Position numbers and translations under genes: made by a program
Sequence record: NC_054934.1
Reading direction: 5' to 3' (one strand)
DNA from: Escherichia phage teqskov
Length of the DNA stretch: 64,000 nucleotides
Shown here: one piece after another, positions 1 through 64,000 of the stretch
Numbering within the stretch: the first letter of the stretch is position 1
Layout of the letters: each line of letters opens with the position of its first letter
The notes under the pieces: generated by a model
Seen by the model: only the letters and a program-made list of their open reading frames with translations
Told to the model about the DNA's origin: nothing
Databases searched by the model: none

Positions 1-70
1 TCGTATCGGTAGGATCAAATTTTACATAACGAGATTCATTAGAAACGTGTTGATATGTATTATTACTCAT
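1..70 (-). CDS. 12: short tail fiber gp12, N-terminal fragment (gene continues beyond window start)
   Basis: minus-strand ATG at 68-70 overlapping the gp11 stop; translation [23 protein letters not shown] matches remembered T-even gp12 N-terminus; synteny. Confidence 0.8.
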
Positions 71-726
71 GCTGTTCTCTCAAAATGATAAAGTACTGTA
101 GGAGTCTGCTGATTATCTAAAGTTACAGTTTGTGCGCCTAATAAATTCCATGTACCATAGCCAGGTTTAGACTCAGAAATAATTTCCTGCGAAATAGTTA
201 TTCCATATGTAGAATATGTGCTTAATACATGTTTTTGATTGTCTAAATAAGTAACTTCTAATTTACTACCATCTGTTGGATGGTCTTTATATGAATTGAT
301 AGCAGTAAATGACGCAATAGCTTCTTGTAGTGCAACACGAACTTTGGCAACAAACTCGATAGCTGTCATTCCGGTTGTTGCTGAAACTGGAAGACCAAAT
401 ACTAATACAGTAACAGGAGAACCAGGAGGAAGCGAATCATCTGTCACAGTTCCTGAAAATGCCCAATAATCAGTTTGAGAAACGCCCTCAGGAGAAACAC
501 CAGTTTTATTAGTAATAATTGTACCAACGTCTTTTATAGAAAAATTATGAACGTCATTAATAGCTGATTCTACGTTTGGTTCATAAAATCCTTTCGCTAA
601 TTGAGAAATTGTCACTGACCCAACTGATTGACGATTCATTACATCTATATTACCAGCTTTAGGTCTAAAACCAAGAAAATCGGCTAAGCGGGAAATAACT
701 CCCGCTTTATTATTAAGTAAACTCAT
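67..726 (-). CDS. 11: baseplate wedge protein gp11 (219 aa from internal Met MSLLNNKAG)
   Basis: ORF track 67..744; start set to ATG at 724-726, which overlaps the gp10 stop; length and sequence match T4 gp11. Confidence 0.9.
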
Positions 727-2534
727 TATGCAATCCTTATCCAACGATAAACTGTAATATATGGTTGAATGTTAGTTATTGATGTTGGCGGAGTGTGAGT
801 AGAGTTAGTAGATGCTTTAGCTTCACGGTATTTAGTGTAGATTGGACCGGATTCATCTGGATCGTATTGACACCCACCAACAATGACTGATCCATTTTCA
901 TCAACTATTAGAACTTCTTCATCTGTTTCAGTTGCAGGAAGATTAGCATTTTCCAATGTAACAGAAGTAGAACCACCTGTTCCACCTGCAGTATGTGAAG
1001 GATTTCCACCCGAATCTAAATCGTTGTTATTTAGAGCAAAGTTAGGGTCCGAAATATCTTCATTCCATCCAACTAAAACTTTTCCTTGCCCAAATAATTT
1101 CCATGAGCCGAATCCCATATATGTAACAGGGTTATTTGGATTAACAGCGTTTTCATATATAGTTCCAATAGGATAAATCGTATCAAAGATATTTGAAACA
1201 GCATTAAATTCGCGTTGGTAAGATTGAACTGCTTCTACATTTGGCCAACCAATTTTATCGAAGTCTGTTAAATTTACATCACCAGAAATATCTACTCCCG
1301 GTCCTTGCGATACATAAAGATTATCAGTTTCATCAATAATCTCATCTTTTGTTAATAATGTACCCAAATCATTATTAAACCAGGTGATATTGATAATGTC
1401 ACCATGCTCAAATACTCTATCGAAATGTAAAATTTCCGGTATGCCGTTTTCATCAGTTTCAACTGAATAATCGGTATGAGATTGTTCCCAAGTTCCACCT
1501 AAAACAGAGCATTCTACTTCATCGTCTGAATCGGCACCAACACAATGAAATAATGGCATTCCAACTGTTCCAGCCAATTCCTGCAAAATCCCGTTAAAAC
1601 GAACCTCAAGAGAATTAGGATTAATAGGTTCTCCTGGAATTAATCCAAAAGCAGAAAATGGAATTGATTTCATTGTTGATAAATCAGTAACGTAAATACT
1701 TCCTTCTAAAGAAGTTTTTGACGTTAATTTTGAATCTAACAATCTAATTTGACGTCTTGTATATGAACTTCTCCACTGCGATACACCATCCATAAATGTT
1801 TCAATTTGAACAGTGTCACCAATATTACAAGGCTGTCTTAATCGAATATTAAATCCATCAAGAGGAACTAGTTCTCCTTCATTTTCGCCCGGAGAGCCAA
1901 AATCGCTGTTTTCGCTAAACACATCGCCGTAATACAATTCGTTACCACGATGTTTTACTCTGATGTTATTTACATTATAACTGGTTCCACGGAAAACATC
2001 TAAAAAGTCTGTTTGTCCTTGGACTTCGACTAAAAATTCTTTACGAGCTACATTACTAATGTCTGAACTGGTAATTTTGTCAATTTGTTTATTTTTGACA
2101 TATTCCCAACGTCCTGGGGCACAATACACTAGTTCTAAATCGCTGAATTGAACATTAATTTCAACTGGTACTGCAGACCCTTTAATCGTATCGCCGGAAG
2201 CAGCTACTAGTGTAACTGGGTTGACGTTCCATGTAGCAAATACGTCTCTAGCTCTAATTACCTTGTTGTAATCATTAACTGTACCCTTTGGAAGATTTAT
2301 AGTCACTCTTCCAGAAGATGTATTAATAGCGTACGATTTTCCCCATTCTGCTGTTAATGTTTGTCCTGATGAAGCATTATAAGTTTTCCAGGCACCGGCT
2401 GAATATGGAACATCACCATCACCGAGTTCATAATAAAGCTCATCAAAGTTTTCATTTATTTTTATACCACCTTTACGCAGGTAGTCACCGGTACCATCAT
2501 CTACAACATTACCGATATTAATATTTTGTTTCAT
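726..2534 (-). CDS. 10: baseplate wedge protein gp10
   Basis: 602 aa ORF, same length as T4 gp10; synteny 9-10-11. Confidence 0.9.
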
Positions 2535-3400
2535 TATTGAGCCACCCCGATTTTCTGCGTAGCGATAACTTTAACTGCTGCTCTCATACCGACAGTTGAA
2601 GAACTTATAGTCGCCGTTACGTAATTTTCTTTAATACTAAATGCAATATTAGCGATTTCGTCTTCTTCGGTTTCATTCCCAACTTGCATGACAGCATATT
2701 CAGAAGAAATTACCTCTGAATTGACAGTATCCACAAGAATATTTATTTCTGCTGTTTTAATTTTTCTTCCATCTACCGATTGGCATGTAACTAGTAATTT
2801 AGCCATATTGTATTCAGTGCGATGAAATAGTGGAATATCAACTGATCCAGATGTAGAAATATTCCATGTACCTTCAGCTGGTGATTCCTTTTGTCCAAAC
2901 ATACTTTCAATAGAATAATTCCAAACCGACGTAGAATTATCAGATGAAATACAGCGTAAAGTAACTTTACTATATGGGCTAGTTACTACTAAATTACCTG
3001 AAACACCTTTAATTGAATCAATAGCTTGAATTGTCAAAGGATTAGTAACTGATATTGATCCGTTAGAATTAATGAATTCAACACAATCGCCGAGTTCGCC
3101 TCTTTCAATGATAACTTTAACACCTACAGTAGAGGTATCAATATCATGCCTAGTGCCAACTTTTACTGGAGTTGCATACTCTGCAATAGAGTGTTTTTGA
3201 TAATATCCAGTAGCATGGATAATTTGACCATCTGCTCCGGTGCCATTTGCTACTGCCATTTTACGTTGATCGCCAAACGCATTATAAATTGCGTTAAAAT
3301 CACTATTAATTTTATTACCACCGTCGAATAAGATATCACCAGTAGAAGCGTTACCAATTTCGCCGGTATCAATCAATTTCTTTGGTTCTTGAATGAACAT
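2534..3400 (-). CDS. 9: baseplate wedge protein gp9 (long tail fiber attachment)
   Basis: 288 aa ORF, same length as T4 gp9; preceded by late promoter. Confidence 0.9.
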   Translation of the reverse strand: MFIQEPKKLIDTGEIGNASTGDILFDGGNKINSDFNAIYNAFGDQRKMAVANGTGADGQIIHATGYYQKHSIAEYATPVKVGTRHDIDTSTVGVKVIIERGELGDCVEFINSNGSISVTNPLTIQAIDSIKGVSGNLVVTSPYSKVTLRCISSDNSTSVWNYSIESMFGQKESPAEGTWNISTSGSVDIPLFHRTEYNMAKLLVTCQSVDGRKIKTAEINILVDTVNSEVISSEYAVMQVGNETEEDEIANIAFSIKENYVTATISSSTVGMRAAVKVIATQKIGVAQ

Positions 3401-3424
3401 AGCGGTTTCCTTATGAGTTTATAG

Positions 3425-3432
3425 TATTTATA
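3425..3432 (-). promoter_or_regulatory. T4-type late promoter TATAAATA upstream of gene 9
   Basis: plus-strand text tatttata = TATAAATA on minus strand, about 25 nt upstream of gp9 ATG. Confidence 0.6.
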
Positions 3433-3458
3433 AAGAAAAAGGGAGCCCATGGGCTCCC
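3433..3458 (-). terminator. hairpin terminator after gene 8
   Basis: palindrome gggagcccatgggctccc followed on the minus strand by a T-run. Confidence 0.5.
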
Positions 3459-3463
3459 TTAAT

Positions 3464-4468
3464 TTAAAATGTAAACAGAATATTGATTTCTTCTGTCTGA
3501 TCCATTGCCATAATAATAGGTGGCCTATTTTCCATATAAATCATTTCGCCCGAATGCCTCATTAAATCTTCCGGATCATAATAATCCTTTTCAGCTTTAA
3601 CGTTTGGGTCATTTGGATGAGCTTTAGCTTCAAGAGGATTCGTGATTATTGATATTTGTCTAAATCCTTTATTTCCTGGCAATGCAGCTTCAGGAAAATA
3701 AACTGAATCTAAATATGCTTTAAAACGGATAGTATTTGCCTTAACACGGTAAATTAATCCAAAATCATCTTGCTGCCAAGTGAGATTATCTTCATACCCC
3801 CATCTAGTCGGGTCTTCTTTTAATTCCTCAGGCCAAGGAACCACGATATATTCATTCGTGCATCTATTTATAGATACATCAGGCGGAATCTCAAATAGAT
3901 ATTCCCACACATACCCGTCCCCAGGTTCAATTGTTCCTTCAGCATCTCCTCGACCTTCAGGAGGAGTCATTGACCTAGCAGAAGGAGTCCATTTTCCACC
4001 TAACTTAAGGCATTCATCCTTATCAGTTAAAGATGCGATTGAACACATTCCGGTATCAGGAACATCTAAACAACGATATACTAACCAGCCTGCGCCTGAT
4101 TCAGTAGCGTTGTAAGGAGCTGAGTTACACACTACAATATCGTTAATTCTAAATGTGTATGGATCCGGATATCTAGTATCTCCCCAATCTCTGCGAGGAA
4201 TAACAGCATCAAGCATTGATGGAAGAACTTTTACTGTTCCCATCATATGAGTCCACATGTCAGTTACACCTAATACAGAATCGGTAGGATAAGGTGGGGC
4301 AAAGCCCACCTCATTTTCATTTGATGACCACGGTTCTGATCTTCCAAATGTGATAAAGATAGTGTTTTTATCCGGACCACTTCCAATTGAATTATAAAAA
4401 TTCAACATTTTTTCTGTTCTAAATTTTGAAGTAACTATCGCACGATAGATAACACTTGAATCATTCAT
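3464..4468 (-). CDS. 8: baseplate wedge protein gp8
   Basis: 334 aa ORF, same length as T4 gp8; synteny. Confidence 0.9.
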   Translation of the reverse strand: MNDSSVIYRAIVTSKFRTEKMLNFYNSIGSGPDKNTIFITFGRSEPWSSNENEVGFAPPYPTDSVLGVTDMWTHMMGTVKVLPSMLDAVIPRRDWGDTRYPDPYTFRINDIVVCNSAPYNATESGAGWLVYRCLDVPDTGMCSIASLTDKDECLKLGGKWTPSARSMTPPEGRGDAEGTIEPGDGYVWEYLFEIPPDVSINRCTNEYIVVPWPEELKEDPTRWGYEDNLTWQQDDFGLIYRVKANTIRFKAYLDSVYFPEAALPGNKGFRQISIITNPLEAKAHPNDPNVKAEKDYYDPEDLMRHSGEMIYMENRPPIIMAMDQTEEINILFTF

Positions 4469-7400
4469 CTATTTTAACCTGTGTTGGATTTTCAGGGTCT
4501 CTTGGATTTCCTATATTATCTTTTAGACGTTTATTAACTAAATCTCTAAATTGCGCAAATGTTGTTCCAGATGCATCAAATAAAGGACTCATTAATTTAC
4601 GTCGTTCAGACGGCAATTGACCTTGAAATATTGAATTATTATTTTCAGCATTATAGTCATCAGGAAGAGGATATTCTACACCAGCCATTGGGCCAGGCTC
4701 ATAAATTGCTTCGCCTGTTACCGAATCATGCTCAATTTCACCAGTTGGAGTCAATTTAGCTACTCTATCAGCATATTCAGTAGGCAATCCAGAATCCCAT
4801 TTATAGTTTTTGTATTTATTAATTATAGTCTCTGTGTGTTTAAGAGTTAAACCAACATTAATAAACATCGTTAAAAGGGTAATTGCTATAAATCCAAATC
4901 CTACTGGATGAACAAAACGAATAACGTCAGATTTCCAACGAGAAGAAGGTAAATTGGATTTAATTTTCATTACATAATATGATCGACTTCTATTAATATA
5001 GTCTATATTATTTTGAAGCAAATCCTTTCCTTTAACCCCACGAATAATTTCGCCTTCAAAACTAGGAAGTCTTTCTGCTTTAACTTCTTGGCCAGCAATT
5101 AATCGTCCCAAAAGATTATGAATAGTTACGGTCCATTGCAATTTACCATTAGAATAGCTTCTTTCTATATAAGTAACATTACATCTTCCTGTAGCTGTAT
5201 AAATCGTTTGTCCTACTAAGTCTTCAGTCAAAGAATCAGATTGAACGATTATATCATATTCAGTACCAGCCCCAGATTCAATTTCAATTTCAACCTCTTC
5301 ATTATAAAGAACTTTAAAAAGAAATTTGTATGATGCTTCAATTCCTTTAGTAGAATAAAAATCATAGCTACGTGATTCGAAAAATCTTGCAACAGCATCA
5401 CGTTTGTCAGCATTTAAATAAATGTTTCTTTTATATATCTCTGACCACAAATATTCCCATGCATGCTCTTCTCGTGGATATTTGTTACGAATTAAATTTC
5501 GTAAATTGTTATACTGAGTTCCATATCCATCAGAAAGATACTGAATATATGCTTCGCAAAATGCCTCAAAATTCGAATCCTGCAACAAATAAGAATCAGG
5601 CATCATTGTGCCAATCAATGGTCTTAAATCAGGGTCAGCCAATCCACGCTCTTCTTCAGGCGACCAAGGAGTTTCATGCTCTTGGTTTTGTAAAAATGCT
5701 TTTAAAAATACTTCAGTTGGCTTCCAAATAATTTCTACTGTATCTCTCACGCGATAGTTAAAATCATAGTAAGAAATTATTTCACCAGAGGCTTTATAGA
5801 AAAGCATCCCAGATGCATATTTTTTAAATCCAGTGAATTTAACATTTGGCATTACTATAGTGCAATCGCCATCATCCCAGTATTCATGAACTAATCTATC
5901 TGGTGATGTTTCCGGAATATTTTCTATAACTTTAGTGTATTTTAAATCAGCATAAACTACTACAACCCTATCAGAGTTGTTTATCCAACAACGTGTGTTA
6001 GATTTTTTAGACCAGTTAAAGAATGGTTCTGCATAGTATTTCATCGGCTGAGGAGTAAAAGTTTCCCAATCAGACTTTTCATCTGCTATAAATGCCATCA
6101 TATGATAATGCTTATCAGCTAACCATTCACGAGGAAATTCATATTTAACAGCACCGATTAACTGATATTTTGCTGCAGTTTCAGGGTCATTAACAACATT
6201 ATCACTTAAAAATTTAAAATTACTCGAAGACAGAGAAACTAATTTACCGTCAGTTGACATATTCGCATATCCGGGTTGAATACGTCTTCTTTCTTCTTCG
6301 GTATTACCAAAAACTCTTTTCCATGTTTTTTCGTCATGATTTAAAACATATATTCCTTTATCAGCGGAATCAATTATTTTTGATGTTCTAGGATTAGCAT
6401 TTAATGTTTCAACTTCACCAATAATAAGAGCAAAAACTTTATCACCGATAGAATCCATTTTATAGCATACTGCTTTAGGATTTCCGGTTATAGTCATTGT
6501 ATCAGGCTCAAAAAGCCTTTCCGAATATGTTGGAGATAATGGATCAGAATCTATAGGTGCATTACTCGTTTTTATGTATCTAACTTTGTCTCTGGCGACA
6601 ACGTAAATGTAATCATCGGTGCAAGTAATAGCTTCTGCAATGCGATATACATTCGCTGGCAAAGTTGCGTAAGTTGCAAAAATTTCTACATCAAATCCTA
6701 AATGTAATTGGTCGCCAAGTTTAGCGAATGTTATATCCTGAGAACTAAATCTGACATCGTCAGCTGACCATCTAACATCAGTCGATTTGCGGCCATAGAA
6801 AATCTTGTCGTATCCTAGAACGTATGTTGTGTTCGCAGATTGGTAATATACTGTCTTAGATAAAGGATATCCTACGCGGTCATTGAAGAGCTTTACAGCT
6901 TTCCAAGTTTGTCCTTTATCATTGGATACTTTAACTACAGGTTGATAACGCTCAAAAAGATATAGAATTCCTTCTGATTCCATCAAATAAACTCGGTTAA
7001 TATCCTTACATACTTGCTGAATAGAACCTTGTATTTCATGATACTCATTTTCACCAATAATAAAATTACTTATTGATGAAACATCAACATATGATGGGCT
7101 GAATTGAAATGATTCATTCATCAATGCAGCCATTATAGTGTCATTATTAAAATTAACATAATCAGAATTATTAAGAGTAAATTTTTCCTGAATGAATTTA
7201 TTGGCTAATTGCATTTCAATCATGTTTTGAAATGTATAAGCATTTGTAGCAAAAGTTTCAAACTCTTCGGTATAAATCCAATCAGACTGCTCAAAATCTT
7301 GTGCAGCTGTAGCTACTCTAATAACGTATGATGTCAATGGGTCAGCATCATCAAAAAAGAAGCTGTTATTTGCAGTATATCCTAAGTTAATCCATCTGTA

Positions 7401-7559
7401 TTGATTACTCGGGAGATTTTCCCCCGAGTTTGTTTTTGTCTCAGCGATTTCTACAAAATAGTAGAAATTAGCACCAACGTCATCCCAGCGTACTTGCACC
7501 TGATTTGCGGATAACTTGGAAATTCTGAGACTAGTGACTGAAGGTGCTTTTACTGTCAT
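4461..7559 (-). CDS. 7: baseplate wedge protein gp7
   Basis: 1032 aa ORF, same length as T4 gp7; synteny. Confidence 0.9.
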   Translation of the reverse strand: MTVKAPSVTSLRISKLSANQVQVRWDDVGANFYYFVEIAETKTNSGENLPSNQYRWINLGYTANNSFFFDDADPLTSYVIRVATAAQDFEQSDWIYTEEFETFATNAYTFQNMIEMQLANKFIQEKFTLNNSDYVNFNNDTIMAALMNESFQFSPSYVDVSSISNFIIGENEYHEIQGSIQQVCKDINRVYLMESEGILYLFERYQPVVKVSNDKGQTWKAVKLFNDRVGYPLSKTVYYQSANTTYVLGYDKIFYGRKSTDVRWSADDVRFSSQDITFAKLGDQLHLGFDVEIFATYATLPANVYRIAEAITCTDDYIYVVARDKVRYIKTSNAPIDSDPLSPTYSERLFEPDTMTITGNPKAVCYKMDSIGDKVFALIIGEVETLNANPRTSKIIDSADKGIYVLNHDEKTWKRVFGNTEEERRRIQPGYANMSTDGKLVSLSSSNFKFLSDNVVNDPETAAKYQLIGAVKYEFPREWLADKHYHMMAFIADEKSDWETFTPQPMKYYAEPFFNWSKKSNTRCWINNSDRVVVVYADLKYTKVIENIPETSPDRLVHEYWDDGDCTIVMPNVKFTGFKKYASGMLFYKASGEIISYYDFNYRVRDTVEIIWKPTEVFLKAFLQNQEHETPWSPEEERGLADPDLRPLIGTMMPDSYLLQDSNFEAFCEAYIQYLSDGYGTQYNNLRNLIRNKYPREEHAWEYLWSEIYKRNIYLNADKRDAVARFFESRSYDFYSTKGIEASYKFLFKVLYNEEVEIEIESGAGTEYDIIVQSDSLTEDLVGQTIYTATGRCNVTYIERSYSNGKLQWTVTIHNLLGRLIAGQEVKAERLPSFEGEIIRGVKGKDLLQNNIDYINRSRSYYVMKIKSNLPSSRWKSDVIRFVHPVGFGFIAITLLTMFINVGLTLKHTETIINKYKNYKWDSGLPTEYADRVAKLTPTGEIEHDSVTGEAIYEPGPMAGVEYPLPDDYNAENNNSIFQGQLPSERRKLMSPLFDASGTTFAQFRDLVNKRLKDNIGNPRDPENPTQVKIDE

Positions 7560-9538
7560 TGTGATATAGGCTCCAAATCGATAGTTAAGTATTGTGGACG
7601 TAAGTCATTTTCAAATACAATCAGTGAACCGTCGCGAGTAAAGATAACATCATCGGTTGGGTCAGAATATAATTCGATGGTCTGAACTTCAAATTTTTCA
7701 GATGTTAAATTAATTTTAGCGATATTCCAATAAATCACATCAGCTGGATAATTTATTTCACCGATAACATAGTATTTGTCGCGTCCATCAGAATTTGCTA
7801 ATTTGTTAAAATCGTTGCCTGTATACGGCTGAATGTTTTCATTTTCTGTAACATCGCCAGAAGCAAATGGACCAATAATAACTTTACCAATTCCTTTAGA
7901 ATCTCGGTCTGTTGATACTATACGAACGTCATATAATACATCTTCTTCTAAACCAGTATCAGGATTTACAACCTTTCGTCCAGAATTAAATGAAAACGTA
8001 TTAGATTCCATAGAACGATCTTTTATTTGATTATTGTATTTAATACCTGCTTCAGGTGTTTTATAGAAGTTTTGTACTTCACGAACAATTTGAATTGTCG
8101 CTGATGAACCAATGATAGAATGATCTGCATCATCTACATATGTCAACATCTTAGACTTGGCAAAAGACGAGTTAAAAATTTCTACATCTTCGGTATAATA
8201 ACGATCAATTTTATCAATTATTTGACCTTCGAGCCACTGTTCGGATTCTTGCAGCTTATTTAAAGCATATGTGACTTTTAAATTAGTCTTAATAAAAAGA
8301 TAATTAGGAGAAATAATTGATGGCGTAATAGGAGCTAAATTATAGTCTTTGAGATAATTTTTAATATCTTCACGTTGCACAGTAGTTAAATACAATCCTG
8401 ATTTAGGTTTAGCAGCAATAAATGCATACCCAGGTTTAGTAGAATCAGTGAAAGTCTGAACAGCTTGAATAATAGAACCAAATCTCTCTGAAACGAATGT
8501 ATCGTAGTCAGTCGCAGTTACGCAGCGTTGCTGGGTTTCGCGTTTAATAGTACCCAATTCGCGAATACGCTCAATATCTTCTGGATCACCGCCGCCATCT
8601 GCTCCGACAAAATCTGGGTCGTCGTTTGGATTTTCATTAATATTGATGACAGTTATATTTGTTAATGTATCTGCATATGAAAATCCGACTGCGCCATTCG
8701 CATCTGCACCGTTAGTACTGATGTACTCAATAACAATCGTAGAGTTCTGGGTAGGTTTAAGACCTCCGATATAATTAGCGGTCAAAGCTCCTTCAGAAGC
8801 ATTAACAGAAATTTCACCTTCGCCAAAATAGAATTCAGTGTTTCCATCAATAGTTTCACGCATATAGTAAATCGTTGATGTTGAACCAGCATGAACCATT
8901 GACTTTCTTGTCCAGTTAATCCATTCCGCTCCATCAACATATAATTTAACCTGGTTTCTATCAATATTTTTATCATAAATGATAATAGGTGTTAATTTAT
9001 CATAAATGATTTCAGTTCTTACTATACGTCCCTGGGCCAATTTTAAACGTGGAAAATATTGGTTATTTTTATCACGAATAGCAATAACGTCTTCGGTAGA
9101 AACGAAGTTATATGGATTAACAGAAGTATCTTTTGCATATGCTAAAAAGCGAGTTCCGCGAGGAATTGTAATGTAATTCCTATTCAATGCGTCGGTGCAT
9201 GTTAACATAATTTCGGTCTGCGCAGCGGATTTTGAAGTAGGTAAATATCCGTTATCTTGTGCAGCTTGAACAACTGAACTTCGTAAGTTAGCAGTACGCA
9301 TAAAGCTTTCATACACAGCAGCATTACCAAACTGTTGAATGTACAACGTATTATAAGCCAAAAGGTCACACAGAACGTTTAATCTTGAGCCTTCAAAATC
9401 ATAATCCAAAAATTCATTTTGGCCATTAAGCCATTCAATGAGGTTTTGTTTTATTTCAGCAAACGTACCCCCGACGAATATCTCGGGAATAGCATTTGCT
9501 GTTCTTGTTAATTGATAATTTACAGGGGTATTTGCCAT
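7556..9538 (-). CDS. 6: baseplate wedge protein gp6
   Basis: 660 aa ORF, same length as T4 gp6; synteny. Confidence 0.9.
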   Translation of the reverse strand: MANTPVNYQLTRTANAIPEIFVGGTFAEIKQNLIEWLNGQNEFLDYDFEGSRLNVLCDLLAYNTLYIQQFGNAAVYESFMRTANLRSSVVQAAQDNGYLPTSKSAAQTEIMLTCTDALNRNYITIPRGTRFLAYAKDTSVNPYNFVSTEDVIAIRDKNNQYFPRLKLAQGRIVRTEIIYDKLTPIIIYDKNIDRNQVKLYVDGAEWINWTRKSMVHAGSTSTIYYMRETIDGNTEFYFGEGEISVNASEGALTANYIGGLKPTQNSTIVIEYISTNGADANGAVGFSYADTLTNITVININENPNDDPDFVGADGGGDPEDIERIRELGTIKRETQQRCVTATDYDTFVSERFGSIIQAVQTFTDSTKPGYAFIAAKPKSGLYLTTVQREDIKNYLKDYNLAPITPSIISPNYLFIKTNLKVTYALNKLQESEQWLEGQIIDKIDRYYTEDVEIFNSSFAKSKMLTYVDDADHSIIGSSATIQIVREVQNFYKTPEAGIKYNNQIKDRSMESNTFSFNSGRKVVNPDTGLEEDVLYDVRIVSTDRDSKGIGKVIIGPFASGDVTENENIQPYTGNDFNKLANSDGRDKYYVIGEINYPADVIYWNIAKINLTSEKFEVQTIELYSDPTDDVIFTRDGSLIVFENDLRPQYLTIDLEPISQ

Positions 9539-9546
9539 TTTAAATC

Positions 9547-9840
9547 CTATTTAATGAATACTTTAGATGATGCCTGAGCCACAGTATCACCGCATGATAT
9601 TGGATCAGCCATTTGAACAGCTTTCTTTCCAGTGACATATACCTTAGAAGTTCTGGGTTGTGTCACTCCGCCATGTGTTTCATATGGCTTTTTAATTTCT
9701 GTATGTTCTGTAATTGGATCGCCTGCTACTAGAACAGCAATTCCTCCAGTGAATACTTTGCTTTGTGTAGCATTCACAACTGTTGGAGGCCACGCTTCAT
9801 GGCCAGCAGTAACACACTTATCATAACTTAATCCTGACAT
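9547..9840 (-). CDS. 5.4: gp5.4 PAAR-repeat spike tip protein
   Basis: 97 aa ORF directly downstream of gene 5; position and size as T4 gp5.4. Confidence 0.8.
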
Positions 9841-10398
9841 TTATGGCCTCTCATACACATAGCTTCTCAATTTATTAGCCCAACGACTCCAATTTCCAAC
9901 TATAGTTTTAGTATAATTTTTAACGAGAGTTTTTCTTACTGGAGCAGGAGGATCCGTCGGTTCAGTAGTATCAGAAGATGACCTAGAATTACTGCCAGAA
10001 CCTCCAGATTCACTTTGTTCTTGGTAGTCATATATTAATGTTACTTCGTAAGTGAATGTCTTCTGGAGATTTTGAGGAGCTTTCCACAAATACAACTGAG
10101 TATCAGAATCAGTAGGAAGTTCTTCCCATGAAGCAGCAGTTTTAAATTCATCGCCTAAACGATATTTCAACGCGTCATTTCCGAAACCAAATACAGATTC
10201 ATATGTTCCATATAAGCGATTTTCTTCTACTAAAACCCCAGGAGTTTCTTCGTAACTAGTTATATTTATAGATACTAACGTTTCACCTGTTTCTAATTGA
10301 GCGGTAAAGGTGACGTCGATAGAAGAACCTTCCATGGATTCTCCTAAATCAGCGCTCATTGGAAGTATATTAGCCAATGTCAATCCTCGATCCATCAA
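9841..10398 (-). CDS. 5.1: gene 5.1-like protein
   Basis: 185 aa ORF between gene 5 and 5.4; overlaps the gene 5 stop region, so the true start may be further downstream. Confidence 0.6.
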
Positions 10399-12097
10399 TT
10401 GTGTATTGACCAGATGAAATAGAACTCATAGATGCAATTTTTTCTGTCCAATCACCACCAACGTCCCAATCAACTGTCCCAGCAACTTTCCAAGAAAGAT
10501 TTCCATTTACTGTATTAGTCTGATTTCCTTCAACTAAAGTGGTAGCATCTCCTTTAACTGTAATGTCAGCATTACCTTCAACTACAATAGTAACATTACC
10601 TTTAACTAGGATAGTTCCATTACCTTCAACCGTCTTAGTTTCATCGCCTCGAACAAATATCGTATTGCTTCCATCTATTTGGTGAAGACGATTATCCATG
10701 TTGTAATAAATTTCTGATCCACCGACGTTAGTCTTTTTATCACCGGCTACCAAAAAATTACCATCAGCGTTGGTTATATCATACAAATTATCAACAGTTT
10801 TTCTTGTTCTTCTCCCTGACGGTGATACTTCTTCATAAGTTCCAGTTGGATGAACTAATCTATATCGTTCTTGCCCAGGGGTATCATCAAATTCCTGAAT
10901 ATGTCCACTTTCAGTTTCCATTGTATGCACATAAGGATATTCGCCTTTATATGAAGAAACTGGTTCTTTGAATAAAATTCTCGAGTCATTTGGAATAGGA
11001 GGGTCAGCAGGGTCAGAAGATTTAGTTACAGTCGCAGCCATTGCCGATAAAGACCTAGCTGGAGTTTTCACTTCAACACCATATGATTCCAAATTCCCCG
11101 TAAGAATAATCATGGTAACACGGGATGCACGGCCTTTTGTTTGTTGATACCACAATGAATCACGACCGGCTTTATATGCTTTTTCCCAATCTCCTGCTAA
11201 CATAGCAGTTAACATTGTGTTAAATTTAGCTACACCGCCAACCCCCATCTGAAATGCCATATTTTCTAATGCCATTTGACGAGAACGGTTGACAGCTTGC
11301 CAGACTGGTCCTACTTTAGAATGCGATTTAATGTCACGTTGCATATCAGCCAAATCACGCTCAAATAAAGTCGTCGCCTCTTCCATTGTAATAGAACCTG
11401 GATTTCCTGTAATTTCACGACCAACTTGTTTTGATAAAACTTTATTAATTTGAGCCATATCACGAACTGGCTGCTTCATGATAAGATGACCAATACCAAT
11501 TGTCGGATATCCTTCGGTATCCCAATAAACTTTTAATCTTAATCCTTCATCACGGCGAAGCATTTCAGCCATTGACATATTTGGATTATCATCAGTTGGA
11601 ATCTCTGATAGTGGTCTATCATCGGGATTTATTGCGGTGTCTAAGTTACTATCTTGAATAACATTAGAAGAGGAATCATATCCTACTTCTCCGCCTTGGT
11701 TTAATACGTTAGTATCATTTCCTAAACGTCTAGGATACTGCCCAGTTGGGTCAGAAAATCCTTCAAGTCTATTCGGTTTTTCGCGAACTATTCCACCATA
11801 CGTGCCAAGGACAATTCCGTTAGTTTTCCATTTGTCTAAAAAATGACCGTAAACTCTAGTTCCTTCTACCGGTCCAGTAACAGAACCTCCAATTCCTGAC
11901 ATTGCTGCAGAAGTTATAGGTTGAATAACTGACATCCATGGTAATTTTTCAGTTGGAATACCCATTACATCACCTTGTGCTCTTTGAGGTGGATGCAGAC
12001 CAACAACACGAACACGAACACGACCTAATTTTAATGGGTCCATTCTATCTTCAACAACACCAACAAACCAATTAAGGTTATTACTTATCATTTCCAT
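10370..12097 (-). CDS. 5: baseplate hub and tail lysozyme gp5
   Basis: 575 aa as in T4 gp5; internal T4-lysozyme-like segment EGLRLKVYWDTEGYPTIGIGHLI; C-terminal beta-helix repeats (VEGN, VKGD). Confidence 0.95.
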   Translation of the reverse strand: MEMISNNLNWFVGVVEDRMDPLKLGRVRVRVVGLHPPQRAQGDVMGIPTEKLPWMSVIQPITSAAMSGIGGSVTGPVEGTRVYGHFLDKWKTNGIVLGTYGGIVREKPNRLEGFSDPTGQYPRRLGNDTNVLNQGGEVGYDSSSNVIQDSNLDTAINPDDRPLSEIPTDDNPNMSMAEMLRRDEGLRLKVYWDTEGYPTIGIGHLIMKQPVRDMAQINKVLSKQVGREITGNPGSITMEEATTLFERDLADMQRDIKSHSKVGPVWQAVNRSRQMALENMAFQMGVGGVAKFNTMLTAMLAGDWEKAYKAGRDSLWYQQTKGRASRVTMIILTGNLESYGVEVKTPARSLSAMAATVTKSSDPADPPIPNDSRILFKEPVSSYKGEYPYVHTMETESGHIQEFDDTPGQERYRLVHPTGTYEEVSPSGRRTRKTVDNLYDITNADGNFLVAGDKKTNVGGSEIYYNMDNRLHQIDGSNTIFVRGDETKTVEGNGTILVKGNVTIVVEGNADITVKGDATTLVEGNQTNTVNGNLSWKVAGTVDWDVGGDWTEKIASMSSISSGQYTIDGSRIDIG

Positions 12098-12671
12098 AAG
12101 ATTTCTCCATTATACGTATAAGGTCGTTCATAAATGAATTAATGTCTGATTTTGCTATTATTTTTATTTGACGAAGTTTTTCATTTTCAAGAACAGCCGC
12201 TTCATACGTATCGACCGCAGCAAGTGCTCCTTCATATTGAGGATATTTTCTAGCTTTATCGCCTTTGTCATACCAAACATATGGATTATCATCGTATGAT
12301 ATTAAATTATAAAATTTTTCACCGTTCTCATTCACATGATATACTATCTGGTCTCCACCCACATTTTTGTATTTTTGTATAGATGCTTGATAAGCAGCTT
12401 CTTGTGAAGTAATCCATCCATAATACGGATCATAATTATCATTACACATCAATAAAACCCAATACAACTGTGGATTTCCGTATATAGTATTTGCTAATTC
12501 TTCCGGGCGTGGTGAACCTTTAATATAATAAGTACGTAAGCGGTATCCCGCAAGAGCACGTTTGAAATAGTCTTTATAGTTTCTAAAAATATCTGTCATA
12601 GGAATAGTCGGCGCGTTTTTATTCACCGTTTTGGCCGCATATTCAATCGGATCAAAAAATGTAAAGAGCAT
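12081..12671 (-). CDS. 53: baseplate wedge protein gp53
   Basis: 196 aa ORF, size and position as T4 gp53; overlaps gene 5 start. Confidence 0.85.
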   Translation of the reverse strand: MLFTFFDPIEYAAKTVNKNAPTIPMTDIFRNYKDYFKRALAGYRLRTYYIKGSPRPEELANTIYGNPQLYWVLLMCNDNYDPYYGWITSQEAAYQASIQKYKNVGGDQIVYHVNENGEKFYNLISYDDNPYVWYDKGDKARKYPQYEGALAAVDTYEAAVLENEKLRQIKIIAKSDINSFMNDLIRIMEKSYGNDK

Positions 12672-12684
12672 GGGCCCTCCTGTT

Positions 12685-12692
12685 TATAAATA
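12685..12692 (+). promoter_or_regulatory. late promoter TATAAATA for gene 4
   Basis: exact TATAAATA about 27 nt upstream of gp4 ATG. Confidence 0.6.
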
Positions 12693-12699
12693 TATTATC

Positions 12700-12707
12700 T
12701 ATTTATA
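12700..12707 (-). promoter_or_regulatory. late promoter TATAAATA for gene 53 (divergent)
   Basis: tatttata on plus strand = TATAAATA on minus, about 30 nt upstream of gp53 ATG. Confidence 0.6.
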
Positions 12708-12718
12708 AGGAGAATCCA

Positions 12719-13171
12719 ATGGCATATTCTGGAAAATGGGTTCCTAAAAATATATCAAAATATAGAGGTGACCCTAAAAAAATTACGTATAGATCAAATT
12801 GGGAAAAATTCTTTTTTGAATGGTTAGATAAAAATCCAGAAATTATTGCATGGGGTAGTGAAACAGCAGTAATTCCTTATTTTTGTAATGCAGAAGGGAA
12901 AAAACGTAGATACTTCATGGATATTTGGATGAAAGATTCTTCTGGACAAGAATTTTTTATTGAAATAAAACCTAAAAAAGAAACACAACCACCAGTTAAA
13001 CCAGCACATCTAACAACTGCAGCGAAGAAAAGATTTATGAATGAAATTTATACATATTCCGTTAATACCGACAAATGGAAAGCAGCGCAAGCTTTAGCTG
13101 AAAAGCGTGGAATAAAATTTAGAATTCTAACAGAAGATGGATTACGAGCTCTTGGCTTTAAGGGGGCATAA
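12719..13171 (+). CDS. 4: head completion protein gp4
   Basis: 150 aa ORF, size and position as T4 gp4. Confidence 0.9.
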
Positions 13172-13995
13172 TGGCTATTTTTCAAATAATTAATGAAAGC
13201 ACTCCCCAAGTTCCAAAGGTTAAGCAATCATTAAACGAAAAGAAATGGATTCAAATAGGTCTTGAATATAAAAAGGCCAAAGCAAAAGGAATGACAGGAA
13301 AGCAATTTGCTGAAGAAAGAGGAATCAAATACTCTACGTTTACTTCAGCAATGTCAAAATATGCTTCAGGAATTAAAACAGCTGAAAAGATTCAAAAGCT
13401 TGAATCAAAACCAATGAATAAACTCAATAAGCAAGAAAGACAACTGCTTATGATAAATTCATTCAGACAAACATTGCGCGATAAAATTCGTAATGAAGGT
13501 GCAGCAATTAATAATAAAACCAGAAAATGGTTTGCTGAAACTATTAAGCAAGTAAAAGGACATAAAGTTGTTCGCCCGCAGCCGGGACGAATATATGCTT
13601 TTGCTTATGACGCTAAACACAAGGAAACTCTTCCTTACTGGGATAAATTTCCTTTGATAATTTATCTTGGTTTAGGTAAGCATAACTTAATGTACGGATT
13701 AAACTTGCACTATATTCCACCTAAAGCTCGTCAGCAATTCCTAGAAGAGCTTTTAAAGCAATATGCAAATACACCTACTATTACTAATAAAACGAAATTA
13801 AAAATTGATTGGAGTCAAGTGAAAGGATTTAGGGGTGCAGACCAAATGATTAAGGCATATATACCTGGTAATATTATGGGTAGCCTTGTTGAAATCGCCC
13901 CGAAAGACTGGGCGAACGTTGTGTTGATGCCACTTCAGCAGTTCGTTTCAAAAGGAAAACGTTTCTCTGCAAACAAAGTCTGGTCAAATATCTAA
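13171..13995 (+). CDS. 2: DNA end protector protein gp2
   Basis: 274 aa ORF, size and position as T4 gp2. Confidence 0.9.
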
Positions 13996-14101
13996 TTCTA
14001 TTATCTTCCATTCTTTTCTGTTGTTTGTTCTAAATGGAATTGAATGGAAGGAACTTAGACCCATTATACCACCAACAGTTATAAAGCATTATGAGGAATA
14101 T

Positions 14102-14632
14102 ATGTCGCAAGCTCTGCAGCAAATTTTTAACCAAGCAAATACAACTAATTTTGTAGTATCAATACCACATAGTAATACTACATCTGCTTTTACTTTAAAT
14201 GCTCAGTCAGTTCCTATTCCAGGAATTAGAATACCTGTTACTGATACCGTGACTGGGCCGTTTGGACTAGGCCGAGCACAACGTCCAGGTGTTACATTTG
14301 AGTACGACCCACTCATCGTGAGATTTATAGTTGATGAAGAGCTTAAGTCATGGATAGGAATGTATGAATGGATGCTAGGAACTAGTAACTATCTTACAGG
14401 CGAAAATACTGCCCAAAAAACAGGTCCTGAGTACATTACGCTTTACATTTTAGATAATAGCAAAACTGAAATCGTGATGTCAATAAATTTTTATAAGCCT
14501 TGGGTTTCTGACCTGTCTGAAGTAGAATTTAGCTACACAGAAGATTCAGACCCAGCCTTAGTATGCACAGCAACGATTCCTTATACGTATTTTCAAGTAG
14601 AAAAAGATGGAAAAATTATAGCAGAAGTTTAA
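14102..14632 (+). CDS. 3: tail completion / sheath stabilizer gp3
   Basis: 176 aa from in-frame ATG (MSQALQQ); ORF track start 14021 appears to be a non-ATG upstream extension. Confidence 0.8.
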   Translation: MSQALQQIFNQANTTNFVVSIPHSNTTSAFTLNAQSVPIPGIRIPVTDTVTGPFGLGRAQRPGVTFEYDPLIVRFIVDEELKSWIGMYEWMLGTSNYLTGENTAQKTGPEYITLYILDNSKTEIVMSINFYKPWVSDLSEVEFSYTEDSDPALVCTATIPYTYFQVEKDGKIIAEV

Positions 14633-14656
14633 TGCTTCAGTTTCATGTGTTATAAT
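14627..14656 (+). promoter_or_regulatory. sigma70-type early promoter upstream of gene 1
   Basis: GTTTAA -35-like box, extended -10 TGtTATAAT, then SD GAGGAG before the ATG. Confidence 0.5.
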
Positions 14657-14681
14657 CTTAACTAAATTTGAGGAGAAACAT

Positions 14682-15406
14682 ATGAAACTAATCTTTTTAA
14701 GTGGTGTAAAGCGTAGTGGAAAAGATACTACTGCAGATTTTATTATGAATAATTATTCTGCAGTTAAATATCAACTTGCTGGTCCTATTAAGGATGCATT
14801 GGCTTATGCATGGGGTGTATTTGCAGCAAACACTGACTATCCTTGTTTAACTCGTAAAGAGTTTGAAGGAATTGACTATGATCGTGAAACTAATTTAAAT
14901 CTGACTAAATTAGAAGTAATTACGATTATGGAACAAGCATTTTGCTATCTTAATAGTAAAAGCCCAATTAAAGGTGTGTTTGTTTTTGATGACGAAGGAA
15001 AAGAATCAGTTACTTTCGTAGCATTTAATAAGATTGCTGACGTTATAAATAATATTGAAGATCAATGGTCAGTCCGTCGTCTGATGCAAGCCCTAGGTAC
15101 GGATTTGATTGTTAATAACTTCGACCGCATGTATTGGGTAAAATTATTTGCTTTAGATTATCTTGATAAATTTAACTCAGGTTATGATTATTATATCGTT
15201 CCTGATACTCGTCAAGATCATGAAATGGATGCGGCTAGGGCGATGGGTGCTACAGTAATTCATGTAGTTCGTCCTGGTCAAAAATCCAATGATACACATA
15301 TTACAGAAGCTGGATTGCCAATTCGTGATGGCGATTTAGTAATTACAAACGATGGTTCTCTTGAAGAACTTTTTTCTAAAATTAAAAATACACTAAAGGT
15401 ACTATA

Positions 15407-15407
<1 letters not shown>
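14682..15407 (+). CDS. 1: deoxynucleoside monophosphate kinase gp1
   Basis: 241 aa ORF; P-loop GVKRSGKDT near N-terminus; size and position as T4 gp1. Confidence 0.9.
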
Positions 15408-16104
<697 letters not shown>

Positions 16105-16116
16105 CTTCATAAAGTT

Positions 16117-16156
16117 GTTTACACGCTGATGAGGTAGTGATACTATTACCTCATCA
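16117..16156 (+). promoter_or_regulatory. early promoter cassette with inverted repeat (PeSL-like)
   Basis: GTTTAC box followed by 10-bp inverted repeat tgatgaggta/tacctcatca flanking gtgatactat. Confidence 0.5.
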
Positions 16157-16176
16157 AAATTAATTAGGAAAATAAA

Positions 16177-16434
16177 ATGAAAACTTATAAAGAGTTTGCT
16201 ACAGAAACTATTATCACTGAATCTTCTCATGGTATGGAAGTAAAGCTTGGAATGGCTTTAGCTGAAGCTGAGCGTCTTTTTTCTCGTATTAAAGAACTTG
16301 CTGCTGCAGTCGATCCTTCATCTTTTAAAGGAGACCAAACTAAAGTTAAAGCACTTTTAGCATTATGCTCTGATGCAGGAGAAATCGCTAAGAACGGTTC
16401 TAAGATGAAGAAACGATTAGAAGATTTAAAATAA
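16177..16434 (+). CDS. internal-protein-like small protein with capsid-targeting-type N-terminus
   Basis: 85 aa; N-terminus MKTYKEFATE resembles the T-even internal protein leader MKTYQEFIAEA. Confidence 0.6.
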   Translation: MKTYKEFATETIITESSHGMEVKLGMALAEAERLFSRIKELAAAVDPSSFKGDQTKVKALLALCSDAGEIAKNGSKMKKRLEDLK

Positions 16435-16446
16435 TTTCACAAAGTT

Positions 16447-16490
16447 GTTTACACGGGGTTTTAGTAGTGATACTATTACCCTATCAAAAC
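16447..16490 (+). promoter_or_regulatory. early promoter cassette (second copy)
   Basis: aaagttgtttacac plus gtagtgatactattaccctatc, near-identical to the copies at 16111 and 16741. Confidence 0.5.
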
Positions 16491-16512
16491 AAATGTGAAA
16501 TTGGAGAATAAA

Positions 16513-16746
16513 ATGAAAACGTATCAAGAATTTATTGCTGAAGCTGCTGATGTAAAAGTTGAGTTTATTTACATTGGCAAGAAAGATAAAATGGGCGAAA
16601 TGCCTCATGGAGTTCTTCGTGATGCATTAGATAATTTCGGTCAACTCGGTGGTGAAGAGTTTGGTGATTATTTTGTTATCTATGGACCAGAAAAAGTCAT
16701 CGAGAAATGGGCTGATAAATATAAATCAATTTTTCGTAAAAAATAA
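16513..16746 (+). CDS. internal-protein-like small protein
   Basis: 77 aa from ATG (MKTYQEFIAEA); track start 16495 is a GTG extension. Confidence 0.6.
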   Translation: MKTYQEFIAEAADVKVEFIYIGKKDKMGEMPHGVLRDALDNFGQLGGEEFGDYFVIYGPEKVIEKWADKYKSIFRKK

Positions 16747-16786
16747 GTTTACTTTTAGATAGGGTAGTGATACTATTACCCTATCT
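16747..16786 (+). promoter_or_regulatory. early promoter cassette (third copy)
   Basis: GTTTAC followed by perfect 10-bp inverted repeat agatagggta/taccctatct. Confidence 0.5.
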
Positions 16787-16804
16787 ACTACTGAGGAGAA
16801 TAAA

Positions 16805-16990
16805 ATGAAACGTTGTGAATTAATTCGAAATGTTGCTATTGCAATTTCTGCTTCCGCTTTTAGTTTTTCAATGTTTGTTGGATTTATATGCGGATTATTA
16901 ACTACAGCAGAAAATGTGTTTTCACTTGTAGTAGCATTTTTAATTGGTTTAATCGCTATCGTTATGGATAAAATTTCTAAAGGTGAATAG
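16805..16990 (+). CDS. small membrane protein
   Basis: 61 aa, two hydrophobic segments. Confidence 0.5.
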   Translation: MKRCELIRNVAIAISASAFSFSMFVGFICGLLTTAENVFSLVVAFLIGLIAIVMDKISKGE

Positions 16991-17401
16991 ATGAGTATTA
17001 ACGAATATTATGTTTATGCCGGGGATTATGCAAATCCTTCTCATTTTGAAGGTAATTTAATACCTGATAAAGTTTTTAATACTCCTTTTGAAGCGTGGAG
17101 TTGGATTGAAAGTAAAAATGGATTTTCTTACCGTTATGTTGAAGTAACTGATTGGAGAGGAACTAAATATCCTAAAGACCATTATTACGTAAATCCATCT
17201 AAGGTAAATTTTCTTTTATTCGCAGGTGATAATTATTATCCTTGTGGCGGATATGATGATTTAATTGCGTATGCTGAAACAGAAGATAAACTGCGTGATA
17301 TCATTAAAGAAAATGAAAATAAACCAGATTATGGTTCCAATCGTTTCGACTGGTGGCAAATCGTAAATGCCCATACTCATGCTATCGTTGATAGAGGCTG
17401 A
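16991..17401 (+). CDS. hypothetical protein
   Basis: 136 aa ORF immediately after the previous stop. Confidence 0.5.
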   Translation: MSINEYYVYAGDYANPSHFEGNLIPDKVFNTPFEAWSWIESKNGFSYRYVEVTDWRGTKYPKDHYYVNPSKVNFLLFAGDNYYPCGGYDDLIAYAETEDKLRDIIKENENKPDYGSNRFDWWQIVNAHTHAIVDRG

Positions 17402-17403
17402 TA

Positions 17404-17697
17404 ATGATTCTTTATGCTAAAGTATCATCCATTGAAAATGGATATAAATATGATCAAGAAGCAGCTAAAGCCTTGATTGATGATTATGGCATTTTAACAT
17501 GTTTTGAAGTTGAAAAGGTTTACATTGACCGTTCATCTTCTCAGGTTAAATTAGTGAAGGAAGACCGTAAATTTAATACAGTAAATTTTGATTTCTTTAT
17601 TGAAACGGAAAAAGGTCCTCTTGAATATGATATTTTCAAGAATCCTTTGGGTCTTGAATGTATTGAATATACTTACATTAATATGGTGAGCAAATGA
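17404..17697 (+). CDS. hypothetical protein
   Basis: 97 aa ORF, tight spacing. Confidence 0.5.
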   Translation: MILYAKVSSIENGYKYDQEAAKALIDDYGILTCFEVEKVYIDRSSSQVKLVKEDRKFNTVNFDFFIETEKGPLEYDIFKNPLGLECIEYTYINMVSK

Positions 17698-18209
17698 ATA
17701 TTTGTTTAGGTACTACAATTCCACAGGGTTACGTAATTGATGTCACTACCTGGGAAAATGATGGTGACAACTATAAAACTAAAACACTGTTTGGCGTAGA
17801 AGAGCATGAAATCTTACAATTCCAATATCTTTTAAAGAAGTTTAAAAGCAGACATTCTAGTACTAAAGCTGAACGTTATTGTGGTAATGGCTTGTTCAGC
17901 GAGCAATCGCTTTTTATTTATGAATACTTGGTTGAAGGACTGTTCTCAGAACAACTTTATCCAGAATTCATTAAAAAGGTCTTTGATATAGAAGTTGACC
18001 TTGGTAATAAATCCGAAGAAGACGAAGAACGCATATTTGACTTATTCTTTGTGAATGGTAATAAAGTGCTTGAAGGACTTATTAATATTTTAGGTAATGC
18101 TTCTGAGTATTATGATTATGATTTTTTGCGTGTAGTTGAGAGTGTTAAATACTCTTATATAGAAGAAGAAATTGTTTTGCCGACCGTTAAAATGTTTAAT
18201 TTGCTTTAA
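17694..18209 (+). CDS. hypothetical protein
   Basis: 171 aa ORF overlapping previous stop. Confidence 0.5.
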   Translation: MNICLGTTIPQGYVIDVTTWENDGDNYKTKTLFGVEEHEILQFQYLLKKFKSRHSSTKAERYCGNGLFSEQSLFIYEYLVEGLFSEQLYPEFIKKVFDIEVDLGNKSEEDEERIFDLFFVNGNKVLEGLINILGNASEYYDYDFLRVVESVKYSYIEEEIVLPTVKMFNLL

Positions 18210-18295
18210 GAATTATTTGTTATTATTAACTCATACCGCACTGATTAATACCCTCTATCATCAAGGGTTCTTGTTTGAGAGCCTTTGTTAATAAT

Positions 18296-18368
18296 TGGGA
18301 ATTAGCCAAGTTGGTAAGGCATAGCACTTTGACTGCTAGATGCAAAGGTTCGAGTCCTTTATTCCCAG
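18296..18368 (+). tRNA. tRNA-Gln (anticodon UUG)
   Basis: cloverleaf read by hand: acceptor tgggaat/attccca, anticodon loop cTTTGac, T-loop ttcgagt. Confidence 0.8.
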
Positions 18369-18369
18369 C

Positions 18370-18456
18370 GCGAGAATGGTCAAATTGGTAAAGGCACAGC
18401 ACTTAAAATGCTGCGGAATGATTTCCTTGTGGGTTCGAGTCCCACTTCTCGCACCA
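18370..18456 (+). tRNA. tRNA-Leu (anticodon UAA), long variable arm, CCA encoded
   Basis: acceptor gcgagaa/ttctcgc, anticodon loop cTTAAaa, T-loop gggttcgagtccc. Confidence 0.8.
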
Positions 18457-18461
18457 AATTT

Positions 18462-18535
<74 letters not shown>

Positions 18536-18545
18536 ATTTAATTTA

Positions 18546-18619
18546 CTCCGTGTAGCTCAGTTTGGTAGAGCGTCTGCTTTGGGAGCAGAATGTCGTAGGT
18601 TCAAATCCTGCCGCGGAGA
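18546..18619 (+). tRNA. tRNA-Pro (anticodon UGG)
   Basis: acceptor ctccgtg/cgcggag (one G-U), anticodon loop tTTGGga. Confidence 0.75.
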
Positions 18620-18621
18620 CT

Positions 18622-18711
18622 GGAGGCGTGGCAGAGTGGTTTAATGCACCGGTCTTGAAAACCGGCAGTCGCTCCGGCGACTCATAGGTTCAAATCCTAT
18701 CGCCTCCGCCA
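18622..18711 (+). tRNA. tRNA-Ser (anticodon UGA), long variable arm, CCA encoded
   Basis: acceptor ggaggcg/cgcctcc, anticodon loop cTTGAaa. Confidence 0.8.
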
Positions 18712-18716
18712 GTTTT

Positions 18717-18792
18717 GCTGATTTAGCTCAGTAGGTAGAGCAGTTGACTGTTAATCAATTGGTCCATGGTTCGAATCCATGCATGTCCGCCA
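18717..18792 (+). tRNA. tRNA-like gene, probably chimeric or defective (anticodon position reads GUU)
   Basis: normal D, anticodon and T arms, but 5' acceptor gctgatt pairs with 3' catgtcc at only 3 of 7 positions. Confidence 0.5.
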
Positions 18793-18918
18793 AACTTGTG
18801 ACAGTTGTCACATTAATATCTACTTGACGCGATTATAGGGGTTGAACTGATCACACTTCTCTTAATTTCGTGTGAAGACATCTTGATTGTTGGAGTAGGT
18901 ATTGCTGTGAACTAATTA

Positions 18919-18995
18919 CGGGGTGTAACTCAATTGTATAGAGTAGCGGTCCTCTAAACCGCAGGTTAAAGGTTAGAATCCTTTCACCCTGACCA
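18919..18995 (+). tRNA. tRNA-Arg (anticodon UCU), CCA encoded
   Basis: acceptor cggggtg/caccctg, anticodon stem gcggt/accgc with loop ccTCTaa. Confidence 0.75.
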
Positions 18996-19016
18996 AATTA
19001 TTGAGAGAATAATATT

Positions 19017-19571
19017 ATGAGAAGTGATGTAGACTGGGACCAAATTAATTTGGCTATAAAAGCTGGATTAATATACCATGGTAATTTTGAAATAACACAA
19101 GAACTAATTGAAAATGTTGCTTTTCTTAAAATAACAGATAAGAAAAAATTCTTTTCTATGACTGAAGCCAAACGCTTGTCAAAATGGAAAGTATTTTGTA
19201 GGACTGCCGCCCTAAATCTTTTGAAATTTAAAGATGAATTTGATATAGAAAAAAGCTATCGACAGGCTTTCGTATACATAATGGTAGATACTACAAATCC
19301 TAATTATTATAAAATAGGAAGAAGTATAGAACCTGATGTTAGAGTTATAACAGCAAATACATTTTCACCGTTTAAAAGTTTTAAAATAGTATCATTTAGA
19401 TATTCCCAGGATGCAGTAGAACTTGAAAAATATATGCACAGCATTTATAATCAGGACCATATAAATGGTGAATGGTTTTTCTTTCATGACATAAGTTCCA
19501 TAGTTAAAAAATTAGATACTAAATCTACACAATTTGAAATACCAAATGAGAAACCGGGTCGCTACCGGTAA
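19017..19571 (+). CDS. T5orf172 / GIY-YIG-related domain protein
   Basis: 184 aa; segment VYIMVDTTNPNYYKIGRS ... R ... E..Y.H ... GEWFFF fits the T5orf172 pattern; no N-terminal GIY-YIG as in segB. Confidence 0.55.
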   Translation: MRSDVDWDQINLAIKAGLIYHGNFEITQELIENVAFLKITDKKKFFSMTEAKRLSKWKVFCRTAALNLLKFKDEFDIEKSYRQAFVYIMVDTTNPNYYKIGRSIEPDVRVITANTFSPFKSFKIVSFRYSQDAVELEKYMHSIYNQDHINGEWFFFHDISSIVKKLDTKSTQFEIPNEKPGRYR

Positions 19572-19859
19572 GTCGTCGGACTGATGTTCCCTGAGTAAGG
19601 AATTGCGTTAATAATCTTTGCGTTTATTGATGCCCTCTTACATCACAGCAGAAACGGCGCACCGAATTATCGATTCGAGGAAATATCTTTGCCGTAAGCC
19701 GAGTAGCGTTTTTGACGGAACGTTCGGATATGGTCGAGATATGGCCTTTTAAAAATATTGAGTAGCGTCAACTACTTAATAACCGGGTTCAAGTCCCGGC
19801 GTTTCGTACAAACACTTGCCTTAGCAGGTGGAACCCCGACAAGGTTGCCGCAAGGCTTA
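19572..19859 (+). ncRNA. probable stable RNA region (T4 species 1/2-like), boundaries not resolved
   Basis: non-coding, GC-richer, contains tRNA-like T-arm ccgggTTCAAGTcccgg; same position relative to tRNA-Arg as the T4 stable RNAs. Confidence 0.35.
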
Positions 19860-19886
19860 GCCCCGACCGAAAGGTTGGGGCTTTTT
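19860..19886 (+). terminator. rho-independent terminator
   Basis: 9-bp stem with GAAA loop (gccccgacc gaaa ggttggggc) followed by TTTTT. Confidence 0.7.
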
Positions 19887-19888
19887 AG

Positions 19889-19896
19889 TATAAATA
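19889..19896 (+). promoter_or_regulatory. late promoter TATAAATA
   Basis: exact TATAAATA about 35 nt upstream of the ATG at 19933. Confidence 0.5.
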
Positions 19897-19932
19897 AGTA
19901 TATTAAAACCACGAATTAAAACAGGAAATAAG

Positions 19933-20406
19933 ATGAAATCATATGCTCAATTTTTAAATGAAGCGGTGTTAAATGAAGCATCTAGCACTGAAATTCAAGC
20001 TGTTGCAAAAGCTGCCATTGCCGCGGGTAAATATTCCTATAAAGATGCTTCCGATGAATCACGATTCCAATTTGCTCGTGATATGAAAGCCGAAGGATTT
20101 ACAGGGAATGCAGTTAGTATGGCTTGGAAAAGTTTAGTTGCTACTGGAGCTGCTTTTGCAAAGGCTTCAGGTAAACCTGCTCCTAAGGCTGATCCTAAAG
20201 CAGCACAAGAAAAAAATATTGCTAAAGGAATTATCTCTAGGTATGAAGCAATTCTTAAAGAACTTTTGATAATCAAAACTGAAGGCCAAAAGCTAGCTCG
20301 TGCTTATAGTTTCAAAGATAACCCACATGTTCACTCTCTTGAATATGTTGAAGACATCCAAAAAATTATTAAAGACCGCATTTGGTCTGCTAAACAAATC
20401 AAATAA
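19933..20406 (+). CDS. internal-protein-like protein, Ala/Lys-rich
   Basis: 157 aa; N-terminus MKSYAQFLNEA resembles the internal protein leader. Confidence 0.55.
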   Translation: MKSYAQFLNEAVLNEASSTEIQAVAKAAIAAGKYSYKDASDESRFQFARDMKAEGFTGNAVSMAWKSLVATGAAFAKASGKPAPKADPKAAQEKNIAKGIISRYEAILKELLIIKTEGQKLARAYSFKDNPHVHSLEYVEDIQKIIKDRIWSAKQIK

Positions 20407-20414
20407 CATTCTTA

Positions 20415-20441
20415 GCCCCAGCCGAAAGGTTGGGGCTTTTT
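20415..20441 (+). terminator. rho-independent terminator (near-duplicate of 19860-19886)
   Basis: gccccagcc gaaa ggttggggc followed by TTTTT. Confidence 0.7.
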
Positions 20442-20575
20442 GGTATCTAGGCCTTTCCGGGCCTCTCTGGGCATCATTTAGTTTATACCCTTTATAATAT
20501 ATTATCCTACCTTTTAATTGTCCCTCCTGACCCTAGAATTCCCTAAAACTTTTTAAAAAATTTTTTCACAAAACT

Positions 20576-20605
20576 GTTTACATCCCTGTTCTTCCATGGT
20601 ACTAT
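20576..20605 (+). promoter_or_regulatory. early promoter cassette (PeSL-like)
   Basis: ttttcacaaaactGTTTACa ... tgGTACTATacaactatcaactactgatacag; near-identical copy at 61825-61890. Confidence 0.55.
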
Positions 20606-20648
20606 ACAACTATCAACTACTGATACAGAAAACAATTTGGAGAATGAA

Positions 20649-20912
20649 ATGGATAATTACGGCGAACTGTTCAACTTCTTTATGAAATGTGTTTCAGAAG
20701 ATTTCGGTCGTACAGTGAATGATATTAAAGTTATCGGTCCTGATCATCCGATGTTTGAAACTTACGCAGTAATGGGTAATGAAGACGGTCAGTGGTATAC
20801 TGTAAAGGTTGTGATTAACATGTTCACGGCAGAAGGTTATGTTAAACTGTCTTCTAAAGTTTACCATGATAACGACGAAATCGCAGAAGAATATTTCAAT
20901 AATATGAAATAA
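20649..20912 (+). CDS. hypothetical protein
   Basis: 87 aa from ATG with SD GGAG 6 nt upstream; track start 20637 is TTG. Confidence 0.5.
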   Translation: MDNYGELFNFFMKCVSEDFGRTVNDIKVIGPDHPMFETYAVMGNEDGQWYTVKVVINMFTAEGYVKLSSKVYHDNDEIAEEYFNNMK

Positions 20913-20981
20913 TTGTGTACAAACACCAAGGACGGTGTTATTATAGACTTATCAAAAACAAATACAGAAACGGAGAAATAA

Positions 20982-21194
20982 ATGACTACTTTAATTATTT
21001 GGTTCGACGAAAATGAAGAAACATACTGCGTGAACATTGGCGAAAGCCCAATGCCAGAATTTGAATCTTCAGATAAAAACTCGGTTGTATCTTGGGCTGA
21101 AGGTTATAAAGCAGCAAAAGGCGATGTTGAAATAGTTTACAAACTCTTGGGAGTAGAGTATAATACTCCCACGGATTATAAAACCCTTAATTAA
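20982..21194 (+). CDS. hypothetical protein
   Basis: 70 aa ORF with SD GGAGAA. Confidence 0.5.
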
Positions 21195-21208
21195 CTAAAG
21201 GAAATGCT

Positions 21209-21802
21209 ATGAACATGCTGAAGAAAATTGTTGAGTTTATTCGCACTAAACTTGGTTCTGCTATGGCTAAAAATTTATCTGTTGAAGAACAGTATACTGC
21301 TGCGGCAGCAAAACTACTTGATAAGATTAAAGATCTAAAAACTGCTTCTGTTAAATCTATTAATGAAGAAAAACGTATTCGTGAACTTATTGTCGAAAAG
21401 AATCGACAGGCCGAATCAAAAGAGCGTGAAATTCGCAAGCTTCTTTCTGAAGGTCAAGATGTAACAATGCATGCTAAACTCGGCTTGCTATATCGTCGAA
21501 CAGCTGAACAGTTGACTACTAAAGCTGATGGTTATGCTGAAATGCGAATTGAAATCGCCAAGAAAGTAGTTGAATTGGATGATGCTCGCCAAGAACTTGC
21601 AGTTAAATTGGAATATATCCGTGAAACTCGTGCAGCAAATGCCCTTGGAATTAGTACTGCTGATGATGTAGTTGAAATTGCAGCGCTAACTAAAGTTGAT
21701 ATTGAAGATACTCTCGCCCGAGTTGAAACCTTTAATGGTAATATTTCTGGGGTTGAAACTACCTCTGCCGATGTTCAGGAATATATTAATTCTCTGAAAT
21801 AA
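21209..21802 (+). CDS. coiled-coil protein, possibly PspA/IM30-like
   Basis: 197 aa, almost entirely heptad-like helical sequence; PspA resemblance is weak and from memory. Confidence 0.5.
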
Positions 21803-21807
21803 TGATA

Positions 21808-21823
21808 AGGGGCTTCGGCCCCT
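21808..21823 (+). terminator. hairpin (aggggcTTCGgcccct), weak T-run
   Basis: GC stem with TTCG loop directly after the stop codon. Confidence 0.45.
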
Positions 21824-21849
21824 ATTACTTGGAGTAAGTAGGAATGAAA

Positions 21850-22449
21850 ATGCAAAGTGATTTCAATTCAATGTTTGAAGAGTTCCAAAGACAGGTTGAT
21901 GTTCCAGACCAATTACTAAATGCTCTTAAACGCATGGCAGAAGGACGTAATTACTATTGGGGGTCTTCATATGAAACTGATGAAAGTCTTTCTGGATTTT
22001 ATAAAGGTAAAAAGTCTTTAATACGTCCTGGAATACTTATTAACAGTATTGAATCAATTCATTTATTAACATGCGATTTTGACGTTGAATTTACTGATTT
22101 TGTTTCTCCTGAATGGACGGTCTGTTATTTAAACGACGATTATGATTATCTTGGCGTTTATAGTTTAAGTGATGCATGGTTTAAACGTAATTTACAAAAG
22201 TCAAATTTATTCTATATTGATACTACTGTAAAATTTCAGGGCAAGAAATATTTCTTTACTCTTATAGTTGATTCTGAAACGAAGCATGAAAATAAACGTA
22301 TTCTTAGTAAAAAGAATATCTTAACTATTGTCGATGTTCTTTTTGATAAATTCGTAGAAAATCCTAATTTTGAAAGCGATTTATTATTAGAAAAATTTGT
22401 TAAGGAATGTAGAGAATATGTCAAAGCCATCACTATACCTTCCAAGTAA
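21850..22449 (+). CDS. hypothetical protein
   Basis: 199 aa from second ATG (better SD spacing). Confidence 0.5.
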   Translation: MQSDFNSMFEEFQRQVDVPDQLLNALKRMAEGRNYYWGSSYETDESLSGFYKGKKSLIRPGILINSIESIHLLTCDFDVEFTDFVSPEWTVCYLNDDYDYLGVYSLSDAWFKRNLQKSNLFYIDTTVKFQGKKYFFTLIVDSETKHENKRILSKKNILTIVDVLFDKFVENPNFESDLLLEKFVKECREYVKAITIPSK

Positions 22450-22810
22450 ACCCTTAAAGTATGAATTAAAGCGTCAGATAATTTCTACTGATGTGTTAAT
22501 AGGTCCTGTGGTAGCTGTATCATTTGTGATTCTGCTGATTGCTGGAATGGTTATAGACGTTATGACTGATATTGAATCTGGTGCAATATTTGGAGCAACA
22601 CTAATTCTTCCATTGGTAGTTCCGCTTTTATTAGTACCTATAAATTGGATAGGATATTGGTATCAAGGAAGACACTATCGTAAACGTGTACGTGATTGGA
22701 AAGCTCAGTGTAAAAAGATTAAAAAGGAACATCAGCTTAAACTTGCTGCGCATGAATTTGATGAAATTATGAAATTTGTTAAGGAATCACGATGCAAAAG
22801 CCAAAACTAA
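22418..22810 (+). CDS. membrane protein, member of tandem triplet with C-terminal CRK motif
   Basis: 130 aa; central hydrophobic helices; C-terminus FVKESRCKSQN. Confidence 0.45.
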   Translation: MSKPSLYLPSKPLKYELKRQIISTDVLIGPVVAVSFVILLIAGMVIDVMTDIESGAIFGATLILPLVVPLLLVPINWIGYWYQGRHYRKRVRDWKAQCKKIKKEHQLKLAAHEFDEIMKFVKESRCKSQN

Positions 22811-23154
22811 ATAAAGTCAAATATTCTCTTCCTGAGGCACTATTAATTCTTGCCGTATCAGCATTTGCAGCTCTTGCAGGTAGTCTTATTGGATTGTTAA
22901 TTGACTGTTTTATTTTAAACATCGACGGCACAGTAATTATAACAGAGGTTTGGAGTGAACTTCGTTTTACTATAGCGATTTCATTATTTTCATTCTTTGG
23001 TACAATGTTATATTTTCATTATGATAATTTTAAAATAAATTGGCAAAGAAAAAAGGATTACAAAATACAATTAAAGGAATATAATAGCTACATGTCTTAT
23101 ATTGAAAAAGAATCAATGGAAGAGTTTGTGAGTGATTGTAGGAAAATTAAATGA
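22792..23154 (+). CDS. membrane protein, second member of tandem triplet
   Basis: 120 aa; hydrophobic N-terminal half; C-terminus FVSDCRKIK. Confidence 0.5.
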   Translation: MQKPKLNKVKYSLPEALLILAVSAFAALAGSLIGLLIDCFILNIDGTVIITEVWSELRFTIAISLFSFFGTMLYFHYDNFKINWQRKKDYKIQLKEYNSYMSYIEKESMEEFVSDCRKIK

Positions 23155-23639
23155 TTTTAAAAACTCGCTGGTATGATTTAGATGATGGGGACGATGGCAT
23201 TTCAGTTGATAGAGTTGATTGGAGTGGCTGTTCTGAAGATACAAAGAAACGATTAATTAGGGAGTTTAGAATGGGATATCAAGCAGCTAAGCCATCTACT
23301 GTAACAGATGATAAATTCGTGTGTATTCAAAATGGTCGTGCTAAGTTAACGAACGCTGATTGGTTCACAGATAAGAAGGTTATTCTGTGGTATATTATTA
23401 GTTTTCCTGTGACATCATTTGTATTTTGCTTCTTTGGAGAAAGTCCAGTAGGCAGAACGGAAGATTGGATTCTTTTAATTATACTTGTTAATATTTTTAC
23501 AGCAACAGTACTATCAGGAATATGGTGCGTGTTCATTGAAATGCCATGGCGGTTACGTAGGCAGCAAAAGATTTTTGATGAAAAGAAATATACTCAAAAT
23601 TTAAATAATTTTATCACTGAATGCAGGAAATTAAAATGA
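23151..23639 (+). CDS. membrane protein, third member of tandem triplet
   Basis: 162 aa; hydrophobic segments; C-terminus FITECRKLK. Confidence 0.5.
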   Translation: MILKTRWYDLDDGDDGISVDRVDWSGCSEDTKKRLIREFRMGYQAAKPSTVTDDKFVCIQNGRAKLTNADWFTDKKVILWYIISFPVTSFVFCFFGESPVGRTEDWILLIILVNIFTATVLSGIWCVFIEMPWRLRRQQKIFDEKKYTQNLNNFITECRKLK

Positions 23640-24076
23640 AAACATTATCAGCTGGTATTATCTTTATGACAGAAGATAAAGATTTATTTATGGGACGAGT
23701 TACTGGTTCTCGTAAGCCTGGAATGATGGCACATCGCTGGGATATTCCAAAGGGGCGTGTAGAAAATTCTGATTTAAGCGCATTAGATGCAGCACGAAGA
23801 GAATGCTCAGAAGAGACTGGTTTTAACAATTATAATCCAGACCTTCTAGAAGACCTAGGTGTATTTAAATATTCTAGTAATAAAGACTTACAGTTATTTT
23901 ATTATACGATTCCAGTAGAGCATGAGATGTTCAGAAATTGCCATTGCGAGTCTTATTTTGAAAATAAAGATGGTGTTATGATTCCAGAGATGGATGCTTT
24001 TGCCCTTATTCCTCGTACTCAGTGGCAATATGTGATGGGTCCTTCACTTTACCGAATAATGAACAGCCTCTTTTAA
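23636..24076 (+). CDS. nudE: Nudix hydrolase (T4 e.1/NudE-like)
   Basis: Nudix-box-like segment GRVENSDLSALDAARRECSEETGF; start chosen at the ATG with SD AGGA; alternative ATG at 23621. Confidence 0.7.
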   Translation: MKTLSAGIIFMTEDKDLFMGRVTGSRKPGMMAHRWDIPKGRVENSDLSALDAARRECSEETGFNNYNPDLLEDLGVFKYSSNKDLQLFYYTIPVEHEMFRNCHCESYFENKDGVMIPEMDAFALIPRTQWQYVMGPSLYRIMNSLF

Positions 24077-24607
<531 letters not shown>

Positions 24608-24611
24608 AGTT

Positions 24612-24645
24612 GTTTACTTTCTCCTAGAATTGTGATAGTATATTC
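24612..24645 (+). promoter_or_regulatory. early promoter upstream of denV
   Basis: GTTTAC box followed by tgtgatagtatatt -10-like region with flanking inverted repeat. Confidence 0.45.
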
Positions 24646-24666
24646 ACAGTTACTTGGAGGGATAAA

Positions 24667-25083
24667 ATGACTCGTATTAATTTGACTTTAGTATCTGAAC
24701 TTGCTGATCAACATTTAATCGCAGAATACCGTGAATTGCCACGTGTTTTTGGTATAGTTCGTAAGCATGTGGCAAACGGTAAGCGCGTTAAAGATTTTAA
24801 AATATCTTCCGAGTTTATTTTAGGTTCTGGTCATGTTACGTTCTTTTACGATAAGTTAGAATTTTTGCGAAAGCGTCAATTAGACATTATAACGGAATGC
24901 TTAAAACGAGGGTTCAGTATAAAAGATACTGAAGTTCCTGACATCAGCGATATTCCAGTAGAATGGAAAAATGATTATAATCCATGCAAATCAGCTATTA
25001 AATTGAGTCAACAACGACTTGATGAAAAAATTTTAATGAAACCACATTGGTATAAGTATTACGGTAAAAATATTTACATTTAA
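24667..25083 (+). CDS. denV: endonuclease V (pyrimidine dimer glycosylase) denV
   Basis: 138 aa; N-terminus [17 protein letters not shown] and overall pattern match remembered T4 endoV, with divergence in the C-terminal third. Confidence 0.9.
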
Positions 25084-25092
25084 AGGAAACAT

Positions 25093-25566
25093 ATGAAAAC
25101 ATATCAAGAATTTATCACTGAAGCAGCTATTAATTCTCAAATTATTGCTGAATCTTTTACCGATCTTTTGAAATTTAAAAAAGGTCAAAAAATCACTGCT
25201 GTATTGGATGATGGTACAGAAGTTGAGATGGATGTACAGGGATATAATTATGCAGTAGATGGAAAACTGTATAATAAATCTCATGCTAAATTTGATTCAT
25301 TTGACGACTTTGTTAATACAGTTGAAGATGAAAAAACTCGTAGATCCATTGCAACTGGTGATGCTAAGGTTCTTATGGCACATGGTCATGAACGCATTCG
25401 CGCTAAACAGAATAAAATGGGTGAAGATAATTTTGCATTAGTTGGTTATCAATCTGGTAAACAAACTTATGGCTATCAACGTACTGCTACCATGTATAAT
25501 AAAAATGGTAAAATCGCTTTCGTGAATAGTAAAGGTTCTATTCAGTACGTTAAATCGTTCAAATAA
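25093..25566 (+). CDS. internal-protein-like protein
   Basis: 157 aa; N-terminus MKTYQEFITEA matches the internal protein leader. Confidence 0.6.
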   Translation: MKTYQEFITEAAINSQIIAESFTDLLKFKKGQKITAVLDDGTEVEMDVQGYNYAVDGKLYNKSHAKFDSFDDFVNTVEDEKTRRSIATGDAKVLMAHGHERIRAKQNKMGEDNFALVGYQSGKQTYGYQRTATMYNKNGKIAFVNSKGSIQYVKSFK

Positions 25567-25706
25567 TATGGGAACAACCTGGACCTCATGATTCTATGAG
25601 GGATTCCCGCCAACCTGTAATAAGGTCGAGCCTGAGTGCGGTAATGGGTAAATACAGAAATGGACAATTCATGCGCCACGGAATGGCCCAAATTTAGAGA
25701 GAATAA

Positions 25707-26247
25707 AATGAGAACATTTTTAACTGGTCCTTATCTATCCCTGATGAATGCTTTTACACACCATTCTGACGCTAGAGTAGAAGAAATTTGTAAAAACGAA
25801 TATATCCCGCCATTTGAAGAATTACTTAAACAGTACTGCACACTTCGACTAGATGGTGGACGTCAATCTGGTAAATCAACTGCAGTAACTAATTTTGCCG
25901 CTAATTGGTTGTATGACGGTGGAACAGTTATTGTTCTTTCTAATACTTCAGCTTACGCTAAAATTTCTGCAAATAACATTAAAAAGGAATTTTCGCGTTA
26001 TTCTAATGATGATATACGTTTTCGTTTATTTACTGATTCTGTACGCAGTTTTATTGGTAATAAAGGAAGTAAGTTCAGAGGTTTATCGCTTTCGCGAATT
26101 TTGTATATAATTGACGAGCCTGTCAAATCTCCTGATATGGATAAGATTTATAGTGTCCATATTGACACTGTACACTGCTGCTGTAATATTAAATGTTGTA
26201 TTGGTGGTATTACTCGTCCACAGTTTTTCGTAATCGGAATGCAATGA
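25707..26247 (+). CDS. small P-loop NTPase-like protein
   Basis: 180 aa from ATG with SD; Walker A GGRQSGKST and Walker B-like ILYIIDEP. Confidence 0.5.
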
Positions 26248-26573
26248 TGACAGACACTCAGCTTTTCGAATATCTTTATTTTTCGCCAAAAACTATTAAA
26301 AATAAATTGGTGAATCATTTTGAAATTTTGGCAAATAATAACACTTTGAGCGAATTTTATCCCAAGCAATACAAATTACAAAAAGGTATATTCAAAGGAT
26401 GCAGAGTTTTGTGCACTGCTCCTAATGCACGGCTAATGAATAAAATTCCATATTTTACCATGGAATTTATTGATGGACCTTTTAAAGGATTAATTACCCA
26501 AAGTTTAATGGCATATGATTCTGAGCCATTTTTAATTAAAGAACAATCTTGGATAAATTTATTTTCTAATTGA
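26244..26573 (+). CDS. hypothetical protein
   Basis: 109 aa, ATG overlapping the upstream stop. Confidence 0.45.
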
Positions 26574-26580
26574 GGTTTAT

Positions 26581-26943
26581 ATGAAAGCATATCAAATTCT
26601 TGAAGGCACACATAAAGGCACTATTTATTTTGAAGATGGTATTCAAGCACGAATTATTGTCTCTAAAACCTTTAAAGAGGACTCTTTTGTAGACCCAGAA
26701 ATTTTCTACGGTTTGCATGCCCGTGAAATTGAAATTGAGCCACAGCCTACAGTTAAAATTGAAGGTGGTCAACACCTGAACGTTAACGTTCTGCGTCGTG
26801 AAACTCTGGAAGATGCAGTTAAGCATCCGGAAAAATATCCGCAGCTGACCATCCGTGTATCCGGTTATGCAGTTCGCTTTAACTCTCTGACTCCGGAACA
26901 GCAGCGCGACGTTATCGCTCGTACCTTCACCGAGAGTTTGTAA
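26581..26943 (+). CDS. autonomous glycyl radical cofactor (GrcA/YfiD-like)
   Basis: 120 aa; C-terminal about 60 aa ([60 protein letters not shown]) carries the RVSGY glycyl-radical motif. Confidence 0.8.
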
Positions 26944-27164
26944 TGGCAAAGATAATTATTGAAGGTTCTAAAGATGTGCTAAATGCTTTCGCCGAGTGGT
27001 TTAGTAATTCAGGCGAACAGCAATTTAACGAAGCGTGGAATATGGGTGATATTGATGGAATTTATCCTACTACAGAAATTTCTGTTCAGGGATATGGCAT
27101 TCATGAACCTATTCGTTTAGTTGAATACGATTTATGTACTGGTGAGGAAGTCAAATATGATTGA
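26943..27164 (+). CDS. hypothetical protein
   Basis: 73 aa ORF overlapping upstream stop. Confidence 0.5.
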   Translation: MAKIIIEGSKDVLNAFAEWFSNSGEQQFNEAWNMGDIDGIYPTTEISVQGYGIHEPIRLVEYDLCTGEEVKYD

Positions 27165-27453
27165 AGATATTAAAGGTTATAAGCCACATACCGACGAAAA
27201 AATCGGTAAAGTAAATGCTATTAAAGACGCTGAAGTTCGTTTAGGACTTATCTTTGATGCTTTATACGATGAATTTTGGGAAGCATTTGATAGCTGTGAA
27301 GATGATGAACTCGCGAAGAATTACGCCGAAAGCCTCGATCAGTTAACTATTGCTAAACGAAACTCAAAGAAGCCAGTATGTGGGCTTGTCGTGCAGTGTT
27401 CCAACCAGAGGAAAAATACTAATGGCTCAATTAAGTGCAGGGTTTGGTTATGA
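27157..27453 (+). CDS. hypothetical protein
   Basis: 98 aa from ATG overlapping previous stop; 3' end overlaps the next ORF in another frame. Confidence 0.4.
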
Positions 27454-27700
27454 GTATTATACTGCCCCTCGTCGTGTATCTGTCGCTCCTAAGAAAATTC
27501 AAAGTCTTGATGACTTCCAGGAAGTAGTCCGTAAAGCTTTCCAGGACTATGCACGTTATCTTAAAGAAGATTCACAGGACTGTCTCGAAGAAGATGAAAT
27601 TGCTTACTATGAGCAGCGTCTTGAACAGCTTAAAAACTTACATGAGGTTCGTGCAGAAGTTTCAAAGTCTATGAATAAATTGATTAGATTTAAAGAATAA
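27422..27700 (+). CDS. hypothetical protein
   Basis: 92 aa from ATG with purine-rich SD. Confidence 0.45.
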
Positions 27701-27702
27701 CT

Positions 27703-27732
27703 GTTTACTTTTCCTCTTGACTGTGGTATAAT
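27703..27732 (+). promoter_or_regulatory. early promoter upstream of regB
   Basis: GTTTAC, 18-nt spacer, TGgTATAAT. Confidence 0.55.
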
Positions 27733-27759
27733 TTTTCTATCAGTTAAGAGGAGAATAAC

Positions 27760-28221
27760 ATGACTATCAATACAGAAGTTTTTATCCGTCGAAATAAGCT
27801 TCGTCGTCACTTTGAGTCGGAGTTTCGTCAAATTAACAATGAGATTCGTGAGGCATCAAAAGCAGCAGGAGTCTCATCGTTTCATCTAAAATATTCTCAA
27901 CATCTTCTTGATCGTGCAATTCAACGGGAGATTGATGAGACATATGTTTTTGAATTATTCCATAAAATAAAAGACCATGTTTTAGAAGTTAATGAATTCC
28001 TGAGTATGCCTCCGCGTCCTGACATTGACGAGGATTTTATTGATGGGGTTGAATATCGTCCTGGACGTTTAGAAATCACAGATGGAAATCTTTGGCTTGG
28101 ATTTACGGTTTGTAAGCCTAATGAGAAGTTCAAAAACCCGTCACTTCAATGCAGGATGGCAATTATCAACAGTCGTCGTTTACCAGGAAAGGCTTCTAAA
28201 GCAGTAATTAAAACTCAATGA
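27760..28221 (+). CDS. regB: probable RegB site-specific endoribonuclease
   Basis: 153 aa (T4 RegB size), located upstream of vs.1/tk as in T4. Confidence 0.65.
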   Translation: MTINTEVFIRRNKLRRHFESEFRQINNEIREASKAAGVSSFHLKYSQHLLDRAIQREIDETYVFELFHKIKDHVLEVNEFLSMPPRPDIDEDFIDGVEYRPGRLEITDGNLWLGFTVCKPNEKFKNPSLQCRMAIINSRRLPGKASKAVIKTQ

Positions 28222-28228
28222 GGTAAGC

Positions 28229-28774
28229 ATGAGAAAAGCACTACTCGCTGGTCTATTGGCCATTTCAATGATGGCACATAGCTCCGAGCATACTTTCAGT
28301 AATGTCCAACTCGATAACATGCGTTACGCGTATCAATTCGGGGAACAATTTTCTAAGGATGGAAAATATAAAACACACAAAAATATCCACAAGAGCGGAT
28401 TAGGTCATATAATGGCTGCTATTTTATGGCAAGAAAGCTCTGGCGGAGTTAATTTAAAATCTAAACCAAAGCATCACGCCTACGGAATGTTCCAAAATTA
28501 TTTGCCTACTATGCGAGCAAGAGTTAAGGAACTTGGTTATAATATGACCGATGCTGAAATAAAAAGAATGTTGAATAAACGGTCCAATTCAGCTTCCTGG
28601 GCGTACATTGAACTTTCTTATTGGTTAAATATACATAAGGGCGATATAAGAAAAGCAATATCCTCTTATAATTCGGGATGGAATGTTAAAGCAGGTTCTA
28701 AATATGCTTCTGAAGTCCTAGAAAAGGCTAATTACCTTAAAAATAATAAACTTTTGGAAATAGTAAATGACTAA
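28229..28774 (+). CDS. secreted lytic transglycosylase-like protein (T4 vs.1-like)
   Basis: 181 aa; N-terminal signal-like segment; SLT motifs ILWQESSGG, YGMFQN, SSYNSGW. Confidence 0.65.
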   Translation: MRKALLAGLLAISMMAHSSEHTFSNVQLDNMRYAYQFGEQFSKDGKYKTHKNIHKSGLGHIMAAILWQESSGGVNLKSKPKHHAYGMFQNYLPTMRARVKELGYNMTDAEIKRMLNKRSNSASWAYIELSYWLNIHKGDIRKAISSYNSGWNVKAGSKYASEVLEKANYLKNNKLLEIVND

Positions 28775-29108
28775 AATTTTGGTTTTATGTATAGGATTAA
28801 TTTCATTTTCTGCGTTAGCAGATACATCATATACTGAAATTAGAGAGTATGTAAACCGTACTGCCGCGGATTATTGTGGGAAAAATAAAGCATGCCAAGC
28901 TGAATTTGCGCAGAAATTAATATATGCATATAAAGACGGAGAAAGAGATAAATCAAGCAGATACAAAAATGATACATTGTTAAAACGATATGCTAAAAAG
29001 TGGAATACCTTAGAATGTTCAGTTGCGGAGGAGAAAGATAAAGCCGCTTGTCATTCAATGGTTGACCGTTTAGTAGATTCTTATAATCGAGGATTGAGTA
29101 CTAGATGA
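28767..29108 (+). CDS. small secreted protein (vs-locus)
   Basis: 113 aa; N-terminal hydrophobic signal-like segment; four Cys. Confidence 0.5.
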   Translation: MTKILVLCIGLISFSALADTSYTEIREYVNRTAADYCGKNKACQAEFAQKLIYAYKDGERDKSSRYKNDTLLKRYAKKWNTLECSVAEEKDKAACHSMVDRLVDSYNRGLSTR

Positions 29109-29584
29109 TTGTAAAATATATCAAGGGCGATATTGTCGCCCTATTTCTTCAAGGTAATATTATTGCGCATGGGTGCAATTGCTTCCACACAATGGACTCT
29201 GGCGTAGCAGGTCAATTAGCAAGAGCCTATCCTAAAATTTTGGAAATAGATAAAACCACTACCGAGTACGGTTCTCGTGATAAATTAGGCGATATGTCTA
29301 TTGTTTTTAAACATAATCCTACAGGATTTGGTATATGCTATAACCTGTATACGCAATATGAACCGGGTCCTAATCTTGATTATGGTGCTTTAGTAAACTG
29401 CATGATAGAATTAAATCTACAGGCAGAAACCCTTTTGTTTAAACCAGTAATTTACATTCCACGCATAGGTTGCGGTATTGCTGGCGGCGATTGGGATAAG
29501 GTTTCTAAATTAATCGACATGTTTACTCCTGATATTGATTTAATAGTGGTGGATTATGAAAGTACATTACCCGCATCCGTTTGA
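29105..29584 (+). CDS. macro-domain-like protein
   Basis: 159 aa; KGDIVALFLQGNIIAHGCNCFHTMDSGVAGQLARAYP and C-terminal IYIPRIGCGIAGGDWDKV fit macro-domain nucleotide-binding loops. Confidence 0.55.
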   Translation: MIVKYIKGDIVALFLQGNIIAHGCNCFHTMDSGVAGQLARAYPKILEIDKTTTEYGSRDKLGDMSIVFKHNPTGFGICYNLYTQYEPGPNLDYGALVNCMIELNLQAETLLFKPVIYIPRIGCGIAGGDWDKVSKLIDMFTPDIDLIVVDYESTLPASV

Positions 29585-29768
29585 TCCTAAAAACAAAGTG
29601 GAAATTATTCGTCAATGGGAACGCATTTGCCGTACTAAATGTCCAATTAATAGTCCGCATGATGTAGATAAAGACTATATTGGAACATTCGTTGAATATA
29701 CCTTTATTGATAAGAAAGGTCGTAAACAGCACGTAGAAGAATATTGCTTAAAGGTTACATGGTTATGA
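29556..29768 (+). CDS. hypothetical Cys/His-containing small protein
   Basis: 70 aa ORF, overlaps upstream gene. Confidence 0.45.
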   Translation: MKVHYPHPFDPKNKVEIIRQWERICRTKCPINSPHDVDKDYIGTFVEYTFIDKKGRKQHVEEYCLKVTWL

Positions 29769-29971
29769 GCCAAACAAGTATTCTTAAAAATGCCCACTGC
29801 GAAAAGTGTGAATGGCCGGTTGTTTTTGCTTTATGTAATGATGAAATGGCTTGTGATTTCGATTATTGGTGCTATTGTTCTAATAAAGGATGCATCAATC
29901 ATAAAGGTGAAGGATTTTATTCAGGATTTTATCCTTATCCTGATTTCGTTAAAGAAGGTAAACCAAAATGA
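29765..29971 (+). CDS. hypothetical Cys-rich small protein
   Basis: 68 aa, Cys-rich, possible zinc-binding. Confidence 0.45.
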   Translation: MSQTSILKNAHCEKCEWPVVFALCNDEMACDFDYWCYCSNKGCINHKGEGFYSGFYPYPDFVKEGKPK

Positions 29972-30141
29972 ATAGTTTTGAGTTACAATATGAAGTGTTA
30001 CGTGAGCTTGATAATTTAATTGAACTCGCTGTCAATAAAGGTTTTGCCATTGGAATCGGTCAAAAAGATACTGGTCATTTAACCATGGAAATATTTAAGC
30101 AAAAGCGAATTATTTTAAAACTCCTGGAAATTAATATATGA
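29968..30141 (+). CDS. hypothetical small protein
   Basis: 57 aa ORF found by hand; both ends overlap neighbours by ATGA. Confidence 0.4.
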   Translation: MNSFELQYEVLRELDNLIELAVNKGFAIGIGQKDTGHLTMEIFKQKRIILKLLEINI

Positions 30142-30323
30142 GTCTGAGTAAAGAACAAAAAGATAAATTGTTTGAGCTTATCCATGAACTTCTAGATGAG
30201 CATACAGAAGCAAACACCTTTTATGATGAATACGGCCCGCTATCTCCCGAACAACAGGAAGAATTTGCTGATCGGTTTGATAAGAAAGAAAACGAATTAA
30301 TAGCTTATGTGAATACGCTTTAA
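30138..30323 (+). CDS. hypothetical acidic small protein
   Basis: 61 aa ORF. Confidence 0.5.
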   Translation: MSLSKEQKDKLFELIHELLDEHTEANTFYDEYGPLSPEQQEEFADRFDKKENELIAYVNTL

Positions 30324-30332
30324 GAAGGTGAT

Positions 30333-30914
30333 ATGGCGAGTTTAATTTTTACTTATGCAGCAATGAATGCTGGAAAATCTGCTTCTCTTTTGACTGCTGC
30401 GCATAATTATAAAGAACGCGGAATGGGTGTATTAGTTCTTAAGCCTGCTATTGATACTCGCGATTCTGTCTGTGAAGTCGTTTCTCGCATTGGAATTAAA
30501 CAGGAAGCGAATATTATTACGGATGATATGGATATTTTTGAGTTCTATAAATGGGCTGAAGCACAAAAAGATATTCATTGCGTATTTGTAGATGAAGCCC
30601 AATTTTTAAAAACTGAACAAGTGCATCAATTGAGCCGAATTGTTGATACATATAATGTTCCTGTTATGGCTTATGGATTAAGGACTGATTTCGCTGGAAA
30701 ATTGTTTGAAGGTTCTAAAGAACTTTTAGCGATTGCAGATAAACTTATTGAACTAAAAGCAGTTTGTCATTGTGGTAAAAAAGCGATTATGACAGCTCGA
30801 TTAATGGAAGATGGAACACCAGTTAAAGAAGGTAATCAAATCTGTATTGGTGATGAAATTTATGTTTCTTTGTGTAGAAAACACTGGAATGAATTAACTA
30901 AAAAGCTCGGTTAG
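30333..30914 (+). CDS. tk: thymidine kinase
   Basis: 193 aa; P-loop AMNAGKS; C-terminal zinc-ribbon cysteines; T4 tk size. Confidence 0.9.
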   Translation: MASLIFTYAAMNAGKSASLLTAAHNYKERGMGVLVLKPAIDTRDSVCEVVSRIGIKQEANIITDDMDIFEFYKWAEAQKDIHCVFVDEAQFLKTEQVHQLSRIVDTYNVPVMAYGLRTDFAGKLFEGSKELLAIADKLIELKAVCHCGKKAIMTARLMEDGTPVKEGNQICIGDEIYVSLCRKHWNELTKKLG

Positions 30915-30956
30915 TGCAAAAGTTATAAATAGGTTTATCTAACTAAAGGGGTATAT

Positions 30957-31169
30957 ATGCTACAATTAACTGAAAAGCAACTTCGCAATCTTACTGTTCT
31001 TCAATTAGATGAAATTCGTAGGGAAGTTGGAAATGTTATTTCAGCTTTGCGTCGAGAAGTATCACTCAACCAATCTCCGGCAGACTATACTAGATTGCGA
31101 AATTTTGAAAAATACCTTGATAAAGTTAAGGCCGTGCATCGGCATAAAGTAAATACAGGACAAAAATGA
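30957..31169 (+). CDS. hypothetical protein (rI.1 position)
   Basis: 70 aa ORF between tk and rI. Confidence 0.5.
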
Positions 31170-31181
31170 TAGGAGGCCTTT

Positions 31182-31475
31182 ATGGCCTTAAAAGCAACGG
31201 CACTATTTGCCATGCTAGGATTGTCATTTGTTTTATCTCCATCGATTGAAGCGAATGTCGATCCTCATTTTGATAAATTTATGGAATCTGGTATTAGGCA
31301 CGTTTATATGCTTTTTGAAAATAAAAGCGTAGAATCGTCTGAACAATTCTATAGTTTTATGAGAACGACCTATAAAAATGACCCGTGCTCTTCTGATTTT
31401 GAATGTATAGAACGAGGCGCGGAGATGGCACAATCATACGCTAGAATTATGAACATTAAATTGGAGACTGAATGA
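31182..31475 (+). CDS. rI: lysis inhibition regulator RI
   Basis: 97 aa; N-terminal signal-anchor MALKATALFAMLGLSFVLSPSIEA; matches remembered T4 RI. Confidence 0.8.
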   Translation: MALKATALFAMLGLSFVLSPSIEANVDPHFDKFMESGIRHVYMLFENKSVESSEQFYSFMRTTYKNDPCSSDFECIERGAEMAQSYARIMNIKLETE

Positions 31476-31858
31476 AATTCAGCGACTTTTCACAAAGTGG
31501 AAAACCTTCAAAGGCAGATGAATACTTAGGTTTATTAATGGCTGCACAAGCTTATTTTCATTCTGCACATTTTGAAACTAAAAGTTATGCTAGACACAAA
31601 GCATACGATTTTATTTTCTCCGAGTTGCCAGATTTGATTGATAAATTTGGTGAGCAATATTTGGGGTATTCTGGTAGAAAATACACACCTTCAATTCCAG
31701 ATGCCAGTAAACTTCCTACCGACACAATTAAAATGATTGATCGCATACTAGACCAATCTAACAGCATTTATAAAGAAATGCCTCCAGCCATTCAAAGCAC
31801 GATAGATGATATTACTGGAATGTTTTACCAGAGTAAGTATCTTCTTTCCCTCGAATAA
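31472..31858 (+). CDS. hypothetical protein (rI.-1 position)
   Basis: 128 aa ORF overlapping rI stop. Confidence 0.55.
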
Positions 31859-31862
31859 CATT

Positions 31863-31886
31863 AGTCTCCTTCGGGAGACTTTTTTC
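31863..31886 (+). terminator. rho-independent terminator
   Basis: agtctccTTCGggagact followed by TTTTTT. Confidence 0.7.
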
Positions 31887-31895
31887 ATTTTACCG

Positions 31896-31925
31896 GTTTA
31901 CTTTCCGTTTGAGCTGTGGTACTAT
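31896..31925 (+). promoter_or_regulatory. early promoter cassette
   Basis: GTTTAC ... tgGTACTATacaac. Confidence 0.5.
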
Positions 31926-31953
31926 ACAACCATCGGATAAAGAGGAGAACATC

Positions 31954-32142
31954 ATGAAAATTGAAGCACTCAATCAAGAAGGAAATATCTACGTCATCAT
32001 TAATGGTGATTTTTTCGTCGACATGGATGAAGTTACTAGTGAAGAACTTGTAGAATTTCTTAAGAAACGTTATAATATGTGTGATGAAGTTGCAACTCAC
32101 ATGGCGTGTGCAATATTCTCTCTTTCATATGTGGTGGAATAA
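31954..32142 (+). CDS. hypothetical small protein
   Basis: 62 aa from ATG with SD GAGGAG. Confidence 0.45.
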
Positions 32143-32345
32143 TGATTAGTATCGAACAAGCGGATAAAATTAAGGAATTGGTAGCTTTAATTCGTAAAGC
32201 AGACGAGGAACGCATTAACTTTGCTTGGTATTCATCGGGTATTTCGAATAAAGGCATTAAAGACTTTGAAGCTAAAGTTGATAATGCTTTAGAAGCGTTA
32301 GATATGTTTCTTGATGAAATTATCGATCATAATACGAGAGTTTAA
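32142..32345 (+). CDS. hypothetical small protein
   Basis: 67 aa ORF. Confidence 0.45.
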   Translation: MISIEQADKIKELVALIRKADEERINFAWYSSGISNKGIKDFEAKVDNALEALDMFLDEIIDHNTRV

Positions 32346-32347
32346 GT

Positions 32348-32542
32348 ATGCTAACACGCGAACAGTTTGAAAAAATCATTAAATTAGCACGTGATATTGA
32401 AATAGATTCATATCAATTAGCAGTTGAGCATTGTGAAGGATATTCATACGACGGTATAGAAGCAGCTAAAAAGGATTTGGATAAATCCAAAGCTAAGTTA
32501 GTTCAATATCTTGAAATGATTAGGTGGAATAATGAAAACTGA
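32348..32542 (+). CDS. hypothetical small protein
   Basis: 64 aa ORF. Confidence 0.45.
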   Translation: MLTREQFEKIIKLARDIEIDSYQLAVEHCEGYSYDGIEAAKKDLDKSKAKLVQYLEMIRWNNEN

Positions 32543-32869
32543 AAAGCAGATGTTTTTAATGAAGCTAATTGAAGAATATGCTAATGCAGTTTCTGACTAT
32601 GAGTATTCTGCTCGGGAAAGAGGTACAGCTTTCGCAAAGGAAGAAATGAAAATCATGGTTGATGCTCATACAAAGCTTCAGAATTTTATCGAAAACGTCA
32701 TTTAATGGTTTACAAGTTGGCAAGGTTATGGTATAGTAATCTTGTCAACTGCCAAGGAGAAGAGAATGAAAGTTTTGTTTGTTGTGTATGTGATGATTCA
32801 ATATAATTACCCAATGTTTACTTATAATCTGGTGAACAACATTATTGATATGATTCAGAGGAGTATGTA

Positions 32870-33415
32870 ATGATGGGCGAGGCGAAACGATTAGTATTAG
32901 AAGTTAGTTCACTTTTTGGTGAATTGGCTATAGAAAAAGTAAATAATATGTATCGTTTGACACAAGAAGACGATATGCTATATTTTACTCCTAACGAAAT
33001 TATTCATTTAACCCAAATTGAAAATTCTTATACTGATAAAATTGTAAGCATTAATGATGAGCATAAAATTCATTTTTATTCTTTATGCCCAGGATTTAAC
33101 ATTGAAAGCGAGTCAATATGCTTATCAATTAATAATTGGGATAATTTTATAACTAAGATTAAATATTTTTATTATTCTAATGAAAGAAAACACAGTTTAA
33201 AATGGCTTAAAAATTGCAATGCTATTATTACTAACGCTTGCGATCAGAATGATGAAACTGTTTTAAATGTATCAAAATGTTATGAAGATGGAGATGTCTT
33301 AACTATTCGTCAAATTGATGATTTTCGAGCGCATATTGTCACATTTACCAAAGACGAAGCTATTGCACTAAAGACTTATCTTGATTCTGTTATTCCAACT
33401 ATGATTTCAAAGTGA
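32870..33415 (+). CDS. hypothetical protein, paralog A
   Basis: 181 aa; shares GFNIE[SD]E and C-terminal IRQ...KxEA.A...YL..V.P.M with the next ORF. Confidence 0.5.
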   Translation: MMGEAKRLVLEVSSLFGELAIEKVNNMYRLTQEDDMLYFTPNEIIHLTQIENSYTDKIVSINDEHKIHFYSLCPGFNIESESICLSINNWDNFITKIKYFYYSNERKHSLKWLKNCNAIITNACDQNDETVLNVSKCYEDGDVLTIRQIDDFRAHIVTFTKDEAIALKTYLDSVIPTMISK

Positions 33416-33421
33416 GGAAAT

Positions 33422-33943
33422 ATGTTTATTTCAAGTGGAAGCGGTTTAATTCGTGTTGAATTTAAAAATGACATCTTCCTTAGTCAAGGAGATGATATTA
33501 TTAAAATGAGTTATGACGAAATCAAGAAAATTTGTCATGCTCTTGAAAGTCATGGAAAAGTGAACGCTGTTATTGATATTGGCGATTTATGGGTGACACT
33601 TTATGAAGTATCCGAAGGATTTAACATTGAAGATGAAAATAACATTTTAGCTATTGATAAAAGAAGTGATTTGTTTGATGTATTAAAAGTTTATGAACAG
33701 TCAAATGGCGGAAGAAAAGCTGCATTGATTTATCAAAAACCGCATTCATGTGGAACTGCTTCAATCATTTCAAATATTGAAGATGAAGTTGATACTTATA
33801 TGTGTGTTTTAAAAGCTGGTGGTGACCGTCATCCGGATTTTATTTCTATTCGTCAAAACAATGGAGAAATTTCATTATCAAAATCAGAAGCTGAAGCTAT
33901 GATTAAGTATTTAACAACTGTTACGCCTTCAATGAAAGGATAA
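33422..33943 (+). CDS. hypothetical protein, paralog B
   Basis: 173 aa; same motifs as 32870..33415. Confidence 0.5.
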   Translation: MFISSGSGLIRVEFKNDIFLSQGDDIIKMSYDEIKKICHALESHGKVNAVIDIGDLWVTLYEVSEGFNIEDENNILAIDKRSDLFDVLKVYEQSNGGRKAALIYQKPHSCGTASIISNIEDEVDTYMCVLKAGGDRHPDFISIRQNNGEISLSKSEAEAMIKYLTTVTPSMKG

Positions 33944-33945
33944 TT

Positions 33946-34407
33946 ATGATTATTAATGAAAACTCTTGGCACTATAAATTATTCAAATTGTTTAACGATG
34001 AATGGCAACGACCTAAGACACTATGCGCATATTTTTGGTCTATTGCCATTCCTACATTTTTCGTTTCTATTTTTGGATGTGCTATACTCGTAGGGCTAAC
34101 AATTATTTGTGCAGAAAGCCTACAACGTTGGCTTATTTTTGGTAGTTTATGGACTTTGCTTCCATCAGCATTTATACTTGCGCTTTTGGTTGTTTTACTT
34201 ATTATCGGTTCATTTGTTATTCCTGCACATTTGCGTGAAAAATATAAAGATTATAAATGGAAAAAGGATTATGCTTTACACGTAGAAAATATTGATAGGG
34301 CGTATAAAGGTTTACCTCCTATTCAACCTAAGAAATCGATTATCGTCGAATTTTTAAAAGCTCGTAAAGCTAAAGTATGTCCTGTTATTGAATATAAGGC
34401 TGAATGA
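33946..34407 (+). CDS. membrane protein
   Basis: 153 aa with hydrophobic helices; stop overlaps next ATG. Confidence 0.5.
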   Translation: MIINENSWHYKLFKLFNDEWQRPKTLCAYFWSIAIPTFFVSIFGCAILVGLTIICAESLQRWLIFGSLWTLLPSAFILALLVVLLIIGSFVIPAHLREKYKDYKWKKDYALHVENIDRAYKGLPPIQPKKSIIVEFLKARKAKVCPVIEYKAE

Positions 34408-35417
34408 TGAAAACAGTAATGAAAAGCTATTTTGGTAGTCATCTTTATGGAACTTCTACCCCAGAATCTGATGTAGATTTTAAAGAAATCTTTGTTCCTC
34501 CTGCTCGCGATATTCTTATCGGAAATGTCAAAGAGCACATGAGTAAAAACACTAACAATACATCATCTAAAAACACTAAAGATGATATTGACCATGAACT
34601 ATACAGTCTTAAATATTTCTTTAAATTAGCAGCAGATGGTGAAACTGTAGCATTGGATATGCTTCACACTCCACCTGAACTAGTGGTTAAATCTGATTTG
34701 CCTGATGTGTGGAAGTTTATTCAAGACAACCGTTCTCGTTTTTATACGACTAACATGAAATCCTATTTAGGATATGTCCGCAAGCAAGCTTCTAAATACG
34801 GTGTCAAGGGTTCTCGTTTGGCTGCATTACGCGATGTATTGAAAGTAGTTAATCAAATCCCTGAGCAATGGGTTGATTACCAAGAAGACGGTTCCATTAA
34901 GCAGCGTCGTACTAAAGTTGAAGATATTAAGCATCGTCTTCCAGAAAACGAATTCTGTGAATGGGTGTTCCATAATCATGAGAAAACAGGCCCACAGACG
35001 TTTTACACAGTGTTGGGTCGTAAATATCAGACAACGCTTTCTCTTATTGAGCTTAAGCAGTCACTGAACAAATTAGATGCTGAATACGGTGAACGTGCTC
35101 GTAAGGCTGAAGCCAATGAAGGTATTGATTGGAAAGCACTAAGTCATGCTTGTCGTGGTGGACTTCAACTATTGGAAATTTACAAAACTGGCGACTTGAT
35201 TTATCCACTCCAAGATGCTCCATTTATTCTCGACGTGAAGTTGGGTAAACATCCATTTAAAACAGTTCAAGAGTTTTTGGAAGATGTGGTCGATCAAGTA
35301 GAAGCAGCATCTACTGAAGCTTCTAAGAACGGTATGCAGCAAAAAGTAGACATGAGTTTCTGGGATGACTTCCTTGAGAAGGTCTATCTTGAAAACCACC
35401 GAAGTTATTATAAATGA
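34404..35417 (+). CDS. predicted Pol-beta-superfamily nucleotidyltransferase
   Basis: 337 aa; N-terminal GSHLYGTSTPESDVDF fits G[SG]-x9-13-DxD. Confidence 0.55.
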   Translation: MMKTVMKSYFGSHLYGTSTPESDVDFKEIFVPPARDILIGNVKEHMSKNTNNTSSKNTKDDIDHELYSLKYFFKLAADGETVALDMLHTPPELVVKSDLPDVWKFIQDNRSRFYTTNMKSYLGYVRKQASKYGVKGSRLAALRDVLKVVNQIPEQWVDYQEDGSIKQRRTKVEDIKHRLPENEFCEWVFHNHEKTGPQTFYTVLGRKYQTTLSLIELKQSLNKLDAEYGERARKAEANEGIDWKALSHACRGGLQLLEIYKTGDLIYPLQDAPFILDVKLGKHPFKTVQEFLEDVVDQVEAASTEASKNGMQQKVDMSFWDDFLEKVYLENHRSYYK

Positions 35418-35419
35418 TA

Positions 35420-35444
35420 GGGAGCCTTCGGGCTCCCTTTTTTA
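35420..35444 (+). terminator. rho-independent terminator
   Basis: gggagccTTCGggctccc followed by TTTTTT. Confidence 0.7.
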
Positions 35445-35465
35445 TTTAAATTTTTTCACAAAATG

Positions 35466-35500
35466 GTTTACAAGCATAAAGCTTTGTGGTACTATACAAC
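35466..35500 (+). promoter_or_regulatory. early promoter cassette (PeSL-like)
   Basis: ttttcacaaaatgGTTTACa ... tgGTACTATacaactatcaactgatac. Confidence 0.55.
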
Positions 35501-35529
35501 TATCAACTGATACGGATTTGGAGAATAAA

Positions 35530-36498
35530 ATGAAAACTGTAACTATCAATAAGGGTATCTACTTCGGTAAAGAAATCTCTGGAACTTTTGAGCTCTTAGG
35601 CGAATGGTTCCCAGATAATGCTCCGGTAGATGCACAAGGAGATGGTAAAGTTTTTGTTGAAATTGACGGTAAGCGTCGCGGTGTTTGGGTTTACAAATCA
35701 GACATTTCATATGATGGTGTAAAAGTTGAAGAAGTTAAAGAATCGTATGAAGATATGAAAACCCGCATTAATAAAAGATTTAATGTTATGGGAATGATGA
35801 CGAATGGTATTATTAATGGAAATATTCGTTCATTAATTATCTCTGGCGCAGCAGGTATCGGTAAAACGTATTCTTTAGATAAAGCTTTAAATAAAGCAAA
35901 TGATATTGGATACATTGAATATAAAAGCATTAACGGTAAAATCTCCGGTATCGGTCTTTATGAACAGCTTTGGAATAATCGTGAAGAGAATTCTGTCCTT
36001 TTGATTGATGATGTGGATGTTTTCTCTGATATGGACATTCTTAATCTTCTGAAAGCTGCTCTGGACACTGGAGAGACCCGTAAAGTCTGCTGGAGCACTG
36101 CATCTTCTTACTTGGAAGAAAAAGGCATTGACCGTGAGTTTGAATTTAAAGGAACGATTGTTTTTATCACAAACGTTGACATTGACCGCGAATTAGACCG
36201 TGGTACTAAACTTGCTCCACATTTACAAGCATTAGTGTCCCGCTCGGTTTATTTGGATTTGGGTGTTCACACTAATGAAGAAATTATGGTCAGGGTTGAA
36301 GATGTTATTCTTTCAACTGACATGATGCAAAAGCGCGGTCTTTCTGATGAAGAAACTTATAAAGCATTATCATGGATGAAAGTCAATGTTAATCGTTTAC
36401 GCAATGTTTCACTGCGTACTGCTCTTTATCTTGCTGACTTTATTATGACCGACAAAAATGGTTGGGAAGAAATTGCTGAGGTTACTCTTCTGAAATAA
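35530..36498 (+). CDS. P-loop ATPase (AAA-like)
   Basis: 322 aa from ATG after SD GGAG; Walker A GAAGIGKT, Walker B VLLIDDVD, sensor-like TIVFITN. Confidence 0.55.
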   Translation: MKTVTINKGIYFGKEISGTFELLGEWFPDNAPVDAQGDGKVFVEIDGKRRGVWVYKSDISYDGVKVEEVKESYEDMKTRINKRFNVMGMMTNGIINGNIRSLIISGAAGIGKTYSLDKALNKANDIGYIEYKSINGKISGIGLYEQLWNNREENSVLLIDDVDVFSDMDILNLLKAALDTGETRKVCWSTASSYLEEKGIDREFEFKGTIVFITNVDIDRELDRGTKLAPHLQALVSRSVYLDLGVHTNEEIMVRVEDVILSTDMMQKRGLSDEETYKALSWMKVNVNRLRNVSLRTALYLADFIMTDKNGWEEIAEVTLLK

Positions 36499-36599
36499 TT
36501 CATAAGAGGCCTTCTATGACAAAAAGGCAGTTCAGAAATAGATTATATGGACTGCCATCAAAAAGATGACTAGAATTAAACTGGTAAATGGAGGTAATG

Positions 36600-36902
36600 A
36601 TGTTATACTCAAAGGCTCGTGAAATTTACGAAACTAAAATTAAAGAAGCAGTATTTCAGTTCGCAACGACAATGCGTTGGACAAATGACTGGGAGTATTC
36701 AAAAAATCATAAGAAGCCCATGGTGACAAGAAAGGCTCATATGTTAGTGTTAATAGACCGTGAGCAGATTAAAGCCCGAGAAGCCCTCCAGAATCATAAA
36801 AAGGCTGCCTTTGAATGGTTTATGGATAACACTGCTCCTGAGACTAAGAAAGCGGTAAGTGCATGGTTCAGTGGAAAAAATTGTGAAAGAAGTTTCTTTT
36901 AG
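36600..36902 (+). CDS. hypothetical protein
   Basis: 100 aa from ATG 5 nt after GGAGG. Confidence 0.45.
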   Translation: MLYSKAREIYETKIKEAVFQFATTMRWTNDWEYSKNHKKPMVTRKAHMLVLIDREQIKAREALQNHKKAAFEWFMDNTAPETKKAVSAWFSGKNCERSFF

Positions 36903-36904
36903 TG

Positions 36905-36940
36905 GTTTACAAGACTGTTCCTCTGTGGTACTATACAACT
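36905..36940 (+). promoter_or_regulatory. early promoter cassette
   Basis: GTTTACaagactgttcctctgtgGTACTATacaactatcaactac, same core as 61842-61890. Confidence 0.55.
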
Positions 36941-36962
36941 ATCAACTACGGAGGAACACAAA

Positions 36963-37490
36963 ATGAACGCTAAAGATATTTTCAACCTGGTAAATTACAA
37001 CGATGGTAAATTTAAATCAGAAGCACAAAGAAAGTTCTTTAATGACATCTCAATCGGAGGTGAAATCACTGTTGATGGAGGACAAATTTACAAATCTCGT
37101 TGGAATTGGATCGTTATTATCGATGAGATTGGTATTGTAGAAATTTACAAGAATACGAATAAAAATCGTACATTACACTGGTCTCGTGATACTAACGAAC
37201 AGTACAAAAAGGATAAAGCATCTAAATTATCTCGTGTAACTCAAGAAGATATTGAGTTCATCAAGAAAGATATTTTGATGTATGATAACTTAATTGCTGA
37301 AGAGCAAGCTGTTATTGATAAATTTGACGAGATTAAAGCTTCTCGTGAAATTCCTGATTTTATGAAAGAATCAGTAAATGAACGATACACTCTCATTTCA
37401 GAGCGTATTGAAACTTACAAAAAGCAAAGAGCTGAACGCCAAAATACTCTTCGGAAGTTTGAAGAACGGTTAAAGACGGTACTCGCATAA
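36963..37490 (+). CDS. hypothetical protein with C-terminal coiled coil
   Basis: 175 aa ORF. Confidence 0.5.
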   Translation: MNAKDIFNLVNYNDGKFKSEAQRKFFNDISIGGEITVDGGQIYKSRWNWIVIIDEIGIVEIYKNTNKNRTLHWSRDTNEQYKKDKASKLSRVTQEDIEFIKKDILMYDNLIAEEQAVIDKFDEIKASREIPDFMKESVNERYTLISERIETYKKQRAERQNTLRKFEERLKTVLA

Positions 37491-37545
37491 CCGCTTTATA
37501 CCAAGGATGGTATAATGGTTCTAAGCCCTTTTAATTGAGATTATT

Positions 37546-37953
37546 ATGAAACAGTTGATAATTAAAAGATTGAATTTATTGATATGTTGTTTATGTATAG
37601 TAATTGCATATGGTTATTACGCAATTAATGATTATATGCATTATAAAGATTATGATGTTACTGTAGTTAATACCCTTACAGGAACTCAAGGAAAGGGGTC
37701 TAGTTTATCGTTTATTGCTGTATATGAACTCAAAGACGGTTATAGATTTAGTGAATATATTTCCCCAGAGATGTATTCATCAATAGAAAAAGGCGATAAT
37801 ATTACTGTAAGTTTACGTCCTTTCGACGTAAAACAGACATTGTTTGATAATATTGTTTGGTTCTTTGGAATGGTATTAGTTCAATCTGTGTGTGGTGCTT
37901 ATATAGTCTGTTCTATCTTATTCTGTATATTTAGTAAAATTGAAATTGAGTGA
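37546..37953 (+). CDS. membrane protein
   Basis: 135 aa, N- and C-terminal hydrophobic helices. Confidence 0.5.
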   Translation: MKQLIIKRLNLLICCLCIVIAYGYYAINDYMHYKDYDVTVVNTLTGTQGKGSSLSFIAVYELKDGYRFSEYISPEMYSSIEKGDNITVSLRPFDVKQTLFDNIVWFFGMVLVQSVCGAYIVCSILFCIFSKIEIE

Positions 37954-37960
37954 GGAAAAT

Positions 37961-38851
37961 ATGTCAGTAGTAATTAATAATGTCAATGCAGTAATTAAAT
38001 CTTTAGTTAATAAGAAAATGATGAATGAATGGACTGTACTTCGTCGTGGAGAGCCAGATAAATTTTTTCATAGATTTAACCCAACTTTGGATTTGAATGT
38101 TATTGATAAAGATGTTCATGCAGAAATTTTAGATAAGTTTAAAGTTGATATTGGATTTGGATTAGAAAAACATTTACAGCGAACAAACGGATCTGGAATG
38201 AGTTTATCTAATCGCATTATGAAAGCACTTAATAAAATTGGAGCATTGTCTCGTATTAACGCGAGTGAAATCCTTCGCAATTATAATAAAGGATACGACC
38301 TTTATGGTCGACTAATGCCGAAATTATCATTTGACCAAATGATTGCGGATTTGTGGGAAAATCAACGACGATTATTAGCATTAGGCGCTCGATTAGCTAA
38401 AGGTCTAGATAAACAAATGATTTTTAAGACCAATAATACAGAAGACCTTAAATGCTTTAAATTTAGTATTCGCGGAGATGATTATTACATCAGAGCTCGC
38501 TCTACAGATTATGTTAATATGGGGCATCATCTCTGTTTAGCTTTTGAAGTTTTAAAAGAAGTCGGAACATTAGAATATTCATCTGGTGCAAAATGTCCAA
38601 TTGGTTCAAGTTGTATTTTAATTTATCGCCCGGATGAATCCAGTTCAACTAAATTGCCTACAAAACCTGTACCAGTTCGTAGTAACGAAAAACATTCTGA
38701 ACAAATTGATTATTTTAATAAGCAAATTGAAGAGCTGAATATTTCTATTCAACAGTATGACGATGAAATTTTCAGACTATCTGGATTGAGTAGTAAAGCT
38801 AAATCTGAGCGTGAAAAATTAATTAAAATTGTTGATTTACTTAAATCTTAA
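37961..38851 (+). CDS. hypothetical protein with C-terminal coiled coil (tandem set 1 of 4)
   Basis: 296 aa from ATG after SD GAGGAAAA; track start 37940 is TTG. Confidence 0.5.
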   Translation: MSVVINNVNAVIKSLVNKKMMNEWTVLRRGEPDKFFHRFNPTLDLNVIDKDVHAEILDKFKVDIGFGLEKHLQRTNGSGMSLSNRIMKALNKIGALSRINASEILRNYNKGYDLYGRLMPKLSFDQMIADLWENQRRLLALGARLAKGLDKQMIFKTNNTEDLKCFKFSIRGDDYYIRARSTDYVNMGHHLCLAFEVLKEVGTLEYSSGAKCPIGSSCILIYRPDESSSTKLPTKPVPVRSNEKHSEQIDYFNKQIEELNISIQQYDDEIFRLSGLSSKAKSEREKLIKIVDLLKS

Positions 38852-38859
38852 GGAACACT

Positions 38860-39885
38860 ATGAAAACTCGTTCTCAAATTGAAGATATGGTTCGTAATGC
38901 CAGCTATACTCGTGATGTTATGACATTTTTGTGCCAAAATAATTTAGACCCTGATAAAGTTAATCGTGATATTCACTTTAAGTATATGAATAGCAGTGAA
39001 TGGTTACGTCATTTTGATAAAGCTGGATATATTACACAAATGACTGCTCGTGAGCAGCTCACCGATTTCTGTAAAACTATTGATTATAAAAATCCTCTAT
39101 TTGTTCAAGGCGTCGGTCAGAGTAAGGTTGATTTATCAACAGGATTTTTTAATCCAAATCATTATCGTCTTGAATGGAGATTTATTGCTCTATTCCGTAA
39201 ACAATTAAAGCAAATTTTGTCTACTGCTAGTCGATTAAAAGGCTCTGATATTAACTTAAAGAATTTGAAATTTGATGGTTATACTCTTCAGATGGAAGTA
39301 AGACCGTTAAAAGAAAATAATAGAACTGCACGAATTAGCTTTAAACCTAATACAAAAAATTCTCTTTCAATTTGTGAATGTCTTAAATCACAGTTGACAG
39401 AAGCATTTAAGTATATGGATGTTGTTGCTGCTGTTCAATCTAAGATTTTACCTCGTTTTGAACGATTTAAATTAGACACAACAACATATGAACTTGATAT
39501 GGTTGTTTCATTTAAATATGATTTTTTGAGAAAGGACGAAGTCCCGCAAGAGAAAAAGCAGGAAGTACAAGATAACTTAAATTTAAATTTATCCAATTAC
39601 TTATCAAACGATCCTAAATTTTGGATGTATAGTTCAGGTAATAAAGATGCATGGAAATTTAATAAAGTGAATTTTCTTCCTATTGAAAATCCGAGTCTTA
39701 AACCTGTTGAAAAATGGCACGCGGATGCGATTGAGAAGTCTATCAAGGCAGTAGATGATGAACTCGTTAAAGCTACCAATGAAGTGTTAGAAGCTGAAAA
39801 GATGCTAGAAAAAGCACAAGAAAAAGTCAAAAATCTGACAAAGCAACGTTCTAAACTGAACAATGCACTAAATGCACTAAACTAG
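38860..39885 (+). CDS. hypothetical protein with C-terminal coiled coil (set 2 of 4)
   Basis: 341 aa; N-terminus MKTR; C-terminal 60 aa heptad-rich. Confidence 0.5.
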   Translation: MKTRSQIEDMVRNASYTRDVMTFLCQNNLDPDKVNRDIHFKYMNSSEWLRHFDKAGYITQMTAREQLTDFCKTIDYKNPLFVQGVGQSKVDLSTGFFNPNHYRLEWRFIALFRKQLKQILSTASRLKGSDINLKNLKFDGYTLQMEVRPLKENNRTARISFKPNTKNSLSICECLKSQLTEAFKYMDVVAAVQSKILPRFERFKLDTTTYELDMVVSFKYDFLRKDEVPQEKKQEVQDNLNLNLSNYLSNDPKFWMYSSGNKDAWKFNKVNFLPIENPSLKPVEKWHADAIEKSIKAVDDELVKATNEVLEAEKMLEKAQEKVKNLTKQRSKLNNALNALN

Positions 39886-39914
39886 TTTACTTTGCCACAA
39901 GGATGTGGTATAAT
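39885..39914 (+). promoter_or_regulatory. early promoter
   Basis: GTTTAC, spacer, TGgTATAAT. Confidence 0.55.
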
Positions 39915-39942
39915 GTTCTTACTTTCTACTGAGGAGATTATT

Positions 39943-40944
39943 ATGACTCGTAACGAATATATCAAATCATTCAATAGCGTTATTGATGATAAAGCTATAC
40001 CGATGTTTGGTCAAAATATCATTCTTTCTATTATCAATCAATGGCTCAATAGTGTTGATGCAAGTATTGTTTCTTCTACTAAATTTATTCATGAAATTCG
40101 TAAAATTTCTAGCCGTGTAGATAAAGATGTTATCAAGAAAACTTTTAAAGAGTCTCGTCTTCTTTCATATTTGGTTAATCGGGATATTCTTGGTAATTTT
40201 GGGAAAGAAATTAAACGAACCAAAGATGTAGTAGGATATAATTGGTTCGGTGATGTTAATTCTTATCATCTTAATAATAAAGAAGACCCTGAGAATATTT
40301 TTACTCGTCGTTGGATTAGTAATTTCAGACTTTTCAAAGGACAAATTCTAAAATCAGCTTCTAAATTATGTTATGGCGATTATCGTCAAATTCATCCTTT
40401 GGCTTCTGATATGATTATCGTAAAAGAATATGAGCTTGATGAAAATAAAGTAGCTATTTTTGTGAATTATGGATTTTTTACACCAAACGCTAACCAAAAG
40501 AATATTAATAAATTTTTCTCAATTGCTAGCACTATAACTCGTCAGTTAGAGACTGCATTACTTTGTATGGAAACAGTAGAAAATATTCATACATATCCTT
40601 TTAAGAATATATGCGGATGGGAAGGATATAAAATTGTAATTAGTCTTCGTGAAGTGAAATGTGCTTATTCACCTACTGATAAAGAAATTTATCAACAAAA
40701 ATGTGAGGAAATTGTGAATACTCCTAAAGAAGAAACTACTCTTGAGGAACTAATGGATAATCTTGATGATTCGCCTGAACCGGTAGAAATTCGTCCAGAA
40801 GTTATTGCATTAGAAAAAGCTTATAAAGAAGTTCTAGAAATTTCTAATAAAGCGCAGAAAGAATATGAGCAGGCTAAAAAGATTTGGGAAGAATCCGTTA
40901 ATCGTCTTGATCGTCTTGAACAAGCTTTACAGTTAATTAAGTAA
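39943..40944 (+). CDS. hypothetical protein with C-terminal coiled coil (set 3 of 4)
   Basis: 333 aa from ATG after SD GAGGAG; track start is TTG inside the promoter. Confidence 0.5.
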   Translation: MTRNEYIKSFNSVIDDKAIPMFGQNIILSIINQWLNSVDASIVSSTKFIHEIRKISSRVDKDVIKKTFKESRLLSYLVNRDILGNFGKEIKRTKDVVGYNWFGDVNSYHLNNKEDPENIFTRRWISNFRLFKGQILKSASKLCYGDYRQIHPLASDMIIVKEYELDENKVAIFVNYGFFTPNANQKNINKFFSIASTITRQLETALLCMETVENIHTYPFKNICGWEGYKIVISLREVKCAYSPTDKEIYQQKCEEIVNTPKEETTLEELMDNLDDSPEPVEIRPEVIALEKAYKEVLEISNKAQKEYEQAKKIWEESVNRLDRLEQALQLIK

Positions 40945-40996
40945 TTTAAAGCCAAGGATGGCTCGGAGTATAAATCATTAACCAAGTGAGAAGAAC

Positions 40997-41923
40997 ATGA
41001 AAACTCGTAAACATTATATTGATTATTTTGACAGTCTTATTACTAAACATCGTGATTATCAGAAAGGACATAGAGAAGTAATCAATAATATTCTTCGTGA
41101 TTTTTTAGACTATATTGGATGGGAAAACCATATTTGTAAAGATACACAAAATGCGTATTCACATTCTCTTGGTTCTTTGCTCGAGTGGTTCAAACGTTCC
41201 CGATTACTATCTTCTGTGATAGCTGTTAATAATGTTAAAAAATTTATGTATCCAAGCTACATTGAGACTAATGTATCAAATGCTAGTGTTGTTACATTTA
41301 ATATTATTAACGACGTGAAAAGAACTTATTTAGAAGAATGGTTTTCTAAAGATAGTAAAGAAAAATTTGCTAGTGAATTTTCACACGAATTCAATAATAA
41401 CGTGAATATGCTTTTTAAGCATTCTCGTAGACTGTTTTGTCATGGTGATAACCGTACTATTAATGTGAATGTAAAAGACTGGGTTACGGCTAAATTCACT
41501 CCATCGTCCCAGAATGGACAATTTGAATTGTCAATTATCGTTTGCGCTCCGCACGAGATATATAAAAATCTTCCGTATATGAAACCACGCGAAGCTAATA
41601 AACACAATGAAACTATTAGTTCTTTGGCTTATAATTTGCGCGTGTTATTATCTGATATGGATGTAGTCAAATCCTTTGATGATAATACGAATTATGGTCT
41701 TTCACTGTTTGAAACTAAATTTGTTATTAAATTAAAGGACCCTAGTGAATTTAAACCTACGCCAAAATTCAATCATGGGAATGATACTATGAAAGAAGAA
41801 CGCGAATATCTCAATGCTCGTTTGATTGAAGTTGAAAAACAAATTGAAGAGCATACTAAAGTTCTTAAGGTTTTAACCGCCAAAGCAAATGGTTTACGTA
41901 ATGCTATTGAGGTATTGAAATGA
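40997..41923 (+). CDS. hypothetical protein with C-terminal coiled coil (set 4 of 4)
   Basis: 308 aa; N-terminus MKTR as in 38860. Confidence 0.5.
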   Translation: MKTRKHYIDYFDSLITKHRDYQKGHREVINNILRDFLDYIGWENHICKDTQNAYSHSLGSLLEWFKRSRLLSSVIAVNNVKKFMYPSYIETNVSNASVVTFNIINDVKRTYLEEWFSKDSKEKFASEFSHEFNNNVNMLFKHSRRLFCHGDNRTINVNVKDWVTAKFTPSSQNGQFELSIIVCAPHEIYKNLPYMKPREANKHNETISSLAYNLRVLLSDMDVVKSFDDNTNYGLSLFETKFVIKLKDPSEFKPTPKFNHGNDTMKEEREYLNARLIEVEKQIEEHTKVLKVLTAKANGLRNAIEVLK

Positions 41924-42216
41924 AAAAGCGTCTATTAGAAGACATTGCAGAAGCTTCAGATTTTCCTGAATGGACTCCATGCGCCGGGTTTGATAAAGGA
42001 CTGCTAGTTACTGACGATTTAGATTTTAAACCTCCAGCATGGGATGCCATTATGGCTATGGTTAAACGTCGCGAAAGGGCTTCTAAAAACGTTCCTAATT
42101 GCCCTGAATGTGGAACTGAACAGGTGCAATTGGTCCATTGGCAGACTAGTAATCTTCGTTATAAATGCCGCCATTGTAAACACCGATTTGACCGAGAAGA
42201 AAATGACAAAGCGTAA
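41920..42216 (+). CDS. zinc-ribbon protein
   Basis: 98 aa; CPECG ... CRHCKH four-Cys motif. Confidence 0.5.
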
Positions 42217-42445
42217 AGAATATATGGAGACTGCTGAAAAGGCAGTCCGTGAATTAGCAATAGCGTATTATAATGAACATGGTAAATTTCCTGATAGATA
42301 CAGCGTGCTTAAATCTGCTTTAACTCGTTCATATAAAAATATGCTATCAGAAGTAAGTGATATTATATACAAACATAAAGAACAAACGGGCCAAAGTCTT
42401 GATTACGATGAGACTTTTAAACAAGTACTAGGAATTAAGGAATAA
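42203..42445 (+). CDS. hypothetical protein
   Basis: 80 aa from in-frame ATG (MTKRKEY). Confidence 0.45.
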
Positions 42446-42446
42446 T

Positions 42447-42710
42447 ATGTTTAAAGTATATGGTTATGATAGCAACATCCATAAATGCGTGTATTGCGAT
42501 AATGCAAAACGTCTTTTGACTGTAAAGAAACAGCCATTTGAATTTATCAACATTATGCCGGAAAAAGGTGTTTTTGATGATGAGAAAATCGCTGAGCTTC
42601 TAACGAAACTAGGTCGTGATACTCAAATTGGTTTGACGATGCCACAAGTATTTGCTCCTGATGGAAGTCATATTGGTGGATTTGACCAATTGCGGGAATA
42701 CTTTAAATGA
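42447..42710 (+). CDS. nrdC: thioredoxin/glutaredoxin NrdC
   Basis: 87 aa; CVYC active site; T4 NrdC size. Confidence 0.85.
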   Translation: MFKVYGYDSNIHKCVYCDNAKRLLTVKKQPFEFINIMPEKGVFDDEKIAELLTKLGRDTQIGLTMPQVFAPDGSHIGGFDQLREYFK

Positions 42711-42922
42711 TTCTCGAAGGAACTGATTATATCCATGATTATCGCGGAAGCGCGGTATATGTAGGTGATGAAGTTGCAGTTTACTATGGGTATGGAACTT
42801 TGATGACAGCCAAGGTTATTCAAATTAAAAATAATCGTGCTAAACTCGAAGTTTATTATTCTAACGGCGAAAAGTCTATTTCTAAATGGAAATACGGCGA
42901 TTGCATGGTCAAACTGGGGTAA
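42707..42922 (+). CDS. hypothetical protein
   Basis: 71 aa ORF. Confidence 0.45.
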   Translation: MILEGTDYIHDYRGSAVYVGDEVAVYYGYGTLMTAKVIQIKNNRAKLEVYYSNGEKSISKWKYGDCMVKLG

Positions 42923-42924
42923 AT

Positions 42925-43095
42925 ATGATTTACGATATTAGTGCAGCAAGAGCTCCATCAATGGTTACTATTCCAGCTGAAGAATTAGATCGTCTTCATA
43001 AAATTGAAGAACTTCTTTGGGAAATTGAATCTGATTTGCCATCAGGATTAGAATCCTGGATTGATTATGAAGAACTTAATAAATTGCGAAATTAA
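42925..43095 (+). CDS. hypothetical small protein
   Basis: 56 aa from ATG (MIYDISAAR). Confidence 0.4.
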   Translation: MIYDISAARAPSMVTIPAEELDRLHKIEELLWEIESDLPSGLESWIDYEELNKLRN

Positions 43096-43106
43096 TTGGT
43101 GAAAAA

Positions 43107-43427
43107 ATGAATACTGAAAATAAATTAGATGTTGATGCAGTTCTGAGCGAAATCATTGAAGACCATGATGCATTTTCGGAAAACTATGATTTCGATTTTT
43201 CCGATTATCTTAAACCTGTCGAAATAGAAGACTGGGTGCAAGATGGTAAATGTCAATATCGTCAGTGTGTTTACTTTAGTCCAAAACATAATGTACATGT
43301 GGCTGTAAATGAATCTCGTTCAGGTTCTTACCATTCTGACTGGTATTATGCAGTTCCTACCGTTGAACTGGTTGAGCTTCGAGAACGCGTAGTAACTCAG
43401 ACAGTAAGAGAATGGATTACGTTATAA
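43107..43427 (+). CDS. hypothetical acidic protein
   Basis: 106 aa ORF. Confidence 0.5.
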   Translation: MNTENKLDVDAVLSEIIEDHDAFSENYDFDFSDYLKPVEIEDWVQDGKCQYRQCVYFSPKHNVHVAVNESRSGSYHSDWYYAVPTVELVELRERVVTQTVREWITL

Positions 43428-43550
43428 AACCTTGGTGGGCGGCTAGATGGGAAACTGTAGAGCCAGAGCCGGAAGAACCGGTTTACACTGATGAAGAAAC
43501 AGTATATAATGAACCAACGATAAATGACTTAATTGATATGGAGATGGGAC

Positions 43551-44036
43551 ATGATTACAGTAGATAAGTGGTTTAGAATTAATCGTGTTGATACAGGGCT
43601 ATGTAATTACTGGCCGGAACTTAGTGCAGGTACTGTCTTTAAAGTTCGTGAACTTGCAAAAGAATGTGAAGATGATATAGAACCTGATACTGGAATTATT
43701 GAAATTGAACTTTCTGATGGAAAGATTATTAACATCTACGATAAGCCAATTACGTATTGGTGTTTGTGGAATACTGAATCAGTAGAAAATGGCGAAATTG
43801 AAGAAGTTGTAGAGCGAACTAATCAAGTTGTTCAGAAGCCTAAAGCCGATTTTCAAGGTGAACGTATTTCATACGCATTAGCTAAATTAGCTGCACAAGA
43901 AAATAACGATGGCTATGAAGGAAATTTGATGCAAGCTGCGGCAGAATATATTGAATGGCTTGAAACCCAAATTTCTTTTTCTGACCAAAAGATTCGGCAA
44001 TATAAGCGATTGAATCAAATGTTTTACAATACTTGA
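43551..44036 (+). CDS. pin: probable Pin (inhibitor of host Lon protease)
   Basis: 161 aa from ATG after SD GGAG; size and position upstream of gene 49 as T4 pin. Confidence 0.6.
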   Translation: MITVDKWFRINRVDTGLCNYWPELSAGTVFKVRELAKECEDDIEPDTGIIEIELSDGKIINIYDKPITYWCLWNTESVENGEIEEVVERTNQVVQKPKADFQGERISYALAKLAAQENNDGYEGNLMQAAAEYIEWLETQISFSDQKIRQYKRLNQMFYNT

Positions 44037-44078
44037 AAAATAATAAATACCCTTATCTATTTAAGGTAAGGGTTTATT

Positions 44079-44552
44079 ATGTTATTGACTGGCAAATTAT
44101 ATAAAGAAGAAAAACAAAAATTTTATAATGCACAAAACGGTAAATGCTTAATTTGCCAACGAGAACTAAATCCTGATGTTCAAGCTAATCACCTCGATCA
44201 TGACCATGAATTAAATGGACCAAAAGCAGGAAAGGTACGTGGATTGCTTTGTAATCTCTGCAATGCTGCAGAAGGTCAAATGAAGCACAAATTTAATCGT
44301 TCTGGCTTAAAGGGACAAGGTGTTGATTATCTTGAATGGTTAGAAAATTTACTTACTTATTTAAAATCCGATTACACCCAAAATAATATTCACCCTAACT
44401 TTGTTGGAGATAAATCAAAGGAATTTTCTCGTTTAGGAAAAGAGGAAATGATGGCCGAGATGCTTCAAAGAGGATTTGAATATAATGAATCTGACACCAA
44501 AACACAATTAATAGCTTCATTCAAGAAGCAGCTTAGAAAGAGTTTAAAATGA
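44079..44552 (+). CDS. 49: endonuclease VII (Holliday junction resolvase) gp49
   Basis: 157 aa; zinc motif CLICQ ... HLDHDH; matches remembered T4 gp49. Confidence 0.85.
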   Translation: MLLTGKLYKEEKQKFYNAQNGKCLICQRELNPDVQANHLDHDHELNGPKAGKVRGLLCNLCNAAEGQMKHKFNRSGLKGQGVDYLEWLENLLTYLKSDYTQNNIHPNFVGDKSKEFSRLGKEEMMAEMLQRGFEYNESDTKTQLIASFKKQLRKSLK

Positions 44553-46366
44553 CAATTGAAAAAGAAATTGAAGGATTGATTCATAAAACTAATAAAGACC
44601 TTTTAAACGAGAATGCTAATAAAGATTCTCGTGTTTTTCCAACTCAACGGGACCTTATGGCTGGTATTGTGTCTAAACACATTGCCAAAAATATGGTCCC
44701 GTCTTTTATTATGAAAGCGCATGAAAGCGGAATTATTCATTTCCATGATATTGATTATTCCCCTGCTCTTCCATTTACTAATTGTTGTTTAGTAGATTTA
44801 AAAGGAATGCTTGAAAACGGATTTAAGCTAGGTAATGCGCAGATTGAAACTCCTAAATCAATTGGAGTTGCTACTGCAATTATGGCACAAATTACTGCGC
44901 AAGTTGCTTCTCACCAATACGGCGGAACGACTTTTGCGAATGTAGATAAAGTACTTTCTCCTTATGTTAAACGCACCTATGCAAAACATATTGAGGATGC
45001 AGAAAAATGGCAAATCGCTGATGCGTTGAATTATGCTCAATCTAAAACAGAAAAAGACGTATACGATGCATTTCAAGCTTATGAATATGAAGTAAATACT
45101 CTCTTTAGTTCAAACGGACAAACGCCTTTTGTAACAATTACATTTGGTACAGGAACTGACTGGACTGAACGAATGATTCAGAAAGCAATTCTGAAAAATC
45201 GTATTAAAGGTCTTGGTCGTGATGGGATAACTCCTATTTTCCCTAAGCTTGTTATGTTTGTTGAAGAAGGTGTTAATCTTTATAAAGACGATCCGAACTA
45301 TGATATTAAACAGCTTGCTCTAGAGTGCGCAAGCAAAAGAATGTATCCTGATATTATTTCAGCTAAGAACAATAAAGCTATCACTGGTTCATCTATTCCT
45401 GTTTCTCCGATGGGATGCCGTAGTTTCTTGAGCGTATGGAAAGATTCGACTGGTAATGAAATTCTTGATGGACGTAATAATCTTGGTGTTGTAACACTGA
45501 ATCTTCCTCGCATCGCGTTAGATTCTTATATTGGAACACAATTCAATGAACAGAAATTTATCGAATTGTTCAATGAACGAATGGATTTATGTTTTGAAGC
45601 ATTGATGTGTAGAATTAGTTCCTTAAAAGGAGTTAAAGCGACTGTTGCTCCTATTCTTTACCAAGAAGGTGCATTCGGGGTTCGTCTTAAACCTGATGAC
45701 GATATAATTGAGTTATTTAAAAACGGCAGAAGTTCAGTGTCTCTAGGATACATTGGTATTCACGAATTAAATATTCTTGTCGGTCGTGATATTGGACAAG
45801 AAATTTTAACTAAAATGAATGCTCATCTTAAGCAGTGGACTGAAAGAACCGGATTTGCTTTTAGTTTGTATTCTACTCCTGCTGAAAACCTTTGTTATCG
45901 CTTCTGTAAACTTGATACAGAAAAATATGGAAGTGTAAAGGATGTTACTGATAAAGGCTGGTACACTAACAGTTTTCATGTTTCAGTAGAAGAAAATATT
46001 ACTCCGTTTGAAAAGATTTCTCGTGAAGCGCCATATCATTTCATTGCGACAGGTGGTCACATTTCTTATGTTGAACTTCCTGATATGAAAAATAACTTAA
46101 AAGGTCTTGAGGCCGTGTGGGATTATGCTGCACAGCATTTAGATTATTTTGGTGTTAATATGCCAGTAGATAAGTGTTTTACATGCGGAAGCACCCATGA
46201 AATGACTCCTACTGAAAACGGATTTGTTTGTTCTATTTGTGGAGAAACTGATCCTAAAAAGATGAACACAATAAGAAGAACATGTGGTTATTTGGGAAAT
46301 CCGAACGAACGCGGATTTAATCTCGGTAAAAATAAAGAAATCATGCATAGGGTTAAACACCAATGA
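44549..46366 (+). CDS. nrdD: anaerobic ribonucleotide reductase NrdD, uninterrupted
   Basis: 605 aa; C-terminal glycyl radical region RTCGYLGN; continuous frame, no intron. Confidence 0.9.
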   Translation: MTIEKEIEGLIHKTNKDLLNENANKDSRVFPTQRDLMAGIVSKHIAKNMVPSFIMKAHESGIIHFHDIDYSPALPFTNCCLVDLKGMLENGFKLGNAQIETPKSIGVATAIMAQITAQVASHQYGGTTFANVDKVLSPYVKRTYAKHIEDAEKWQIADALNYAQSKTEKDVYDAFQAYEYEVNTLFSSNGQTPFVTITFGTGTDWTERMIQKAILKNRIKGLGRDGITPIFPKLVMFVEEGVNLYKDDPNYDIKQLALECASKRMYPDIISAKNNKAITGSSIPVSPMGCRSFLSVWKDSTGNEILDGRNNLGVVTLNLPRIALDSYIGTQFNEQKFIELFNERMDLCFEALMCRISSLKGVKATVAPILYQEGAFGVRLKPDDDIIELFKNGRSSVSLGYIGIHELNILVGRDIGQEILTKMNAHLKQWTERTGFAFSLYSTPAENLCYRFCKLDTEKYGSVKDVTDKGWYTNSFHVSVEENITPFEKISREAPYHFIATGGHISYVELPDMKNNLKGLEAVWDYAAQHLDYFGVNMPVDKCFTCGSTHEMTPTENGFVCSICGETDPKKMNTIRRTCGYLGNPNERGFNLGKNKEIMHRVKHQ

Positions 46367-46833
46367 ATTATGATAGATTTTATCCCTGTGATTTTGTGAA
46401 CGGCCCTGGATGCAGGGCCGTTCTTTTCGTTACAGGTTGTTTGCATAAATGCGAAGGGTGTTATAATAAATCAACATGGAATGCTAGAAATGGTATTCCA
46501 TTTACTGGTGAAACACTAGAACAATTGATTGAATGTTTGAATAATGATTATATAGAAGGATTGACTATAACTGGAGGTGACCCTCTCTATCCTGATAACC
46601 GAGATGTTATTCATTGCATTGTTCAAACTATTAAAAATCTTTATCCCAATAAAAGCATTTGGTTGTGGACAGGATATAAGTTTGAAGATATTAAACAACT
46701 AGAAATGCTTAAATATGTTGATGTTATTATTGATGGGAAGTATGAGAAAAATCTTCCGACCAAAAAGCTGTGGCGAGGATCAGATAATCAGCGACTTTGG
46801 TCAAATACCGATGGGGTGTGGACACATGATTAA
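46363..46833 (+). CDS. nrdG: anaerobic RNR activating protein NrdG
   Basis: 156 aa; radical-SAM-type cysteines CLHKCEGC. Confidence 0.85.
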   Translation: MNYDRFYPCDFVNGPGCRAVLFVTGCLHKCEGCYNKSTWNARNGIPFTGETLEQLIECLNNDYIEGLTITGGDPLYPDNRDVIHCIVQTIKNLYPNKSIWLWTGYKFEDIKQLEMLKYVDVIIDGKYEKNLPTKKLWRGSDNQRLWSNTDGVWTHD

Positions 46834-46948
46834 ATTGAATTACATTATGGATACTATAAATGATATGATTTTTCATTTTGGTCCAGAATTTTATTCGCAA
46901 TATAGTTTAGTGCTTATCAATGCTTGGTTAATCAATTAAGGGTAAAAT

Positions 46949-47161
46949 ATGTATAAATTTCGTAAAGGTTTAGCTGATTTTCTTACAACTGTAACATTCT
47001 TTCTGTTTATGGCAGTTGGAGCTATTTTCCTTATTCCTTTTATTGCTATATTTTTCGTGATTAGTTTAATTTCTCCAGAAAAGGGCTTATCTTCTAGTGA
47101 GTTCAATGAGCGTCTGGATAAAATTACTAACAAGCTGAATGCTGCTCTTAGTAAGGAATAG
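46949..47161 (+). CDS. small membrane protein
   Basis: 70 aa, long hydrophobic segment. Confidence 0.45.
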   Translation: MYKFRKGLADFLTTVTFFLFMAVGAIFLIPFIAIFFVISLISPEKGLSSSEFNERLDKITNKLNAALSKE

Positions 47162-47163
47162 TT

Positions 47164-47472
47164 GTGAAACAAAATAAGATTGAAGTCTATGGAATTCCAG
47201 ATGAAGTAGGTCGTTGTCCTGGATGTCAATCAGTTACAAAACTTCTAAAGGAGCTCAATGCTCCTTTTACTTTCTATAAAGTTCTTACTAATAATGGTAA
47301 GATTGAGTATGATCGTCCACTGATTGTATCTCTTGCCAAACGCGCCGGATTCACATCTCTTAATATTCGGTATCCGGTCATTTTCATTAATGATTCTAGG
47401 CAAAAGAACATTAAACACTTCAAAGAAACTCTCATTTCACTTGGATATGATAGAGATATCATAGAAGATTAA
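47164..47472 (+). CDS. nrdH: glutaredoxin-like protein NrdH (GTG start)
   Basis: 102 aa; CPGC active site; no in-frame ATG near the start. Confidence 0.7.
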   Translation: MKQNKIEVYGIPDEVGRCPGCQSVTKLLKELNAPFTFYKVLTNNGKIEYDRPLIVSLAKRAGFTSLNIRYPVIFINDSRQKNIKHFKETLISLGYDRDIIED

Positions 47473-47475
47473 GAC

Positions 47476-47498
47476 GGGCCCTCTGGGCCTTTCTTTCT
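47476..47498 (+). terminator. hairpin plus T-rich tract
   Basis: ggccc tct gggcc followed by tttctttct. Confidence 0.4.
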
Positions 47499-47569
47499 CG
47501 CATTCTGTATATTACCATTCTAAGCTATCGTTCCCTTCTTGTCATTCCCTAAAATATTTTCACAAAGTT

Positions 47570-47599
47570 GTTTACAAGAAGTTCAAACCGTGGTATTAT
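47570..47599 (+). promoter_or_regulatory. early promoter cassette
   Basis: cattccctaaaatattttcacaaagttGTTTACaag ... tgGTATTATtaacat. Confidence 0.5.
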
Positions 47600-47629
47600 T
47601 AACATATGAATTACCTTTGAGGAATTGAT

Positions 47630-47806
47630 ATGGTTGATAAAGAGATTAAAATTGACCAGTACTATCGTGTTAACGGACATATCGTTATTGTTACAGCAGT
47701 CGATGATTTAGATGTTCATTATACTGTGATTAAATGGAACAAACGTATGATTTGTGATCGTGCTGTATTTAGTTCAGTTGCTAAGGAAATTAAACTCCAT
47801 GGGTAA
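47630..47806 (+). CDS. hypothetical small protein
   Basis: 58 aa ORF found by hand after SD GAGGAA. Confidence 0.4.
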   Translation: MVDKEIKIDQYYRVNGHIVIVTAVDDLDVHYTVIKWNKRMICDRAVFSSVAKEIKLHG

Positions 47807-48092
47807 AACGTATCGTCGTAAAGACTTAAAAGTGCGTGATTATGACTATTTCGGAAAGCGTAAAGCTCCTGATGGGGTAAGTCATAAAGATATGGTTGAA
47901 AACATTTTTCGCTCAGATAAATGGCGTAGAATGAAAGGTATTGATTCAGAAGTTAAAGATGAGTTAAATCGTCAATTACGTGGTGAAGTAAGAAAGTTGA
48001 AAAAATCAGTTTACATTGACGATGATTTTGATTATAATACTTCTCAACGAGTTGCTAAGCGCAAATCAAACGAATGTTATCGTTACAGCTGA
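47799..48092 (+). CDS. hypothetical basic protein
   Basis: 97 aa from ATG (MGKTYRRK); track start is GTG. Confidence 0.45.
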   Translation: MGKTYRRKDLKVRDYDYFGKRKAPDGVSHKDMVENIFRSDKWRRMKGIDSEVKDELNRQLRGEVRKLKKSVYIDDDFDYNTSQRVAKRKSNECYRYS

Positions 48093-48231
48093 GGAAAATA
48101 TGAATATCAAACGAATGCTTTTTAAGCAGGGGTTATACACTTTAAATGTTACTCCAAAAGGTGATACAACTAAGTGGTCAGTAAATGACTGGATTAAATT
48201 TATTGATGAAAACGGTAACTGGAAAATTTAA

Positions 48232-48432
48232 ATGAATCCTGAATCTATGTTATCGCAAAAGCTTCGTGAAGAACGCGCCAAATTTTTCCAGAACATGAAA
48301 CACAATGGTATTGAGGATGAAGTTTTTCTAAATTGGTTCTGGAATAATAAGTACACAGCATGTGAAGGAGCTTTGTTATTGTCAGTCGCAATGATGTACG
48401 AAGGCTGGAAGGGTGCCAAACAGTTTAGCTAA
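48232..48432 (+). CDS. hypothetical protein
   Basis: 66 aa ORF. Confidence 0.45.
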   Translation: MNPESMLSQKLREERAKFFQNMKHNGIEDEVFLNWFWNNKYTACEGALLLSVAMMYEGWKGAKQFS

Positions 48433-48450
48433 GGGCTTCGGCCCTTTTTT
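48432..48450 (+). terminator. rho-independent terminator
   Basis: agggcTTCGgccct followed by TTTTTT. Confidence 0.7.
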
Positions 48451-48485
48451 GGATAATAAAATTTTAATGCAATTGAGGATAATGT

Positions 48486-48812
48486 ATGACTATTCAAATT
48501 AAAAACGCCATCAATTCTTATGCATATGATAAAGTAGTTTCTTTGCTAGAAAAAGGCGATATTGTAACTCCTCAAAGTTTGGATAAATGGGAAAAAGAGC
48601 TTCATCAGACGATGAAACAGAATGATCAGAAGATTGGACGCAATACTGTCCGTGAATTGTTGGTTCAATATATCTTGTCAGAATTTGATGTTAAAGCTTT
48701 TGGCGTAGAATCTAAAGCTTATCAAAAGCATGAAATTTCCGATAAAACTATTCGTCGTATGAAAAATCAACGCAAGAAAAAATTTGCAGACCTGAAAATT
48801 ACTAAGGTATAA
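48486..48812 (+). CDS. hypothetical protein
   Basis: 108 aa ORF. Confidence 0.5.
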   Translation: MTIQIKNAINSYAYDKVVSLLEKGDIVTPQSLDKWEKELHQTMKQNDQKIGRNTVRELLVQYILSEFDVKAFGVESKAYQKHEISDKTIRRMKNQRKKKFADLKITKV

Positions 48813-48814
48813 TT

Positions 48815-49030
48815 ATGAACGAAGCTCTTATTAACGATTTACGTCTTGCTGGGTATGAAGTAAATACAAACGGCAATGGTTTAACTCAAATTGAAGGAAA
48901 TGGATTCATCCTTGAGTATGAATTTAGCCAATGGTGGTTATATGCCAATTACGGCGAATTGATTGAATATGTTGACCAATTTGATTCACTAGATGCAGCT
49001 CTTGGAGCGGCTAAGTTGATGAATGTATGA
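48815..49030 (+). CDS. hypothetical protein
   Basis: 71 aa ORF. Confidence 0.45.
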   Translation: MNEALINDLRLAGYEVNTNGNGLTQIEGNGFILEYEFSQWWLYANYGELIEYVDQFDSLDAALGAAKLMNV

Positions 49031-49296
49031 AATTTATTAATATTTCTATTACTATTGAAAATTATGGCATTTTCTATGTTGACCAATACATGAAAATTTC
49101 ATTTTTCCCAAATAAGACTGGTGTTGGATATTGGGAAAGCCATGTTTCTGAATTAAATGAAAGCGAATATGTTAGCACACATGAAAAGTTTTTAGACTTT
49201 TTATATCATGCTGATCTAACTAGTCATTATATAGATATTCATGAATTTAAAAAGATGATGGAGAAAGTATTCCAAGCATACTGCTTACTTAGATAA
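49027..49296 (+). CDS. hypothetical protein
   Basis: 89 aa ORF. Confidence 0.45.
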   Translation: MKFINISITIENYGIFYVDQYMKISFFPNKTGVGYWESHVSELNESEYVSTHEKFLDFLYHADLTSHYIDIHEFKKMMEKVFQAYCLLR

Positions 49297-49374
49297 CTGA
49301 TATCCTCTATGCTTTAAGATAGATCTTCAAATATTATGATATAATAGATCTATGAATTGAGCTAAGAGGTGAAA

Positions 49375-49932
49375 ATGTCAGAAACTAAGCCTAAATATAA
49401 TTACGTAAACAATAAAGAGCTTTTACAAGCTATTATTGATTGGAAAACAGAATTAGCAAATAATAAAGACCCAAATAAAGTAGTTCGTCAGAATGATACT
49501 ATCGGATTAGCCATTATGCTTATTGCAGAAGGCTTATCTAAGCGTTTCAACTTTTCAGGATACACCCAGTCTTGGAAACAAGAAATGATTGCAGATGGTA
49601 TAGAAGCTTCTATTAAGGGGCTTCACAATTTTGATGAAACGAAATATAAAAACCCACATGCATATATAACTCAAGCTTGTTTTAATGCATTCGTCCAACG
49701 TATTAAAAAAGAACGTAAGGAAGTTGCAAAGAAATATAGTTACTTCGTTCACAATGTCTATGACAGTCGTGACGACGATATGGTTGCGTTAGTAGATGAA
49801 ACTTTTATTCAAGACATCTACGATAAAATGACGCATTACGAAGAATCAACCTATAGAACACCGGGGGCTGAAAAGAAAAGTGTTGTAGACGATTCTCCTA
49901 GTTTGGATTTTTTATATGAGGCTAACGATTAA
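49375..49932 (+). CDS. 55: late-transcription sigma factor gp55
   Basis: 185 aa from [23 protein letters not shown]; matches remembered T4 gp55. Confidence 0.85.
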
Positions 49933-50134
49933 CCTCTCCGGATTCTTGGAAGAAATACCTGAAGTTGAAGCTATTCCCTATTTACTTAAAATGTATCTCA
50001 GGGAAGTTTTAGCTCTTGACATTGATATTGATCCAGAAAATCCGTATGATACCGCTTTTAAATCTAATGGTGTAGAATTAAATTACAGGTATCATTTAAC
50101 AGATGATGATTTTTATTTTATATTAGAGAAATAA
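49916..50134 (+). CDS. hypothetical protein
   Basis: 72 aa ORF. Confidence 0.45.
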
Positions 50135-50135
50135 T

Positions 50136-50453
50136 ATGACTGATAAACCCGAAATTAATGATGAAGTGGAAAAGCTTATTTCTTCTATTGAAGAAAAGAA
50201 CCGTCTTGAAGCAGAAAGAAAAGCAAATAAGTTATTGTCTAAAAACAAACGCGAACTGAATCGTCTTTATAAGCACGCTCAGACTGCAGCTGAAAACAAT
50301 AATTTTGCTCAATACGAATATGCTATCAAGAAAAGTCGGGATATTCTAAAACAGCCATATAACGATGAACTCATCAGTATTCTTTGGAAGACTACTAGAT
50401 CGCAAATTGAGGATATGATTGATGCTTACACACGTAAAATTCAAGCGTCTTAA
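50136..50453 (+). CDS. hypothetical coiled-coil protein
   Basis: 105 aa ORF. Confidence 0.5.
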   Translation: MTDKPEINDEVEKLISSIEEKNRLEAERKANKLLSKNKRELNRLYKHAQTAAENNNFAQYEYAIKKSRDILKQPYNDELISILWKTTRSQIEDMIDAYTRKIQAS

Positions 50454-50868
50454 AATTAATGCAGGATTTACTGAATCTTTGAATGGTCATCTTTGTGTGA
50501 AAATTTCTGAAAAAGAATACCATGATAGTTCAATTAAAGAAGTTAATCCTCCTATTGTAAGAGCAGACCCTAATATGAAAGTGTGGGTTGATTCTTATCA
50601 AGTCAAAAAATGGTGGCAGTTATGAAAGATGAACACCCAGACTTCTGAAATAGATTATAATAAAATTCGTTCCTCTAAAGAGGAAATGATGAGACTCTTT
50701 AAAGCGTCTCATGATAAAGCTAAAGCAGAAGGAACTATAAAATATAAGCGCATAAAATTTAAAAGTTCTAACGAGCCTCTGTATGGCGTATTATGTGGAT
50801 AGGAGCTTCGGCTCCTATATTGCTTTATAAATTTTTGGTAAAATAAACCAAAACAAAGAGGATATTAA

Positions 50869-52071
50869 ATGAAAGTATGTATTTTTATGGCTCGAGGTCT
50901 TGAAGGTTGTGGTGTAACTAAATTTTCTCTTGAGCAACGTGATTGGTTTATTAAGAATGGTCATGAAGTAACTTTGGTTTATGCTAAAGATAAATCATTT
51001 ACTCGTAATTGCGCGCATGATTATAAATCATTTTCAATTCCGGTTTTATTGGCAAAAGAATATGATAAAACACTTAAGCTGGTAAATGATTGTGATATTC
51101 TAATTATCAATTCAGTTCCTGCTACTTCGGTTGAAGAAGACACTATTAATAACTATAAAAAAATTATTGATAACATTAAACCTTCTGTTCGTGTTGTAGT
51201 TTATCAACATGACCATTCTTCTCTTTCTTTGCGCCGAAATTTGGGATTAGAAGAAACTGTTCGTCGAGCTGATGTTATTTTTAGCCATTCTGATAATGGT
51301 GATTTTAATAAAGTTCTGATGAAAGAATGGTATCCTGAAACAGTTTCTCTGTTTGATGATATTGAAGAAGCACCGACAGTATATAACTTTCAGCCTCCTA
51401 TGGATATTGCGAAGGTTCGGTCAACCTACTGGAAAGATGTTTCTGAAATTAACATGAATATCAACCGTTGGATTGGTCGTACGACTACATGGAAAGGTTT
51501 TTATCAGATGTTTGATTTTCATGAAAAACATCTTAAACCTGCAGGACTAAGTACTATTATGGAAGGTCTGGAACGTTCTCCAGCGTTCATTCCTATTAAA
51601 GAAAAAGGAATTCCATACGAGTATTATCGTCTTCATCAAGTAGACCAAATTAAAATTGCTCCTAATTTGCCAACGCAAATTCTTGACCGTTATGTAAATA
51701 GCGAAATGCTTGAACGTATGAGTAAATCCGGTTTTGGTTATCAGCTGAGTAAGTTGGATAAAAAATATCTACAGCGCTCTTTAGAATATACTCATCTCGA
51801 GCTTGGTGCATGTGGAACAATTCCGGTATTTTGGAAATCTACTGGCGAAAATTTAAAATTCCGTGTTGATAATACTCCTTTGACCTCGCATGATAGCGGT
51901 ATCATTTGGTTTGATGAAAATGACATGGAATCAACATTTGAACGTATTAAAGAACTGTCATCTGATCGAACTCTTTATGACCGCGAACGCGAAAAAGCTT
52001 ATGAATTTTTGTATCAGCATCAAGATTCAAGCTTCTGCTTTAAAGAACAGTTTGACATTATTACAAAATAA
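50869..52071 (+). CDS. agt: DNA alpha-glucosyltransferase
   Basis: 400 aa; near-identical to remembered T4 alpha-gt (FMARGLEGCGVTKFSLEQRDWFIKNGHEVTLVYAKDKSF). Confidence 0.9.
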   Translation: MKVCIFMARGLEGCGVTKFSLEQRDWFIKNGHEVTLVYAKDKSFTRNCAHDYKSFSIPVLLAKEYDKTLKLVNDCDILIINSVPATSVEEDTINNYKKIIDNIKPSVRVVVYQHDHSSLSLRRNLGLEETVRRADVIFSHSDNGDFNKVLMKEWYPETVSLFDDIEEAPTVYNFQPPMDIAKVRSTYWKDVSEINMNINRWIGRTTTWKGFYQMFDFHEKHLKPAGLSTIMEGLERSPAFIPIKEKGIPYEYYRLHQVDQIKIAPNLPTQILDRYVNSEMLERMSKSGFGYQLSKLDKKYLQRSLEYTHLELGACGTIPVFWKSTGENLKFRVDNTPLTSHDSGIIWFDENDMESTFERIKELSSDRTLYDREREKAYEFLYQHQDSSFCFKEQFDIITK

Positions 52072-52087
52072 AGGGCTTCGGCCCTTT
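52071..52087 (+). terminator. hairpin aagggcTTCGgccctt
   Basis: GC stem with TTCG loop immediately after agt stop. Confidence 0.5.
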
Positions 52088-52110
52088 AGCTTTATACGGA
52101 GTTTGATATA

Positions 52111-52251
52111 ATGATATTTCTTGGATATGTGATACTTTTTCTCGCATTTTATCTATTCACTAGAGCATGTTGGATTGGATTCTTTAGCACTCCAGATGGA
52201 TTTATTTCAATAATTTTATTTTGCATTTCAATGACGGTTCTTGATATATGA
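52111..52251 (+). CDS. small membrane protein
   Basis: 46 aa hydrophobic ORF found by hand; stop overlaps gp47 start. Confidence 0.4.
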   Translation: MIFLGYVILFLAFYLFTRACWIGFFSTPDGFISIILFCISMTVLDI

Positions 52252-53267
52252 AAATTTTAAATTTAGGTGATTGGCATTTAGGCGTTAAAGCCGATGATGA
52301 GTGGGTTCAATCTATTCAGTTGGATGGAATTAAACAAGCAATAGAATATTCTAAGAAAAATGGAATTACTACATGGATTCAATATGGTGATATTTTTGAT
52401 GTGCGAAAAGCAATCACACATAAAACTATGGAGTTCGCTCGTGAAATAGTTCAAATGCTTGATGATGTTGGTATTACCCTGCATACTGTTGTAGGAAACC
52501 ATGATATGCACTTTAAAAATACTTTAACTCCAAATGCCTCTACTGAGCTTTTGGCTAAATATCCTAATGTTAAAGTATATGATAAGCCTACTACAGTAGA
52601 TTTTGACGGATGTTTAATTGATTTAATTCCTTGGATGTGTGAAGAAAATACTGGTGAAATTCTCGAGCACATAAAAACTTCTTCTGCTTCTTTTTGTGTT
52701 GGTCACTGGGAACTGAATGGATTTTATTTTTATAAAGGAATGAAATCTCACGGTCTTGAACCTGATTTCCTTAAGACTTATAAAGAGGTGTGGTCTGGTC
52801 ACTTCCATACTATTTCTGAGGCTGCAAACGTCAGATATATTGGGACACCATGGACACTAACTGCAGGTGACGAGAATGACCCTCGCGGGTTCTGGATGTT
52901 TGATACAGAAACAGAACGAATGGAATTTATTCCAAACAACACTACCTGGCATCGTAGAATTCATTATCCATTTAAAGGAAAAATTGACTATAAAGATTTT
53001 ACAAATCTATCAGTACGTGTTATAGTAACTGAAGTAGACAAAAATCTAACGAAGTTCGAATCTGAACTAGAAAAAGTTGTGCATTCGTTACGAGTTGTGT
53101 CAAAGATTGATAACTCTGTCGAGTCAGATGACAGCGAAGAGGTTGAAGTTCAATCGCTTCAGACATTGATGGAAGAATACATTAATGCAATTCCAGACAT
53201 CACTGATTCTGACCGTGAAGCACTTATTCAATATGCAAATCAGCTATATGTAGAGGCAACACAATGA
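52248..53267 (+). CDS. 47: recombination endonuclease subunit gp47 (Mre11-like)
   Basis: 339 aa; phosphoesterase motifs GDWHLG, GDIFD, GNHD, GHWE. Confidence 0.9.
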   Translation: MKILNLGDWHLGVKADDEWVQSIQLDGIKQAIEYSKKNGITTWIQYGDIFDVRKAITHKTMEFAREIVQMLDDVGITLHTVVGNHDMHFKNTLTPNASTELLAKYPNVKVYDKPTTVDFDGCLIDLIPWMCEENTGEILEHIKTSSASFCVGHWELNGFYFYKGMKSHGLEPDFLKTYKEVWSGHFHTISEAANVRYIGTPWTLTAGDENDPRGFWMFDTETERMEFIPNNTTWHRRIHYPFKGKIDYKDFTNLSVRVIVTEVDKNLTKFESELEKVVHSLRVVSKIDNSVESDDSEEVEVQSLQTLMEEYINAIPDITDSDREALIQYANQLYVEATQ

Positions 53268-53527
53268 CTTTTGATGAATTTAAAAATGTTATGATGAGTC
53301 AGCATTTTGAATGCGAAGTAAAAGATGATATTGGTCATAAAGAAATTATTGAATATTGGTTTGAACCGCTAGAGGTTGAAGATAATTGTATTAAAAAGGT
53401 TACAGTCTGCACTGACTGGGCTGTATCTTTTAACTTCAACATTTTAGATAATGACACACCTAAATCATTACGAGATATGGCTGTATCTTGTATTAAGGAT
53501 GCATACTGTGAAGTTTTCGACATTTGA
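53264..53527 (+). CDS. hypothetical protein
   Basis: 87 aa ORF. Confidence 0.5.
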   Translation: MTFDEFKNVMMSQHFECEVKDDIGHKEIIEYWFEPLEVEDNCIKKVTVCTDWAVSFNFNILDNDTPKSLRDMAVSCIKDAYCEVFDI

Positions 53528-53714
53528 CATTAATGATGAATTCATAGCAAACATTGATTATACCGAAGAAGATTCTAGATATGTTGGAATAATTTATATT
53601 ACATCAAAAACAGCACAAGGTGTTGTTTGCATGGCTGAATTTGATGAATACTTTTTAGATTATGATGATATGATAGAATGGTCTAAAAGATACATTAAAA
53701 GGAATCTTTTGTGA
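53499..53714 (+). CDS. hypothetical protein
   Basis: 71 aa from internal ATG. Confidence 0.4.
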   Translation: MHTVKFSTFDINDEFIANIDYTEEDSRYVGIIYITSKTAQGVVCMAEFDEYFLDYDDMIEWSKRYIKRNLL

Positions 53715-55393
53715 AGAATTTTAAACTAAACCGAGTTAGGTATCAAAATATAATGTCAGTAGGTGGAAATCCTATTGACATTCAATTAGATAAGGTTCAA
53801 AAAACTCTTATTACTGGCCGAAATGGCGGTGGTAAGTCTACTATGTTAGAAGCCATCACATTTGGGCTTTTTGGCAAGCCATTTCGTGATGTAAAGAAAG
53901 GTCAATTAATAAACAGCACAAATAAGAAAGAACTTTTAGTTGAATTGTGGATGGAATATGATGAGAAAAAGTACTATATCAAAAGAGGACAAAAACCAAA
54001 CGTTTTCGAAATCACCGTTAACGGTACACGTCTTAATGAATCTGCCAGCAGTAAAGATTTCCAAGCAGAATTTGAACAGCTTATCGGAATGTCATATGCC
54101 AGTTTCAAGCAGATTGTTGTTCTTGGTACAGCAGGGTATACCCCTTTCATGGGTTTGTCTACCCCTGCGCGAAGAAAGCTTGTGGAAGACCTGCTTGAGG
54201 TAGGAACATTAGCTGAAATGGATAAGCTTAATAAAGCACTAATACGTGAATTAAATTCACAAAACCAAGTGCTTGATGTTAAAAAAGATAGTATTATCCA
54301 ACAGATTAAAATATATAATGATAACGTTGAACGCCAGAAAAAATTAACTGGTGACAATCTTACTCGTCTGCAAAATATGTATGATGATTTGGCAAAAGAA
54401 GCTAGAACGCTAAAATCGGAAATAGAAGAAGCTAATGAAAGATTAGTTAATATTGTTTTAGACGAAGACCCGACTGATGCATTTAATAAAATCGGTCAAG
54501 AAGCAGTTTTAATTAAATCAAAAATTGACTCGTACAATAAAGTCATTAATATGTATCACGAAGGTGGATTATGTCCAACCTGTTTGTCACAATTAAGTTC
54601 CGGTGATAAAGTTGTTTCTAAAATTAAAGATAAAGTTTCTGAATGTACGCATTCGTTTGAACAGCTTTCAACACATCGTGATAATTTAAAAGTTCTTGTT
54701 GATGAATACCGAGATAATATTAAAACCCAACAGTCGTTGGCAAATGATATTCGCAATAAAAAGCAATCTCTAATCACGACGGTAGATAAAGCCAAAAAAG
54801 TTAAAGCAGCTATAGAAAAAGCATCTTCTGAGTTTATTGACCATGCTGATGAAATAGCACTGCTTCAAGAAGAACTTGATAAAATTGTTAAGACAAAAAC
54901 TAATTTAGTAATGGAAAAATACCACCGAGGAATTTTGACTGATATGCTCAAAGATTCTGGTATTAAAGGTGCTATTATTAAAAAGTACATTCCATTATTT
55001 AATAAGCAGATTAACCATTATCTTAAAATAATGGAAGCGGATTATGTGTTTACATTAGATGAAGAATTTAATGAGACAATTAAATCCCGTGGTCGTGAAG
55101 ATTTTAGTTATGCTTCATTCAGTCAAGGTGAAAAAGCACGAATTGATATTGCTCTTTTATTTACTTGGCGTGATATTGCTGAAAAAGTTTCAGGTGTTAA
55201 AATAAACACGTTAATTCTTGACGAAGTTTTTGATTCAGCGACCGATGTTGAAGGTGTAAAAGCTATTTCAACTATTTTAGATAGTTTAAAAAATACTAAT
55301 GTTTTTGTTATTTCGCATAGAGACCATGACCCACAAGCATATGGTCAGCACCTTCAAATGAAGAAAGTTGGTCGATTTACTGTAATGGTTTAA
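53711..55393 (+). CDS. 46: recombination endonuclease subunit gp46 (Rad50/SbcC-like), GTG start
   Basis: 560 aa; Walker A GRNGGGKST, central coiled coil with CPTC zinc hook, Walker B LILDEVFD. Confidence 0.9.
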   Translation: MKNFKLNRVRYQNIMSVGGNPIDIQLDKVQKTLITGRNGGGKSTMLEAITFGLFGKPFRDVKKGQLINSTNKKELLVELWMEYDEKKYYIKRGQKPNVFEITVNGTRLNESASSKDFQAEFEQLIGMSYASFKQIVVLGTAGYTPFMGLSTPARRKLVEDLLEVGTLAEMDKLNKALIRELNSQNQVLDVKKDSIIQQIKIYNDNVERQKKLTGDNLTRLQNMYDDLAKEARTLKSEIEEANERLVNIVLDEDPTDAFNKIGQEAVLIKSKIDSYNKVINMYHEGGLCPTCLSQLSSGDKVVSKIKDKVSECTHSFEQLSTHRDNLKVLVDEYRDNIKTQQSLANDIRNKKQSLITTVDKAKKVKAAIEKASSEFIDHADEIALLQEELDKIVKTKTNLVMEKYHRGILTDMLKDSGIKGAIIKKYIPLFNKQINHYLKIMEADYVFTLDEEFNETIKSRGREDFSYASFSQGEKARIDIALLFTWRDIAEKVSGVKINTLILDEVFDSATDVEGVKAISTILDSLKNTNVFVISHRDHDPQAYGQHLQMKKVGRFTVMV

Positions 55394-55448
55394 TTTATAA
55401 GAGATTATGCTTTAATTTATTAGAGTATAATCTCTATGGAGGAAAAAC

Positions 55449-55637
55449 ATGGAATATTCAACTGGACAGCATCTATTAACTATTCCTGAAATAAAACGAT
55501 ATATTCTGAGAAATAATTTTTCTAATGAAGAGCATATAGTTACTGAATCTATGCTTAGGAATGCATTTAAAGCAGAATATACAAAAATAATGTCCAATAG
55601 AAATGAAGCTTGGACTGTTACTGATTATTATGACTAA
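55449..55637 (+). CDS. hypothetical protein (45.2 position)
   Basis: 62 aa ORF. Confidence 0.5.
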   Translation: MEYSTGQHLLTIPEIKRYILRNNFSNEEHIVTESMLRNAFKAEYTKIMSNRNEAWTVTDYYD

Positions 55638-55646
55638 AGGTGTATT

Positions 55647-56036
55647 ATGACTAAAATTACTGTGAATTATACTGTTGATGTAAAAGATATTCAGCCAAAA
55701 CACGTGCGTTCTGAATCAAATCCACAAAACCAAAATAAAATCCGTCGAGCATGGGTTTTGTCTCTTTCTGATAACGCAATGGAAGTTATTCAGAACAAAA
55801 TTAAATCTGCACCTGCTCGTCATGCGTATTATGAAGCTATCGATCGTGAAGTAAGTAATAAATGGATTGAACTAATGCGCAAACATACTACAGAATCCCT
55901 AAACGCCGGTGCTAAATTTATTATGACTTCATGCGGTGAACGTCTTGAAGATGATTATTGCGGTAATGCAGATGAACGTCTAATTGTTGCTGCTCAAATT
56001 GTTGCGGAAACAATTGCGGCTGATTTTAATCGTTAA
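55647..56036 (+). CDS. rpbA: RNA polymerase binding protein RpbA
   Basis: 129 aa ORF between 45.2 and 45 positions. Confidence 0.65.
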
Positions 56037-56091
56037 TTGCTTTATTAAATTAGTTATAAAATTAAATCTCATTTGAATTGAAGGAAATTAC

Positions 56092-56778
56092 ATGAAACTG
56101 TCTAAAGATACTACTGCTCTGCTTAAAAATTTCGCTACTATTAACTCCGGTATTATGCTTAAATCCGGTCAATTTATTATGACTCGCGCAGTTAATGGTA
56201 CAACTTATGCGGAAGCAAATATTTCTGACGTTATTGATTTTGATGTAGCAATTTACGATTTGAACGGTTTTCTCGGTATTCTGTCTCTAGTTAATGATGA
56301 TGCAGAAATTTCCCAGTCAGAAGATGGAAATATTAAAATTGCTGATGCTCGTTCAACAATTTTTTGGCCAGCAGCCGATCCGAGTACAGTAGTTGCTCCT
56401 AATAAACCAATTCCATTCCCGGTAGCATCTGTTGTTACTGAAATTAAAGCTGAAGACCTTCAACAACTGTTGCGTGTATCTCGTGGTCTGCAAATTGATA
56501 CAATTGCTATCACGGTAAAAGAAGGTAAAATCGTAATTAACGGTTTTAATAAAGTAGAAGATTCTGCTCTGACCCGTGTTAAATATTCTTTGACTCTTGG
56601 TGATTATGATGGTGAAAATACATTTAATTTCATTATCAATATGGCAAATATGAAAATGCAACCAGGAAATTATAAACTTCTGCTTTGGGCAAAAGGTAAA
56701 CAAGGCGCTGCTAAATTTGAAGGTGAACATGCGAATTATGTAGTAGCTCTTGAAGCTGATTCTACCCACGATTTTTAA
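56092..56778 (+). CDS. 45: sliding clamp gp45
   Basis: 228 aa (T4 gp45 size); synteny with 44/62. Confidence 0.9.
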   Translation: MKLSKDTTALLKNFATINSGIMLKSGQFIMTRAVNGTTYAEANISDVIDFDVAIYDLNGFLGILSLVNDDAEISQSEDGNIKIADARSTIFWPAADPSTVVAPNKPIPFPVASVVTEIKAEDLQQLLRVSRGLQIDTIAITVKEGKIVINGFNKVEDSALTRVKYSLTLGDYDGENTFNFIINMANMKMQPGNYKLLLWAKGKQGAAKFEGEHANYVVALEADSTHDF

Positions 56779-56780
56779 TA

Positions 56781-56800
56781 AAGGGCTTCGGCCCTTTATA
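56781..56800 (+). terminator. rho-independent terminator
   Basis: aagggcTTCGgcccttt after gene 45 stop. Confidence 0.6.
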
Positions 56801-56829
56801 ATTTACACTAAAACTTGAATGAGGAAATT

Positions 56830-57789
56830 ATGATTACCGTAAATGAAAAAGAACACATTCTTGAACAGAAATATCGTCCATCTACTATCGATGAATGTAT
56901 TCTTCCCGCCTTTGATAAAGAAACCTTTAAATCTATTACAAGTAAAGGTAAGATTCCACATATTATTCTTCATTCTCCTTCTCCAGGAACAGGTAAAACA
57001 ACTGTAGCGAAAGCATTGTGTCATGATGTAAATGCTGATATGATGTTTGTGAATGGGTCAGATTGTAAAATTGATTTCGTTCGTGGTCCTTTGACTAATT
57101 TTGCCAGTGCAGCTTCATTTGATGGTCGTCAAAAAGTAATCGTTATTGATGAATTTGACCGCTCAGGGTTAGCAGAGTCTCAGCGACATCTTCGTTCCTT
57201 TATGGAAGCTTATAGTTCAAACTGTAGTATTATTATTACTGCTAACAATATTGATGGTATTATTAAACCGCTTCAGTCACGCTGCCGAGTTATTACATTC
57301 GGTCAACCGACCGATGAAGATAAAATTGAAATGATGAAGCAGATGATTCGTCGATTGACTGAAATCTGCAAGCATGAAGGAATTGCTATAGCTGATATGA
57401 AAGTTGTAGCAGCTTTAGTTAAAAAGAATTTTCCTGATTTTCGTAAAACTATTGGCGAGCTCGATAGTTATTCATCTAAAGGTGTTTTGGATGCTGGTAT
57501 TTTATCATTGGTTACTAACGATCGTGGTGCTATTGATGATGTTCTTGAGTCTCTCAAAAATAAAGATGTTAAACAACTCAGAGCTTTAGCACCAAAATAT
57601 GCAGCTGATTATTCGTGGTTCGTGGGTAAACTTGCCGAAGAAATCTATTCACGTGTAACTCCACAAAGTATTATTCGTATGTACGAAATTGTTGGTGAAA
57701 ATAATCAGTATCATGGTATTGCAGCTAATACTGAATTGCATTTAGCTTATCTTTTCATTCAATTAGCATGTGAAATGCAGTGGAAGTGA
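56830..57789 (+). CDS. 44: clamp loader large subunit gp44
   Basis: 319 aa from ATG; Walker [11 protein letters not shown]; Walker B IVIDEFD; SRC motif. Confidence 0.9.
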
Positions 57790-57790
57790 T

Positions 57791-58354
57791 ATGAGCTTAT
57801 TTCAAGATGATATTCAATTAAACGAGCATCAAGTTGCTTGGTATTCTAAAGATTGGACAGCTGTCCAATCTGCTGCTGATACTTTTAAAGAAAAAGCTGA
57901 AAATGAATTTTTTGAAATAATTGGAGCTATTAATAATAAAACTAAATGCTCTATTGCTCAAAAAGATTATTCAAAATTCATGGTTGAAAATGCATTATCA
58001 CAATTTCCAGAGTGCATGTCAGCTGTATATGCTATGAATTTAATTGGATCAGGCTTAAGTGATGAAGCTCATTTTAATTATCTAATGGCTGCAGTTCCTC
58101 GTGGTAAAAGATATGGTAAATGGGCAAAACTAGTTGAAGATTCCACCGAAGTATTGATTATTAAGTTACTTGCTAAGCGGTATCAAGTTAATACAAATGA
58201 TGCAATTAACTATAAATCAATTCTTACTAAAAATGGAAAACTACCTTTAGTATTAAAAGAACTTAAAGGATTAGTCACGGATGATTTTTTGAAAGAAGTG
58301 ACTAAGAACGTAAAAGAACAGAAACAACTCAAAAAACTAGCATTGGAATGGTAA
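57791..58354 (+). CDS. 62: clamp loader small subunit gp62
   Basis: 187 aa from MSLFQDD; overlaps gene 44 stop. Confidence 0.85.
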
Positions 58355-58355
58355 A

Positions 58356-58724
58356 ATGATTGAAATTACTCTTAAAAAACCTGAAGATTTTCTGAAAGTA
58401 AAAGAAACTTTGACTCGTATGGGAATTGCTAATAATAAAGATAAAGTTCTGTATCAGTCCTGTCATATTCTTCAGAAAAAAGGACTATACTATATCGTTC
58501 ATTTTAAAGAAATGCTTCGTATGGATGGTCGCCAGGTTGAAATGACAGAAGAAGATGAAGTTCGTCGTGATTCGATTGCATGGCTATTAGAAGATTGGGG
58601 ACTGATTGAAATCGTCCCTGGTCAAAGAACTTTTATGAAAGATTTAACTAATAACTTCCGAGTTATTTCTTTTAAACAAAAACATGAATGGAAACTCGTT
58701 CCTAAATATACGATTGGTAATTAA
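58356..58724 (+). CDS. regA: translational repressor RegA
   Basis: 122 aa; size and position between 62 and 43. Confidence 0.85.
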   Translation: MIEITLKKPEDFLKVKETLTRMGIANNKDKVLYQSCHILQKKGLYYIVHFKEMLRMDGRQVEMTEEDEVRRDSIAWLLEDWGLIEIVPGQRTFMKDLTNNFRVISFKQKHEWKLVPKYTIGN

Positions 58725-58725
58725 T

Positions 58726-58947
58726 ATGACTGCTATAACTCCACAAGAATACATGGCGTCTCTTAAAGAAAAATATAATCTTTCTGCAACAGAAACACTT
58801 TTTGATTTACCAGAAAACCTCCAACTAAAATTTCAGGTAGAATTTCAAAAATTAATTCATCCAGAACAAAAACACTTTACCGCAGTCGTTAAGTCAATTA
58901 ATGCAGATGGAATGACAATTTTTCACCGACAAATAGTACTAATTTAA
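58726..58947 (+). CDS. hypothetical protein
   Basis: 73 aa ORF between regA and gene 43. Confidence 0.45.
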   Translation: MTAITPQEYMASLKEKYNLSATETLFDLPENLQLKFQVEFQKLIHPEQKHFTAVVKSINADGMTIFHRQIVLI

Positions 58948-58949
58948 GC

Positions 58950-58970
58950 AAGGGGCTTCGGCCCCTTATT
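58950..58970 (+). terminator. hairpin aaggggcTTCGgcccctt
   Basis: GC stem with TTCG loop, then ATTT. Confidence 0.5.
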
Positions 58971-59027
58971 TGGAGTATAATATATATCAAGAGCCTAATA
59001 ACTCGGGCTATAAACTAAGGAATATCT

Positions 59028-61724
59028 ATGAAAGAATTTTATATCTCTATTGAAACAGTCGGAAATAACATTGTTGAACGTTATATTGATGAAAACGGAA
59101 AGGAACGTACCCGTGAAGTAGAATATCTTCCGACTATGTTTAGGCATTGTAAGGAAGAGTCAAAATACAAAGACATCTATGGTAAAAACTGCGCTCCTCA
59201 AAAATTTCCATCAATGAAAGATGCTCGAGATTGGATGAAGCGAATGGAAGACATCGGTCTCGAAGCTCTCGGTATGAACGATTTTAAACTCGCTTATATC
59301 AGTGATACATATGGTTCAGAAATTGTTTATGACCGAAAATTTGTTCGTGTAGCTAACTGTGACATTGAGGTTACTGGTGATAAATTTCCTGACCCAATGA
59401 AAGCTGAATATGAAATTGATGCTATCACTCATTACGATTCAATTGATGACCGTTTTTATGTTTTCGACCTTTTGAATTCAATGTACGGTTCAGTATCAAA
59501 ATGGGATGCAAAGTTAGCTGCTAAGCTTGACTGTGAAGGTGGTGATGAAGTTCCTCAAGAAATTCTTGACCGAGTAATTTATATGCCATTCGATAATGAG
59601 CGTGATATGCTCATGGAATATATCAATCTCTGGGAACAGAAACGACCTGCTATTTTTACTGGTTGGAATATTGAGGGATTTGACGTTCCGTATATCATGA
59701 ATCGCGTTAAAATGGTTCTCGGTGAACGTAGTATGAAACGCTTCTCTCCAATCGGTCGAGTAAAATCTAAACTAATTCAAAATATGTACGGTAGCAAAGA
59801 AATTTATTCTATTGATGGCGTATCTATTCTTGATTATTTAGATTTGTACAAGAAATTCGCTTTTACTAATTTGCCGTCATTCTCTTTGGAATCAGTTGCT
59901 CAACATGAAACCAAAAAAGGTAAATTACCATACGACGGTCCTATTAATAAACTTCGTGAGACTAATCATCAACGATACATTAGTTATAACATCATTGACG
60001 TAGAATCAGTTCAAGCAATTGATAAAATTCGCGGGTTTATCGATCTAGTTTTAAGTATGTCTTATTACGCTAAAATGCCTTTTTCCGGTGTAATGAGTCC
60101 TATTAAAACCTGGGATGCCATTATTTTTAACTCATTGAAAGGTGAACATAAGGTTATTCCTCAACAAGGTTCGCACGTTAAACAGAGTTTTCCGGGTGCA
60201 TTCGTATTTGAACCTAAACCAATTGCTCGTCGATATATTATGAGTTTTGACTTGACGTCTCTGTATCCGAGCATTATTCGTCAGGTTAACATTAGTCCTG
60301 AGACTATTCGTGGTCAGTTTAAAGTTCATCCAATTCATGAATATATCGCAGGAACAGCTCCTAAACCGAGTGATGAATATTCTTGTTCTCCGAATGGATG
60401 GATGTACGATAAGCATCAAGAAGGTATCATTCCAAAGGAAATCGCTAAAGTATTTTTCCAGCGTAAAGATTGGAAAAAGAAAATGTTCGCTGAAGAAATG
60501 AATGCCGAAGCTATTAAAAAGATTATTATGAAAGGCGCAGGGTCTTGTTCAACTAAACCTGAAGTTGAACGATATGTTAAGTTCAGTGATGATTTCTTAA
60601 ATGAACTATCGAATTATACTGAATCTGTTCTCAATAGTTTGATTGAAGAATGTGAAAAAGCGGCTACACTTGCTAACACAAATCAGCTGAACCGTAAAAT
60701 TCTTATTAACAGCCTTTACGGTGCTCTTGGTAATATTCATTTCCGTTACTATGATTTGCGAAATGCTACTGCTATCACAATTTTCGGCCAAGTTGGTATT
60801 CAGTGGATTGCTCGTAAAATTAATGAGTATCTGAATAAAGTATGTGGAACTAATGGCGAAGATTTCATCGCAGCAGGTGATACTGATTCGGTATATGTTT
60901 GTGTAGATAAAGTTATTGAAAAAGTTGGTCTTGACCGATTCAAAGAGCAGAACGATTTAGTTGAATTCATGAATCAGTTCGGTAAGAAAAAGATGGAACC
61001 TATGATTGATGTTGCATATCGTGAGTTATGTGATTATATGAATAACCGCGAGCATCTGATGCATATGGACCGTGAAGCTATTTCTTGCCCTCCACTTGGT
61101 TCAAAGGGCGTTGGTGGATTTTGGAAAGCGAAAAAGCGTTATGCTCTGAACGTATATGATATGGAAGATAAGCGATTTGCTGAACCGCATTTAAAAATCA
61201 TGGGTATGGAAACTCAGCAGAGTTCAACGCCTAAAGCGGTCCAAGAAGCTCTCGAAGAAAGTATTCGTCGTATTCTTCAGGAAGGTGAAGAGTCTGTCCA
61301 AGAATATTACAAGAACTTCGAGAAAGAATATCGTCAACTTGACTATAAAGTTATTGCTGAAGTAAAAACTGCGAACGATATAGCGAAATATGATGATAAA
61401 GGTTGGCCAGGATTTAAATGTCCGTTCCATATTCGTGGTGTGCTAACTTATCGTCGAGCTGTTAGCGGTTTAGGTGTAGCTCCAATTTTGGATGGAAATA
61501 AAGTAATGGTTCTTCCATTGCGTGAAGGAAATCCATTTGGTGACAAATGCATTGCTTGGCCGTCGGGTACAGAACTTCCAAAAGAAATTCGTTCTGACGT
61601 ACTGTCTTGGATTGACTACTCAACTTTGTTCCAAAAATCGTTTGTTAAACCGCTTGCAGGCATGTGTGAATCGGCTGGTATGGACTATGAAGAAAAAGCT
61701 TCGTTAGACTTCCTGTTTGGCTGA
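59028..61724 (+). CDS. 43: DNA polymerase gp43 (family B)
   Basis: 898 aa; exo motif FDIE, polymerase motifs DLTSLYPS and AAGDTDSVY; near-identical to remembered T4 gp43. Confidence 0.95.
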   Translation: MKEFYISIETVGNNIVERYIDENGKERTREVEYLPTMFRHCKEESKYKDIYGKNCAPQKFPSMKDARDWMKRMEDIGLEALGMNDFKLAYISDTYGSEIVYDRKFVRVANCDIEVTGDKFPDPMKAEYEIDAITHYDSIDDRFYVFDLLNSMYGSVSKWDAKLAAKLDCEGGDEVPQEILDRVIYMPFDNERDMLMEYINLWEQKRPAIFTGWNIEGFDVPYIMNRVKMVLGERSMKRFSPIGRVKSKLIQNMYGSKEIYSIDGVSILDYLDLYKKFAFTNLPSFSLESVAQHETKKGKLPYDGPINKLRETNHQRYISYNIIDVESVQAIDKIRGFIDLVLSMSYYAKMPFSGVMSPIKTWDAIIFNSLKGEHKVIPQQGSHVKQSFPGAFVFEPKPIARRYIMSFDLTSLYPSIIRQVNISPETIRGQFKVHPIHEYIAGTAPKPSDEYSCSPNGWMYDKHQEGIIPKEIAKVFFQRKDWKKKMFAEEMNAEAIKKIIMKGAGSCSTKPEVERYVKFSDDFLNELSNYTESVLNSLIEECEKAATLANTNQLNRKILINSLYGALGNIHFRYYDLRNATAITIFGQVGIQWIARKINEYLNKVCGTNGEDFIAAGDTDSVYVCVDKVIEKVGLDRFKEQNDLVEFMNQFGKKKMEPMIDVAYRELCDYMNNREHLMHMDREAISCPPLGSKGVGGFWKAKKRYALNVYDMEDKRFAEPHLKIMGMETQQSSTPKAVQEALEESIRRILQEGEESVQEYYKNFEKEYRQLDYKVIAEVKTANDIAKYDDKGWPGFKCPFHIRGVLTYRRAVSGLGVAPILDGNKVMVLPLREGNPFGDKCIAWPSGTELPKEIRSDVLSWIDYSTLFQKSFVKPLAGMCESAGMDYEEKASLDFLFG

Positions 61725-61736
61725 TAGAATAAATCT

Positions 61737-61758
61737 AGGGACCTCCGGGTCCCTTTTT
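61737..61758 (+). terminator. rho-independent terminator
   Basis: agggaccTCCGggtccct followed by TTTTT. Confidence 0.7.
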
Positions 61759-61841
61759 CATACAAGTAATATAAATCTATACTTATGAAAAACAGATGAT
61801 TCTGGACCTTTAGAATTCCCTAAAAAATTTTTCACAAAACT

Positions 61842-61871
61842 GTTTACAAGACTGTTCCTCTGTGGTATTAT
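61842..61871 (+). promoter_or_regulatory. early promoter cassette (PeSL-like)
   Basis: tagaattccctaaaaaattttttcacaaaactGTTTACaag ... tgGTATTATacaactatcaactactgatacag. Confidence 0.55.
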
Positions 61872-61908
61872 ACAACTATCAACTACTGATACAGATTTGG
61901 AGAATAAA

Positions 61909-62145
61909 ATGAAAATTGTTATGGGATGCTTAGCAGTTTGTTTAGTTGCATTAGCAGCAGTTCCATTTGTTAGTGTTGAAAATGATACTCAACCTGTGAT
62001 TGAATCTAGCACCGTTATTCACACTAATGGTAAAATATCAGTTAAAATTGATGATAATCTTCATGTGAATACAAATGGATCTTTAGGTGTGCAAATGGGT
62101 AATACCTGCATAAGCACTACTGGAGTAATTACTACTTGCATTTGA
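61909..62145 (+). CDS. small secreted protein
   Basis: 78 aa from ATG after SD GGAG; N-terminal signal-like MKIVMGCLAVCLVALAAVPF. Confidence 0.5.
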   Translation: MKIVMGCLAVCLVALAAVPFVSVENDTQPVIESSTVIHTNGKISVKIDDNLHVNTNGSLGVQMGNTCISTTGVITTCI

Positions 62146-62155
62146 GGAAATTATT

Positions 62156-62536
62156 ATGAAAATCGCTATTTTGGTTATTGCATTAGGTCTTACTGGTTGT
62201 GTAGCTCAAGGACCGGTAGTAAATCAGTCTGATGTAGGAAAAATTGTAAACTGTTCAAGCAAATTTTATAATCCTAATGTCAAGTGTTATAAAGAAGCTC
62301 CAAAGCAAACAGTCGAACAAATGCAGGCGAATTTTGACGAAGCTATTCGTCCAGATGAATCTGCTCAAGCATATCGTAATTCTGATGTAATTACACGCGA
62401 AGAAAAAATTGAAAACTACTGCGCCGAAATTTGGGCTAATTGGGCTAATAATTACCAATGGCGTACTGGTAAAAATGCTCCGATGGAGTATGTAGTGAAT
62501 TCTTATAATTCATGTGTAAAAAATTTGACTAAGTGA
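62156..62536 (+). CDS. predicted lipoprotein
   Basis: 126 aa; signal peptide with lipobox LTGC; several Cys in mature part. Confidence 0.55.
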   Translation: MKIAILVIALGLTGCVAQGPVVNQSDVGKIVNCSSKFYNPNVKCYKEAPKQTVEQMQANFDEAIRPDESAQAYRNSDVITREEKIENYCAEIWANWANNYQWRTGKNAPMEYVVNSYNSCVKNLTK

Positions 62537-62543
62537 GGAAAAC

Positions 62544-62795
62544 ATGGAAACTTTAGTAGCAGGTTCAATTTTTATGGTTTTAGTTTCAGGCGTGTTGGCT
62601 ATTATTATATACATGCTTCCATGGTTTATCGCCTTGATGCGTGGGTCAAAATCGACAGTAGGAATCTTTTTCACATCTTTACTGTTTAACTGGTCAATTA
62701 TTGGTTGGTTTATTACATTTATTTGGTCAATTGCGGGTGAAACTAAAAAATCTGTACAGCAAAATCAAGTAATTATCATCAGAGAGAAGGAATGA
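62544..62795 (+). CDS. imm: superinfection immunity protein Imm
   Basis: 83 aa two-TM protein; size and position upstream of gene 42. Confidence 0.75.
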   Translation: METLVAGSIFMVLVSGVLAIIIYMLPWFIALMRGSKSTVGIFFTSLLFNWSIIGWFITFIWSIAGETKKSVQQNQVIIIREKE

Positions 62796-62941
62796 AAAGC
62801 AAAATTTTAGCAGTATTGCTTTTAATCTTGATGATTATAATAAGTATATACTATAGCGTAACAGTTCCTCTTATGATTCCGCCACTTATTATAGGTTGGA
62901 GTTTATTACTGTTACAAGTTAAATATGAATGCATCAATTGA
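62792..62941 (+). CDS. small membrane protein
   Basis: 49 aa hydrophobic ORF found by hand; ATG overlaps imm stop. Confidence 0.4.
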   Translation: MKSKILAVLLLILMIIISIYYSVTVPLMIPPLIIGWSLLLLQVKYECIN

Positions 62942-62948
62942 GGTTTAA

Positions 62949-63689
62949 ATGATTAACGATTATATGACAGTTGAAGAAATCCGTCTTGATTTGGGTCTTG
63001 CATTAAAGGAAAAAGATTTCGTAATTGATAAAACCGGTGTTAAAACTATTGAAATTATTGGTGCATCATTTGTAGCAGATGAACCTTTTATTTTTGGCGC
63101 TCTTAATGATGAATACATTCAGCGTGAACTTGAATGGTATAAATCTAAGAGCTTGTTTGTTAAAGATATTCCAGGTGAAACACCAAAGATTTGGCAGCAG
63201 GTAGCATCTTCTAAAGGCGAAATTAATTCGAATTATGGTTGGGCCATCTGGTCAGAAGATAACTATGCCCAATATGATATGTGTTTAGCTGAACTTGGTC
63301 AAAATCCTGATTCTCGACGTGGTATCATGATTTATACTCGTCCATCTATGCAGTTTGACTACAACAAAGACGGCATGTCAGATTTCATGTGTACGAATAC
63401 AGTACAGTACCTGATTCGTGATAAGAAAGTTAATGCAGTAGTAAGCATGCGTTCAAATGACGTGGTCTTCGGATTCCGTAATGATTATGCATGGCAAAAA
63501 TACGTATTAGATAAATTAGTATCTGATTTGAATGCAGGCGATTCAACTCGTCAGTATAAAGCAGGTTCTATTATATGGAATGTTGGAAGTCTTCATGTAT
63601 ATTCTCGTCATTTTTACTTGGTTGATCATTGGTGGAATACTGGCGAAACTCATATTGTGAAAAAAGATTATAACGGTGAGTGGAAATGA
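62949..63689 (+). CDS. 42: dCMP hydroxymethylase gp42
   Basis: 246 aa; thymidylate-synthase-like fold; matches remembered T4 gp42. Confidence 0.9.
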   Translation: MINDYMTVEEIRLDLGLALKEKDFVIDKTGVKTIEIIGASFVADEPFIFGALNDEYIQRELEWYKSKSLFVKDIPGETPKIWQQVASSKGEINSNYGWAIWSEDNYAQYDMCLAELGQNPDSRRGIMIYTRPSMQFDYNKDGMSDFMCTNTVQYLIRDKKVNAVVSMRSNDVVFGFRNDYAWQKYVLDKLVSDLNAGDSTRQYKAGSIIWNVGSLHVYSRHFYLVDHWWNTGETHIVKKDYNGEWK

Positions 63690-64000
63690 TTCAATTCGTA
63701 ATTCCGAGCTATCAACGTGTAGGGGCAGTTTCTGCCCTTGATATGTTTCCGACTGATTATGAACCTCATATCGTAGTACGTGAACATGAAGAAAAAGCTT
63801 ATTATGACGCCTATGGGTCTAGAGCTAAAATTATAACTATTCCTGATGATGTAAACGGAATTGCCGGTACTCGTAAAGCAATTACTGATATGTATGCAGG
63901 TCAACGAATCTGGATGATTGACGATGATACTACTATTCGTATGAGTTCAATGCGAAAAAGAGATGATCGTCGTTGCGTAGATAAAGTCAATCAATTGACT
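63686..64000 (+). CDS. glycosyltransferase, N-terminal fragment (runs off window end); not T4 beta-gt-like
   Basis: ATG overlaps gp42 stop; DXD-type motif WMIDDDT; sits in the beta-gt position but N-terminus unlike remembered T4 beta-gt. Confidence 0.6.
   Translation, partial: MIQFVIPSYQRVGAVSALDMFPTDYEPHIVVREHEEKAYYDAYGSRAKIITIPDDVNGIAGTRKAITDMYAGQRIWMIDDDTTIRMSSMRKRDDRRCVDKVNQLT

Follow-up and report, generated by a model that had tools for sequence, protein, structure and literature searches.

Putative early-promoter/stem-loop cassettes around the internal-protein genes ip5 and ip6 in the ipI locus of a T4-like phage

Three related elements located between the genes 57B and trna.4, in a stretch of phage DNA of 64 kb (hereafter the window, at its full length), are very probably the early-promoter/stem-loop cassettes of the internal-protein (IP) locus of T-even phages. 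The element and the shuffling hypothesis attached to it are already known from the literature since 1994, and were revisited in 2010 and 2014. According to the proposed explanation, each cassette would be a strong T4 early sigma-70 promoter, composed of an A/T-rich tract, GTTTAC(A/T), a 17-nt spacer and the TGn-extended -10 box GTGATACTAT. Near-identity among the cassettes extends over about 20-30 nt, made up of the -35 box, the core GTAGTGATACTATTACC and the downstream leader codons, and T4-type homologous recombination would cross over in these shared patches during mixed infection. A whole module would comprise a 5'UTR, an IP gene and the left half of the next cassette, and such modules could be inserted, deleted or replaced without disturbing their neighbours. 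This exchange would bring greater variety to the proteins that the head carries and that are injected together with the DNA.

Identification of the locus

A total of 788 phage records match the region 15600-17100 of the window. Those that match best all belong to Tequatrovirus: vB_Eco_Some (98.6% identity), JK23 (98.4%), T6 (95.0%) and PST (95.0%); on these similarities the source of the window is assigned to the T4-like phages of this genus. The ip5-ip6 arrangement is common in the databases, with 203 records covering at least 80% of the query. The matching stretch of PST is annotated gp1, 57A, 57B, ipV, ipVI, tRNA.4, tRNA.3, tRNA.2 and tRNA genes. In JB75 the two small genes are named Ip5 and Ip6 and a promoter predicted with phiSITE is annotated before each of them. 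T4 displays 57B, ipI and trna.4 at the corresponding position, and its ipI is flanked by the same two border cassettes. From the annotation of these three phages, the region 57B(Acb1)-ip5-ip6-trna.4 is therefore identified as the classic ipI locus of T-even phages.

The order observed in the window is 57B, cassette, ip5, cassette, ip6, cassette and trna.4 (Table 1). The product of 57B matches the Pfam family Acb1 with an E-value of 2.7e-60. The product of trna.4 is a small hydrophobic protein of 61 residues that begins with MKRCEL and is not an IP. Both border genes are so annotated in T4, PST and RB14. As the initial annotation had stated, each cassette precedes a small gene (ip5, ip6 and trna.4), and the gene behind the third cassette is thus not an IP gene.

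Table 1. Features of the IP locus in the window, with putative promoter boxes of the cassettes and database families of the gene products.
Feature	Position	Strand	Boxes or family
Gene 57B (Acb1, anti-CBASS), conserved gene bordering the IP locus on the left	15646..16104	+	Pfam PF23474, phrog_755
Cassette 1	16105..16176	+	-35 TTTACA 16118-16123; TGn 16138-16140; -10 TACTAT 16141-16146
ip5, predicted internal head protein, 85 aa	16177..16434	+	phrog_3499
Cassette 2	16435..16512	+	-35 TTTACA 16448-16453; -10 TACTAT 16471-16476
ip6, predicted internal virion protein, 77 aa	16513..16746	+	phrog_8111
Cassette 3	16747..16804	+	-35 TTTACT 16748-16753; -10 TACTAT 16771-16776
trna.4, conserved gene bordering the IP locus on the right	16805..16990	+	phrog_1692

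Ip5 and Ip6 as predicted internal proteins

The two genes beginning with MKTY(K/Q)EF had been likened to those of T-even internal proteins on account of their leader, and this reading is borne out by PHROG matches with E-values of about 1e-50. Ip5 matches the family "internal head protein" (3.7e-50) and Ip6 the family "internal virion protein" (1.8e-50), both over their full length; a Pfam search of Ip5 and Ip6 detected no family. The ip5 family is annotated as ipV/Ip5 in PST, JB75, RB14 and RB15, and the ip6 family as ipVI/Ip6 in PST and JB75.

In IPIII, the first ten residues are sufficient to target a protein to the capsid. Positions 4 and 7 of this capsid-targeting sequence are important for targeting, positions 8 and 10 for processing, and the protease gp21 cleaves after L/I-x-E. 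Ip5 begins with MKTYKEF, and its leader MKTYKEFATETIITE|S contains Tyr4, Phe7 and the gp21-type cleavage motif I-T-E, a site that resembles the ..STITE stretch of T4 IPI. The leader of Ip6, MKTYQEFIAE|A, is exactly the capsid-targeting sequence of T4 IPII and IPIII; the start codon of ip6 is the ATG at 16513 and not the GTG at 16495. Both products thus combine membership in a named IP family with the expected residues 4 and 7 and a gp21 site, and they are predicted to be packaged internal proteins. When the ip6 alleles of the window, JB75 and PST are aligned, the 5'UTR and the C-terminal third of the window allele differ from those of the two others. The 5'UTR found here is of the type located before trna.4 in RB15.

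Anatomy of the cassettes

The 17-nt core is found at positions 16134, 16464 and 16764 with no mismatch, and there is no further copy in the window. When up to three mismatches are allowed, 0.10 matches are expected, and three or more matches were obtained in none of 100 shuffles. In all three cassettes GTTTAC is located 14 nt upstream of the extended -10 box, and the boxes read TTTAC(A/T), 17-nt spacer, TGn-TACTAT. The promoter scan, with a cut-off of 9/12, listed cassettes 1 and 2 (TTTACA-17-TACTAT, TG present, 9/12); cassette 3, with its TTTACT, scores 8/12 against the sigma-70 consensus, one below the cut-off. A Shine-Dalgarno (SD) sequence and a start codon follow about 20-30 nt downstream of the -10 box. 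Cassette 1 has an A/T-rich tract upstream and the SD AGGAAAA before the ATG of ip5, cassette 2 has GGAGAA before the ATG of ip6, and cassette 3, whose GTTTAC abuts the stop codon of ip6, has GAGGAGAA before the ATG of trna.4.

The promoter-like boxes noticed in the initial annotation fit the UP/-35/TGn/-10 design of the T4 early promoters, which have been termed "uber" promoters (Hinton 2010). The promoter activity of the cassettes is predicted from this consensus and from the knowledge of T4; a literature search for a data set of T4 start sites or 3' ends found none. Since each cassette carries its own putative promoter, SD sequence and start codon, ip5, ip6 and trna.4 would each have their own immediate-early signal. 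From the promoter geometry, transcription from cassette 1 is expected to start at about 16153, within the 3' arm of the inverted repeat described below.

The three elements had been described as near-identical over about 45 bp. The three copies are real: the repeats are present and related on alignment, both within the window and against T-even genomes, with the core exact in all three and the border cassettes shared with T4. Their likeness was nevertheless overstated, as the identity among copies is of 77-79% over 39 nt and reaches 83% over 76 nt between cassettes 1 and 2. Only the -35 box and the core are identical across the cassettes, and the arms differ. Between genomes, cassette 1 differs from the T4 57B-ipI intergenic element at two positions from the -35 box to the ATG, and cassette 3 is identical to the cassettes of JB75 and of the IMG/VR contig L124 from GTTTAC to past the start codon of trna.4.

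Other early-promoter-like sites of the window resemble the cassettes (20576, 35466, 36905, 47570 and 61842). Generic T4 early promoters share with them the UP-like tract, the GTTTAC -35 box, the 17-nt spacing and the TGn-extended -10 box. Much of the likeness among the cassettes is that of the generic T4 early-promoter consensus, so that sites outside the IP locus have homology to them as well. It could be argued that the three elements are ordinary T4 early promoters which resemble each other by their shared consensus and have no special role as linkers, since the other sites of the window share tttcacaaa..GTTTAC..GTG(G/A)TA(C/T)TAT and ..ggagaataaaATG with them. IP polymorphism could also arise via other routes, for example by illegitimate recombination or by an exchange driven by a homing endonuclease, and a homing-endonuclease-like gene is located close by (19017-19571). 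We consider this explanation very unlikely. The 17-nt core, its flanking GTA/TACC included, is specific to the locus (3/3 here, none elsewhere in the 64 kb). The ordinary early-promoter-like sites lack both the core and a flanking inverted repeat, and hairpins are found only at the IP-locus promoters among the early-promoter-like sites of the window. Moreover, the module boundaries in the 13 phages compared coincide with cassettes whose halves recombine around the core. The shuffling appears to be confined to the IP locus although homology of the promoter type occurs elsewhere.

The inverted repeat enclosing the -10 box

A perfect 10-bp inverted repeat with the -10 box in its loop had been attributed to cassettes 1 and 3. 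The repeats are perfect and do enclose the -10 box; that of cassette 3 is one base pair longer than stated. In cassette 1 the arms 16127-16136 and 16147-16156 (10 bp, 100%) are separated by the 10-nt GTGATACTAT, which also separates the arms 16756-16766 and 16777-16787 (11 bp, 100%) of cassette 3. In cassette 2 the helix is split and weaker (GGGGU/ACCCU and UAGUA/UACUA) because its left arm is of the 'gggttttagt' type, so that the inverted repeat overlapping the promoter is imperfect there. The sense RNA folds at -17.4 kcal/mol (z -4.7) in cassette 1, -16.2 kcal/mol (z -3.4) in cassette 2 and -19.5 kcal/mol (z -4.1) in cassette 3. The DNA of cassettes 1 and 3 folds at -8.3 and -9.0 kcal/mol, respectively, with z of about -3.5, and z is -2.0 for the DNA of cassette 2. 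A search of Rfam detected no family at the cassettes.

When 19 distinct cassettes are placed in one register, 86.8% of the cells are paired, against 33-63% with the partner slid, and compensatory changes are observed at five stem pairs (for example AU/GC/GU at columns 11-32 and 12-31); these covariation figures are indicative only, since the 19 cassettes share descent and the statistics thereby overstate their independence. At least six unrelated arm sequences surround the -10 box when the second IP locus is included. Besides those of the window, the arms are GATGGAG in ECO4, AGGATGAT in Shf125875 and AGGGTT/AGGGCT in the pair of metagenomic contigs L129/L130. The arm of the T4 e.8/e.7 intergenic promoter is ATAGGCTCAT, and those of the second IP locus of T4 are AATTGTGA and CTAGAATTGTGA. 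A palindromic operator recognized by a protein was rejected because different cassettes have arms of unrelated sequence. Among 14 early-promoter-like sites of the window, the four most stable folds are those of the three cassettes and of the promoter at 24612 in the second IP locus, and the remaining ten fold at -1.5 to -8.4 kcal/mol.

Matched halves give a perfect stem, with an MFE of -16 to -18 kcal/mol; in hybrid cassettes, such as the second cassette of T2, of RB14 and of IME340, the stem is lost and the MFE is only -2 to -10 kcal/mol. The phages can therefore do without the hairpin, at least for a short time. If the own transcript of a cassette starts inside the 3' arm, as expected, the hairpin would be confined to read-through RNA and to DNA.

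One possible function is that of a terminator. The cassettes would then be composite promoter-terminators, true PeSLs as in RB49 and phi1, in which the stem ends upstream transcription and insulates the modules. The PeSL stem-loops of RB49 have been reported as effective terminators on the basis of a lacZ reporter, and the sense-RNA stems of cassettes 1 and 3 are stable. In PeSLs, however, the stem-loop is located upstream of the promoter and acts as a terminator, whereas the cassette stem is AT-rich and overlaps the promoter, with the -10 box enclosed. It is followed on its 3' side by A-rich sequence and by no U-tract, and a terminator scan of both strands made no call at the cassette sites; a hairpin of this kind is therefore not a canonical terminator. 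The stems are also broken in many natural cassettes. Arbiol (2010) classed the IP elements, which derive from T4 early promoters and whose AT-rich stem-loops are weaker, as analogs and not homologs of PeSLs. Taken together, we regard the terminator function as unlikely.

The inverted repeat could also act at the level of DNA, either as a cruciform or hairpin substrate of a structure-specific nuclease such as the T4 endonuclease VII, or as a supercoil-sensitive switch for the melting of the -10 box. With a nuclease, the cutting would focus recombination on the cassette. The compensatory changes and the unrelated arms argue for a structure rather than a protein operator, and the junctions between half-cassettes are located at the loop or the core. 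The DNA stems are short and modest (-8 to -9 kcal/mol), and many positions (51 of 266 cells) are G.T pairs that form only in the sense RNA, although 36 of them lie in the invariant promoter core. We regard such a role of the DNA as unlikely. The same invariant core explains most of the difference between the strands, which fold at -12.95 kcal/mol for the sense RNA and -9.08 kcal/mol for the antisense RNA: two invariant G.T positions account for the greater part of it. In the inner arms there are 15 G.T against 4 A.C, a weak excess among cells that are not independent.

Concerning the stem itself, the inverted repeat around the -10 box appears, from the covariation and the diversity of its arms, to be selected as a nucleic-acid structure. 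That it is a selected functional structure specific to the IP-locus early promoters, and not a relic, is a tentative proposal which we hold to be possible but doubtful. Such a stem may serve to define and protect the 3' ends of transcripts that read through from upstream, for instance late ones; alternatively, as a cruciform, it may focus recombination on the module boundaries. Unrelated arms occur at the two IP loci and at a few other hyperplastic sites, and the ordinary early-promoter-like sites have no stem.

Polymorphism of the locus and assortment of the cassette halves

Phage records for comparison were taken from INPHARED, and a scan of IMG/VR with a 20-base gapped pattern gave nine loci; a scan of IMG/VR with a 14-mer was unspecific, with single chance matches among the matches listed. 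In the 13 phages compared, 10 gene contents are found between 57B and trna.4 (Table 2), and nearly every gene boundary in the compared loci holds a cassette. The record Z35082, which contains Ip5, Ip9, Ip7 and Ip8 of RB15, holds five such cassettes.

Table 2. Gene contents between 57B and trna.4 in the phages compared.
Phage	Content
T4	ipI
ECO4	ipI-like
Window, PST, JB75	ip5-ip6
RB14	ip5-ipI
T2	ip5-ip7
RB15	ip5-ip9-ip7-ip8
IME340	ip9-ip7
Shf125875	ip1-ip7
phi25-307	ip7
WG01	two ORFs-ip9-ip7

The left half of a cassette (5' of the core) goes with the upstream gene: 57B is followed by type A, ip5 or ipI by type B ('gggttttagt'), ip6 by type C, ip7 by type E and ip9 by type D. The right half (3' of the core) goes mostly with the downstream gene and is of type a (tacctcatcaaaattaattagg), b (taccctatcaaaacaaa) or c (taccctatcaactactgagg). 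Left halves of type B were found joined to right halves a, b and c, and those of type E to b and c, which points to exchanges within the shared core: in the sequences compared, the halves assort independently around the conserved core, as would be expected of crossovers inside it. The ip9 ORF occurs behind the right halves a, b and c, and the conserved leader codons are therefore probably a second exchange point. Recombination between cassettes is thus deduced from mosaic patterns. The modular array exchanged by recombination that the initial annotation had suggested is supported by the 10 gene contents and by the recombinant cassette halves, on the evidence of these alignments.

The genes annotated at the locus include no transposase, and each half moves together with the gene next to it; on these grounds a MITE- or transposon-like element was rejected. 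In the metagenomic contig L130, a 19-nt tandem duplication inside a cassette is interpreted as a trace of slippage. Together with the recombinant half-cassettes, it lends indirect support to a possible recombination between neighbouring copies of the kind proposed for PeSLs.

Comparison with known systems and significance

Elements of this kind have a history at the locus. Repoila, Tetart, Bouet and Krisch reportedly described in 1994 a flanking sequence of 70 bp that carries a T4 early promoter with an overlapping inverted repeat and possibly mediates shuffling. The names Ip5 and Ip6 presumably come from this work of Repoila and co-workers, as apparently does the record Z35082 of RB15. As summarised in later papers, the 1994 study (EMBO J 13:4181) proposed the same model for this locus (Arbiol 2010; Comeau 2014) and saw "PeSL-like" elements at the two IP loci (Arbiol 2010). 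As far as these summaries describe them, the elements are at the same locus (57B to trna.4) and flank the same genes, with a T4 early promoter and a stem-loop 5' and 3' of the IP ORFs, and their proposed role is likewise to let IP genes be shuffled by recombination, with a link to host range. On that description there is no difference of substance, and the window represents one more ip5-ip6 allele set. It was also suggested that the plasticity of the IP loci may be due to these PeSL-like elements (Arbiol 2010). The same account was given for PST versus T4, with five IP differences between the two phages and the promoter consensus TTTACW-N17-TAYWAT (Comeau 2014), which the cassettes described here fit. 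The array described here is a further example and adds no new principle; the additions of the present analysis are the assortment of half-cassettes in tabulated form, the covariation count, the stem loss in hybrids and the absent terminator features.

The PeSLs of RB49/phi1, PST/T4 and nt-1/KVP40 are intergenic elements of about 50-70 bp. Like the cassettes, they form a unit of AT-rich tract, sigma-70-type -35 and -10 boxes, SD sequence and ATG, and cluster in hyperplastic regions where they flank variable small ORFs. They are proposed to recombine with one another, which for RB49 was demonstrated by mini-circle PCR. The attC cassettes of integrons offer an analogy only: small adaptive genes are likewise bordered by short imperfect palindromes at the points of exchange, but here there is no integrase, each module has its own putative promoter, and the exchange presumably relies on general homologous recombination between identical stretches of about 20-30 nt.

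The internal proteins are injected counter-defence factors. In T4, Ip1, Ip2 and Ip3 are each a specific inhibitor of a different GmrSD-type restriction enzyme, and this inhibition gives the shuffling an adaptive sense: the cassette array would therefore be a T-even device for swapping anti-restriction specificities and shifting the host range. For the annotation of the phage, this context makes Ip5 and Ip6 candidate inhibitors of unidentified defence systems. The cassette array also adjoins another counter-defence gene, 57B, which corresponds to Acb1.

Putative internal protein genes outside the first locus

The ORF assigned to phrog_2280 (Table) begins with the sequence MKSYAQFLNEA, which resembles the capsid-targeting leader of the T-even internal proteins (IP) by the residues Y4 and F7 and by the motif L8-x-E10|A. 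This leader is kept in the homologs of phages JK1 (MKTYAQFLMTEA) and mogra (MKSYAEFLTEQ). Within the segment 19859-20437, the ORF is bracketed by two near-identical terminator hairpins, AGCCCC..CCGAAAGGTTGGGGCTTTTT, localized at positions 19859 and 20414. Only 15% of the 611-nt interval around the ORF is matched by T4 and T6, in two short pieces, and these two phages thus lack the gene. It is present in about 510 phage records. With a terminator on each side, this cassette may constitute a third IP locus, and the ORF on it may encode an internal protein that has so far escaped recognition.

At the second IP locus, the -10 box of the early promoter is included in the imperfect inverted repeat AATTGTGA..TCACAGTT, with denV downstream. 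The IP-like ORF has the same 5'UTR as T4 ipII and ipIII. The gene order is promoter-denV-IP-like ORF in the window, whereas it is ipIII-ipII-denV in T4.

Features of the window outside the three cassettes of the first IP locus
Feature	Position	Assignment or description
57B	15646-16104	Pfam Acb1 (anti-CBASS), 2.7e-60
171-aa ORF	17694-18209	phrog_2290; between trna.2 and tRNA-Gln
Partial tRNA match	18724-18781	Rfam, 51 bits, model positions 8-63; between tRNA-Ser and tRNA-Arg
184-aa ORF	19017-19571	Homing-endonuclease-like; T5orf172/MUG113 domains
157-aa ORF	19933-20406	phrog_2280; 'hypothetical' in all annotations
Second IP locus	24612-25566	Early promoter, denV, then IP-like ORF
IP-like 157-aa ORF	25093-25566	After denV; begins MKTYQEFITEAA

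Variation of the cassettes and distribution of the promoter design

In the IMG/VR contig L130 (IMGVR_UViG_2706796299_000001), an IP cassette (minus strand, GTTTAC at locus position 2081) contains a 19-nt tandem duplication, gatactattacctcatcaa, which looks as if slippage during replication or recombination had occurred at the core, the 17-nt sequence common to the three cassettes of the first locus. Most differences between the Ip6 allele (16513-16746) and those of PST/JB75 fall into a block that spans the C-terminal third (columns about 653-725 of the alignment) and into the 5'UTR, a sequence pattern that suggests intragenic mosaicism or diversifying selection.

Outside the IP loci, an early promoter with a perfect 10-bp inverted repeat, ATAGGCTCAT..ATGAGCCTAT, around the -10 box is present in the e.8/e.7 intergenic region of T4 (NC_000866, about 70.3 kb) and at minus-strand offset 4910 of the IMG/VR contig L124. 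The promoter-in-a-hairpin design is thus not an exclusive property of the IP genes.

Genes adjoining the array and the tRNA region

Gene 57B is labelled 'RNA ligase' in RefSeq records, and its Pfam match is to Acb1; the IP array therefore adjoins a further counter-defence gene. The phrog_2290 ORF, absent in T4 and PST, is a further indel at the edge of the IP locus, and ORFs of equal length (516 nt) occupy this position in T2 and in Mosigvirus phages. The homing-endonuclease-like ORF lies among the tRNA genes, at the place where T4 has segB. Finally, the partial tRNA match, where ARAGORN calls no tRNA, may represent a degenerate tRNA gene.

Follow-up and report, generated by a model that had tools for sequence, protein, structure and literature searches.

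A chimeric tRNA-Thr::tRNA-Asn element, probably a pseudogene left by a deletion, in the tRNA operon of Escherichia phage teqskov

We analyzed a 64,000-nt stretch of Escherichia phage teqskov (NC_054934.1; the whole stretch is referred to below as the window), which carries a Tequatrovirus (T4-like) tRNA operon (Table 1). The window belongs to a distinct phage, with ~96–97% identity to the best records over tens of kilobases; over the tRNA stretch, its closest relatives are BCH953P2 (99.9% identity) and REP2 (98.3%). Five tRNAs (Gln, Leu, Gly, Pro and Ser) are followed by a 76-nt tRNA-like element, a 126-nt spacer and tRNA-Arg. ARAGORN called these six tRNAs and nothing between Ser and Arg, and all six are full-length matches to the Rfam tRNA model. 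Their acceptor stems are paired at 7/7 positions each, with one G-T wobble apiece in Pro and Arg, in agreement with the initial annotation of this DNA, which had described them as perfectly paired.

According to PMC2330249, transcription of the T4 tRNA cluster starts at a middle promoter located just upstream, yields a single precursor and ends after species I RNA. In the window, a candidate promoter of this type lies ~70 nt upstream of tRNA-Gln and overlaps the stop codon of an ORF at 17694–18209; it is not listed in a generic sigma-70 scan. The distal side is occupied by homologues of rnaD and rnaC, which mark the distal operon end in the T4 annotation; no Rfam family was found at gathering score at 19546–19808. 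In T4, tRNA-Arg abuts rnaD directly, whereas in the window a 184-aa ORF follows tRNA-Arg, its 3′ end overlapping the rnaD homologue by 26 nt. The ORF is 100% identical in BCH953P2 and contains a T5orf172/MUG113 domain, which we take to be a relative of GIY-YIG nucleases; the ORF resembles an insertion of the mobile-nuclease type into the tRNA operon. The 126-nt spacer is 94.9% identical to that of phage Sf21 over 117 nt (tRNA-His is next in that phage) and is predicted to form an imperfect hairpin of ~100 nt (18808–18910, −31.9 kcal/mol, z = −2.1).

Table 1. Features of the teqskov tRNA operon, with positions in the window and the basis of each assignment
Feature	Position	Strand	Basis
Candidate T4-type middle promoter: MotA-box-like TGCTTTA, 12 nt, TATTAT	18202..18226	+	By eye against the MotA-box consensus
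Gln(TTG), Leu(TAA), Gly(TCC), Pro(TGG), Ser(TGA): five intact upstream tRNAs	18296..18711	+	ARAGORN (starts, in this order: 18296, 18370, 18462, 18546, 18622); full-length Rfam matches; acceptors 7/7
Chimeric tRNA-Thr::tRNA-Asn, probable pseudogene, 76 nt	18717..18792	+	Thr 1–26 plus Asn 26–75 of BCH953P2; local Rfam match; no ARAGORN call
Thr-specific part: 5′ acceptor strand GCTGATT, then TAGCTCAGT, Thr-only A17 (18733)	18717..18733	+	Identity to tRNA-Thr of T4 and BCH953P2
Crossover interval GGTAGAGCA: 9-nt exact repeat common to the Thr and Asn D arms, one copy kept	18734..18742	+	Last Thr-specific base 18733, first Asn-specific base 18743
Asn-derived part: anticodon arm (GTT), variable loop, T arm, CATGTCC, G73, CCA	18743..18792	+	Equals Asn 26–75 of BCH953P2; no REP2 difference in the alignment
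27 bp that fit the preferred site of the SegB homing endonuclease, GGTTCGAATCCATGCATGTCCGCCAAA	18768..18794	+	GGTTCRANTCC, CCAR, G6/A16/G18/A26/A27 as given in PMC2330249
126-nt spacer, Asn 3′ end to tRNA-Arg, untouched by the deletion	18793..18918	+	100% identical in BCH953P2 and REP2
tRNA-Arg(TCT), intact	18919..18995	+	ARAGORN (start 18919); Rfam full length, 60.7 bits
184-aa ORF directly after tRNA-Arg, T5orf172/MUG113 domain	19017-19571	+	Pfam E 2.6e-9 and 3.4e-6; phrog_5032
rnaD homologue (species 2)	19546-19663	+	blastn, 99.2% identity to T4
rnaC homologue (species 1)	19670-19808	+	blastn, 97.8% identity to T4

The gene order in the relatives is Ser-Thr(TGT)-Ile/Met(CAT)-Tyr(GTA)-Asn(GTT)-126 nt-Arg. 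This is part of a 10-tRNA arrangement, which the annotations of REP2 and Sf21 list and which ARAGORN recovers in three relatives. The region has matches in hundreds of phage records; the best ones all match in two pieces, spanning 1009–1023 bp compared to 761 bp in the window. A three-way alignment of the window, BCH953P2 and REP2 contains a single clean gap in the window, where 248 bp are missing if REP2 is the reference and 262 bp if BCH953P2 is. The missing interval holds the 3′ part of tRNA-Thr, tRNA-Ile, tRNA-Tyr and the 5′ part of tRNA-Asn. The two sizes differ because BCH953P2 has 14 extra bases in its Ile-Tyr spacer. As a side observation, this 14-nt insert relative to REP2 (locus ~920–940) creates a run of 12 G (GAATTAGGGGGGGGGGGG), which may be a homopolymer sequencing artifact in the BCH953P2 record.

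The order in T4 is Ser-Thr-Ile-segB-Arg, and its annotation contains neither a Tyr nor an Asn gene. The initial annotation had proposed that the Thr and Ile genes expected from T4 were replaced by a single hybrid. The replacement by one hybrid stands, but four genes (Thr, Ile(CAU), Tyr and Asn) rather than two were replaced, since the proper reference is the 10-tRNA arrangement of the relatives and not T4. With these genes went the tRNA functions Thr-UGU, Ile-CAU, Tyr-GUA and Asn-GUU, four in all, leaving the phage with six tRNAs.

The element reads GCTGATT TA GCTC AGTAGGTA GAGC A GTTGA CTGTTAA TCAAT TGGTC CATGG TTCGAAT CCATG CATGTCC G CCA. Its positions 1–26 are those of tRNA-Thr of BCH953P2 and its positions 27–76 are positions 26–75 of tRNA-Asn of the same phage, with zero other changes; T4 tRNA-Thr starts with the same 26 nt as well. 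The Asn gene differs from the Thr part in its 5′ acceptor strand (GGATGTG) and in lacking the A at position 17. By direct count, the D, anticodon and T stems of the element are fully paired (4/4, 5/5 and 5/5, respectively). The anticodon loop CTGTTAA is of 7 nt with a GTT (Asn) anticodon, the T-loop TTCGAAT fits TTCRANT, the discriminator is G73, and CCA is encoded. All that the initial annotation had described from the letters is found at the positions given: an element with perfect D, anticodon and T arms and CCA is present between tRNA-Ser and tRNA-Arg, and the suspected resemblance of its 5′ 26 nt to T4 tRNA-Thr proved to be an identity. The different tRNA to which the sequence from the anticodon arm onward had been ascribed is tRNA-Asn(GTT), and the exact Thr and Asn halves confirm a recombinant between two tRNA genes.

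The junction is located in the D arm. The D arms of tRNA-Thr and tRNA-Asn share 18/19 nt, in the form of TAGCTCAGT and GGTAGAGCA separated by the Thr-only A, and the BLAST pieces against BCH953P2 overlap at 18724–18742. As the Thr-only A (18733) is kept and the sequence is Asn-specific from 18743, the exchange took place within GGTAGAGCA. Of the exact repeats between tRNA genes of an intact cluster, the 9-nt block TAGCTCAGT is one of the longest, with GGTAGAGCA forming a second common 9-nt block. However, other repeat pairs of the cluster are as good or better (Pro/Ser, 13 nt; Pro/Asn, 12 nt), and repeat quality alone therefore fails to explain the choice of the Thr/Asn pair. Composition from two genes, a junction in their common sequence and the absence of the intervening genes, as expected for a hybrid tRNA gene, are all found here. 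Since the fusion consists of exact halves of functional genes that are joined within common sequence, the two-gene state must be ancestral and the fusion derived from it through deletion; the reverse is not plausible.

The element has no acceptor stem. In the canonical register (positions 1–7 with 66–72), GCTGATT and CATGTCC form 3/7 pairs (G1-C72, A5-T68 and T6-A67), the count also given in the initial annotation; random sequence is expected to give ~2.6/7, so that the pairing is at chance level. The mismatches (C2/C71, T3/T70, G4/G69 and T7/C66) are all non-wobble, and those at 2-71, 3-70 and 4-69 are consecutive. An exhaustive search of 35 × 50 registers (5′ starts 18690–18724, 3′ ends 18785–18834) identified no alternative 7/7 stem. 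Shifted stems with 6/7 matches were rejected, as their geometry is incompatible with a tRNA; nor are they meaningful, since they involve leader and trailer flanks that the relatives have to the same extent next to their intact Thr and Asn genes. A covariance-model search, which had been suggested as a way to reveal a valid stem with shifted boundaries, found none: the Rfam model RF00005 matches locally at 18724–18781, covering model positions 8–63 of 71, with 51.2 bits (whole-window E = 4.6e-8). In the relatives, the intact genes for Thr and Asn score 71–75 bits at full length, placing the element ~20–24 bits lower. The local match indicates a tRNA-like core far beyond chance and a genuine absence of the acceptor stem. 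When folded to its minimum free energy, the 76-mer does not adopt a cloverleaf (z = −0.9).

The 3′ end of the element also contains a putative SegB site. The preferred SegB site is described in PMC2330249 as a 27-bp sequence with GGTTCRANTCC at its 5′ end and CCAR at its 3′ end, in which G6, A16, G18, A26 and A27 make the Asn site the preferred one. Every listed diagnostic feature is present at 18768–18794, as checked against this published description. The same paper states that in clusters without segB almost all tRNA genes are cut by SegB at their 3′ ends, with weak sites at Met/Ile and Tyr. As the preferred site at the Asn 3′ end is intact in the hybrid, the deletion would give no protection against SegB, and we infer that segB could still home readily into this phage and would overwrite the scar in doing so.

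The junction was not found elsewhere in the collections searched. The exact junction 37-mer has 0 matches in IMG/VR, JGI metagenome contigs and GTDB genome contigs, and a 131-nt BLAST query across the junction gave two-piece matches only among 50,697 phage records; an identical tRNA in related phages, which the initial annotation had proposed to look for, is thus absent from these collections. In IMG/VR, a collection too poor in Tequatrovirus for a survey, the Thr 5′ half was found in 5 contigs and the Asn 3′ half in 3, all of them with normal full-length genes. Rfam searches of 13 related loci identified no other truncated or chimeric tRNA, with all matches being full length except one that is cut by the locus end. 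Clusters of this type vary frequently in nature, but in another manner, with ORFs, often endonucleases, taking the place of whole genes (segB in T4; an HNH ORF plus a segB-type ORF in Pu-Krd-SF7; an ORF instead of Thr in T2). The irregular clusters among the relatives (T2, F26, Pu-Krd-SF7 and pSe_SNUABM_01) show such whole-gene replacement and not fusions. The arrangements observed in these four clusters include an HNH endonuclease ORF at the usual place of tRNA-Gln, a 666-bp segB-type ORF after Tyr that replaces Asn, and ORFs or inserts that replace Thr. Partial tRNA remnants were not detected at the replacement sites of any of the four. In the vB_Eco_F26 record, the annotation-table coordinates and the positions given by ARAGORN and Rfam on this locus differ by 383 nt, and tRNA-Gly is absent from the deposited annotation.

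We conclude that the element is a chimeric tRNA pseudogene, a deletion scar inside a phage tRNA operon, and assign this reading a probability of about 0.87. The ancestor would have carried Ser-Thr-Ile(CAU)-Tyr-Asn-spacer-Arg. Pairing of the direct repeats in the Thr and Asn D arms, followed by exchange inside the 9-nt GGTAGAGCA, would have removed ~248 bp, comprising Ile and Tyr in full, the 3′ two-thirds of Thr and the 5′ third of Asn, and left one copy of the repeat. Possible triggers are slipped-strand mispairing, unequal recombination in replication, or UvsX-type short-homology repair of a double-strand break located in the interval. We infer this mechanism from the sequence, in which break repair and spontaneous slippage are indistinguishable. 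A structural driver of slippage was considered and rejected, as the single-stranded DNA fold of the deleted interval is modest (z = −1.96) and equals what tRNA genes give anyway. UvsX-dependent minihomology joining in T4 generates deletions that range from 17 bp to 18 kb, have short repeats at their borders and are located in non-essential regions, according to Wu et al. (mBio 2021; PMC8262927), where the joining repeats were as short as 3–4 nt (6–8 nt in the examples) and the deletions followed Cas9 or Cas12a cuts. The tRNA region of T4 is described as non-essential in PMC2330249.

By analogy with T4, the chimera is almost certainly transcribed as part of the operon precursor, since the T4 cluster gives one precursor and the window has a MotA-like promoter upstream and the rnaD and rnaC homologues downstream. 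The hybrid joins the Thr 5′ acceptor strand to the non-complementary Asn 3′ strand and would thus form no acceptor/T-arm helix. RNase P, CCA-end handling, AsnRS and EF-Tu need this helix, and unprocessed defective tRNA precursors are normally degraded. The RNA is most likely non-functional as a tRNA, a dead, unprocessed and degraded by-product that is probably unstable. The absence of decay and the three perfect stems would fit a constrained functional RNA too, yet they are uninformative on selection, since the local region is almost invariant among the relatives: 3 mismatches to BCH953P2 in 553 nt predict <1 change in 76 nt. Dating the deletion by decay was likewise uninformative, given this local near-invariance between phages that are otherwise ~3% diverged.

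A working tRNA-Asn with an unconventional acceptor end is highly improbable. The element does keep the GTT anticodon, G73 and CCA, which are the main identity elements for AsnRS, and its perfect D, anticodon and T arms form a core of 51.2 bits against the tRNA model. However, non-wobble mismatches occupy 4/7 acceptor positions, including three in a row, with zero alternative registers, rejection by ARAGORN and a predicted fold that is not a cloverleaf; furthermore, the sequence is the exact sum of its parental halves and shows no compensatory change. Only slightly less improbable is a stable tRNA-like RNA in a non-translational role, either as an anticodon stem-loop decoy for tRNA-targeting nucleases or as an operon RNA similar to rnaC and rnaD. 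Such an RNA could draw on three intact hairpins and possibly on retained D-loop/T-loop contacts, in an operon that already yields stable non-tRNA RNAs (the rnaC and rnaD homologues), and phage tRNAs are known to counter tRNA-cleaving defense systems (PMC11555353). Against this, the element occurs in one genome only among the collections searched, adaptation after the fusion is not seen, and a deletion by-product explains the element fully.

The origin of the deletion leaves more room for an alternative. A double-strand break within the Thr-Asn interval, introduced by a SegB-type homing endonuclease, CRISPR or a restriction nuclease, may have been repaired through short homology at the D-arm repeats and the survivor fixed by loss of the target. 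We regard such a selected deletion as unlikely, though it is the most credible of the alternatives. A break-induced route via SegB from a co-infecting T4-type phage is plausible because the weak SegB sites at the Met/Ile and Tyr 3′ ends, which SegB cuts according to PMC2330249, lie between the repeats and inside the deleted interval. T4 is also reported to evade nucleases in non-essential regions through repeat-flanked deletions of this type (PMC8262927). In addition, related clusters are rich in endonuclease ORFs, and the window itself has the T5orf172-domain ORF beside tRNA-Arg. On the other hand, retention of the preferred SegB site means that the main cut of this enzyme would not be escaped, and this cut lies outside both repeats, where annealing could not give the observed deletion. 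The sequence favors neither break repair nor slippage. That the fusion is non-neutral, whether as a selected nuclease-escape deletion or as a stably expressed tRNA-like decoy or regulator with the Asn anticodon stem-loop and elbow, appears improbable to us; if true, the phage would serve as nature's own test of why Thr, Ile, Tyr and Asn genes are present in T-even phages. Similarly improbable is an artifact or minority variant, with an assembly error, PCR chimera or template switching at the D-arm sequences concealing a real phage with an intact 10-tRNA cluster. The uniqueness of the junction, with no exact match in IMG/VR, metagenome or genome contigs and no one-piece match among the phage records, would be consistent with such an error, and template switching at short repeats is a known amplification artifact. 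Yet the exact repeats, of 9 nt each, are far shorter than assembler k-mer sizes, so that an assembler would not be expected to collapse them. The deletion also resembles biological repeat-mediated deletions in being precise and in register, and a phage lacking this dispensable region would be viable.

A deletion-derived pseudogene has practical consequences for annotation. tRNA finders skip the element and covariance models half-detect it; the best label for it is pseudogene, and the tRNA count of the phage should read 6, not 7 or 10. The element is also an illustration of the fragility that similar D arms in tandem tRNA genes confer on a cluster. The codons of the lost tRNAs are heavily used in the ORFs of the window (per 1000: AUA 12.1, ACA 18.5, UAU+UAC 46.6 and AAU+AAC 60.4); in E. 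coli, the usage of AUA is ~4–5 per 1000. Retron-Eco7 degrades host tRNA-Tyr, which phage T5 overcomes with its own tRNA-Tyr (PMC11555353). Heavy use of the matching codons, together with the role of phage tRNAs in countering tRNA-cleaving defenses, suggests by analogy that the deletion may cost fitness on some hosts. The phage represents a natural four-tRNA knockout in an otherwise typical Tequatrovirus, and comparison with REP2 or BCH953P2 could test codon supply and protection from defense systems.

The teqskov fusion resembles the T4 minihomology deletions (PMC8262927) in being precise, in lying in a non-essential region and in leaving one copy of a short repeat, with 248 bp falling within their size range; it differs in its longer homology (9 nt exact, 18/19 overall), and the T4 deletions arose after deliberate Cas cuts. 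Compared to a canonical tRNA (RF00005), the element has the D, anticodon and T arms with the TTCGAAT loop, the discriminator and CCA, but lacks the acceptor stem, and the covariance model aligns positions 8–63 only. As in T2L, RB1 and RB3, segB is absent between the Asn-derived element and tRNA-Arg, where only the 126-nt spacer is found; in T2L, however, the SegB site is part of a functional tRNA-Asn, whereas here it is part of a probable pseudogene. The closest parallel is provided by T4 deletion mutants, reportedly described by McClain and Foss in 1984, in which the 5′ part of one tRNA gene was fused to the 3′ part of another through common sequence; these are said to be laboratory mutants of the eight-gene T4 cluster. 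The teqskov element is a natural new example of this known kind, a repeat-mediated deletion giving a hybrid tRNA gene in a T-even tRNA cluster, and as an ordinary event it does not overturn current understanding. It shares with the T4 hybrids, as reported, the operon, the genus, the 5′/3′ tRNA fusion and the end-points in common sequence, and differs from them in its natural-type genome, its 10-tRNA ancestry, the participation of tRNA-Asn, which is not in T4, and the removal of four genes.

Follow-up and report, generated by a model that had tools for sequence, protein, structure and literature searches.

PeSLs (promoter-early-stem-loop elements) were defined in phages RB49/phi1, where promoter and terminator activity and mini-circles were shown, according to the text of Arbiol et al. 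(2010, PMC2839356). The text of Comeau et al. (2014, PMC4122927) extends them to PST/T4 phages, with the consensus TTTACW-N17-TAYWAT and a stem-loop just upstream, and describes 'degraded' half elements near indels; a search of it did not turn up e.8, nrdC or imm.1. As T-even analogues of PeSLs, the text of Arbiol et al. points to the IP-locus elements of Repoila et al. (1994) (PMC2839356). T4 early promoters have an 'uber' design of UP, -35, TGn and -10 motifs with extra consensus regions; Alt stimulates these promoters and RegB cleaves in SD sequences (Hinton, 2010, PMC2988021).

We analysed 64,000 nt of Escherichia phage teqskov (NC_054934.1), hereafter the window, in which a first-pass annotation had noticed a dispersed early promoter element and proposed that its copies are PeSLs marking accessory gene insertions. 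Five copies are present, as it reported, all on the + strand. They lie upstream of e.8, nrdC.10, nrdC.8 and 55.6 and in the intergenic slot between gene 43 and imm.1 (Table 1), each at an orthologous T4 intergenic site (near T4 70.7 kb for the e.8 copy). Their identification as PeSLs was right: all five match the PST/T4 consensus (Arbiol et al., 2010; Comeau et al., 2014), as TTTACA-N17-TACTAT or TTTACA-N17-TATTAT. The elements are therefore of an already known kind in a well-studied phage group, and their T4 neighbours (e.x, nrdC.x, 55.x and imm.1) correspond to a hyperplastic, non-core location. The reading we consider likely is that the copies are early start modules that also serve as occasional, site-dependent recombination substrates, as in the PeSL 'linker' model.

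The window belongs to Tequatrovirus. Its + strand follows the complement strand of T4 colinearly, in descending order between positions 90,618 and 25,497 (local BLAST against NC_000866), or 90.6 to 25.5 kb on the T4 map. A 4-kb piece around the finding has matches in 773 phage records, nearly all Tequatrovirus (best 96.7%). Seventeen insertions, deletions or replacements interrupt the colinearity with T4 (local BLAST), and six of these differences are homing-endonuclease genes (segC, segB, mobD, I-TevII, mobC and mobB). T4's segC, mobD, I-TevII (with its intron), mobC and mobB are missing or replaced in the window, and a 184-aa ORF (19017-19571) lies at T4's segB position, between the tRNA cluster and an rnaD-like region. 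The tRNA genes (18296-18992) number seven, against eight in T4, and are arranged differently.

The early promoter family

The copies share one order of parts: an A/T tract, the -35 GTTTACA, a 15-nt spacer, TGGTAYTAT, ACAACTATCAAC, a G-poor leader, a GGAG or GAGG SD and an ATG, with SD and ATG present in all five. TGGTAYTAT is a TGn-extended -10, the TG preceding the -10. Three copies begin with a ATTCCCTAAAA block. The A/T-rich tract TTTTCACAAANNNGTTTACA is found in four of the five; the nrdC.8 copy has an A-rich coding tail, GGAAAAAATTGTGAAAGAAG, instead. The pattern GTTTACA-N15-GGTAYTAT (at most two mismatches) has 14 matches in the window against 0.34 expected, and all of them are on the + strand, the T4 early direction. 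Judging by sequence and T4 orthology, the copies are T4-type early promoters with a leader and SD, and would have promoter and terminator activity. MotA-dependent middle promoters were considered and rejected, since the copies have GTTTACA at the -35 where a MotA box would read TGCTT. An Rfam scan found only seven tRNAs and no family overlapping the elements, and the leaders are not significantly unstructured (MFE 0 to -3 kcal/mol, z +0.3 to +1.4 against shuffles). Promoter features are absent from the T4 reference records NC_000866 and AF158101; fPS-2 records annotate a 'predicted early promoter' and a terminator at 43/imm.1, and a promoter and terminator at the e.8 equivalent. The five sites may correspond to listed T4 early promoters.

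The element had also been described as usually lying just downstream of a terminator. This holds for four of the five copies, which have a hairpin and T-run before the -35 (Table 1); there is none for nrdC.8, whose cassette abuts or overlaps the 3' end of nrdC.9. Only one of the 10 other early promoters in the window (-35 at 31896) has a nearby terminator. A second dispersed repeat consists of near-identical terminator hairpins, (A)AGGGCTTCGGCCCT(T), at 48431-48446, 52072-52085, 56781-56796 and 58952-58965; the last borders a 220-nt regA/gene 43 insert that T4, T2, ZN18 and G8 lack.

Table 1. Positions of the cassettes, their parts and neighbouring features in the window.
Feature	Position	Strand	Remarks
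e.8 terminator, hairpin and T-run	20414..20446	+	139 nt from its end to the -35; 92% direct repeat of 19856-19891
e.8 promoter-leader cassette	20534..20648	+	-35 20576-20582; ATG 20649
e.8 upstream block TAGAATTCCCTAAAA	20534-20548	+	followed by UP-like A/T tract
e.8 extended -10 GGTACTAT	20598-20605	+	followed by leader with GGAG SD
nrdC.10 terminator, hairpin AGGGAGCCTTCGGGCTCCCT and T-run	35419..35445	+	28 nt before -35
nrdC.10 promoter-leader cassette	35446..35529	+	-35 35466-35472; -10 35488-35495; ATG 35530
nrdC.8 promoter-leader cassette	36885..36962	+	-35 36905-36911; -10 36927-36934; ATG 36963
55.6 short G+C hairpin GGGCCCTCTGGGCCT, T-rich tail	47476..47498	+	80 nt from its end to the -35; from a separate hairpin scan with the same criteria
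55.6 promoter cassette	47544..47629	+	-35 47570-47576; -10 47592-47599; ATG 47630
Gene 43 terminator, hairpin AGGGACCTCCGGGTCCCT and T-run	61737..61762	+	88 nt upstream of -35; fPS-2 annotation
43/imm.1 promoter-leader cassette	61811..61908	+	-35 61842-61848; -10 61864-61871; ATG of ORF-A 61909
ORF-A, 78 aa, hydrophobic N-terminus, variable slot	61909..62145	+	absent from T4-type genomes
Cassette upstream of e.8	19856..20406	+	terminator copy 19856-19891 and 157-aa IP-like ORF 19933-20406; absent from T4 and T2
e.7 slot (outside the five copies)	20915..21208	+	bounded by early promoters, -35 20915 and 21135
mobD.5-slot terminator and early promoter cassette	31863..31955	+	hairpin 31863-31880; -35 31896; related leader ACAACCATC
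Sites of the segC, mobD, I-TevII, mobC and mobB losses or replacements	9839-9844, 33440-34403, 45084-45087, 46363-46383, 50853-50878		

The e.8 and 43/imm.1 copies had been called almost verbatim, a fair description: 20534-20650 and 61811-61911 are identical at 92 of 100 aligned positions, with three indels (10, 1 and 6 nt). With 20556-20629 as reference, the five copies make one repeat family, with ungapped identities of 89% (61822-61895), 69% (36885-36958), 66% (35446-35519) and 62% (47550-47623). All five were also aligned together. The sharing extends beyond the generic -35 and -10 hexamers to spacers, leaders and upstream blocks. The leader TATACAACTATCAACT is common to four copies and is matched four times in the window against 0.10 expected (at most two mismatches), and TTTTCACAAANNNGTTTACA five times against 0.06. 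Exact matches to ATTCCCTAAAA number three in the window, all within the family; with one mismatch allowed there are five against 3.0 expected, which is not significant.

A block comparison covered the 15 credible early promoters of the window, namely the five copies and 10 others. Unrelated pairs agree at 5-13 of 25 upstream positions, 3-8 of 15 spacer positions and 5-10 of 20 leader positions. By comparison, the e.8 and 43/imm.1 promoters agree at 20/25 upstream and 20/20 leader positions, and the nrdC.8 and 43/imm.1 promoters at 15/15 spacer and 17/20 leader positions. The nrdC.10 promoter has the upstream block and leader of the family, the leader with a 3-nt gap. The 55.6 promoter has its own leader and shares with the family only ATTCCCTAAAA and the UP/-35 blocks (18/25 upstream); its upstream block matches the IP-locus promoters 16117 and 16447 equally well, so it is the weakest, marginal member. 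The family is real but mosaic.

The IP-locus promoters lie in the ipI locus (16089-16810), which is replaced relative to T4 and has three tandem promoter repeats (copies at 16109, 16439 and 16739). Their -35s are at 16117, 16447 and 16747, with spacings of 330 and 300 nt, and behind the first two lie small genes whose products begin MKTYKEFATET and MKTYQEFIAEA. At 24656-25566 the window has neither ipIII nor ipII between e and denV; an IP-like gene beginning near 25094 (MKTYQEFITEA) instead comes after denV, like the annotated Ip4 of RB51.

Gene turnover at the cassettes

Every copy had been placed directly upstream of an accessory ORF. Each does supply the SD and ATG of an ORF, and all five ORFs fall in PHROGs of 'unknown function'; however, e.8, nrdC.10, nrdC.8 and 55.6 are conserved in the genus and are not insertions. 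The imm.1 product is a DUF5481 protein, and nrdC.10 has sub-threshold P-loop matches only. Furthermore, the core regulator gene motA is preceded by the module (MSKVTYIIKASNDVLNEK), which there follows closely on a terminator. The leader pattern also stands before a gene whose product begins MKFKFYYAKHK, and before a 37-aa ORF of G8 with an nrdC.8-type core. The module thus serves early expression in general and does not tag accessory insertions.

We compared flanking genes using about 44 kb from T2, RB51, Yersinia phage ZN18 and G8, 9 kb from KAW1E185, and database records. The proposal that the cassettes mark accessory insertions survives at three sites. The 43/imm.1 and nrdC.10 cassettes have junctions within them, those at e.8 are mainly in the upstream terminator, and at nrdC.8 and 55.6 none falls within the repeats. 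The 55.6 copy is a single unbroken piece in 503/503 records and the nrdC.8 copy in 497 records, and no insert comes closer to them than the one at 36479-36514 (a seg-like gene) and that at 47149-47173, each some 400 nt upstream. In relatives of about 82% identity, such as phage mogra, the nrdC.8 alignment starts about 40 nt upstream of the -35 (window 36864-36872), which would reflect either a junction between genera at the edge of the promoter or no more than divergence of nrdC.9. The promoter repeat alone does not mark an insertion, as identical-looking copies elsewhere are completely stable.

At least four to five arrangements occur at nrdC.10, with junctions in the terminator, -35, -10/leader or SD. 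T2 has a tandem cassette between nrdC.11 and nrdC.10, consisting of a terminator with UP/-35, a 161-aa ORF, and a terminator with a full promoter; the tandem repeat flanking the ORF exceeds 60 nt. The ORF (15928-16413 of the fetched T2 piece) matches the C-terminal part of the profile of PHROG 832, 'RNA polymerase ADP-ribosylase' (E = 1.8e-23). In ZN18 the terminator is fused directly to the family -10/leader, followed by two ORFs, the second a DUF4031 protein, and then by a promoter almost identical to the IP-locus promoter 16447 of the window that merges at the nrdC.10 SD/ATG. Both rearrangements share a left junction at window 35434-35435. Among 526 records, other arrangements carry insertions (+264, +484 or about +430 nt) or lack 50 nt. 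The nrdC.8 promoter of ZN18 (17905-17950 of the fetched piece) carries an IP-type patch, GGTATTATtaccctatc, in place of GGTACTATacaactatc, apparently another conversion between promoter families.

Junctions at e.8 lie at window 20411 and 20433 (T4, T2, ZN18), and one record has a junction at the 5' edge of the promoter block, 20526. The 157-aa ORF upstream is flanked by the 36-nt duplicated terminator, and the RB51 annotation describes the site as 'flanked by 34 bp imperfect direct repeat'. The ORF starts MKSYAQFLNEA, like the N-terminal targeting motif of T-even internal proteins, and ZN18 has a further IP-like ORF (MKTYAEFLTEA) at the same spot, pointing to an additional site for IP-like cassettes in the interval from rnaC to e.8. 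The contents of the e.7 slot also differ, among T4, G8, RB51 and ZN18.

Over window 19,549-62,600, comparison with six genomes gave 48 unique breakpoints. Of these, 13 fall in a promoter cassette (ten) or a terminator (four), and 35 lie elsewhere. Random positions would give 2.6 cassette breakpoints, a null that is rejected. Against random intergenic positions there is no enrichment in cassettes (13 observed, 11.4 expected, P about 0.35), under a crude gene model that takes only + strand ATG-started ORFs of at least 40 aa and leaves 13% of the DNA intergenic.

These breakpoints bear on whether the cassettes take part in gene movement or are cargo. Genes might move 'moron'-like with their own promoter and terminator, joined by illegitimate or microhomology events or moved through homing-endonuclease activity. 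The 35 breakpoints outside cassettes, many of them inside or at the ends of genes, would fit such movement, as would the share of homing-endonuclease genes among the T4 differences, the inserts about 400 nt from the stable copies and the loss of ORF-A by microhomology described below. Three observations make us doubt it as the main explanation: both nrdC.10 junctions are in cassette sequence, with the long T2 repeat flanking the ORF; a duplicated terminator flanks the IP-like ORF upstream of e.8; and the 43/imm.1 promoter blocks were exchanged independently of ORF content. Cassettes as pure cargo thus seem unlikely, and the reading as modules that recombine is taken up next at the site where promoter and gene both vary.

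The gene 43/imm.1 promoter and the proposed mechanism

The 43/imm.1 cassette of the window is a mosaic, with an upstream block and leader of e.8 type and a spacer identical to that of nrdC.8. The e.8, nrdC.10, nrdC.8 and 55.6 promoters keep their own spacer and leader in every genome compared (5-8 genomes for the first three promoters, and IMG/VR contigs). Only the 43/imm.1 promoter varies in spacer and leader type, across 13 named genomes and IMG/VR contigs. The IMG/VR leader scan returned 21 stretches from about seven contigs, two of them G8 and ZN18 again, and these count as extra loci rather than as population counts. The spacer is of nrdC.8 type (agactgttcctctgt) in the window, T2 and RB18, of e.8 type (tccctgttcttccat and variants) in ZN18, F26, HY01, fPS-2, F13076 and KNP5, and chimeric (agactgtt joined to cttccat) in T4, RB9, SH7 and RB68. 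The leader is of e.8/nrdC.10 type or, in T2 and RB68, of nrdC.8 type. Indeed, the T2 module is identical to the nrdC.8 promoter-leader of the window over 63 nt (100%). All four combinations of the spacer 3' half with an nrdC.8 or non-nrdC.8 leader exist (window, T4, T2 and RB68), so crossovers within some 30 nt are needed. Since blocks of several nucleotides match those fixed at other loci, in several combinations, segments must have moved between loci, with crossovers inside an element of about 60 nt. We did not count the single ACT unit of ACTACT that separates the e.8 from the nrdC.10 leader type, as slippage could produce it.

The gene behind this promoter varies as well, being ORF-A, ORF-B or imm.1 directly. 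ORF-A is present in about 315 of 507 records; in the rest it is absent (T4 type) or replaced (T2/RB68 type), as two-piece alignments indicate. The left junction is at window 61889-61922, inside the leader, SD and start. The T4-type loss of ORF-A joins at an 8-nt microhomology, ATGAAAAT, of the ORF-A and imm.1 starts, with no second cassette. In T2, RB68 and RB51 the replacement is ORF-B, an unrelated 83-aa ORF, which is at 43/imm.1 in all 31 Tequatrovirus records that have it. Dhakavirus homologues (54% identity) are located between rI.-1 and mobD.3, directly behind a terminator and GTTTACA-N15-GATACTAT. There the homologue occupies the mobD.5 slot, behind a cassette like that at 31863..31955 in the window. 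This placement fits ORFs being put behind such cassettes, as far as location can speak for a mechanism that it does not prove.

T4-type phages recombine very frequently. The 43/imm.1 mosaics could on that account have come from diverged alleles of the same locus meeting in coinfection, together with slippage in the ACT repeat, which would also explain the one-unit difference between the e.8 and nrdC.10 leader types. We regard this as very unlikely to be the whole explanation. The alternative 43/imm.1 spacers are identical, or nearly so, to those fixed at nrdC.8 and e.8, the T2 copy equals the nrdC.8 module, and ZN18 carries an IP-locus promoter at nrdC.10 and an IP-type patch at nrdC.8, so some ectopic transfers would have been needed to create the alleles. 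It is just as improbable that strong T4 early promoters were merely selected toward one long consensus, with no recombination role or history. Several observations would suit such selection: the upstream block matches a UP-like A/T tract and is common also to the IP-locus promoters; most of the 15 early promoters repeat an ATCA some 7 nt past the -10; extra consensus regions are noted for T4 (PMC2988021); two copies (nrdC.8 and 55.6) are never at junctions; and the breakpoints show no excess against the intergenic null. Yet spacers are not expected to come under such a consensus, and those of nrdC.8 and 43/imm.1 agree at 15/15 positions against a background of 3-9/15; the leader agreement reaches 20/20. 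The block mosaics already contradict this reading, the 43/imm.1 alternatives, chimeric spacer included, being identical to other loci, and the T2 and ZN18 rearrangement junctions lie inside the cassette.

We return to the reading of the copies as start modules that occasionally recombine. Host sigma-70 RNA polymerase would read each module immediately after infection, through a UP-like tract (AAAAATTTTTCACAAAA), the -35 GTTTACA, the 15-nt spacer and TGGTAYTAT, into a start region containing ATCAAC, a G-poor leader, a GGAG-type SD and a small early gene; the usual upstream terminator hairpin would insulate the unit. Starting early transcription and translation would be the primary function, as the sequences and their T4 orthologues suggest. 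Several of the 60-100-nt modules are near-identical and all have the same orientation, so they could also be substrates for the phage homologous recombination system. Exchange between copies at different loci would patch promoter segments across loci, and exchange within terminator, promoter or SD blocks would insert, delete or replace adjacent small ORFs. By sequence comparison, such exchange is evident at 43/imm.1 and nrdC.10 and in the terminator part of e.8. It would be occasional and site-dependent and not a property of every copy, as in the PeSL 'linker' model (Arbiol et al., 2010; Comeau et al., 2014).

We are evenly divided on whether the promoter-leader modules form a recombining paralogous family with 43/imm.1 as a hotspot, repeatedly patched from e.8, nrdC.8 and nrdC.10 whatever gene follows. 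If they do, the 500 or more sequenced Tequatrovirus genomes would give conversion-tract lengths and the minimal ectopic homology at single-nucleotide resolution, and only some PeSLs would be 'hot'. The mosaic is a compact, testable example of exchange between dispersed promoters.

Relation to described elements

The value of the comparison lies mainly in calibrating the PeSL idea: the elements are real and more alike than promoter function requires, and two or three sites are visibly crossover points for swaps of small early genes, which vary the accessory gene set of T4-like phages. Like PeSLs, the copies are intergenic and combine an A/T-rich tract, an early promoter, in four of them a stem-loop or terminator, and an SD and start. 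They also lie in hyperplastic regions before ORFs of unknown function, three of them beside insertions, deletions or replacements between close relatives. In T2 the nrdC.10 site is arranged as PeSL-ORF-PeSL in tandem, a type for which excision as a mini-circle has been proposed, and the half cassette of ZN18 corresponds to a 'degraded' element. Unlike in PeSLs, only the nrdC.10 copy has an adjacent stem-loop (28 nt); three others have theirs at 80-139 nt and one has none, and two of the copies have no associated plasticity.

The copies resemble T4 early promoters in their UP/-35/TGn/-10 architecture, GTTTAC -35 variant, early orientation and orthologous intergenic positions. However, the generic consensus does not explain the identical spacers and leaders of the sub-family. 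Conserved early-promoter elements also flank interchangeable small genes at the IP locus (Repoila et al., 1994, as presented in the text of PMC2839356); the window has three tandem copies in its ipI locus, and an IP-type promoter replaced the nrdC.10 promoter of ZN18. Unlike the IP-locus repeats, the five copies are spread across 41 kb, in front of non-IP genes. The lambdoid morons, too, consist of one accessory gene accompanied by a promoter and terminator of its own (Hendrix et al., 2000, likewise as presented in the text of PMC2839356). The block-wise patchwork at 43/imm.1 is finer than the detail found in the text of the PeSL papers, and at nucleotide level it may be a new detail of these elements.

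Follow-up and report, generated by a model that had tools for sequence, protein, structure and literature searches.

Three small consecutive genes of Escherichia phage teqskov, lying just upstream of nudE and the endolysin gene e, encode membrane proteins whose C-terminal tails resemble one another, which raises the question of what a common tail does on membrane proteins that otherwise differ. T4 is among the best-studied viruses, and about half of its genes, including e.2–e.6, are without a function. We analyzed a 64,000-nt stretch of the teqskov genome (record NC_054934.1; hereafter the window) together with related loci from T4-like phages, which were retrieved with e.6, whose conservation is the highest in the block, as the anchor.

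The e.6–nudE block and its membrane proteins

The initial annotation described three consecutive, overlapping ORFs of 130, 120 and 162 aa, at 22418-22810, 22792-23154 and 23151-23639, and we confirmed all three. By profile match and synteny we assign them to the orthologue families of T4 e.4, e.3 and e.2 (Tequatrovirus): phrog_2604, phrog_2330 and phrog_2203 match them end-to-end (E = 5e-70, 5e-58 and 1e-77, respectively), and the genes are positioned between e.5 and nudE/e, as on the T4 map. Their near homologues are all from Tequatrovirus-type phages, and phage AndreasVesalius, at 99% identity, has the same gene order. The features of the block are:

21136..21164, + strand: sigma-70-like promoter, TTTACA-17-TATAAT, upstream of e.6 (11/12 consensus match only)
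21209..21802, + strand: e.6 orthologue, 197 aa, helical, soluble
21844..22449, + strand: e.5 orthologue, 201 aa, soluble, phrog_2607
22418..22810, + strand: e.4 orthologue, 130 aa, phrog_2604
22792..23154, + strand: e.3 orthologue, 120 aa, phrog_2330
23151..23639, + strand: e.2 orthologue, full-length, 162 aa, phrog_2203
23636..24076, + strand: nudE (Nudix hydrolase), ATG at 23636, Shine-Dalgarno sequence (SD) AGGA 7 nt upstream, ATGA overlap with the e.2 stop

The sequence at 21136..21164 is a putative early promoter of the whole e.6-e.5-e.4-e.3-e.2-nudE block. Successive genes are tightly coupled and overlap by 32 nt (3' end of e.5 and start of e.4), 19 nt (e.4/e.3) and 4 nt (e.3/e.2, as ATGA). 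The start of nudE is most likely the ATG at 23636 and not 23621, which has no SD; in several GenBank records this protein has 146 aa. The e.3 and e.4 proteins are 82-86% identical to those of T4. The 162-aa e.2 is intact in this phage, whereas in T4 it is frameshifted and only 102 aa long; the T4 protein aligns to the N-terminal ~60% of e.2 (87-89% identity; P0192). Also unlike T4, this phage has denV directly after e, without ipII and ipIII.

Scans of e.2–e.6 with Pfam, NCBIfam and PADLOC gave no match above threshold; precomputed Pfam tags place PF26873 on e.4 and PF26896 on e.2. PDB sequence searches with e.5 and e.6 also gave no match, and the idea that e.6 might be PspA-like gained no support and was dropped. 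A merged profile, run with HMMER over 1.84 billion representative sequences, matched just 9 proteins. Each of them belongs to these same families, so the search gave no relative outside them. By searching viral contigs with e.4 alone we obtained 3 loci, all already in our sample.

As initially noted, the e.4, e.3 and e.2 proteins have hydrophobic helices, two in each (Kyte-Doolittle 19-residue means 1.5-2.7). They share a common plan of basic N-terminus, transmembrane helix (TM), acidic loop, TM, basic tail and terminal motif:

e.4: basic N-terminus 1-30, TM1 ~31-49, acidic loop, TM2 ~57-75, basic tail of 55 aa
e.3: TM1 ~19-42, acidic loop, TM2 ~57-75, tail 76-120
e.2: cytoplasmic N-domain of 76 aa, TM1 ~77-95, TM2 ~106-130, tail of 32 aa

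K/R residues abound in the N- and C-terminal segments. The loops between the helices are acidic and contain no K/R at all in e.4 or e.3, and only one Arg in e.2. By the positive-inside rule the topology is therefore predicted to be N-in/C-in, which agrees with the cytoplasmic location first proposed for the tail. In an AlphaFold2 model of e.3 (pLDDT 78.5) the protein consists of helices 13-44 and 50-119, so that in the model TM2 runs as one unbroken helix through the tail; the model of e.2 was poor (pLDDT 52). Fold searches with the e.3 model had a best PDB match of E = 0.32, to generic TolQ/ExbB hairpins, and found only uncharacterised T4-like proteins in BFVD.

A tail motif in four adjacent genes

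The shared tail was originally recognized from the ends of e.4 (FVKESRCKSQN), e.3 (FVSDCRKIK) and e.2 (FITECRKLK), which do correspond to one another. We describe it as the motif Φ-x-x-F-[IV]-x-x-[C/Φ]-[RK], near the C-terminus of the basic tail, and find it in four genes:

e.5, nt 22387-22413: LEKFVKECR (..LLEKFVKECREY..), residues 182-190, 11 residues before the stop
e.4, nt 22766-22792, + strand: IMKFVKESR, residues 117-125
e.3, nt 23116-23142, + strand: MEEFVSDCR, residues 109-117
e.2, nt 23601-23627, + strand: LNNFITECR, residues 151-159

The proposed triplet stands insofar as all three membrane genes carry the motif; since the soluble upstream protein e.5 carries the same motif, however, the set is a quartet. 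The e.4 tail is likewise a related motif, but the Cys of its SRC is not the motif Cys, because the motif position is occupied by Ser here and by I, V or M in e.4 orthologues. The TGC codon after the e.4 motif overlaps the ATG of e.3 (cgATGc). Separately, e.4 has an internal motif-like sequence, RDWKAQCKKIK, at residues 92-102.

The simple pattern F[IV]xxCR has three matches in the 117 ORFs of the window (20,117 aa), each within the last 17 residues of its protein and in consecutive genes, compared with shuffled expectations of 0.06 matches overall and 0.003 at C-termini. The extended pattern, which was defined post hoc but was replicated independently in distant T4-like genera, has four C-terminal matches in four consecutive genes versus 0.10 expected. 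Pairwise shuffles gave z = 4.6 for e.4–e.3 and z = 4.3 for e.3–e.2, or z = 5.3 when only the tails of e.3 and e.2 were aligned. By alignment statistics, on which the initial annotation had staked its claim, as well as by pattern counts, the similarity is thus far above chance.

Across T4-like genera, the motif recurs in e.5-, e.4-, e.3- and e.2-like proteins and in additional two-TM and soluble proteins, and some genera have arrays of up to four motif-bearing two-TM proteins. It is not specific to membrane proteins, because e.5 and other soluble proteins carry it, and the e.5 homologues in every genus sampled keep F[IV]xxCR. Cys holds its motif position in 86 of 109 motif instances; throughout the e.4 lineage, and in other lineages too, I, V, M or S stands there instead. 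The motif, its copy in e.5, and the paralogy of e.3 and e.4 (see below) are absent from annotations and from the literature that we searched.

At its end the tail has a sharply amphipathic patch two helical turns long, formed by Φ(-3), F(0), I/V(+1), C or I/V/M(+4) and R/K(+5), followed by more basic residues. The fraction of hydrophobic residues is 0.82, 1.00, 1.00 and 0.92 at positions -3, 0, +1 and +4, as against 0.00-0.08 at positions -5, -4, +2, +3 and +5, and the hydrophobic-moment maximum of every tail coincides with the motif. Hydrophobic periodicity upstream of the motif peaks near 3.6-3.67 residues and is not clearly that of heptads, which gives no support to a canonical coiled coil in the tail. 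Read as xEFIxE, the motif also looks like the capsid-targeting sequence at the N-terminus of internal proteins (MKTYQEFIxE), but we treat this likeness as a probable coincidence because these are early membrane proteins and their motif is C-terminal.

Tail and membrane segments evolve very differently. The tails have dN/dS of 0.06-0.17 (dS 0.20-0.34) whereas the TM-loop-TM regions have 0.40-0.74, so that hairpins evolve 4-10 times faster than tails, which bears out the early impression of diversified membrane parts; 4-aa indels occur in the TM-loop-TM region among close relatives. For e.5, dN/dS is 0.09-0.10. At the F, C and R positions of the motif all synonymous codons are used, at near background frequencies. 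This free synonymous variation, together with the low dN/dS of the tails, indicates that the constraint on the motif acts at the protein level.

The set had been attributed to local duplication. For e.3 and e.4 this holds: cross-genus profile comparison identifies them as full-length paralogues (hhalign Prob 96.9%, E = 1.8e-10 over 120 columns; reversed-profile control, E = 0.09). The e.2 protein is joined to them only by its tail and its architecture. Its match to e.3 has E = 2.2e-7, compared to 0.002-0.005 for reversed profiles, and weakens to 0.024 when the motif is trimmed, while its match to e.4 (E = 0.049) is poorer than that of the reversed control (1e-4). Because the link of e.2 to e.3/e.4 depends on the tail, the tail of e.2 and e.5 could be a transferred module rather than the product of whole-gene duplication. 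We used cross-genus profiles here since within-genus profiles are shallow (Neff 1.2-1.4) and gave motif-level hhalign matches only. Iterated HMM searches started from e.4, e.3 or e.2 all converge on one set of proteins.

Repeated gene junctions

The ends of the genes in the block resemble one another at the DNA level too, as two pairs of junction repeats:

22393..22429, + strand: type A copy 1 (e.5/e.4 junction), AAATTTGTTAAGGAAT..ATGtCAAAGCCA
22772..22803, + strand: type A copy 2 (e.4/e.3 junction), AAATTTGTTAAGGAAT..ATGcAAAAGCCA
23125..23154, + strand: type B copy 1 (e.3/e.2 junction), TTTGTGAGTGATTGTAGGAAAATTAAATGA
23610..23639, + strand: type B copy 2 (e.2/nudE junction), TTTATCACTGAATGCAGGAAATTAAAATGA

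Type A copy 1 contains the motif codons K-F-V-K-E, the SD AAGGA for e.4, the e.4 start and the first codons MSKP; copy 2 has an identical 16-nt block, the SD AAGGA for e.3, its start codon and the first codons MQKP. Type B copy 1 comprises motif codons, the SD AGGA and the ATGA stop/start overlap. The alignment score of the type A pair was equalled in 4 of 2000 shuffles and that of the type B pair in 1 of 2000. We do not take the 16-nt identity in type A as proof of recent gene conversion, since, with peptide and SD in common, such a match is only mildly improbable.

The e.2 gene is truncated in T4, CM8 and N2, and is missing from other viable phages. In two phages without e.2, L009 and IME340, the e.3/nudE junction is a hybrid of type B copies 1 and 2, in which e.3 codons run directly into the junction end of the e.2 type, TGCAGGAAATTAAAATGAAAACA. 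From these hybrid sequences we conclude that the repeated junctions served as crossover points for loss or gain of the whole e.2 cassette, which documents, for a hyperplastic region of a phage genome, the gain and loss of gene cassettes through repeats in coding sequence at gene junctions. There is also a natural e.4::e.2 fusion (P0143), joined within TM1 with the register kept.

Candidate roles and known systems

We found no MotA box for the e.6–nudE block and no TATAAATA late promoter between positions 19897 and 24078, the only nearby copies of TATAAATA being directly upstream of e. In T4, the RNAs of e.2–e.6 are classed as early and their proteins have been detected, with the e.4 and e.5 proteins being early and the e.3 protein accumulating late (PMC9697503 supplement). 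CRISPRi knock-downs of these genes in T4 caused no fitness defect, but the same screen also returned 'Not Fit' for the essential gene e (PMC11879866 supplement), so its negative result for the e.x genes is weak. Taking the knock-downs, with that weakness, together with the natural losses, e.2–e.4 appear to be dispensable in T4.

On balance, we favor an interpretation in which e.4, e.3 and e.2 are early accessory inner-membrane hairpins whose tail carries a predicted docking helix, and which have a dispensable role in takeover, exclusion or counter-defence, not in lysis. An N-in/C-in topology would place the tail in the cytoplasm, and TM2, continuing as a single long helix, would present the terminal patch there. 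From conservation and amphipathicity alone, we infer that the patch may be a surface for protein-protein docking or oligomerisation, through which the variable membrane hairpins and the soluble e.5 would engage one common partner. This partner could be found among the proteins themselves, or be a host factor or some other protein of the phage, for example e.6. The motif Cys would serve as a small hydrophobic residue and not as a catalytic one. At the inner membrane, the proteins would act on the host or on a competitor (host takeover, exclusion or counter-defence) and would not affect the timing of lysis. The patch could alternatively anchor the tail at the membrane surface.

A narrower proposal, for which there is a real but clearly smaller chance, is that e.4, e.3 and e.2 are exclusion or anti-defence proteins comparable to Imm, with the fast-evolving hairpin and periplasmic loop conferring specificity in an arms race and the tail being a conserved effector or anchor. 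It is compatible with the favored interpretation and nested in the biological role set out there. The proteins are early, small, dispensable and located in the inner membrane, their TM-loop-TM regions have 4-10 times the dN/dS of the tails and include 4-aa indels among close relatives, and array copy number and content differ between genera in a region that is hyperplastic. However, the e.4 profile matches T4 Imm with only 12.6 bits (E = 0.006 for 952 ORFs), which is within the TM-composition noise of the reversed controls, the PADLOC scan gave no match, and the mean dN/dS is below 1 and does not demonstrate positive selection; the elevated dN/dS of the hairpins fits relaxed constraint and an arms race alike.

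We are more tentative about a second proposal, in which the motif helix is a portable docking module by which soluble e.5 and a variable, quickly diversifying set of membrane hairpins all fit into one hub (a phage protein such as e.6, or a host factor of the inner membrane or cytoplasm), and is also an in-frame site of cassette exchange. The double use would follow because the motif DNA holds both the ribosome-binding site (RBS) and the start codon of the gene that follows. If this were true, T4-like phages could expand, shrink and reshuffle a battery of hairpins.

Another proposal is that the motif is a by-product of nucleotide constraints (the SD and start of an overlapping, translationally coupled next gene, and/or a recombination junction) and that the peptide is functionless. 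In its favor, motif codons supply the SD for each of e.4, e.3, e.2 and nudE (AAGGA from K-E, AGGA from R-K), AGA/AGG codons make up 48% at the motif Arg compared to 21% in the background, the next start is overlapped at 98 of 108 junctions, with ATGA at 42 of these, and the paired junction DNAs show significant similarity and have undergone recombination. We nevertheless regard this proposal as unlikely. The conserved positions draw on all six codons for Arg and on both codons each for Phe and Cys, and the tails have low dN/dS (0.06-0.17) despite dS of 0.20-0.34. The distance from the motif to the next ATG ranges from -7 to +77 nt, the SD is inside the motif in 59 of 108 junctions but outside it in 49, and in 12 cases the ORF with the motif is not followed by another ORF. 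The most conserved residues, F, I/V and Φ(-3), are upstream of any SD. Nucleotide constraint thus accounts for the purine-rich R/K end and for the cassette dynamics, but not for the motif.

A connection to lysis, which had been raised from the location of the genes, fares worse. In this scheme e.4, e.3 and e.2 would be holin- or antiholin-like factors that set the time of lysis together with endolysin e. They do have the build of class II holins (small, with two TMs, predicted N-in/C-in and a charged C-terminal tail), their genes are 500-1700 nt upstream of e, and the e.3 protein accumulates late in T4. But the block has no late promoter, TATAAATA being only in front of e, and both the RNAs and the e.4 and e.5 proteins of T4 are early. 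T4 has a truncated e.2 and other viable phages lack the gene, knock-downs in T4 had no phenotype (a weak result), and none of the proteins matches a holin family in Pfam or PHROGs. Moreover, T4 encodes its holin t, antiholins rI and rIII, and spanins pseT.2/pseT.3 elsewhere. We therefore consider a role in lysis distinctly improbable.

Least probable is a tail that is a catalytic or redox element, such as a rhodanese-like Cys-Arg active site or a metal or disulfide site between subunits: several NCBI records label e.3 and e.4 as 'sulfurtransferase', Cys is frequent in the motif (86/109), and C-R-K is similar to the beginning of the active-site loop of rhodanese, but there is no match to rhodanese or another enzyme family in Pfam or NCBIfam, the chain ends 1-4 residues past CR and so leaves no C-R-x-G-x-[RT] loop or domain, and I, V, M and S replace Cys in the whole e.4 lineage and others, as on a hydrophobic helix face.

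The advance is modest and no new mechanism is revealed. What emerges is one strongly selected helix that is common to four adjacent T4 genes and to dozens of others in T4-like genera. This helix, predicted to be cytoplasmic and present on both membrane and soluble scaffolds, reduces several orphan families to a single question, that of the binding partner, and the conserved motif positions specify the residues to mutate. The analysis also corrects annotations, namely the start of nudE, the frameshift in T4 e.2, and the spurious 'sulfurtransferase' names.

Among known systems, T4 Imm and similar small early inner-membrane proteins of phages come close to the e.x proteins, with Imm the best available functional analogy. 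Like the e.x proteins, Imm is small, early and dispensable, has two hydrophobic helices, and maps to a plastic genome region; unlike them it has no long tail and no terminal motif. The Imm homologue of the window itself scores E = 0.072 against the e.4 profile, which is within TM-composition noise, and we know of no exclusion phenotype for the e.x genes. With class II holins (the lambdoid two-TM holins and pinholins) the e.x proteins share two TMs, a predicted N-in/C-in topology, a charged cytoplasmic C-terminus and adjacency to an endolysin, but the e.x genes are early, dispensable and often lost, and T4 uses holin T.

The junction repeats have a parallel in the PeSLs, 'mobile regulatory cassettes' that Arbiol, Comeau and Krisch reportedly proposed for modular gene shuffling in T4-type phages. 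Both are short repeats at gene boundaries in hyperplastic regions that act as crossover points for gain and loss of cassettes, as the hybrid junction of the e.2-less phages shows here. We found no promoter and no terminator hairpin between e.5 and nudE. PeSLs are intergenic and consist of an early promoter and a stem-loop, whereas the repeats described here are coding sequence and encode a conserved peptide together with the RBS and start of the next gene.

The e.x cluster and its C-terminal motif

The window is from a Tequatrovirus, and its 21800-24700 region is 99% identical to Escherichia phage AndreasVesalius, with >90% identity also to hundreds of T4-type phages. The three ORFs have the coordinates, lengths and overlaps reported in the initial annotation, and by position on the T4 map they are e.4, e.3 and e.2:

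21136-21164, strong sigma-70-like promoter (TTTACA-17-TATAAT) upstream of e.6
21209-21802, e.6, upstream of the triplet
21844-22449, e.5, upstream of the triplet, soluble protein
22418-22810, e.4, 130 aa
22792-23154, e.3, 120 aa
23151-23639, e.2, 162 aa
Downstream of the triplet, nudE, e (lysozyme) and denV

Four of the proteins match PHROGs end to end (e.4, 2604; e.3, 2330; e.2, 2203; e.5, 2607), all without an assigned function, and scans of Pfam-A, NCBIfam and PADLOC gave no above-threshold match for the e.x ORFs. The T4-style start of nudE (23621, within 23621-23639; 151-aa form) is probably mis-set: it has no Shine-Dalgarno (SD) sequence, and the ATG at 23636 (146-aa form, chosen in several GenBank records) has AGGA 7 nt upstream and an ATGA overlap with the e.2 stop.

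The tail motif noted previously in the triplet is correct and statistically solid in shuffle tests on the window's ORFs. Among the 117 ORFs (20,117 aa), the strict pattern F[IV]xxCR has three matches, always within 17 residues of a C-terminus and within four consecutive genes; shuffles predict 0.06 occurrences overall and 0.003 near a C-terminus. An extended pattern, Φxx-F[IV]xx[C/I/V/M/S][RK] (Φ, hydrophobic), is matched four times, at the C-termini of four consecutive genes (0.10 expected). Across T4 1-73.5 kb and 119-169 kb plus the window (corresponding to about T4 27-91 kb), the strict motif is confined to the e.x cluster. The fourth carrier, overlooked initially, is soluble e.5 (..LLEKFVKECREYVKAITIPSK). 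In e.4 the Cys of 'SRC' is encoded by a TGC codon overlapping the e.3 ATG, and is therefore not the motif Cys.

A separate motif-like segment, RDWKAQCKKIK, lies inside e.4 directly after TM2 (residues 92-102; 22691-22723). MAFFT pairs it with the terminal ..EFVSDCRKIK of e.3 and ..NFITECRKLK of e.2, and e.4 orthologs from other genera conserve its core, (E/D)W(K/E)x(Q/K)C; the segment may be a second copy of the tail module, internal to the protein.

Duplication, divergence and loss of e.x genes

Within-genus profiles were too shallow to judge paralogy, and we compared cross-genus ortholog groups by hhalign, with reversed-profile controls and motif-trimmed runs. The e.3/e.4 alignment (Prob 96.9%, E 1.8e-10, 120 columns; reversed E 0.09; motif trimmed E 8e-5) spans the N-terminal MxKPxL, both TM helices and the tail, showing at the level of profiles that e.3 and e.4 are tandem duplicates. 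For e.3/e.2 the match is weaker (Prob 93.6%, E 2.2e-7, 82 columns; reversed E 0.002-0.005; motif trimmed E 0.024), and for e.4/e.2 (E 0.049; motif trimmed E 0.32) the reversed control, at 1e-4, is better than the real comparison. The local duplication originally proposed thus holds for e.3 and e.4 over their full length; e.2 is at most a putative whole-gene homolog of them. e.2 has the same architecture and tail module plus an additional 76-aa N-domain, and e.5 has the tail motif alone in common with the 2-TM proteins. In phage vB_EcoM-UFV05, a natural in-frame e.4::e.2 fusion (protein P0143) lacks e.3 and has its joint inside TM1, so the hairpins are in structural register. A 69-aa e.4 variant (P0196) has lost the whole TM hairpin in frame, joining the N-terminus to the tail.

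Tails are nearly invariant inside each ortholog family, and the TM-loop-TM region is variable, with 4-residue indels. Among 9-14 Tequatrovirus sequences, dN/dS is 0.17 (e.4), 0.11 (e.3) and 0.06 (e.2) in the tails (dS 0.20-0.34), compared to 0.74, 0.40 and 0.70 in the hairpins. This agrees with the earlier suggestion of diversified membrane parts, and is compatible with either relaxed constraint or diversifying selection at some sites.

The genes are joined by two types of DNA junction, each present twice:

Type A, AAATTTGTTAAGGAAT..ATGnAAAAGCCA, at e.5/e.4 and e.4/e.3
Type B, TTTRTNANTGAWTGYAGGAAAWTWAAATGA, at e.3/e.2 and e.2/nudE

The likeness within each pair is significant (score reached in 4/2000 shuffles for type A and 1/2000 for type B). 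In two phages without e.2 (locus L009 and IME340), e.3's own codons are joined to an e.2-type junction end (TGCAGGAAATTAAAATGAAAACA), indicating a crossover inside the repeat. In CM8 and N2, e.2 is truncated to 113 aa. T4 e.2 (annotated as 102 aa; NC_000866, 67472-67960) is the 162-aa gene with a frameshift, and a 36-aa out-of-frame ORF (67472-67582) retains the intact tail ..NFITECRKLK. The repeated junctions, the hybrid junction and the losses of e.2 argue that the array consists of cassettes flanked by direct repeats encoding motif, ribosome binding site (RBS) and start codon, and these sequences document junction-mediated cassette loss.

Constraint on the motif and its distribution

Motif codons frequently serve as the RBS of the next gene, so the motif could be a by-product of translation signals. 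The AAGGA of e.4 falls in the K-E codons of e.5 and that of e.3 in the K-E codons of e.4; e.2 and nudE take their AGGA from the R-K codons of e.3 and e.2, respectively; and AGA plus AGG make up 48% of motif Arg codons (21% in the background). However, every synonymous codon for the motif Phe, Cys and Arg is used near background frequency, including all six Arg codons; the next ATG lies anywhere from -7 to +77 nt away; the SD is within the motif at only 59 of 108 junctions; and after 12 of the carriers no ORF follows. Together with the low tail dN/dS, these observations mean that an RBS role cannot explain the motif. It is the source of a secondary purine bias at the motif's end, and selection acts on the peptide.

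By tblastn against 50,697 phage records we found relatives with 25-50% identity in Mosigvirus, Gaprivervirus, Dhakavirus, Klebsiella phages and Edwardsiella phage PEi20. We compared these loci and 34 others anchored on the conserved gene e.6. Nearly all loci encode an e.5-like soluble protein with F[IV]xxCR, followed by 1-4 consecutive 2-TM proteins with variants (FIKECRK, FIKECKS, FIKEVRNGTA, FVKEVRRK, WIRSCRK, FIDDCRRARK, FITECRGKNEIQS, FISRCRVKR, FIQGIRGER). Other soluble proteins carry FIKYCRGKHVS, FIMQCRMRKTECC, FIRMCRKNR.. or, 3' of nudE in a Klebsiella phage, FIAKCRAK. The pattern is present on about 109 distinct C-termini. Counting from the motif Phe as 0, hydrophobic residues occupy positions -3, 0, +1 and +4 in 82, 100, 100 and 92% of 65 distinct 2-TM tails, and positions -5, -4, +2, +3 and +5 in 0-8%; +5 is R or K in all 65. 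The conserved hydrophobic positions fall on the same side of a helix over two turns. Searching 1.84 billion representative proteins with a profile returned the same families only, with no outside relatives, so the family is limited to T4-like phages.

The label 'sulfurtransferase' is attached to e.3 and e.4 in some NCBI records (for example P0001, P0006, P0020, P0051 and P0058), and one record calls e.3 'DNA primase'; since no Pfam or NCBIfam model supports these names, they look like propagated annotation errors. A catalytic 'sulfurtransferase' Cys is also disfavored because the whole e.4 lineage has I, V, M or S in its place, and the residue thus acts as a small hydrophobic one.

In Mosigvirus, Gaprivervirus, Dhakavirus and other genera, but not in the window, the same hyperplastic region holds another tandem family, of 3-5 consecutive soluble proteins of 65-100 aa that all end in (G)W[VI]SSSxxC (loci L003, 3357-4151; L004, 3691-4941; L012-L041, downstream of e.3-like genes).

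Topology, expression and possible role

e.4, e.3 and e.2 each have two hydrophobic helices separated by a short acidic loop, with K/R-rich segments at both termini, so the positive-inside rule predicts an N-in/C-in hairpin whose tail would be cytoplasmic, as the initial annotation proposed. An AlphaFold2 model of e.3 from the merged family alignment (pLDDT 78.5) has a helix at 13-44, a short loop and an unbroken helix at 50-119, so in the model TM2 continues straight into the tail. Fold searches with it gave a best PDB hit of E 0.32 (generic TolQ/ExbB hairpins), which is not significant, and, in BFVD, only uncharacterized T4-like proteins. The e.2 model (pLDDT 52) is unreliable.

The e.x genes are real, expressed, tightly coupled and early. 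There is no terminator-like hairpin from e.5 to nudE, and no MotA box is present. In a time-resolved omics data set for T4 (PMC9697503, supplementary files 4 and 6), e.2-e.6 RNAs are classed as early and all five proteins are detected, e.4 and e.5 early, e.2 and e.6 middle, and e.3 late. A lysis-timing role, initially put up for checking, is disfavored by the early RNAs and by the lack of a late promoter in 19897-24078, the two TATAAATA copies (24079 and 24092) being immediately upstream of e; nothing ties e.2-e.4 to lysis.

Other elements lie nearby. The 41-nt e.6-e.5 spacer contains a GC-rich hairpin (AGGGGCTTCGGCCCCT; 21805-21825) whose loop is of the UUCG type; this hairpin could be an RNA-stability or processing element of the early transcript. 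A late promoter TATAAATA is at 19889, and a gene at 19933-20406 is flanked by two GC-rich hairpins of 24 nt that are nearly the same (AGCCCC..GAAAGGTTGGGGCT and a T-run; 19859-19882 and 20414-20437). The N-terminus of this gene's product, MKSYAQFLNEA, resembles the capsid-targeting sequence of T4 internal proteins. Another such gene (MKTYQEFITEAA) occupies 25093-25566, the place of ipII and ipIII in T4.

The initial interpretation therefore keeps its duplication, cytoplasmic tail and diversified membrane parts, but not any implied tie to lysis. Our alignments show an amphipathic C-terminal patch, conserved at the protein level and common to membrane and soluble proteins. The patch would be a docking or oligomerization surface for a common partner, and the hairpins would provide variable anchoring in the membrane or specificity. 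In a genome-wide dCas13d knock-down in T4, e.2-e.6 scored 'Not Fit' (no fitness defect), a weak negative because the essential gene e scored alike (PMC11879866, supplementary file 15). We infer a dispensable function directed at the host or a competitor, for which Imm-like exclusion or counter-defense is a plausible putative version. The orphan T4 genes themselves were already known; what is new is the motif's wider distribution and its dual DNA-level role. This gives experiments a useful handle and is not a surprising new system.
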